DNA of 20,000 nt from an uncultured virus (IMG/VR IMGVR_UViG_3300005083_000010) (IMGVR_UViG_3300005083_000010), one strand, 5' to 3'; positions 1-20,000 are shown, numbered from the stretch's first letter. Program-made: numbers and translations. Notes: a model not told the origin generated them from the sequence alone.

Positions 1-93
1 GGTAGTTGATATATCTGCGAGCTTAAGCAACTCCATTTTTTTGACGCCGCGCCGGTTGAGCAAGTCAAAGAGCTTGTAGTATTTGATAGCCAT
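1..93 (-). CDS. XRE/Cro-CI family HTH transcriptional regulator (N-terminal part, runs off the window)
   Basis: Not in the ORF track. Manual translation gives MAIKYYKLFDLLNRRGVKKMELLKLADISTT..., a typical HTH_26-like N-terminus. GGAGG RBS at 106-102. Confidence 0.8.
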   Translation of the reverse strand, partial: MAIKYYKLFDLLNRRGVKKMELLKLADISTT

Positions 94-113
94 GCAATGC
101 ACCTCCTACAAGC

Positions 114-142
114 ATTTTAGCGCAATTAAGTCACTGTGGCAA
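114..142 (-). promoter_or_regulatory. Leftward sigma70/sigmaA promoter for the repressor gene
   Basis: On the - strand: TTGCCA (142-137), 17 nt spacer, TAAAAT (119-114), directly upstream of the RBS. Confidence 0.6.
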
Positions 143-183
143 GAAATATTTATGAAAATTCAGAAATTTTTTTGAAAAAGGTA

Positions 184-212
184 TTGACAAGTTAAACATG
201 TTTACCGATAAT
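184..212 (+). promoter_or_regulatory. Rightward sigma70/sigmaA promoter for the small-ORF operon
   Basis: TTGACA (184-189), 17 nt spacer, GATAAT (207-212). An overlapping TATAAT lies at 212-217 and an A/T-rich UP-like tract lies upstream. Confidence 0.75.
193..204. promoter_or_regulatory. Candidate operator (perfect 12-bp palindrome in the promoter spacer)
   Basis: TAAACATGTTTA is its own reverse complement and sits between -35 and -10, next to a divergent HTH gene. Confidence 0.5.
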
Positions 213-280
213 ATAATTGTGAGAACGCAGAAATAATTATTTAAGCAAATAATAAATTATGAAAGAGAGAGGGAAAGACG

Positions 281-658
281 ATGACAACAACAGAGATAAG
301 GAAAGAACTTGAAACCCGTAAAGACCGGAGCGCATGGAACAAAGGCGTAACGGTATACGCTTTGGAGCTGATAGACAGCTTAGAGGAAAACGACGTCACG
401 GAGCTAACCGGAGCGCCTGCGGACAGGCAGGAAATGTTAAACGGCGCCAAGGACTGGGCGCAATACTCATGGGGAGGCTGTGCGCTTATCTATGATGAGG
501 ACATCGCGACGCGGTTATGCACGGCGTCGGAGCTTAAGCGCACGGCGCACGGCGCACGGCGCCCAAACGCGCGGGAAGAATGGCTTGACGTTCAGGCGCG
601 GGCGTTATATCAGGCGGCATACAGGATTTTATGGTTGGCGAAGGCGGGAGGCAAATGA
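281..658 (+). CDS. Hypothetical phage protein (125 aa)
   Basis: First ORF after the promoter, with a purine-rich RBS (GAGGG) and an ATGA overlap with the next ORF. Confidence 0.8.
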   Translation: MTTTEIRKELETRKDRSAWNKGVTVYALELIDSLEENDVTELTGAPADRQEMLNGAKDWAQYSWGGCALIYDEDIATRLCTASELKRTAHGARRPNAREEWLDVQARALYQAAYRILWLAKAGGK

Positions 659-786
659 CAATTCTTGAAGTGGCGGCGGTACTACTACCGCCGATTGGGT
701 TTACGGTGGCGGCGTTTATAGCCGCGCACGTGATAGTAGAATCGGGTATCAGAAAATATGGCGCGAAAGCGGACAAGGAGGATTAA
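655..786 (+). CDS. Small single-pass membrane protein (43 aa)
   Basis: Not in the ORF track. MTILEVAAVLLPPIGFTVAAFIAAHVIVESGIRKYGAKADKED, with a GGGAGG RBS and ATGA coupling. It fills the gap between its neighbours. Confidence 0.65.
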   Translation: MTILEVAAVLLPPIGFTVAAFIAAHVIVESGIRKYGAKADKED

Positions 787-790
787 GACA

Positions 791-1042
791 ATGGCAACAA
801 CAATGGCAAGGCGCCCGATACCGGCGCCGATAATCGCGGGTTATGACCGCCCGAACGACGGAAAGGCGCGTGAAGTGTTTTACCAACACGCGGAGACAAG
901 CGATGTAACCTACAATCTGGACAAGGCGCTTGCGTGGTATAGCAACGGCGCGTCGGTGCTTGTATGGAATCCGGTTATCGGGATGCCTGTACAAAACACG
1001 GACAGGCGTGAGACGTGGGTACACGAGATAACCTTATATTAA
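791..1042 (+). CDS. Hypothetical protein (83 aa; start revised from 758 to 791)
   Basis: AGGAGG at 776-781 precedes ATG 791. The stop lies immediately before the first ribozyme. Confidence 0.7.
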   Translation: MATTMARRPIPAPIIAGYDRPNDGKAREVFYQHAETSDVTYNLDKALAWYSNGASVLVWNPVIGMPVQNTDRRETWVHEITLY

Positions 1043-1044
1043 GC

Positions 1045-1114
1045 GCCGAAACGGCGGGGAGAAAGCCCGCCGTCTGCGGGAGAGTGGCACTCACCGCACC
1101 GATGAGGCAAGCCA
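1045..1114 (+). ncRNA. Hammerhead ribozyme type II, copy 1 (predicted cleavage after C1074)
   Basis: Elements in order: GCC(1045-47), GAAA, stem III CGGCGGG/CCCGCCG, UC (GUC triplet), stem I UGCGG/CCGCA, core CCGAUGA (1099-1105), GGC (1106-08). Loop I UGGC (1085-88) is complementary to the tail GCCA (1111-14). Confidence 0.85.
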
Positions 1115-1145
1115 AAATAACAATAACATAGGAGGGCTTAAGGAC

Positions 1146-1367
1146 ATGACGATGAGACGAACCCACGCAGTATCATGCGACGGAAACGGTTTATGGTATG
1201 CACACAAGGTAGGTTTTCCGCATATTCCACTTGCCGGCTCATTTAGCCGGCGCCGAGCGGACGCGGAAAAGCTTGCGGCGGCAATGCAGGCGATACCGGT
1301 ACAAGAGTGGCGCAAGCTGCGAGACCAAGCCAAGTACCGGAATATATCAGGAGAGACTTTTAATTAA
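1146..1367 (+). CDS. Hypothetical protein (73 aa) flanked by two hammerheads
   Basis: GGAGG at 1131-1135. The TAA stop abuts ribozyme copy 2. Confidence 0.75.
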   Translation: MTMRRTHAVSCDGNGLWYAHKVGFPHIPLAGSFSRRRADAEKLAAAMQAIPVQEWRKLRDQAKYRNISGETFN

Positions 1368-1438
1368 GCCGAAACGGCGGGAGAGGAAACCCGCCGTCTG
1401 CGGGAGAGTGGCACTCACCGCACCGATGAGGCAAGCCA
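1368..1438 (+). ncRNA. Hammerhead ribozyme type II, copy 2 (predicted cleavage after C1398)
   Basis: Elements in order: GCC, GAAA (1371-74), CGGCGGG/CCCGCCG, UC, UGCGG/CCGCA, CCGAUGA (1423-29), GGC, tail GCCA (1435-38). Confidence 0.85.
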
Positions 1439-1468
1439 AAATAACAATAACATAGGAGGATTAAGACA

Positions 1469-1891
1469 ATGGCAACAACAAAGACATGGCAAGTTACTAT
1501 AGTGGAGACGCTCCGCAAAACGATAATGGTTGAAGCCGCGACGCGGGAGGACGCGCAAGACGCGGTAGAATCCGCGTGGCATGACGGCGACTATGTGTTA
1601 GACGCCGATGATTTCAGCGATGTAGAGTTTTACACGGAGGAAGCGACCGACGACGCGGAGGAAATCGCGGAGACGCGAGCGGAGTTTGCGCGGGAATCCA
1701 AGGCGTCACGGATTGCGCGATTGTACCCTAACGCGACATGGGAAGCGGTTGACAAAGACAAATGCGCAGATTGTGAAAGGTTTTGTTCGAAGCACCGCTT
1801 CCTATACCGCGTTTTTGACGAATACGGGCTTATAGCGGTGTTAACTTCAAATGATTTTGGCTATGTGCCTGTTTGCGAAAGGGAGGATTAA
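1469..1891 (+). CDS. DpnD/PcfM-like domain protein with Cys-containing C-terminal extension
   Basis: The N-terminus WQVTIVETLRKTIMVEAATREDA...AWHDGDYVLDADDFSDVEF matches my recollection of the DpnD-PcfM pattern. Strong RBS. Confidence 0.7.
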   Translation: MATTKTWQVTIVETLRKTIMVEAATREDAQDAVESAWHDGDYVLDADDFSDVEFYTEEATDDAEEIAETRAEFARESKASRIARLYPNATWEAVDKDKCADCERFCSKHRFLYRVFDEYGLIAVLTSNDFGYVPVCERED

Positions 1892-1894
1892 GCT

Positions 1895-2095
1895 ATGACA
1901 ACAACAATAATGCATGTGTGGGCTATACGCCCGCACATGTGGAACAAATGGCAAATCTGTTTTCGCATGGGCGGGCTTGAGCTTTTAGGAGAGGCGCACG
2001 GCGCGACGCGCAAAGAAGCCGTCAAGGACTTACGGCGGCGCGGATACACGGTGCCGCGCGAATTAGAGAGAGAAGGGAGGCGGCAGGCATGTTAA
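1895..2095 (+). CDS. Hypothetical protein (66 aa)
   Basis: GGGAGG RBS at 1881-1886, same start cassette as its neighbours. Confidence 0.65.
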   Translation: MTTTIMHVWAIRPHMWNKWQICFRMGGLELLGEAHGATRKEAVKDLRRRGYTVPRELEREGRRQAC

Positions 2096-2313
2096 ACATA
2101 GCTGTGGTAGTTAAGCGGGTGTCAAATTCCGATTACAGCGGTTATGTAATCGGAAAATTGGAGTACACGACGCCCGATGGGCAATTGTTCCCTTGTACGT
2201 ACACCCGCAGGGAAGGCGACACGGACACAACAGACACTTGGGCGCGTATGCGCCATGAGCTACCCGACGCGTCATGGGACGATGTGGAAATCGGAGATTA
2301 CATCTCCGGTTAA
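2089..2313 (+). CDS. Hypothetical protein (74 aa)
   Basis: GGGAGG RBS about 9 nt upstream. Overlaps the previous stop. Confidence 0.65.
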   Translation: MLNIAVVVKRVSNSDYSGYVIGKLEYTTPDGQLFPCTYTRREGDTDTTDTWARMRHELPDASWDDVEIGDYISG

Positions 2314-2347
2314 AACGGGCAGGACGCCGGACGGCGCGGAGCAGTTT

Positions 2348-2379
2348 AAGCCATTACTCATAGATGGGTAATGGTTTTT
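2348..2379 (+). terminator. Probable intrinsic terminator ending the small-ORF operon
   Basis: Hairpin AAGCCATTACTCA-TAGA-TGGGTAATGGTTT (with G-U pairs) ending in a T5 run. Confidence 0.55.
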
Positions 2380-2439
2380 GCTGTGAATCCGACAAGCGAA
2401 CGACACAAGTTGACACGACAAAGAAGGAGGGAAAACACG

Positions 2440-3024
2440 ATGATTTACGGTTACGCACGGTGCAGCACGAACGAGGACAGGCAGGACATCACGCGGCAGA
2501 CGCGGGAGTTAATGGAGCTTGGAGCGCGGGAGGAAAACATATACTTTGAGTATGAAAGCGGGTGTAAGGTAGAGAGGGCGAGACTTAGCGCACTACTTGC
2601 GGCGGTTAAGCCGGGGGACGTGATAGTTACGACGGAGGTATCACGATTGACGCGCAGCACGCGGCAGCTATGCGACATTATACAGCTTGTGCAGGACAGG
2701 CGGCTAAAGCTGATAATCAAGGGCAGCATAACGGTTGATTGCACCGACGGCAGCATGGACGCCATGACGGCGGCATTCTTGAAGATAGTCGGCGTGTTTA
2801 GCGAGCTTGAGCGCGACATGATTTCAAGCCGAGTGCGTTCAGGGCTAAACAATGCGCGCGCGAAGGGCAGGACATTAGGACGCCCGGCGGCGGTGCGAGC
2901 GGGCGCCGATGAATTTCGCCAGGAGGTAGAGGACGCGCGGAGGGCAGGGCTATCTATGGGCAGTATCGCGAAGGCACGGGGTATAAGCACGGCGACGCTT
3001 TACCGCAAGCTGAAAGAGGCGTAA
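2440..3024 (+). CDS. Small serine recombinase (resolvase/invertase family, 194 aa; start revised to 2440)
   Basis: MIYGYARCST catalytic motif, GDVIVTTEVSRLTRS, ELERDMISSRVRSGL...GRTLGRP and a C-terminal HTH (ARGISTATLYRKL). AAGGAGG RBS. Confidence 0.95.
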   Translation: MIYGYARCSTNEDRQDITRQTRELMELGAREENIYFEYESGCKVERARLSALLAAVKPGDVIVTTEVSRLTRSTRQLCDIIQLVQDRRLKLIIKGSITVDCTDGSMDAMTAAFLKIVGVFSELERDMISSRVRSGLNNARAKGRTLGRPAAVRAGADEFRQEVEDARRAGLSMGSIAKARGISTATLYRKLKEA

Positions 3025-3061
3025 GCCGAACAAACACAAGCAGATACGAACAATTACGAAC

Positions 3062-3090
3062 AAAGGCGCTCCACATCGAGAGCGCCTTTT
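3062..3090. terminator. Bidirectional intrinsic terminator between convergent units
   Basis: AAAGGCGCTC, 8 nt loop, GAGCGCCTTTT, between the recombinase stop (3024) and the last - strand stop (3100). Confidence 0.85.
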
Positions 3091-3099
3091 GCTTGTCGG

Positions 3100-3447
3100 C
3101 TATATCCACGCTTTTACCCGCGCGGAGGGGTTATCCTTGGCGGCGCGCAGGACGTCGGTCAGGAACCGATAGAATCCGCTGATAGTTCCCCAACCGTTCG
3201 GCGCTTCATACTGTTTATATTCCGCAGGGTTTTCATCGAGCAGTTGAACGGCGCGTTCGAGGGGCGCTACGAGGTCGGCGGCGTGAAGGTGATCGCCCGG
3301 GTGCCACAGAATCTCATAGACGCCGAGCGCTTGCGCCATGCCGCCGAGGTTATGGGTAATATTGCGCCAGTACAGTTCAGTACCGTCAACGGTGCCGCCG
3401 CAATGCGGGCATTTTACATCTTCTATTAGATACAGGTCAAGGCTCAT
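3100..3447 (-). CDS. Hypothetical phage protein (115 aa)
   Basis: ATGA coupling to the helicase, AAGGAG RBS, motifs CPHC, NITHNL and PNGWG. Confidence 0.8.
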   Translation of the reverse strand: MSLDLYLIEDVKCPHCGGTVDGTELYWRNITHNLGGMAQALGVYEILWHPGDHLHAADLVAPLERAVQLLDENPAEYKQYEAPNGWGTISGFYRFLTDVLRAAKDNPSARVKAWI

Positions 3448-4898
3448 TGATAGTGCTCCTTTTCGATTTTATACTTTACGGCGTCGAGGATAGACGCTTG
3501 AACGGTGTCTTTACGTTCGAGGACGGCGGCGACAGCTTCATCGACGGTACCGGCGGAAAGCAGCCGATGTATTATTACAGACGGTGCTTGTTGTCCCTGA
3601 CGCCACAACCGCGCGTTTGCTTGCTGATAGTATTCGAGATTGTATGTAAGCCCGTACCAGATGATTGTATGCCCGCCGCCTTGGAGGTTAAGCCCATGCC
3701 CGGCGCTTGCGGGGTGCGCGAGCAGGACGGGTATTTCCCCGGCGTTCCACCGGTCGATTATTTCAGGCGAGCTTGGCAGGGTCTGCGCGGCGATTTCAGC
3801 CAGTATTGCGTCGCGGTCGTGTAGAAATTCATAGAATACCAAAACGGGGCTTAAAACGCTTTCTACGAGGTCACAGAGCATATCAAGCTTGGCGCGGTGC
3901 AGGGTAACGACGTCCCGTGTTTCGGTGTAGGCGCGTCCGTTACAGAATTGTAGGAGCTTATTGACGACACCGGCGGCGCTTCCGGCGGTAATTGTTTCGC
4001 CTTGAAGCTCGAGAAGCGCGGTGCGTTCCATCTTCCTATACGCTTTCATCGCGGCGTCGGGCAGCGTAACGCGGAGGTCATTAACCACACGGTCAGGCAT
4101 TTTGAGCCAATCTTCCGCGCGGAGTGCCACGGTTATATCTGACAACTTGTCCATGATGATTTCCTTGGCGCCCGCGCGGGGCTTATAGGACGCCACGACG
4201 GGATAACCGCCGGTGTACAGTATTTTATCAGGCTCCATATACATTTGCCTGAATCGGGTTATCGAGGTTTCGAGCCGTTCGCCTTTATCGAGCAGATATA
4301 TTTGTCCCCACAATTGTTCTATCGAGTTCGGCGCGGGCGTGCCGGTAAGCTCCACGACTTGGCAAGCCGTATGTTTGACAATGCGCGCGAGGGTTTTAAA
4401 CCACGCGCCCGACGGCGTGCGGAATCCCACAGTTTCATCAAGGATTATGAGGTTGAAGGGAAACACATGTTTGTTATCCCATTGCCATTTACCATGCGAC
4501 AGCTTTTTGGTGTACCGGTCAAACAGCCATTGAATGTTATTCCGACACATAACGGCGATGTCAAAGCCATGCGGCGCGGCGTTGATACCATCGAGGGCGG
4601 CGGCGCGTTCGACGGCGGTGCCGGTCAGCTTCACAAGCCGCAGATACCGCAGATGATTCCATTTGCGCAGTTCGTCTGACCATGTATGCTCTGCTATTGC
4701 TTTCCCCGACAAGACAAGCGCCTTGACGGGCAGGCAATAGTCATAGACAAGGTTATTGACGGCGGTCAGCGTTGCGACGGTTTTACCCAAGCCCATTTCA
4801 GCCCACACCGCGCAGGACGCGCCCGATTCAATCATTTCGGTAATCCGCGCCTGATACGGGTGAGGGGTGTATGCGATTACATTAAGCGTATCAGCCAA
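3444..4898 (-). CDS. SNF2-related (SF2) phage helicase (probable TTG start at 4898)
   Basis: Motif I EMGLGKT, II ILDETV, III LTGTPAPN, V AGHGLNLQ, VI QANARLWRQGQ. AAGGAGG 10 nt before the TTG. Confidence 0.93.
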   Translation of the reverse strand: MADTLNVIAYTPHPYQARITEMIESGASCAVWAEMGLGKTVATLTAVNNLVYDYCLPVKALVLSGKAIAEHTWSDELRKWNHLRYLRLVKLTGTAVERAAALDGINAAPHGFDIAVMCRNNIQWLFDRYTKKLSHGKWQWDNKHVFPFNLIILDETVGFRTPSGAWFKTLARIVKHTACQVVELTGTPAPNSIEQLWGQIYLLDKGERLETSITRFRQMYMEPDKILYTGGYPVVASYKPRAGAKEIIMDKLSDITVALRAEDWLKMPDRVVNDLRVTLPDAAMKAYRKMERTALLELQGETITAGSAAGVVNKLLQFCNGRAYTETRDVVTLHRAKLDMLCDLVESVLSPVLVFYEFLHDRDAILAEIAAQTLPSSPEIIDRWNAGEIPVLLAHPASAGHGLNLQGGGHTIIWYGLTYNLEYYQQANARLWRQGQQAPSVIIHRLLSAGTVDEAVAAVLERKDTVQASILDAVKYKIEKEHYQ

Positions 4899-5152
4899 TC
4901 GTTGGCGTCCTCCTTGCTCCATATTTCGACATAGCGGTAATGCCGTTCTTTGAGCCACAGTTTCCAAGCCTTTTGCCGCTCCGACATAACGCCGCCGGGG
5001 CGTTTAAACTCGACGAACCAAACCGCGCCGTCGTCACACAGCGCGAGCCGGTCGGGAATACCGGTATTGCCGGGGCTAATCAGTTTTATCATTCGCAGTC
5101 CCTTCTTCTCGAGCTTCTGCTTCACATATTTCTCGATGTCCTTCTCCAACAT
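4877..5152 (-). CDS. VRR-NUC domain nuclease (91 aa; start revised to 5152)
   Basis: MLEKDIE...GIPDRL...FVEFKRPGG..S..Q is the PD-(D/E)xK VRR-NUC pattern. GGAGG RBS. Canonical position beside the SNF2 helicase. Confidence 0.9.
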   Translation of the reverse strand: MLEKDIEKYVKQKLEKKGLRMIKLISPGNTGIPDRLALCDDGAVWFVEFKRPGGVMSERQKAWKLWLKERHYRYVEIWSKEDANDWLIRLM

Positions 5153-5573
5153 GTTTTTCCGCCTCCGGTTTAAACGATTCACGGCGCAAATGCCGTGCAT
5201 ATTCTTCATCATTGTGTTTTTTCTCGTCGCGCGAGCGCTTGTATAATTCAACTTCTTCTCGAGCTTTACGGTTTGTGTACCGTTTAAAGCATTCGGACTT
5301 ATCTGACATCTTGAATATCCAATTAAGCGCGTCGCGGTCTTTAGGTATGTATCCGCTCCACAGCATAGCGCCTTTAAACTCACCGTTTGACACATAAAAC
5401 CCGCCTATATCGCCGCTAAAAATGTGTTTCAAGCCGTAACTTGTGTATTTTGTGTAATACCTTTTTTGTGGTGTTATTTTTTCAGCAATCCATTTAAGCA
5501 GCACCTTTTTATCATCTTCTGACAGTTCATAAAACCGTTCCGGCTCGTCACCGGCTGTTCGATACTTCGACAC
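5076..5573 (-). CDS. Hypothetical protein (probable GTG start at 5573)
   Basis: AAGGAGG RBS before the GTG. Contains TSYGLKH...YVSNGEFKGAM, a motif I recall from mobile-element proteins. Confidence 0.7.
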   Translation of the reverse strand: MSKYRTAGDEPERFYELSEDDKKVLLKWIAEKITPQKRYYTKYTSYGLKHIFSGDIGGFYVSNGEFKGAMLWSGYIPKDRDALNWIFKMSDKSECFKRYTNRKAREEVELYKRSRDEKKHNDEEYARHLRRESFKPEAEKHVGEGHREICEAEAREEGTANDKTD

Positions 5574-7905
5574 AGTATTTACCTCCTTTACGGTCAAATA
5601 CATGGTGTTGTACACCATAATTCGGCACACGTTTTTTGCCCACATATATCCAGTCTTTCTGCTTACGCAGAACCCGCGTAATATCTTTAGCGTTGTGTTT
5701 TAAATCTGACAAGTTTTTGTGCAGGCATTCGCACCATACGGTGGCGGCGCAAATGCGGTCAGGTATTTCTTCGATTGAATCCGTGTCGCCCTCAAGCCAT
5801 GCCTCTATTACACCGATTGTCGCGTCAGTTTCCTCGAACTGCGCTTGTGATTCTTCCACTTGTGAAATCATGTGTTCGGGAATCAGCGCGTCTTCGCCTT
5901 GCTTATAGTAATAATAAGCTTCTGCCCAGTATTGCTGTACCAATTTGTCGGTTAACTCTTTAAACAGGTTTTTTGTACGCTTTTTGGGGTTTATTCGTAT
6001 GCACCAGAAGCGCCGGTTACCTGTTTTGTCCCGCAGAAATTCTTCTTCGTTTGTGGTACCAAAGAAGATAGCCTTGCGGGGAAAATCGCTAACTTCGCGG
6101 TCGTATGCTACGCGATAAGAATCCGTTGTTTTTGTGATGAATTGCTTTACATCTTCTATTTCCGATTTTTTGTATGCACTCATTTCACCAAACTCAAACA
6201 ACCACGCGCTTTGCAGCATTTCACCTGCTTCTTTAGAATCGAAATTCTTTAACGAATCGTTAAACCATTCGCCGCCCATACGGGCTAACAGACTACTCTT
6301 AAACCCGCCTTGCGCTCCGACAAGGATAAGCACGTAGTCATGTTTACAGCCCGGTTCATAAATGCGCTTTACACCGGCGATAAACTGCTTACGGGTAAAC
6401 ATGCGGTTAATCTCTGACGCTTCCGCGCCCAAATACTCAACGAAAAGCGTTTCAAGGCGTTCTACGCCGTCCCACGGCGCCGATTCTATATATTCTTTGA
6501 TAGGGTGAAACGGATTGCGCCGTGCGACGTGAGTAAGCGCGTCCACAAATCGCACAGAGCTACTAAGCCTAAAATTACTCTCAAGCCATACCATAGCTTC
6601 CCTATCATCAAAGCCTTGCCAAGCTTCATACTCTTTGTGGTGCGTATCGTCCATTTTTCGCCACGGCAGGTTTTTTCGGATTGAAATCCTATGCTTAAAT
6701 TCGTCAAATGCTAATACATCTTTAAACGCGCCGTTTTGTAGTATTAGCACGTAGTTATCTCTAACATCAACTAAGCCGTTTTTGCCTTTGACCAGTTTTT
6801 TCAGCCAAGCGTCCGGGTCATCGTCTATGTTGTCCAAGTTGTCCGTGTTATCCGTCTCGTCGGCGTCGAACACGCCCGCCGCCTCGGCTGTTGTTTTCTC
6901 CTGCATTTCCGGCAGCGCAGACGCCCACGCTTCCATAGCCTTTTGCGACGGCATATCTCCTATAGGCGTATCAGGCGCGGCGTCCTTGTCCATTTCGCCA
7001 AACATGTGTATACGCACTAAATCCCAAGCATTGCACTCACGGCAGCTTATCGGGTCTGTTGCGTGCAGGCTGTAGGCATACTGCGCGTTATCGTAGAGCA
7101 GCAAGCCGCCGCTTAGCGCCGTACCGTGCGCCCAAGAATATTGTCGGTCGTTAAACCTGATATACTTGTCCGGCAGATACTTAGTTATAGCGCCGTGAAT
7201 ATCTCCGCACGCGCGGCAGAACCGTCCTACAATGCCATCTTTTTCACGCGGATCCGGGAGCTTGTTTCCTTCCGTCACGTGTACTTCCTTTTCGGATTTA
7301 AACTTAAGCCATTGCTTTGTATCCACCCACCACGGGTTATCTCTTACCCACGCGGCGACATCGAGCGGAGCGCCGTCTTGACGCTCCGGCAGGTGCGGCA
7401 CATCTTTAGGGAGCGTGGGCATATACATTCCGCGTTCGGGCTGTATGGTCGTCTTGTCGAAATAGTGTTCGCCCAGTTCAATCACAAACTTCCGCGCGAT
7501 TGCTTCATACATTATCGCGCTCACAGGCTCGCTGAACGGTGCTACTATCCGCAGCTTTTGCTTATCCTCGCTCCACGACACGGTTTGATACATCACGGCG
7601 GCTAAATCCGGGTACAGCGTGGTAAACCTAAGCCACAGAAATTCATCGCCGTTATCCGCGTCAAGCGTGAGCATAGAGCGGTTAACCACTTCTCCCCTTG
7701 CGCGGCGCGTGCCACGCAGCGCGCCGCCGACAAATATATAGCCGTCTTTTTGCTTCTTAACCTCCGTAGTGTCGGCGGCGACACACGAAAGCCGCCGAAG
7801 GTGTTTTTCCTCCGTCAGCTTATCCGCGAACGCGTCCCACAATTCGGTTACTTGCCTATAGCTATTGCTTTCGGCTTTTGGTGCTATGTGATATGTAACA
7901 TACAT
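5548..7905 (-). CDS. Phage primase-helicase (N-terminal primase-like domain, C-terminal VapE/virulence-associated E P-loop ATPase)
   Basis: LTLDAD acidic motif, FHPIKEYI..WDGVERL, EPGCKHD, Walker A GAQGGFKS, FFGTTNEEEFLRDKTGNRRFW. Confidence 0.92.
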   Translation of the reverse strand: MYVTYHIAPKAESNSYRQVTELWDAFADKLTEEKHLRRLSCVAADTTEVKKQKDGYIFVGGALRGTRRARGEVVNRSMLTLDADNGDEFLWLRFTTLYPDLAAVMYQTVSWSEDKQKLRIVAPFSEPVSAIMYEAIARKFVIELGEHYFDKTTIQPERGMYMPTLPKDVPHLPERQDGAPLDVAAWVRDNPWWVDTKQWLKFKSEKEVHVTEGNKLPDPREKDGIVGRFCRACGDIHGAITKYLPDKYIRFNDRQYSWAHGTALSGGLLLYDNAQYAYSLHATDPISCRECNAWDLVRIHMFGEMDKDAAPDTPIGDMPSQKAMEAWASALPEMQEKTTAEAAGVFDADETDNTDNLDNIDDDPDAWLKKLVKGKNGLVDVRDNYVLILQNGAFKDVLAFDEFKHRISIRKNLPWRKMDDTHHKEYEAWQGFDDREAMVWLESNFRLSSSVRFVDALTHVARRNPFHPIKEYIESAPWDGVERLETLFVEYLGAEASEINRMFTRKQFIAGVKRIYEPGCKHDYVLILVGAQGGFKSSLLARMGGEWFNDSLKNFDSKEAGEMLQSAWLFEFGEMSAYKKSEIEDVKQFITKTTDSYRVAYDREVSDFPRKAIFFGTTNEEEFLRDKTGNRRFWCIRINPKKRTKNLFKELTDKLVQQYWAEAYYYYKQGEDALIPEHMISQVEESQAQFEETDATIGVIEAWLEGDTDSIEEIPDRICAATVWCECLHKNLSDLKHNAKDITRVLRKQKDWIYVGKKRVPNYGVQHHVFDRKGGKYCVEVSNSR

Positions 7906-7959
7906 AAATCGAACCTCTTTGCTTTAGAATAAGGTCTTGCTTAGTACCATAAGGTTCAA

Positions 7960-8160
7960 TCAGTTCTCCTCGGTTTCACTTGTTAACTTAATCAGTTCTA
8001 TAGTCATTCGCATAAGCAAGACGCACACAAGCGCCTTTACCTCGTCCTCGTCGTCCTTTTCTACGGATTCATGCCATTCATCGAGCATTCGCTTCTGAAT
8101 AGGCGCCAATGCCATCATGATGATTTTCCGTGCTTCTTGTTTCGTGTACATGTCCGCCAT
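7960..8160 (-). CDS. Hypothetical protein (66 aa)
   Basis: AGGAGG RBS, fits the operon tiling. Confidence 0.7.
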   Translation of the reverse strand: MADMYTKQEARKIIMMALAPIQKRMLDEWHESVEKDDEDEVKALVCVLLMRMTIELIKLTSETEEN

Positions 8161-8172
8161 GTTTTACACCTC

Positions 8173-8496
8173 CTATCCGTGCCAATTCTTCATACCCTTC
8201 TGACCGACGCCGCGCCGAACCACCGCCGATTCACTCGCGGGCATTGCGATTATGCTATACGTCGGAAAGCTTTGCACGAACATTTCGTTCTTGCAGTTTA
8301 GGCATTTGATATTTGATTCCTCGTTCGTTGTTAATCCAAGCTCCGCCAAGTCGTCGTAACCGCTTATGCTAAATCCGCAATACGGGCATACAAGCTTGTC
8401 CTCATGTGTGCGCGGATAAAAGCATTGATAGCCCTCGTCCGCGCAGCCGGGGGTGTTCCAGCAGCATTGCGGGCATATGTTATACTTATCAGGCAT
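8173..8496 (-). CDS. Cys-rich putative zinc-ribbon protein (107 aa)
   Basis: CPQCC, CPYC and CLNC motifs. GGAGAGGGGG RBS. Confidence 0.7.
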   Translation of the reverse strand: MPDKYNICPQCCWNTPGCADEGYQCFYPRTHEDKLVCPYCGFSISGYDDLAELGLTTNEESNIKCLNCKNEMFVQSFPTYSIIAMPASESAVVRRGVGQKGMKNWHG

Positions 8497-9409
8497 TGTT
8501 TACCCCCTCTCCTATAAACAACTTCCCATAATACGTGTCATACCAATCCGACTTGCGCCATTGTCCGCTATACACATACTTTGTCGCGAAGTATTGCGCC
8601 TCTTTGCTGATGGGGTGTCCACCGTTATGTAAATCTCTATAAGCTTGTGCGTAAAGCGTTATTGCCCCCAAGTCCCGCAGTTCTTCTATTCGCGCCATAG
8701 CGTCGGGTATGTCCCGCACAAGAAAATACACAAATATCCGCGTTGACGGCACACCGCAATCGTTTAGAAGTCTTATAGCGTGTCGTAAAGGTTTAACCGA
8801 TGAATACGTGTCACAAGCAAATCGCAAGTATTTAATCCACTTAAGTTTGGAAAGCATTTGCGCAGTTGCTATGCTAACAAGTCTTGCGTCCATGCCTTGA
8901 TTTATATCTATTGGATATTTACAGTTTTCTATTTGCCTAATCCCCCAAGAGGACGCAAGAATATTGTTATCCATAAGCACTATGCCGCGTCCGTTTTCCG
9001 CAATATCGTCAAGTCGTCTATACGGCTGAATACTTCCTTCTTTTTCGGGTACAACACACCATTCGCAGCGGTTAGGGCAGCCGCGAGTTAAAAACCCTAT
9101 GTCATACGGATAATCCGGATACAGGCTATAATCGGGCTTTAGCGCGTCTATTTCGTCAGGTAGCTTGCTTTGTATGTCATACCCTGTACCGCCTTTAATT
9201 GTAGTTTCGGGCAAATACGGGTCTGTAGGAGTAAACGTAAAAATCTTACTCGAATATACCAAGTCGTAATCACACATAACAGGCAACCACCACTTAACCG
9301 TATCCCCGCGCAGCTTATGATATGTAGATATTTTCATAAGTGCGTAGTTTGGGTAAGTCTTTTTCTTTCTAAAATGTGCGGCGTCGGCGTCATGTAAGCC
9401 TATTACCAT
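8489..9409 (-). CDS. Radical SAM superfamily protein
   Basis: TRGCPNRCEWC (CxxxCxxC), LMDNNIL, N-terminal PNYALMKIS. Confidence 0.9.
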   Translation of the reverse strand: MVIGLHDADAAHFRKKKTYPNYALMKISTYHKLRGDTVKWWLPVMCDYDLVYSSKIFTFTPTDPYLPETTIKGGTGYDIQSKLPDEIDALKPDYSLYPDYPYDIGFLTRGCPNRCEWCVVPEKEGSIQPYRRLDDIAENGRGIVLMDNNILASSWGIRQIENCKYPIDINQGMDARLVSIATAQMLSKLKWIKYLRFACDTYSSVKPLRHAIRLLNDCGVPSTRIFVYFLVRDIPDAMARIEELRDLGAITLYAQAYRDLHNGGHPISKEAQYFATKYVYSGQWRKSDWYDTYYGKLFIGEGVNNA

Positions 9410-9412
9410 ACT

Positions 9413-11395
9413 TTACCCCTTCCTGTAAAACGCGCTTGCGAAGCCCTCCGCCTTGTGCGGCATTCCCGCCGCCCACTCCGGCAGACGGGCAAATATCCCC
9501 GCAAGCTTGTTTACCATGTATTCCGTTTCTTTCGTTTCCGGCACCTCGATAACAACCTCATCGTGGACGTGCAGCACCACCGGATAACCTTCTTGTTCTA
9601 CTTGTGCTATGCCGTACGCCAACAAGTCCCTACACGCGGCGCTAACGAAGTTTTCAACCAGTTTCCCGCCGAATGTTTTAATCCGTTCCCACTTGTGCGT
9701 AACGGCGTTAATCCCTTCATACGTCAGCCCCTCACGGTTGAAGCGCTTGTCAATCTCTATAGCCGGACGTGGGTAATACAAACTCCGACCGGACGGCAGA
9801 GCCAAGCGCAAAAAGCCTTTTTCGCACACAAACCCAATCCCCGGCTTGACCGGGTGATACACGCCGGGGTGTCGCACCGCCGACATAGCCGCGTTGCCTG
9901 TTAGCGCCCACAAGTTGACAATATGCCCGTTTGCTTTGCGGTACACGTCAACCATGCCTTGATACTTGTCCTCCGGTATCACATGTCCGTAGTCCATAGC
10001 CTTCATTGCCCCGACAGCCCCTCCGTAGTTGCAGGCAAGGCAAGCAGTTTTAGCTTGTTGCCGCTGTTCCTTTGTAACGTCTTTCACCTCCACGTTAAAC
10101 AAGCGGCTTGCCGTTTCCTTGTACAAATCGCGCCCGTCCCTGAACGCGTCAACCGCCCATTGTTCCCCCGCTATAAACGCCACATACCGCGCCTCCACTT
10201 GTGAGAAGTCCACCACGACAAACATATTCCCCGGCGTAGGCACTATCGCAGTTCGCACCAACTCACTTAGTACCGTCGCAGGTGAATCGTACATGTATTG
10301 CATAATCCAGTAGTCCCCGCACGACACGAAAACCCGCGCTTCTTCGAGATCCCGCAGCTTCATACCGCCTCTCACTAAATTTTGCGGCTGAAAAATGCGC
10401 CCCGCCCATCTCCCCGTATGTGTTCCATAGAACGCCAAAGAGCCGCGCAGCCGTCCATCTGCGCTAACTGCGTTAGACAGCGCGGCGTACTTGCTCACGC
10501 TTGACTTCCCGAGTTCGCGGCGGATCTCCATTAGCCGCGTCACGTTCTCCGGCACATCGTCACGCGCCAGATACTTTATAACGTCTGCTTTTTGGAGCTT
10601 GCTTTCGTCCTCATCGAGTTCTTTGTTCAGCCATGTGCGCAGTTGTTTAACGCTGTTCGGGTTATCCAAGCCCGACAATTCGGCGGCTTCTGCGGTCAGC
10701 TTTGCCCGCATTTCGTCGTTTATAGCTATAGCGCCATCGACCAAATCCGTATCAACGCGCATACCGCGACTGTTTATCTTGAGGTCAAGCCGCCATTCCT
10801 CCCACACATGCGCGGGTACAGGCACGTTTGACAGCAGCTTGTGTATGTACCGTTCCGCCGTGACATCGCCCGCGCAGTATTCCTTAAAGGTTTCCCACGC
10901 GCTGTCAGGTTCGCCGAGCGGGAGTGTCGGCAAGTGCCGCGTCGTCGGGTCGGAGCGTGTCGGCGTATGCGGTTGGCAAAAATAGCGTATTAGCATGTCG
11001 CCCGTGTCCTTCTTTGCCACGTCCTCCGACAGGTTTAACGCTTCTCCGCATTGCTTGAGCGATCGCGGCAAGCCAAGGTAACACGCATGTATCATAATGT
11101 CTTCCCATTGCGACGTGTCGAGAGTTATGCCGAAGTGCTTCTCAAGGCAAACAATCTCAAACTGACTATTCCACGCAAGCTTCTTGACGTCAGGGTTAAG
11201 CAGCGTATGCTTAAGCCAATCAAGCGCGGCGCCGGACACACCGCTTTTCATGTCATACACTTGCGGCGGATCGTCGCCGTCTGCTATGCCGACCAGAAGC
11301 ACTTCAAAGTCAGGCGCCTCCGCGTAGCGGAATACCCCTGACTTTGTAAGGTTTGTACTGCTATATGTTTCAATATCTATCACGATTTCACGCAT
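9413..11395 (-). CDS. Family A DNA polymerase with 3'-5' exonuclease
   Basis: ExoI IDIETYS, TGRWAG, motif A DFSQVEAR, motif B RQQAKTACLACNYG, motif C HVHDE. Confidence 0.96.
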   Translation of the reverse strand: MREIVIDIETYSSTNLTKSGVFRYAEAPDFEVLLVGIADGDDPPQVYDMKSGVSGAALDWLKHTLLNPDVKKLAWNSQFEIVCLEKHFGITLDTSQWEDIMIHACYLGLPRSLKQCGEALNLSEDVAKKDTGDMLIRYFCQPHTPTRSDPTTRHLPTLPLGEPDSAWETFKEYCAGDVTAERYIHKLLSNVPVPAHVWEEWRLDLKINSRGMRVDTDLVDGAIAINDEMRAKLTAEAAELSGLDNPNSVKQLRTWLNKELDEDESKLQKADVIKYLARDDVPENVTRLMEIRRELGKSSVSKYAALSNAVSADGRLRGSLAFYGTHTGRWAGRIFQPQNLVRGGMKLRDLEEARVFVSCGDYWIMQYMYDSPATVLSELVRTAIVPTPGNMFVVVDFSQVEARYVAFIAGEQWAVDAFRDGRDLYKETASRLFNVEVKDVTKEQRQQAKTACLACNYGGAVGAMKAMDYGHVIPEDKYQGMVDVYRKANGHIVNLWALTGNAAMSAVRHPGVYHPVKPGIGFVCEKGFLRLALPSGRSLYYPRPAIEIDKRFNREGLTYEGINAVTHKWERIKTFGGKLVENFVSAACRDLLAYGIAQVEQEGYPVVLHVHDEVVIEVPETKETEYMVNKLAGIFARLPEWAAGMPHKAEGFASAFYRKG

Positions 11396-11601
11396 TCGTC
11401 TTCTCCGTACCCCATATACTCCGTCCCGTACTCATCATCAAACCACGCTTCGAAATACTCACGAAACCGTATGATTATGTCGGGATTGCTTTTACGCCTT
11501 ATTGTGGCGTTCATGTCATATTGCCAACTCGACAACACAATACGGGCAATTTCTTCCATGAAAAGCTTACGGTGTTCCGTAGACATAATTTCCTGTGTCA
11601 T
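11380..11601 (-). CDS. Hypothetical protein (73 aa)
   Basis: ATGA coupling, tiles between its neighbours. Confidence 0.6.
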   Translation of the reverse strand: MTQEIMSTEHRKLFMEEIARIVLSSWQYDMNATIRRKSNPDIIIRFREYFEAWFDDEYGTEYMGYGEDECVKS

Positions 11602-11822
11602 ATGTTCCCCGCTTCTATGTCTGCGATAGCAAACATGAGTATCGTCATTGCGCGAGATTTCACGTCGTCATGGTTTTCAGTTCCCGCCTCCATCATTTCA
11701 AAAAACATTTTCTGAGCGATAGGTTCTAACCTATCAACGAGAAACCTACGCGCCGCTTTGTCGATTTCTTCTTTTTCGTCTTTCGAGTGCTTCTTCTTCT
11801 TTATAGGTATCACGTTATTCAT
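11598..11822 (-). CDS. Hypothetical protein (74 aa)
   Basis: GGAGGGG RBS and ATGA coupling. Confidence 0.7.
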   Translation of the reverse strand: MNNVIPIKKKKHSKDEKEEIDKAARRFLVDRLEPIAQKMFFEMMEAGTENHDDVKSRAMTILMFAIADIEAGNI

Positions 11823-12580
11823 ACAGCCGTCCCCTCCAGTTTCTTTTGCTCCTGCCGCTTAAGTTTTGCGGCGCGCACGAGTTCATTTTCCCTGCGCAGA
11901 ATGTCTCTCATTGCGTGTAGTTTCACTTTGACCTGCTGATAGATGACCTTGTAATGCAGGTTCTGTGCCATTCCATCAAGAATAATGTGCCGCATTTCAA
12001 TCTCGTACATCATAATGTCCGCAAGCTTGCTCTTGTCGCAGTCGTCGCGGCTCTCATATCCGGTGATGTCTTTAACAAGCTTCGAGTAAATCAGGTAATA
12101 CTTATCCGCGTGTTTACTGCCTTGCGCTTCTGCGTAGTCAACAAACATCTGTATAGCGTCAGTAGCCATGCCGCGATAATACTTACCCTCCGCTCTTATC
12201 AATTGCCATTCATCGGTATGACGTTCGGCAAGTTGCTTCTCCATTTTGTTAAAGGCGTTTATGTAAGCTTCCTTGAACTGAGCCGCCTTTTCACCTCTGT
12301 ATCCCATGGTTAAAAACGTGAAGCCGTCTTTTGTCAGGAGGTATTCTGGTCGTTTCTCTCCTTTGTTATCTGTGTATTTAACGAGCCCAAAGTTGGACTC
12401 GTTAAACCCCTCCGAGCAGTCCAAATTTTCTATATCCCTTAAAACATGCTTATGGTTTTTATGAAACATCGCGGCAACGTCTCTGCTTGATATGCGAGCA
12501 GTATCCTTCCAAACAATAAGGTGTGTTTCCTCGGGCGATTCAATCTTTTTCGTTACTATGTTCTTCTTGCTCTTTGCCAT
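11819..12580 (-). CDS. Rha family phage regulatory protein (start revised to 12580)
   Basis: SSRDVAAMFHKNHKHVLRDIENL...YLLTKDGFTFLTMGYRGEKAAQFKEAYINAFNKME. AAGGAG RBS. Confidence 0.92.
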   Translation of the reverse strand: MAKSKKNIVTKKIESPEETHLIVWKDTARISSRDVAAMFHKNHKHVLRDIENLDCSEGFNESNFGLVKYTDNKGEKRPEYLLTKDGFTFLTMGYRGEKAAQFKEAYINAFNKMEKQLAERHTDEWQLIRAEGKYYRGMATDAIQMFVDYAEAQGSKHADKYYLIYSKLVKDITGYESRDDCDKSKLADIMMYEIEMRHIILDGMAQNLHYKVIYQQVKVKLHAMRDILRRENELVRAAKLKRQEQKKLEGTAV

Positions 12581-12597
12581 AAACTTATTCTCCTTTC

Positions 12598-12972
12598 TTA
12601 ATGCTGTTTCCATAAGTCCATCGTCCTCCCTTCGTCTAAGTTAATCAGGCGGTTAAGGTATTGCCGCGCTTTCTTCAAGTCCTGCGTCCCCGCCTTGTGC
12701 GATTCACGCCACACATATTTCATGATTACAGCCTTGCAGTACCCGCGAAATTCCTCTTTCGTTAACGCGCTTTGGATAGCGTCTATGCACTCAACGCCGC
12801 CTTGCGTGTAGTGCGGCGGCTCGTACACCGCGTTATTCTCCCGCACCAATTTAAACGTCAAGCAATCGTTCGGGTCGCAATTTACATCACGCGTATCATA
12901 CGCGGCGCACTTGAATAGCTGTTCCGCGTCGCTCCATCGCGCAAATTTGCAGTCGTGCTTTTCAATCGCCAC
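12598..12972 (-). CDS. DUF3310 (SaV / T7 gp1.7 nucleotide-kinase-like) protein (probable GTG start at 12972)
   Basis: PPHYTQGGVECIDAI...GYCKAVIMKYVWR..HK.G..DLKKA..YL with a Cys-rich N-terminus. GGAGG RBS. Confidence 0.85.
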   Translation of the reverse strand: MAIEKHDCKFARWSDAEQLFKCAAYDTRDVNCDPNDCLTFKLVRENNAVYEPPHYTQGGVECIDAIQSALTKEEFRGYCKAVIMKYVWRESHKAGTQDLKKARQYLNRLINLDEGRTMDLWKQH

Positions 12973-13903
12973 GGTCAAGTACCTCCATTTTTTCAAGTTC
13001 AAGCTGTATGTATTCATCTTCTGTGTTGCGATTCCCATTCGTAGCTTTCTTCTTAGAAGGGGATAGCCACCAGTCCATAACGCTTTCGCCACCGTTAGCC
13101 CATTTCTTGTCTGACATAAGCCCGTCACGTTTACGCGCAGCCAACATACGGTCAAAAGCGCTGACATAATTTTTTCTGTACTGCGGGTACATCTCAAACT
13201 CGAAAATTATTCCTTTCCTACCTGCCATCGGGCAGCCGATACAACCTATGCGGGAAAACCCGCAAGCGTAAAGCGGATTGGTTTGAAGTTTCCTGTCTTT
13301 GATATATCTCCATATCTCTCCATCAGTCCAGTCGATGATAGGATTAGTGGCAATCCTTGCGCGCAATTGACATATGTCAGTCAGCTTCTGCGCGTCATCG
13401 TTCTCATCGTAATATATAATGCGCTTCTGCTTGTCTTTGTGGAGGCTTTCCCACGCCCCACGGTTCTTGCGCTTGTTGCTTTCTGCCCATCGTACACCTG
13501 TCATAATGTGCTGCCCGTCAAAGCGTCGTTCTTTGAAAAACTCGCAGCAGTACCGCGCAATGCGGGTCGGCGGCATTCGCTTTACCGGAATGAGGTTCCA
13601 CATCGACGCTCGTACCGTCCTACCGTCAACATCTGTAATTTCGTCGGGATAATTGATTTTGGTGGTTATGCCCTTGTTGCTAAGCCCGTGGAATACTTCC
13701 TTGATGTGCCAAACCGTTTCCGGCGCGTCAACCGTAGTATGATTGTGTTCCACCTTAAACTCCACGTCGCTACGCAGCGCAAGGTCGAGCAAGACTTCGC
13801 TATCTTTGCCGCCGCTGTAGGCAACTATAAGGTTGTTGCCCATCTCATTTGCTACTTCTGCCGCCGCTTTGATTCTTTTAATTGCAATGTCGCTTCTATC
13901 CAT
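12962..13903 (-). CDS. Phosphoadenosine phosphosulfate (PAPS) reductase family protein (start revised to 13903)
   Basis: PP-loop YSGGKDS, RYCC, GVRWAES..R, NPIIDW, RIGCIGCP. Confidence 0.92.
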   Translation of the reverse strand: MDRSDIAIKRIKAAAEVANEMGNNLIVAYSGGKDSEVLLDLALRSDVEFKVEHNHTTVDAPETVWHIKEVFHGLSNKGITTKINYPDEITDVDGRTVRASMWNLIPVKRMPPTRIARYCCEFFKERRFDGQHIMTGVRWAESNKRKNRGAWESLHKDKQKRIIYYDENDDAQKLTDICQLRARIATNPIIDWTDGEIWRYIKDRKLQTNPLYACGFSRIGCIGCPMAGRKGIIFEFEMYPQYRKNYVSAFDRMLAARKRDGLMSDKKWANGGESVMDWWLSPSKKKATNGNRNTEDEYIQLELEKMEVLDRGD

Positions 13904-13920
13904 TACCCCACCCCTCCTGT

Positions 13921-14703
13921 CTATACCTCCATCAATGCCAATTCGTCGTGGCACACAGCCCTAAGATAATCGACGACGGATTCACTCCACCTGATTTCAT
14001 AGCCCGAATGCCCGTTTCGTGTGTAGGGATATTCCCCTGCGTACTTCTTGCCGTCATCGGTCAGCCGCCATTCGCCGTCAATCTTCGCTTGCAGTCCTGC
14101 GCTGTACAATAATTCGTTAGTCTTTTTTGCGGACAAACCGCCAAGCTTCTCGCCTATTTGTGTCGCGTTGTATGTATGCACCGGTACATCGTCCGGCTTC
14201 GCGGGAAGGAGTGCTTTGTATGATGAGAAGTCCGAGCCGGTTATGCGCTCCGCGTCGGCAATAGCTTTCGAGTAAGCAATGCCTATCGGCACAGCCCACT
14301 TCTTTGCTATCAATTCAGCATTGCGTATCTCGTCGCGGAACACTATGCCGCGCAATCCGTCTCTCTTTTTCTTTTCCGCTATTAGCACTTGCCTGTAAGC
14401 CGCTTCTGCTTCGATGAAATACTGCCGGAATTGTCTGCCCTTCTCCGAGCGTTGGAGCATACATATCTCTTTCGCCATGTCGAGAGTAAGCTGATGGTCA
14501 GTCCTCGGCTTGCCCGGTAAGCCGTCAGACCTATTACTCAAAATTGAGTAATAGTCTTTCCCTTCCTCAAACCCGTACTCGCACATACGCTCAAACCAAT
14601 CGTTGTATCTGGTCTCCACTTTAAGCGCCGTGTGTAAATCCCTTCCTAATACTGTCTGCTTGCCGTCCTGCTTGTTCGTGCTGATTTTAATTAATTCGTT
14701 CAT
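13921..14703 (-). CDS. AntA/AntB-type phage antirepressor
   Basis: GRDLH..L.V.TRYNDWFERM.EYGF.EG.DY...LTLDMAKEICMLQRSEKG..FRQYFI. The C-terminal ATQIG...N.LL...LQ...W.LT..G domain resembles KilAC. Confidence 0.9.
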   Translation of the reverse strand: MNELIKISTNKQDGKQTVLGRDLHTALKVETRYNDWFERMCEYGFEEGKDYYSILSNRSDGLPGKPRTDHQLTLDMAKEICMLQRSEKGRQFRQYFIEAEAAYRQVLIAEKKKRDGLRGIVFRDEIRNAELIAKKWAVPIGIAYSKAIADAERITGSDFSSYKALLPAKPDDVPVHTYNATQIGEKLGGLSAKKTNELLYSAGLQAKIDGEWRLTDDGKKYAGEYPYTRNGHSGYEIRWSESVVDYLRAVCHDELALMEV

Positions 14704-14729
14704 AATATTTCTCCTTCCATATCAAAAAT

Positions 14730-14903
14730 TTATTTTTCGTTTCCCGCGCCCTCGGCGCAGTACCCCTCGCATATAAACGCCCGTCCGGTACACATCTCTA
14801 TGTGACCTAACTCCACCCGCTCAATACATTGCGTCTTAAAGTACAGCAAACAATTACCCGTTGCGGGGTCACGGTGCTTGCAGTTTAGTTTTGCGCTAAT
14901 CAT
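14730..14903 (-). CDS. Small Cys-rich hypothetical protein (57 aa)
   Basis: Not in the track. MISAKLNCKHRDPATGNCLLYFKTQC...GNEK, with GGAGG at 14914-14910. Confidence 0.6.
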   Translation of the reverse strand: MISAKLNCKHRDPATGNCLLYFKTQCIERVELGHIEMCTGRAFICEGYCAEGAGNEK

Positions 14904-15063
14904 TCACTTCCTCCGTTTCCAACTCTGCGCTCGGTCTTCCGAAGCACACCTTGCCATAGGCAGACAGTAGTTTGTGCTTACATATGTTGGGCGAATTACA
15001 TAACCAATACCGGGCGCCATATATTCGGGTGCTTTCTCGGTATGGGCAGTTCTTAATACGCAT
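14896..15063 (-). CDS. Small Cys-rich hypothetical protein (55 aa)
   Basis: Not in the track. MRIKNCPYRESTRIYGARYWLCNSPNICKHK...EVND, with a GGGAGG RBS. Tiles between its neighbours. Confidence 0.55.
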   Translation of the reverse strand: MRIKNCPYRESTRIYGARYWLCNSPNICKHKLLSAYGKVCFGRPSAELETEEVND

Positions 15064-15064
15064 A

Positions 15065-15418
15065 TTACCCCACACCTCCCGTAGTCAGCGTAGTAGGTGT
15101 TACCGTTGATACCGAGGGTTTCCGTTGCCAAAATTCTTTGGTAAGGCTCTCGTGGACTGCGGTAGTATACCCTGTAGGGTTCGGGTTCACGGTATAGTTC
15201 CCAGTCGTCGATGTAGTTATCTGTCCATGGAACGTGCTGCACCGGTCTACCCAAGGCGCGTACACCGTACCGCATATGGGGCATTGCCAACCCGGCAGCC
15301 CCTGAGATAACCGCCGCTTATCGTTTATGTATACATCGCAACCAATGCACTCCGTCCACTGCTTGGGGCAAGGTAACTCAGTAACGAAGCATGTTCTGCT
15401 ATCCGTTTTACTATCCAT
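15065..15418 (-). CDS. Hypothetical zinc-ribbon protein (117 aa)
   Basis: GWQCPICGTVYAPWVDRC motif and GGAGG RBS. Confidence 0.7.
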   Translation of the reverse strand: MDSKTDSRTCFVTELPCPKQWTECIGCDVYINDKRRLSQGLPGWQCPICGTVYAPWVDRCSTFHGQITTSTTGNYTVNPNPTGYTTAVHESLTKEFWQRKPSVSTVTPTTLTTGGVG

Positions 15419-15670
15419 TTCTCAACCCCTCCAATTCCCTAATATACTCGCCGCCATATTCCCTCTTTGTTAGTTCTATAAATTCCTCCGGCGTAAACTC
15501 TGCCGTCTCAATATCTATTCCGTTGTTCTTGCAGAACACTTCACGCCCTTGCTTGCATGAGCCTGTCAGTATGCCGTGCCATCGGCAATACTGCCGTCTA
15601 TCAACTTGCCAAAATACACACCCGCTCCTGTGCTTCTCACTATCACATACTGACCGATATAAGGCTTCAT
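15411..15670 (-). pseudogene. Out-of-frame chimera of two phage gene fragments
   Basis: A 34-aa ORF (15670-15566, MKPYIGQYVIVRSTGAGVYFGKL...) overlaps a start-less 56-aa frame (15581-15411, WHGILTGSCKQGREVFCKNNGID...EEFIELTKREYGG...). Confidence 0.55.
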
Positions 15671-16863
15671 TTCGACATCTCCCCCATTCTCTTAAATATC
15701 CACTCCACGCACGGTATTGCTATCGCGTTGCCCGTTGCCCTGTACTTCGCCGTGTCGCTTGCGCCCGGCACGTCGAGCCACCCATCGGGGAATCCCTGTA
15801 GTCGCTCACACTCAAGCGGTGTCAGACGCCTCACATGTTGCGCTGCTGTATAGACTGCACTCGGACCCCGCGCCACAACCGTTGCCGCCAATTCCTCATC
15901 AATGTTGAAGTCATACTTTGCGTTCACGCCTTGGTTGAATGCCGCACGGTCAAGGCATAATGTCGTGTAGTCGCTTACCCGATTGGTGTGGTCGCCAGTT
16001 AGAGTGCTTGCAGTCTTTCCGTCACCGTTACCTCGGGCGTCGTAGACAGCCATCGTCTGTTCTGTCTTAAGTGTCGCGGAAACCTCCACTTCATACCCAA
16101 TCCCCTGTGCCGTTGCACCTGCTTTATAGGCGAACCCCGCCACAGGTGGCGTCATGCAGTCAGACCCGCTTGCTCCTTCAACGCCGTTTCCAGTTCCGGC
16201 GGCAGCTTCTTCCCCCGGCGTTCCGCCCGGTTCAAAACGCCCTGCGCCGCTCGCGGGCTTAAGAAGTATTTCGGGTGCGGATTGTCCTCCAAAATCTGCG
16301 ACAATAAAGATTCTACGGCGTCGCTGCGGTACTCCAAAGTATCGGGCGTCCAAGACACGCCATGCAATTGAGAAACAGTCGCCCACAACACATCCGGCGT
16401 GTGTCCATTTGCTGTTGTTACGTTTAGGTATGACAACAGTTTCATCTGCGACACGGCAGATTTCTTCGATGATTGTTCGGAAGTCCTCTCCACCGTTGAC
16501 GCTGAATAATCCCATGACATTTTCAAATATTCCATATCGCGGTTTTCCATTATGTACCCTCATCTCTTTTATAATCCGTAGCGCTTCGTGTATCAGGCTT
16601 GTCCGTTCTCCTGATAAGCCTTGCCGCGTTCCTGCCACGGAGGCGTCTTGACACGGGAAACCTCCGCTTACAATGTCAACCGGCTCTATTTCTGCGCCGT
16701 TAATGTTGCGTATATCGCCAAGCTGTTTGGCATTTGGAAACCGCTCTGCAAGCAGTCCCACGCAAAACTTTTCGATTTCACTCTGCCAAACAGTATCAAT
16801 CCCGGCGCGCCGGGCGGCAAGTTCAAAGCCGCCCACGCCCGAAAACAAACTTCCTAAAGTCAT
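15667..16863 (-). CDS. DNA (cytosine-5)-methyltransferase
   Basis: Motif I FSGVGG, IV GFPCQ, VI ENV, VIII QRRRRIF, IX RRLTPLECERLQGFP, X GNAI. Confidence 0.96.
   Translation of the reverse strand: MTLGSLFSGVGGFELAARRAGIDTVWQSEIEKFCVGLLAERFPNAKQLGDIRNINGAEIEPVDIVSGGFPCQDASVAGTRQGLSGERTSLIHEALRIIKEMRVHNGKPRYGIFENVMGLFSVNGGEDFRTIIEEICRVADETVVIPKRNNSKWTHAGCVVGDCFSIAWRVLDARYFGVPQRRRRIFIVADFGGQSAPEILLKPASGAGRFEPGGTPGEEAAAGTGNGVEGASGSDCMTPPVAGFAYKAGATAQGIGYEVEVSATLKTEQTMAVYDARGNGDGKTASTLTGDHTNRVSDYTTLCLDRAAFNQGVNAKYDFNIDEELAATVVARGPSAVYTAAQHVRRLTPLECERLQGFPDGWLDVPGASDTAKYRATGNAIAIPCVEWIFKRMGEMSK
16152..16550 (-). CDS. Nested alternative-frame polypeptide, M.EcoHK31I beta-subunit-like (132 aa)
   Basis: +1 frame inside the MTase, with its own GAGG RBS 7 nt before ATG 16550. 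Contains LSQILE..PHPKYFLSPRAAQGVLNRAERRGKKLP. Confidence 0.6.
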   Translation of the reverse strand: MENRDMEYLKMSWDYSASTVERTSEQSSKKSAVSQMKLLSYLNVTTANGHTPDVLWATVSQLHGVSWTPDTLEYRSDAVESLLSQILEDNPHPKYFLSPRAAQGVLNRAERRGKKLPPELETALKEQAGLTA

Positions 16864-16872
16864 ATTGCCTCC

Positions 16873-17481
16873 TTAGAACGGCAGCTCTATATCGTCGCCG
16901 TTTATGCTAAATAGCGGAGATTCGTCCGCGTCGCCTACAAAGCCATCGTCGAACGCCGTCTTCGGATCGCCCGCGCCCGCAAGCGGTATACCGTCCTTTA
17001 CCTTCTGCAAGTGATTGAGTGCGCAAGCAATACCGGCATTGCCGCTTTTGTTGTAGGCGTAAAAGGTAACATTCGCCCTGCCATATATTCCGCTGTACCA
17101 CTCTGCCGGATCCTTGAGCGGTTCGCGGTACCTGTCCACAAGCCCCGGTTGCTGTTTGCTTGACGCGTTTACCACGTAGCAACCCCTGCACTCTACGCCG
17201 TACTCTTTCCCCTTCGGCGTCAGCCCGTCGCCGTCGTGGAGCGGATTCAGCGGCGCTTTAATACCCGATAACAGGTTTCGCCCTTCCCTATCGTTCATAA
17301 TCGCGTTGTTTATGCACTCTTTAATCTTGTTAATCGTCACCGTATCTTCCTTCGGTATGAGCAGGACTGCGCTGTATTTCGGCTCGCCCCCGTCCTGCGC
17401 CCTCGGCTCGATCGCCGAAAGATATGAAAACCTCACTACCCCCGTGTTCATCTTTGTTACTCTCAATTCCCTTGTTGCCAT
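16873..17481 (-). CDS. DUF2815 / T7 gp2.5-like single-stranded DNA-binding protein
   Basis: VRFSY, KYSAVLLIPK, PLHDGD, YSGIYGRA, LNHLQKVKDG..L.G and an acidic tail ending in LPF. Confidence 0.92.
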   Translation of the reverse strand: MATRELRVTKMNTGVVRFSYLSAIEPRAQDGGEPKYSAVLLIPKEDTVTINKIKECINNAIMNDREGRNLLSGIKAPLNPLHDGDGLTPKGKEYGVECRGCYVVNASSKQQPGLVDRYREPLKDPAEWYSGIYGRANVTFYAYNKSGNAGIACALNHLQKVKDGIPLAGAGDPKTAFDDGFVGDADESPLFSINGDDIELPF

Positions 17482-17500
17482 TGTTTTCTCTCCTTTTCAC

Positions 17501-18673
17501 TTAATCTTCAAAATCTTCACTATCAGCTATAAACGCCACCGCAGCGGCAGCCGCCGCGTCAAGGCTCATTGCCCGGCGCTTGTCGTTCTCACGCACAAGC
17601 GTAGGCTTGCCCGGCGGCTTAATCAGCATAGGTTCCACCACAGTTGTAAACACCTTATTGCCCACAGTCTTCTTAAGCTCTGTCAGCCCCAACAATTGCG
17701 GAGCTTTCAGGCACAAATCCCGTGGAATGTTTGCCTCCACCAGAGCGTCAAGTACCGCTTTTTCGTCCTTGTACGACCTATTGCTCCTACCCTCGACAAG
17801 TTTCCAACCTTTCCATTGCTTGCCCGCACACGCCGCCGAAAGAGCGTACTTCTGCAAATCCTGTAAAAATTTGATTGCCGGTTCTGCGGCGTTCAGCAGC
17901 CGGACTATCTCATCATCGGTGAGTAGTCCGCTTTGCGGGTCTAAGCCCTCCGCGATCGCCGTGTCGTTGAACACCGCCACCGCTTCGCTTTCCGCACGTT
18001 CGCGGCACACGGGCTTAACCTTACAAAATCGGCACCAACCACCCGCGCTGCGCCGTTCTGTTCCTTCCCAAGCCTCCCAAGCCACTTTACGGATAGAATC
18101 GCCCCACTTGCGCAGTTCCTCCACGCTGTATGTCGTGGACGTGGGCGCTCCGACACGCGGCTGAAATATGTGTACCGCGATCGCGTCCACGTCATAAAAC
18201 ATATCCGCTATGCTAAGAGCGCCAAGCGCGTAAAGCTTCAACTGCGGATTGTTTTCAGCCATGACGGGGACACCGCGTCCGTACTTGAAATCAATCACCG
18301 TCAAAAGCCCTTCGCCTATCCGTATCGCGTCGCCCGTGCCAAACCCTTCCGGCACCCACTCGCCATAGTCAAGGCGCTGTTCGACAAGCGTAACGTCGCC
18401 CGGTTGCGCAAGCACATACTTCACATAAGCGTTCACGTGGTCTTCCATTTCGGTGTCAACCCCGCCGACGGACAATATCCAATCGTTTAAATCGTCGTCG
18501 CTTATGTCGCCTATGGCGTTTCGCAGATACTTCTCTGCGGCGGTATGTGCCTGAGTACCTTCCTCGGCATACACCGATGTAGTGTCAGGCAAATTCTCGT
18601 TAAGCCGTGCGGACGCGGGGCAGTTAAGCCACCGTGCCGCGCTGCTTGCGCTAAGTAAAGCGTGTTCGCCCAT
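17501..18673 (-). CDS. DUF2800 Cas4-like PD-(D/E)xK exonuclease
   Basis: HALLSASSAARWLNCP, EGTQAH, GFGTGD, IDFKYGRG, NPQLKLYALG, WCRFC.....C. Confidence 0.92.
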   Translation of the reverse strand: MGEHALLSASSAARWLNCPASARLNENLPDTTSVYAEEGTQAHTAAEKYLRNAIGDISDDDLNDWILSVGGVDTEMEDHVNAYVKYVLAQPGDVTLVEQRLDYGEWVPEGFGTGDAIRIGEGLLTVIDFKYGRGVPVMAENNPQLKLYALGALSIADMFYDVDAIAVHIFQPRVGAPTSTTYSVEELRKWGDSIRKVAWEAWEGTERRSAGGWCRFCKVKPVCRERAESEAVAVFNDTAIAEGLDPQSGLLTDDEIVRLLNAAEPAIKFLQDLQKYALSAACAGKQWKGWKLVEGRSNRSYKDEKAVLDALVEANIPRDLCLKAPQLLGLTELKKTVGNKVFTTVVEPMLIKPPGKPTLVRENDKRRAMSLDAAAAAAVAFIADSEDFED

Positions 18674-18674
18674 A

Positions 18675-19115
18675 CTACGCCTCCGTTCTTGCGGCGGTCA
18701 GATCCGCCAATGCGGCTTGTTTCTTGTCGGCGGGAATATCTGCTATCTTGCGCACACCGTACTTGTTGAAAATCGCGGCGAGTTGCGCGTTCTTGCCCGA
18801 CGCCACAAGCACCCGCGCGGCGTCAAGCAGCTCTTTGTGTAACGCTTCTGCGGAATCTTCCTTCGCGGGTTCCTCCTTTACGGGTTCCTCCTTCGCGGGT
18901 TCCTCCTTCACGGGTTCCTCCTTCACGGGTTCTTGCTTCGCAGGTTCCTCCTTTACGGGTTCTTCCTTTACGGGTTCCACCTTCGCGGGTTCTTCCTTCT
19001 CAACGTCCTTCTTTGAAGCCTTAACAGGCTTTTCGGGTTCAGCTTTCGGCGCAATCAGCGCCAACTTCTCTTGAATCTCTGCCCAGTTTTCGCCTGTAAT
19101 CTTAATCTCAATCAT
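18675..19115 (-). CDS. Hypothetical phage protein with KEEP(A/V) repeat linker
   Basis: AAGGA RBS, usual position upstream of DUF2800, C-terminal helical domain (KYGVRKIADIP). Confidence 0.85.
   Translation of the reverse strand: MIEIKITGENWAEIQEKLALIAPKAEPEKPVKASKKDVEKEEPAKVEPVKEEPVKEEPAKQEPVKEEPVKEEPAKEEPVKEEPAKEDSAEALHKELLDAARVLVASGKNAQLAAIFNKYGVRKIADIPADKKQAALADLTAARTEA
18864..18998 (-). repeat. 15-bp coding tandem repeat, 9 units
   Basis: Encodes KEEPA KVEPV KEEPV KEEPA KQEPV KEEPV KEEPA KEEPV KEEPA. Confidence 0.92.
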
Positions 19116-19342
19116 CTATGTAGTTCCTTTCCTTGATATTGCGTTCACCGAACGGCGGCATATCTCATATAAACTCTTAATTTTTTTTGGTTTACCACCG
19201 CCGCCCGTTGAACGTACTGCGTTGATCTCCGTATCGTGTGCGACAATATATTGCTTTCTTGCTTTCTTTTAGATTTTTATTTTTTGCACACAACCGGAGC
19301 GTTTAAATTGTTTGCCGTCTATCGTCCGACGGCGGGACAGCT

Positions 19343-20000
19343 TCACCCAACATCACCGCCCTTTCTGCTCTCTCGAAATCCGTATATGCTTGCTCCCATG
19401 CCGATAACGGCAACGGCAAGTATAATAAGCAATGCGAACACCCCGCCATCACCTGTCTTTGGCACGTCAGGCACGTCCGTAGGCACCGGCTCATCAGGCA
19501 CGTCCGTAGGCACCGGCNNNNNNNNNNNNNNNNNNNNNNNNNNNNNNNNNNNNNNNNNNNNNNNNNNNNNNNNNNNNNNNNNNNNNNNNNNNNNNNNNNN
19601 NNNNNNNNNNNNNNNNNNNNNNNNNNNNNNNNNNNNNNNNNNNNNNNNNNNNNNNNNNNNNNNAGGCACGTCCGTAGGCACCGGCTCATCAGGTACAATA
19701 ACCTTCACCGGCACTTCCGGCGTGGGTTCAGGCTCTACAGGTGTTTGCACCTTCAGCGGGGGATAATAATATGAGTATGTAGGTGGATTTACAGGCACCG
19801 TGGGTTCCTCCGTGGGTTCGTCCGTGGGTTCGTCCGTAGGTTCGTCCGTGGGTTCGTCCGTGGGTTCTTCCGTAGGCTCGTCCGTAGGCTCGTCCGTAGG
19901 CTCGTCCGTAGGCTCGTCCGTGGGTTCCTCCGTGGGTTCGTCCGTAGGCTCGTCCGTAGGCTCGTCCGTGGGTTCCTCCGTAGGCTCGTCCGTAGGCTCG
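19343..20000 (-). CDS. C-terminus of a Pro/Thr/acidic-repeat surface protein with an LPxTG-like sorting signal (5' end outside window)
   Basis: The frame stays open to the window edge through PT(D/E)E repeats. It ends VPKTG, then a hydrophobic segment (VFALLIILAVAVIGMGASIYGF), then RESRK. It spans an N gap. Confidence 0.75.
   Translation of the reverse strand, partial: EPTDEPTEEPTDEPTDEPTDEPTEEPTDEPTDEPTDEPTDEPTEEPTDEPTDEPTDEPTDEPTEEPTVPVNPPTYSYYYPPLKVQTPVEPEPTPEVPVKVIVPDEPVPTDVPXXXXXXXXXXXXXXXXXXXXXXXXXXXXXXXXXXXXXXXXXXXXXXXXXPVPTDVPDEPVPTDVPDVPKTGDGGVFALLIILAVAVIGMGASIYGFRESRKGGDVG
19469..19690 (-). repeat. 27-bp tandem repeat (DEPVPTDVP) spanning an assembly gap
   Basis: Unit AGGCACGTCCGTAGGCACCGGCTCATC at 19469-19495, partial at 19496-19517, and again at 19664-19690. 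Confidence 0.85.
19518..19663. other. Sequence gap (146 N)
   Basis: Run of N. Confidence 1.
19799..20000 (-). repeat. 12-bp coding tandem repeat (PTDE/PTEE), about 17 units, continuing off the window
   Basis: CGT(G/A)GG(T/C)TC(G/C)TC units on the + strand. Confidence 0.95.

What the first reader, a model, noticed from the sequence alone, without database searches (positions are those of the whole stretch)
1045..1438. Tandem type II hammerhead ribozymes that would excise a 324-nt single-gene RNA from a phage operon
Seen: both intergenic repeats fold as hammerheads with GAAA, the A15.1-U16.1 pair, a GUC cleavage triplet, 7-bp stem III, 5-bp stem I, C-C-G-A-U-G-A core, G10.1-C11.1 and a 3-bp open stem II. 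Differences between the copies are confined to loop III, as expected if structure is conserved. Each starts 0-2 nt after a stop codon and is followed by an A-rich leader and RBS. Established: type II hammerheads with loop I/3'-tail pseudoknots occur near small ORFs in bacterial and phage sequences, and their role is unresolved. Inference: cleavage after 1074 and 1398 splits the polycistron into separate mRNAs with structured 5'-OH ends. The middle piece (1075-1398) carries a full RBS and the 73-aa ORF. Its 5'-OH and 2',3'-cyclic phosphate ends could be ligated (self or RtcB) into a coding circle whose junction rebuilds an intact ribozyme.
Basis: partly seen in the sequence, partly recalled or inferred. 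Interest (0 to 1): 0.9.

Follow-up and report, generated by a model that had tools for sequence, protein, structure and literature searches.

The report
Two hammerhead ribozymes bracketing a phage gene
Two near-identical self-cutting RNA motifs (type II hammerhead ribozymes, both with an unusual C at a normally invariant core position) flank one small gene in a phage operon, a layout known in phages since 2011, so this is a clean new example and not a new kind of system.

Summary
Rfam's Hammerhead_II model hits 1044-1117 (37.8 bits) and 1367-1441 (38.7 bits), just above the gathering score of 37; nothing else in the 20 kb reaches threshold. A family model built only from 57 viral-contig relatives scores them 66.2 and 66.9 bits, next best 12.4. 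Cleavage would fall after 1074 and 1398, releasing a 324-nt RNA with its own SD and a conserved 73-aa ORF.

U4C is reported to lower activity in vitro considerably (PMC3088659). In the family, C4 occurs in 11 of 94 strong matches, in 8 sequence clusters, always with an otherwise intact core, so these are probably working, perhaps slower, ribozymes.

The arrangement is ordinary: 24 of 44 loci carry 2 to 9 copies on one strand, each typically abutting a stop codon and preceding an SD. Perreault et al. 2011 described this layout, proposed single-gene mRNA processing, and looked for circles without finding them. Nothing here supports a circle: no stop-free frame and no excess of multiple-of-three lengths. 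This scan found the same layout before on other DNA.

The parts
1044..1117 (+). Hammerhead copy 1 (type II, U4C core variant). Stem II 1045-1047/1106-1108; stem III 1051-1058/1066-1073 with loop 1059-1065; cleavage after C17 = 1074; stem I 1075-1079/1094-1098 plus 1082-1084/1090-1092; core C3-A9 1099-1105 with C4 at 1100; pseudoknot 1085-1088 with 1111-1114.
   Evidence: Rfam RF02276 37.8 bits, gathering score 37, E 1.3e-4. Leave-out family model R2 66.2 bits. The stand-alone MFE is the three-way junction, -31.1 kcal/mol.
1367..1441 (+). Hammerhead copy 2 (type II, U4C core variant). Stem II 1368-1370/1430-1432; stem III 1374-1381/1390-1397 with loop 1382-1389; cleavage after C17 = 1398; stem I 1399-1403/1418-1422 plus 1406-1408/1414-1416; core 1423-1429 with C4 at 1424; pseudoknot 1409-1412 with 1435-1438.
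   Evidence: Rfam RF02276 38.7 bits, E 7.7e-5. R2 66.9 bits. Stand-alone MFE -30.5 kcal/mol.
1075..1398 (+). Predicted 324-nt excised RNA. It begins with a 5'-OH at stem I and the pseudoknot of copy 1, then the leader, the SD and the 73-aa ORF. It ends with stem III of copy 2 and a 2',3'-cyclic phosphate.
   Evidence: Follows from the two C17 positions. Length 324; no stop-free frame if circular.
1146..1367 (+). 73-aa ORF of unknown function, SD AGGAGG at 1130-1135.
   Evidence: ORF listed. There are 8 viral-contig loci with relatives at 38-50% identity, E 1e-14 to 3e-9. No Pfam or PHROG family. The atlas gives only hypothetical phage proteins.
791..1042 (+). Upstream 83-aa ORF. Its TAA stop ends 2 nt before stem II of copy 1.
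   Evidence: No family. No relatives in viral contigs.
1469..1891 (+). Downstream 140-aa ORF (DpnD/PcfM-like), SD 1454-1459. It is the first gene of the 3' cleavage product, which continues to the resolvase gene at 2371-3024.
   Evidence: PF14207, 68.2 bits. No terminator-like site on the + strand between 791 and 3024.
184..212 (+). Best promoter-like site for the + strand small-gene operon (TTGACA-17-GATAAT, 11 of 12). A weaker one lies at 715-742.
   Evidence: Consensus scan only; not evidence of function.

Best explanation
These are two copies of one cassette (type II hammerhead, A-rich leader, SD) in a + strand operon of small genes in a tailed-phage-like genome.

Proposed mechanism. When the operon is transcribed, each ribozyme folds into stems I and III as hairpins, a 3-bp open stem II, and a loop I/3'-tail pseudoknot. 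Each then cuts itself after C17 (1074 and 1398). This severs the message at two gene boundaries.

Products. Each upstream piece keeps its stop codon and ends in the GC-rich stem III hairpin with a 2',3'-cyclic phosphate. Each downstream piece starts with a 5'-OH, the stem I hairpin and the pseudoknot, about 20-30 nt before its SD. The 73-aa gene therefore becomes a separate 324-nt mRNA. The half-lives and translation of the three pieces are uncoupled from each other and from upstream sequence, much as an engineered ribozyme insulator does.

Effect of U4C. Because both cores carry U4C, cleavage is probably slower or less complete than for consensus copies.

Shown here: motif, structure, family membership, and position relative to genes. 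Inferred: cleavage in vivo, the fate of the ends, and the effect on expression.
For: Motif and structure:
- Rfam gathering-score hits for both copies, and nothing else in the window.
- An independent family model gives 66-67 bits against 12.4 for the next best match.
- The family structure is strongly supported across 101 matches: 92.2% of cells paired against 67.2% in shuffles (0 of 500 shuffles reach it), and 20 of 21 pairs carry compensatory changes. The pseudoknot was not part of the model, yet it is 94.2% paired with covariation at 4 of 4 pairs.

Position and arrangement:
- In the family, 64 of 88 ribozymes with a detectable upstream ORF start within -2 to +1 nt of its stop codon. An SD-led start codon follows 91 of 94, at a median of 21 nt. 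The window copies fit both patterns.
- All copies in a locus lie on one strand, and 24 of 44 loci hold 2-9 copies.

The C4 core:
- C4 copies show no further decay: 0 of 11 have other core deviations, and they pair 15.0 of 17 model positions against 15.3 for U4 copies.
- C4 arose in 8 clusters.

Literature:
- Perreault 2011 saw cleavage at all sites in three tandem arrangements transcribed in vitro.
- Three D. vulgaris type II hammerheads gave cleavage ends in RNA from cells; two of them start 313 nt apart in close proximity, with an HTH-motif gene drawn in that context.
- The U4C viroid variant keeps enough activity in vivo for infectivity.
Against: - U4 is one of the consensus core positions. 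U4C 'considerably decreases activity in vitro', and Perreault's screen disqualified any core mutation.
- The two copies are 96% identical, so they count as one observation.
- Rfam scores exceed the threshold by only 0.8 and 1.7 bits.
- The seed of my family model was retrieved with a pattern taken from the window's own ribozyme, so part of the 66-67 bits arises by construction.
- Nearest-neighbour folding of longer precursors does not form the 3-bp stem II (P 1e-5 to 1e-8). This model lacks the tertiary contacts, and it swaps identical strands between the copies.
- No expression or cleavage data exist for this locus.
- Relatives of the 73-aa gene in 8 other phage contigs have no ribozyme next to them, so the gene does not need one.
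Confidence: 0.6

Rival explanations
1. Crippled copies. U4C has made both ribozymes too slow to matter. The cassette persists as a duplicated intergenic spacer (hairpins plus leader plus SD) or as neutral sequence, and the operon is expressed as an uncut polycistron.
For: Core position 4 departs from the consensus in both copies. U4C lowers in vitro activity considerably. Scores are barely above the Rfam threshold. Near-identical ribozymes in related contigs differ at position 4 (L041 against L015 at 98% alike, L056 against L039 at 91%), as expected for a recent, possibly slightly deleterious, substitution.
Against: Every other core position, all three stems and the pseudoknot are intact in 11 of 11 C4 copies. 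One C4 cluster (L048, L049, L056) has diverged in stem III sequence while keeping the pairing. C4 recurs in 8 clusters. The viroid U4C variant works in vivo.
Confidence: 0.22
2. Tuned or conditional cleavage. C4 is kept because partial or condition-dependent cutting (Mg2+, pH, ribosome occupancy of the abutting stop codon) sets the ratio of full-length to processed message, and so the dose of the 73-aa protein relative to its neighbours.
For: C4 is found in 11 of 94 strong family matches, while the other fixed core positions hardly vary. Stem II begins 0-2 nt after the stop codon, and in the family 64 of 88 lie within -2 to +1 nt, so by inference a terminating ribosome would cover the 5' part of the ribozyme. 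Perreault et al. suggest that slower phage variants might become more active under appropriate conditions.
Against: No direct evidence. The C4 frequency also fits a nearly neutral polymorphism. Tight packing of phage genes alone could explain the stop-codon abutment.
Confidence: 0.1
3. Coding circle. The 324-nt piece is joined end to end, by the reverse hammerhead reaction or by a host RtcB-type ligase, into a translatable circular mRNA whose junction rebuilds a ribozyme.
For: The ends have the right chemistry. The two copies are identical outside loop III, so the junction would rebuild an intact motif. The nearest-neighbour model gives the joining helix 1106-1108 x 1368-1370 a probability of 0.38 in the excised piece. 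Engineered ribozyme-flanked mRNAs are circularised by native RtcB in E. coli. The length is a multiple of three.
Against: The two ends would be held only by a 3-bp stem II, because stems I and III and the pseudoknot each lie within one end. A rebuilt ribozyme would cut again. The circle has no stop-free frame, and in the family only 14 of 51 pieces are multiples of three, against about 17 expected. Perreault et al. could not detect circular or spliced products. Free 2',3'-cP and 5'-OH ends were captured in D. vulgaris. The host, and whether it has RtcB, are unknown.
Confidence: 0.05

Closest known systems
Clustered hammerhead ribozymes flanking single genes or short gene blocks in prophages (Perreault et al. 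2011, PMC3088659; passages and section 8 read)
   Same: Type II topology, loop I/3'-tail pseudoknot, short stem II, several copies on one strand bracketing single small genes of varying identity, phage context. The proposed role is processing into single-gene mRNAs, and the circle idea was already raised there.
   Different: Both copies here carry U4C, which that study's screen would have set aside as a core mutation. The flanked genes differ (73-aa unknown; DpnD/PcfM-like downstream). No cleavage assay exists for this locus.
Desulfovibrio vulgaris type II hammerheads loc 2 and loc 3 (cyPhyRNA-seq, PMC8782182; abstract and passages read)
   Same: Two type II hammerheads on one strand whose start coordinates lie 313 nt apart, in close proximity near phage-like genes (an HTH-motif gene is drawn in that context). 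Here the spacing is 323-324 nt around a 73-aa gene.
   Different: Those were shown to give cleavage ends in RNA from cells. Whether their cores are consensus was not checked here.
U4C hammerhead variant of a viroid (Ambros and Flores 1998, known here only through Perreault's citation; the paper itself is not held)
   Same: The same core substitution, occurring naturally and compatible with function in vivo.
   Different: A viroid replication ribozyme of another topology, not a DNA-encoded phage mRNA element.
Engineered ribozyme insulators and ribozyme-plus-RtcB circular mRNAs in E. coli (PMC12628768, passages read; RiboJ-type insulators recalled from memory, not read)
   Same: Self-cleavage just upstream of an SD gives a defined, structured 5' end. 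Ribozymes flanking a coding RNA leave ends that RtcB can ligate.
   Different: The engineered circles use designed complementary ends that hold the termini together. Here only a 3-bp helix would do so.

Membership tests
Hammerhead ribozyme, type II (Rfam RF02276) | Covariance-model score at or above the curated gathering score (37 bits) | tested here: met
   37.8 bits (1044-1117) and 38.7 bits (1367-1441), full-length model match 1-66.
Hammerhead ribozyme, type II (Rfam RF02276) | Consensus catalytic core C3 U4 G5 A6 N7 G8 A9, G12 A13 A14, A15.1-U16.1, H17 (as listed in PMC3088659 methods) | tested here: not met
   12 of 13 positions fit. Position 4 is C, not U, in both copies (1100, 1424). 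Under Perreault's strict screen this disqualifies a hit unless activity is shown. I therefore file it as a U4C core-variant member at motif level, with activity unproven.
Hammerhead ribozyme, type II (Rfam RF02276) | Three helices around the core, with stems I and III closed by loops and stem II open (type II permutation); pairs adjacent to the core intact | tested here: met
   Stem I 5+3 bp, stem III 8 bp, stem II 3 bp. U1.1-A2.1, G10.1-C11.1 and A15.1-U16.1 are all present.
Hammerhead ribozyme, type II (Rfam RF02276) | Pseudoknot between loop I and the nucleotides just 3' of stem II | tested here: met
   UGGC (1085-1088; 1409-1412) with GCCA (1111-1114; 1435-1438). In the family this helix is 94.2% paired, with compensatory changes at 4 of 4 pairs.
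Hammerhead ribozyme, type II (Rfam RF02276) | Site-specific self-cleavage 3' of H17, giving 2',3'-cyclic phosphate and 5'-OH ends | not testable with these tools
   No RNA run was listed for the locus. A transcription assay or end mapping is needed.
Clustered phage/prophage hammerhead arrangement (Perreault 2011) | Two or more hammerheads on the coding strand in intergenic gaps, flanking single genes or short blocks in a phage context | tested here: met
   Two copies 324 nt apart, both between a stop codon and the next SD. The window carries a phage replication module. The same layout occurs in 24 of 44 family loci.
Ribozyme-bounded circular RNAs (retrozyme, viroid-like or Zetavirus-like) | Rod-like or end-pairing structure, a stop-free frame with length a multiple of three, or junction reads | tested here: not met
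   The MFE of the piece has no pairs between its first 59 and last 45 nt. No stop-free frame, although the length is 324. Junction reads could not be tested. The joining helix has P 0.38 in the ensemble, so end contact is not excluded.

The most novel reading that the evidence does not exclude
The 324-nt piece between the two cuts is sealed in the cell, by the reverse ribozyme reaction or a host RtcB-type ligase, into a small circular mRNA for the 73-aa protein. The slow U4C core limits re-cleavage of the rebuilt junction, so the circle persists. That would be a natural, phage-encoded coding circular RNA in bacteria.
Probability: 0.04. Interest if true: 0.8.

Novelty: new member of a known kind. 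Interest (0 to 1): 0.25.

Why it matters
As it stands, this adds one more example to a layout described in 2011 whose purpose is still unproven (PMC6765202). Two small points go beyond a routine annotation and could be followed up cheaply.

1. U4C is the one recurrent departure at a fixed core position in this phage family: 11 of 94 matches, in 8 clusters, never with other damage. This suggests that natural pseudoknotted type II hammerheads tolerate or use it.
2. The ribozyme typically begins at the upstream stop codon. This makes an interplay between translation termination and ribozyme folding testable.

Neither point changes the class of the finding.

Tried and rejected
- RNA evidence: the look-up of sequencing runs on 281-3024 listed no run of any kind, and no RNA holder was listed.
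- Own genome: none is held.
- Close relatives of the locus:
  - No match for 700-2400 in INPHARED phages.
  - No exact match to the ribozyme's stem I plus core in viral, genome or metagenome contigs.
  - No relatives of the 83-aa or 140-aa flanking proteins in viral contigs, nor of the DUF2800 nuclease in genome contigs. Conservation of the ribozymes at this exact locus therefore could not be tested, and the host stays unknown.
  - The best phage matches to the primase-helicase are about 40% identical Brevibacillus and Paenibacillus phages.
- Link between the ribozymes and the 73-aa gene: rejected. 8 loci with relatives of the protein show no Rfam hit at E<=1 in 36,069 nt. My model gives only one weak match, in L007 (16.6 bits, E 0.07).
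- Thermodynamic folding of long precursors: uninformative. The first attempt timed out.
- Intrinsic terminator reading of stem III: rejected. No T-run follows it, and the + strand scan lists no terminator between 791 and 3024.
- Endless-ORF circle: rejected.
- Function of the 73-aa protein: the atlas gave only unnamed phage clusters and sub-threshold DUF2188/HicB-like structural resemblances.
- Literature: searches for U4C data beyond Perreault and for phage circular products found no study of phage hammerhead circles. The Ambros and Flores paper is not held.
- Left out of the model search: seven loci (L028, L030, L031, L038, L042, L043, L051), because one search showed that their ribozymes duplicate others.

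Full report
OBSERVATION

The window sequence and an Rfam scan of all 20,000 bases on both strands confirm the finding. Hammerhead_II (RF02276, gathering score 37) matches 1044-1117 at 37.8 bits (E 1.3e-4) and 1367-1441 at 38.7 bits (E 7.7e-5). Both matches are on the + strand and cover the whole model. A permissive scan (E up to 5) adds only two unrelated weak matches far below their thresholds.

- GAAA, the A15.1-U16.1 pair and GUC with C17 at 1074 and 1398.
- A stem III of 7 bp beyond A15.1-U16.1, a 5-bp stem I (plus three inner pairs), G10.1-C11.1 and a 3-bp open stem II.
- A loop I UGGC complementary to GCCA in the 3' tail.

Each copy alone folds into the three-way junction as its minimum-energy structure (-31.1 and -30.5 kcal/mol). 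The copies belong to a direct repeat, 96% identical, with 324-nt spacing. This repeat runs through the A-rich leader to the SD. Inside the ribozyme the copies differ only in loop III. The stop codons of the upstream ORFs end 2 and 0 nt before stem II.

The model alignments show that the core reads CCGAUGA where the consensus is CUGAUGA. Position 4 is C in both copies (1100 and 1424). Perreault et al. 2011 (PMC3088659; I read the passages shown and all of section 8) list U4 among the core positions whose mutation disqualified a hit in their screen. They also state that the U4C variant 'considerably decreases activity in vitro' yet keeps enough activity in vivo for viroid infectivity. They cite Ambros and Flores 1998, which I could not read. 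This is why the Rfam scores sit so close to the threshold.

CONTEXT

PHROG and Pfam scans of 27 ORFs show a phage-type replication module on the - strand:
- DUF2800/PD-(D/E)XK nuclease, Enc34-type ssDNA-binding protein, C5 methylase.
- AntA and Rha regulators, PAPS-reductase-like protein, family A polymerase.
- Radical SAM protein, VapE primase-helicase, VRR-NUC, SNF2 helicase.

A + strand block of small ORFs (281-3024) ends in a resolvase/invertase. The ribozymes lie in this block, between an 83-aa ORF, the 73-aa ORF and a DpnD/PcfM-like ORF. A strong promoter-like site lies at 184-212, and no terminator-like site lies on the + strand between 791 and 3024 (consensus matches only). No whole genome is held for the window, and no close relative of the locus was found in any collection. 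The best phage matches to the primase-helicase are about 40% identical Bacillota phages.

THE FAMILY

A degenerate pattern that allowed C or U at position 4 found 49 viral-contig loci. These held 56 matches besides the window's two. Of all 58 matches, 50 had U4 and 8 had C4. That gave 48 distinct sequences.

A covariance model of these (R1) was searched over the window and 50 loci, 260,605 nt in all. Seven duplicate loci were left out. It gave 101 matches at E<=0.1.

On their alignment the structure is strongly supported:
- 92.2% of cells are paired, against 67.2% in shuffles (0 of 500 shuffles reach it).
- 20 of 21 pairs show changes on both sides.
- Slid controls reach at most 42.2%.
- The pseudoknot, which the model did not contain, is 94.2% paired, with compensatory changes at all four pairs.

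A second model, built from 57 sequences none of which comes from the window (R2), scores the window copies 66.9 and 66.2 bits with filters off. The next best match in the window scores 12.4 bits. Caveat: the seed was fished with a pattern taken from the window's ribozyme, so part of that score arises by construction. The Rfam result is the independent one.

THE ARRANGEMENT IS COMMON

Within each locus, all matches lie on one strand. Of 44 loci with matches, 24 hold two or more within the roughly 5 kb held, up to 9 (L027) and 7 (L029). The 57 spacings have a median of 543 nt and a minimum of 252. The window's spacing is the fourth smallest (weak matches included).

Among the 94 matches with E<=1e-4:
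- An upstream ORF of at least 40 codons was found for 88. In 64 of these 88, the model begins within -2 to +1 nt of the stop codon.
- An SD-led start codon follows 91 of the 94, at a median of 21 nt after the model end.

The genes that follow are mostly small and unknown: 75 of 85 distinct downstream proteins have no Pfam family at E<=1e-4. The 73-aa protein has relatives in 8 viral contigs (38-50% identity), but no ribozyme lies next to them. One weak match in L007 is the only exception. So the ribozymes are not tied to this gene. This matches Perreault's remark that the identities of the flanked genes are not constant.

THE C4 QUESTION

Among the 94 strong matches, 82 have U4, 11 have C4 (2 of them the window's) and 1 has G. 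Three C4 copies (L011:2849, L022:1312, L047:2154) were found only by the model, not by the pattern.

- C4 copies have no other core deviation (0 of 11, against 3 of 82 for U4) and no core insertion (0 of 11, against 4 of 82).
- They pair 15.0 of the 17 model pairs on average, against 15.3 for U4 copies.
- They fall into 8 clusters at 80% identity over the variable columns, 7 of them outside the window.
- Some have near-identical U4 partners: L041/L015 at 98% and L056/L039 at 91%.
- One C4 cluster (L048, L049, L056) has different stem III sequences that still pair.

This argues that C4 copies are maintained ribozymes and not decaying relics. It also fits a nearly neutral polymorphism. It cannot say how fast they cut.

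MECHANISM

The best-supported reading is the published one. Self-cleavage at gene boundaries turns a polycistronic phage transcript into separate mRNAs with different stabilities or translation. This was proposed by Perreault 2011 and repeated, as still unproven, in the 2019 review PMC6765202 (passage).

What the anatomy adds is inference from the coordinates. The cut lies about 31 nt past the stop codon. The upstream piece therefore keeps its stop codon and ends in the stem III hairpin with a cyclic phosphate. The downstream piece begins with a 5'-OH, stem I and the pseudoknot, shortly before its SD.

In vivo cleavage of type II hammerheads in a similar pair is documented for Desulfovibrio vulgaris. 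There, loc 2 and loc 3 start 313 nt apart in close proximity, and the figure legend shows an HTH-motif gene in that context (PMC8782182, abstract and passages).

THE CIRCLE

Points for:
- The ends have the right chemistry, and the junction would rebuild the motif.
- A nearest-neighbour model gives the joining 3-bp helix P 0.38 in the excised piece.
- Engineered ribozyme-flanked mRNAs are circularised by native RtcB in E. coli (PMC12628768).

Points against:
- Only that 3-bp helix would hold the ends together.
- The MFE shows no pairing between the two ends.
- The circle has no stop-free frame.
- Family piece lengths are not enriched for multiples of three: 14, 18 and 19 of 51 for remainders 0, 1 and 2.
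- Perreault et al. could not detect circular or spliced products (data not shown in the paper).

Folding of longer precursors was uninformative. I put the circle at about 4-5%.

COMPARISON AND VERDICT

At motif level, this is a member of the type II hammerhead family and of the clustered-prophage arrangement. One defining core position is not met (U4C), and activity is untested. Earlier agents of this scan reached the same conclusion for at least eight other genomes, and my own tests agree with them.

Novelty: new member of a known kind. Interest is low to modest. The recurrent C4 core and the stop-codon abutment are small leads worth recording.

Noticed in passing
window 1100 and 1424; L041:2498-2567, L055:2252-2322, L048:2498-2583, L049:2498-2579, L056:2496-2574, L027:3012-3090, L011:2849-2931, L022:1312-1381, L047:2154-2219: U4C is the only recurrent change at a fixed core position in this phage type II hammerhead family. 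It occurs in 11 of 94 strong matches and in 8 sequence clusters, never together with other core damage. My searches found no paper describing this for phage hammerheads.
   Followed up: partly
window 1040-1047 and 1365-1370; family loci L009-L057: The ribozyme typically starts at the upstream stop codon: 64 of 88 lie within -2 to +1 nt. A terminating ribosome would therefore cover stem II, GAAA and part of stem III. Translation termination and ribozyme folding may be coupled, or this may only reflect tight gene packing.
   Followed up: partly
L027:248-4933 (+) and L029:2114-4491 (+): Arrays of 9 and 7 hammerhead matches on one strand within about 4.7 and 2.4 kb, at single-gene spacing (266-765 nt). 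These are larger than the triple arrangements described in the passages I read of Perreault 2011.
   Followed up: no
window 776-812 and 1454-1490 (also looser copies at 266-292 and 1880-1906): The SD, spacer and first codons (ATG GCA ACA ACA) of the 83-aa and 140-aa ORFs are the same over 27 nt, and 92% alike over 37 nt. This suggests recombination or duplication at gene starts in this small-gene block. The copy at 776 has no ribozyme before it.
   Followed up: no
window 1135-1141 and 1364-1370: GGCUUAA, between the SD and the start codon of the 73-aa ORF, is complementary to UUAAGCC, which includes the 5' strand of stem II of copy 2. The pairing appears in the MFE of the excised piece. By a rough hand estimate of mine (not a tool result), a 7-nt complement within 324 nt is expected about three times by chance, so it is probably not meaningful.
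   Followed up: partly
L007:3322-3404 (+): A weak hammerhead-like match (16.6 bits, E 0.07) lies about 140 nt downstream of a relative of the 73-aa ORF. It has CUGAUGA and the UGGC/GCC elements but no clear stem II, and may be a decayed copy.
   Followed up: no
window 18821-19030 and 19774-20000; N run near 19518: Tandem 15-nt and 12-nt repeats (10 and 12 copies) lie inside - strand reading frames at the right end of the window. A masked or unknown stretch of N lies around 19518.
   Followed up: no
window 1-280: A - strand ORF runs off the left end (1-102; by eye a helix-turn-helix-like start, not tested). Promoter-like sites face both ways (142-114 on the - strand, 184-212 on the + strand). 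It looks like a divergent control region ahead of the small-gene operon.
   Followed up: no
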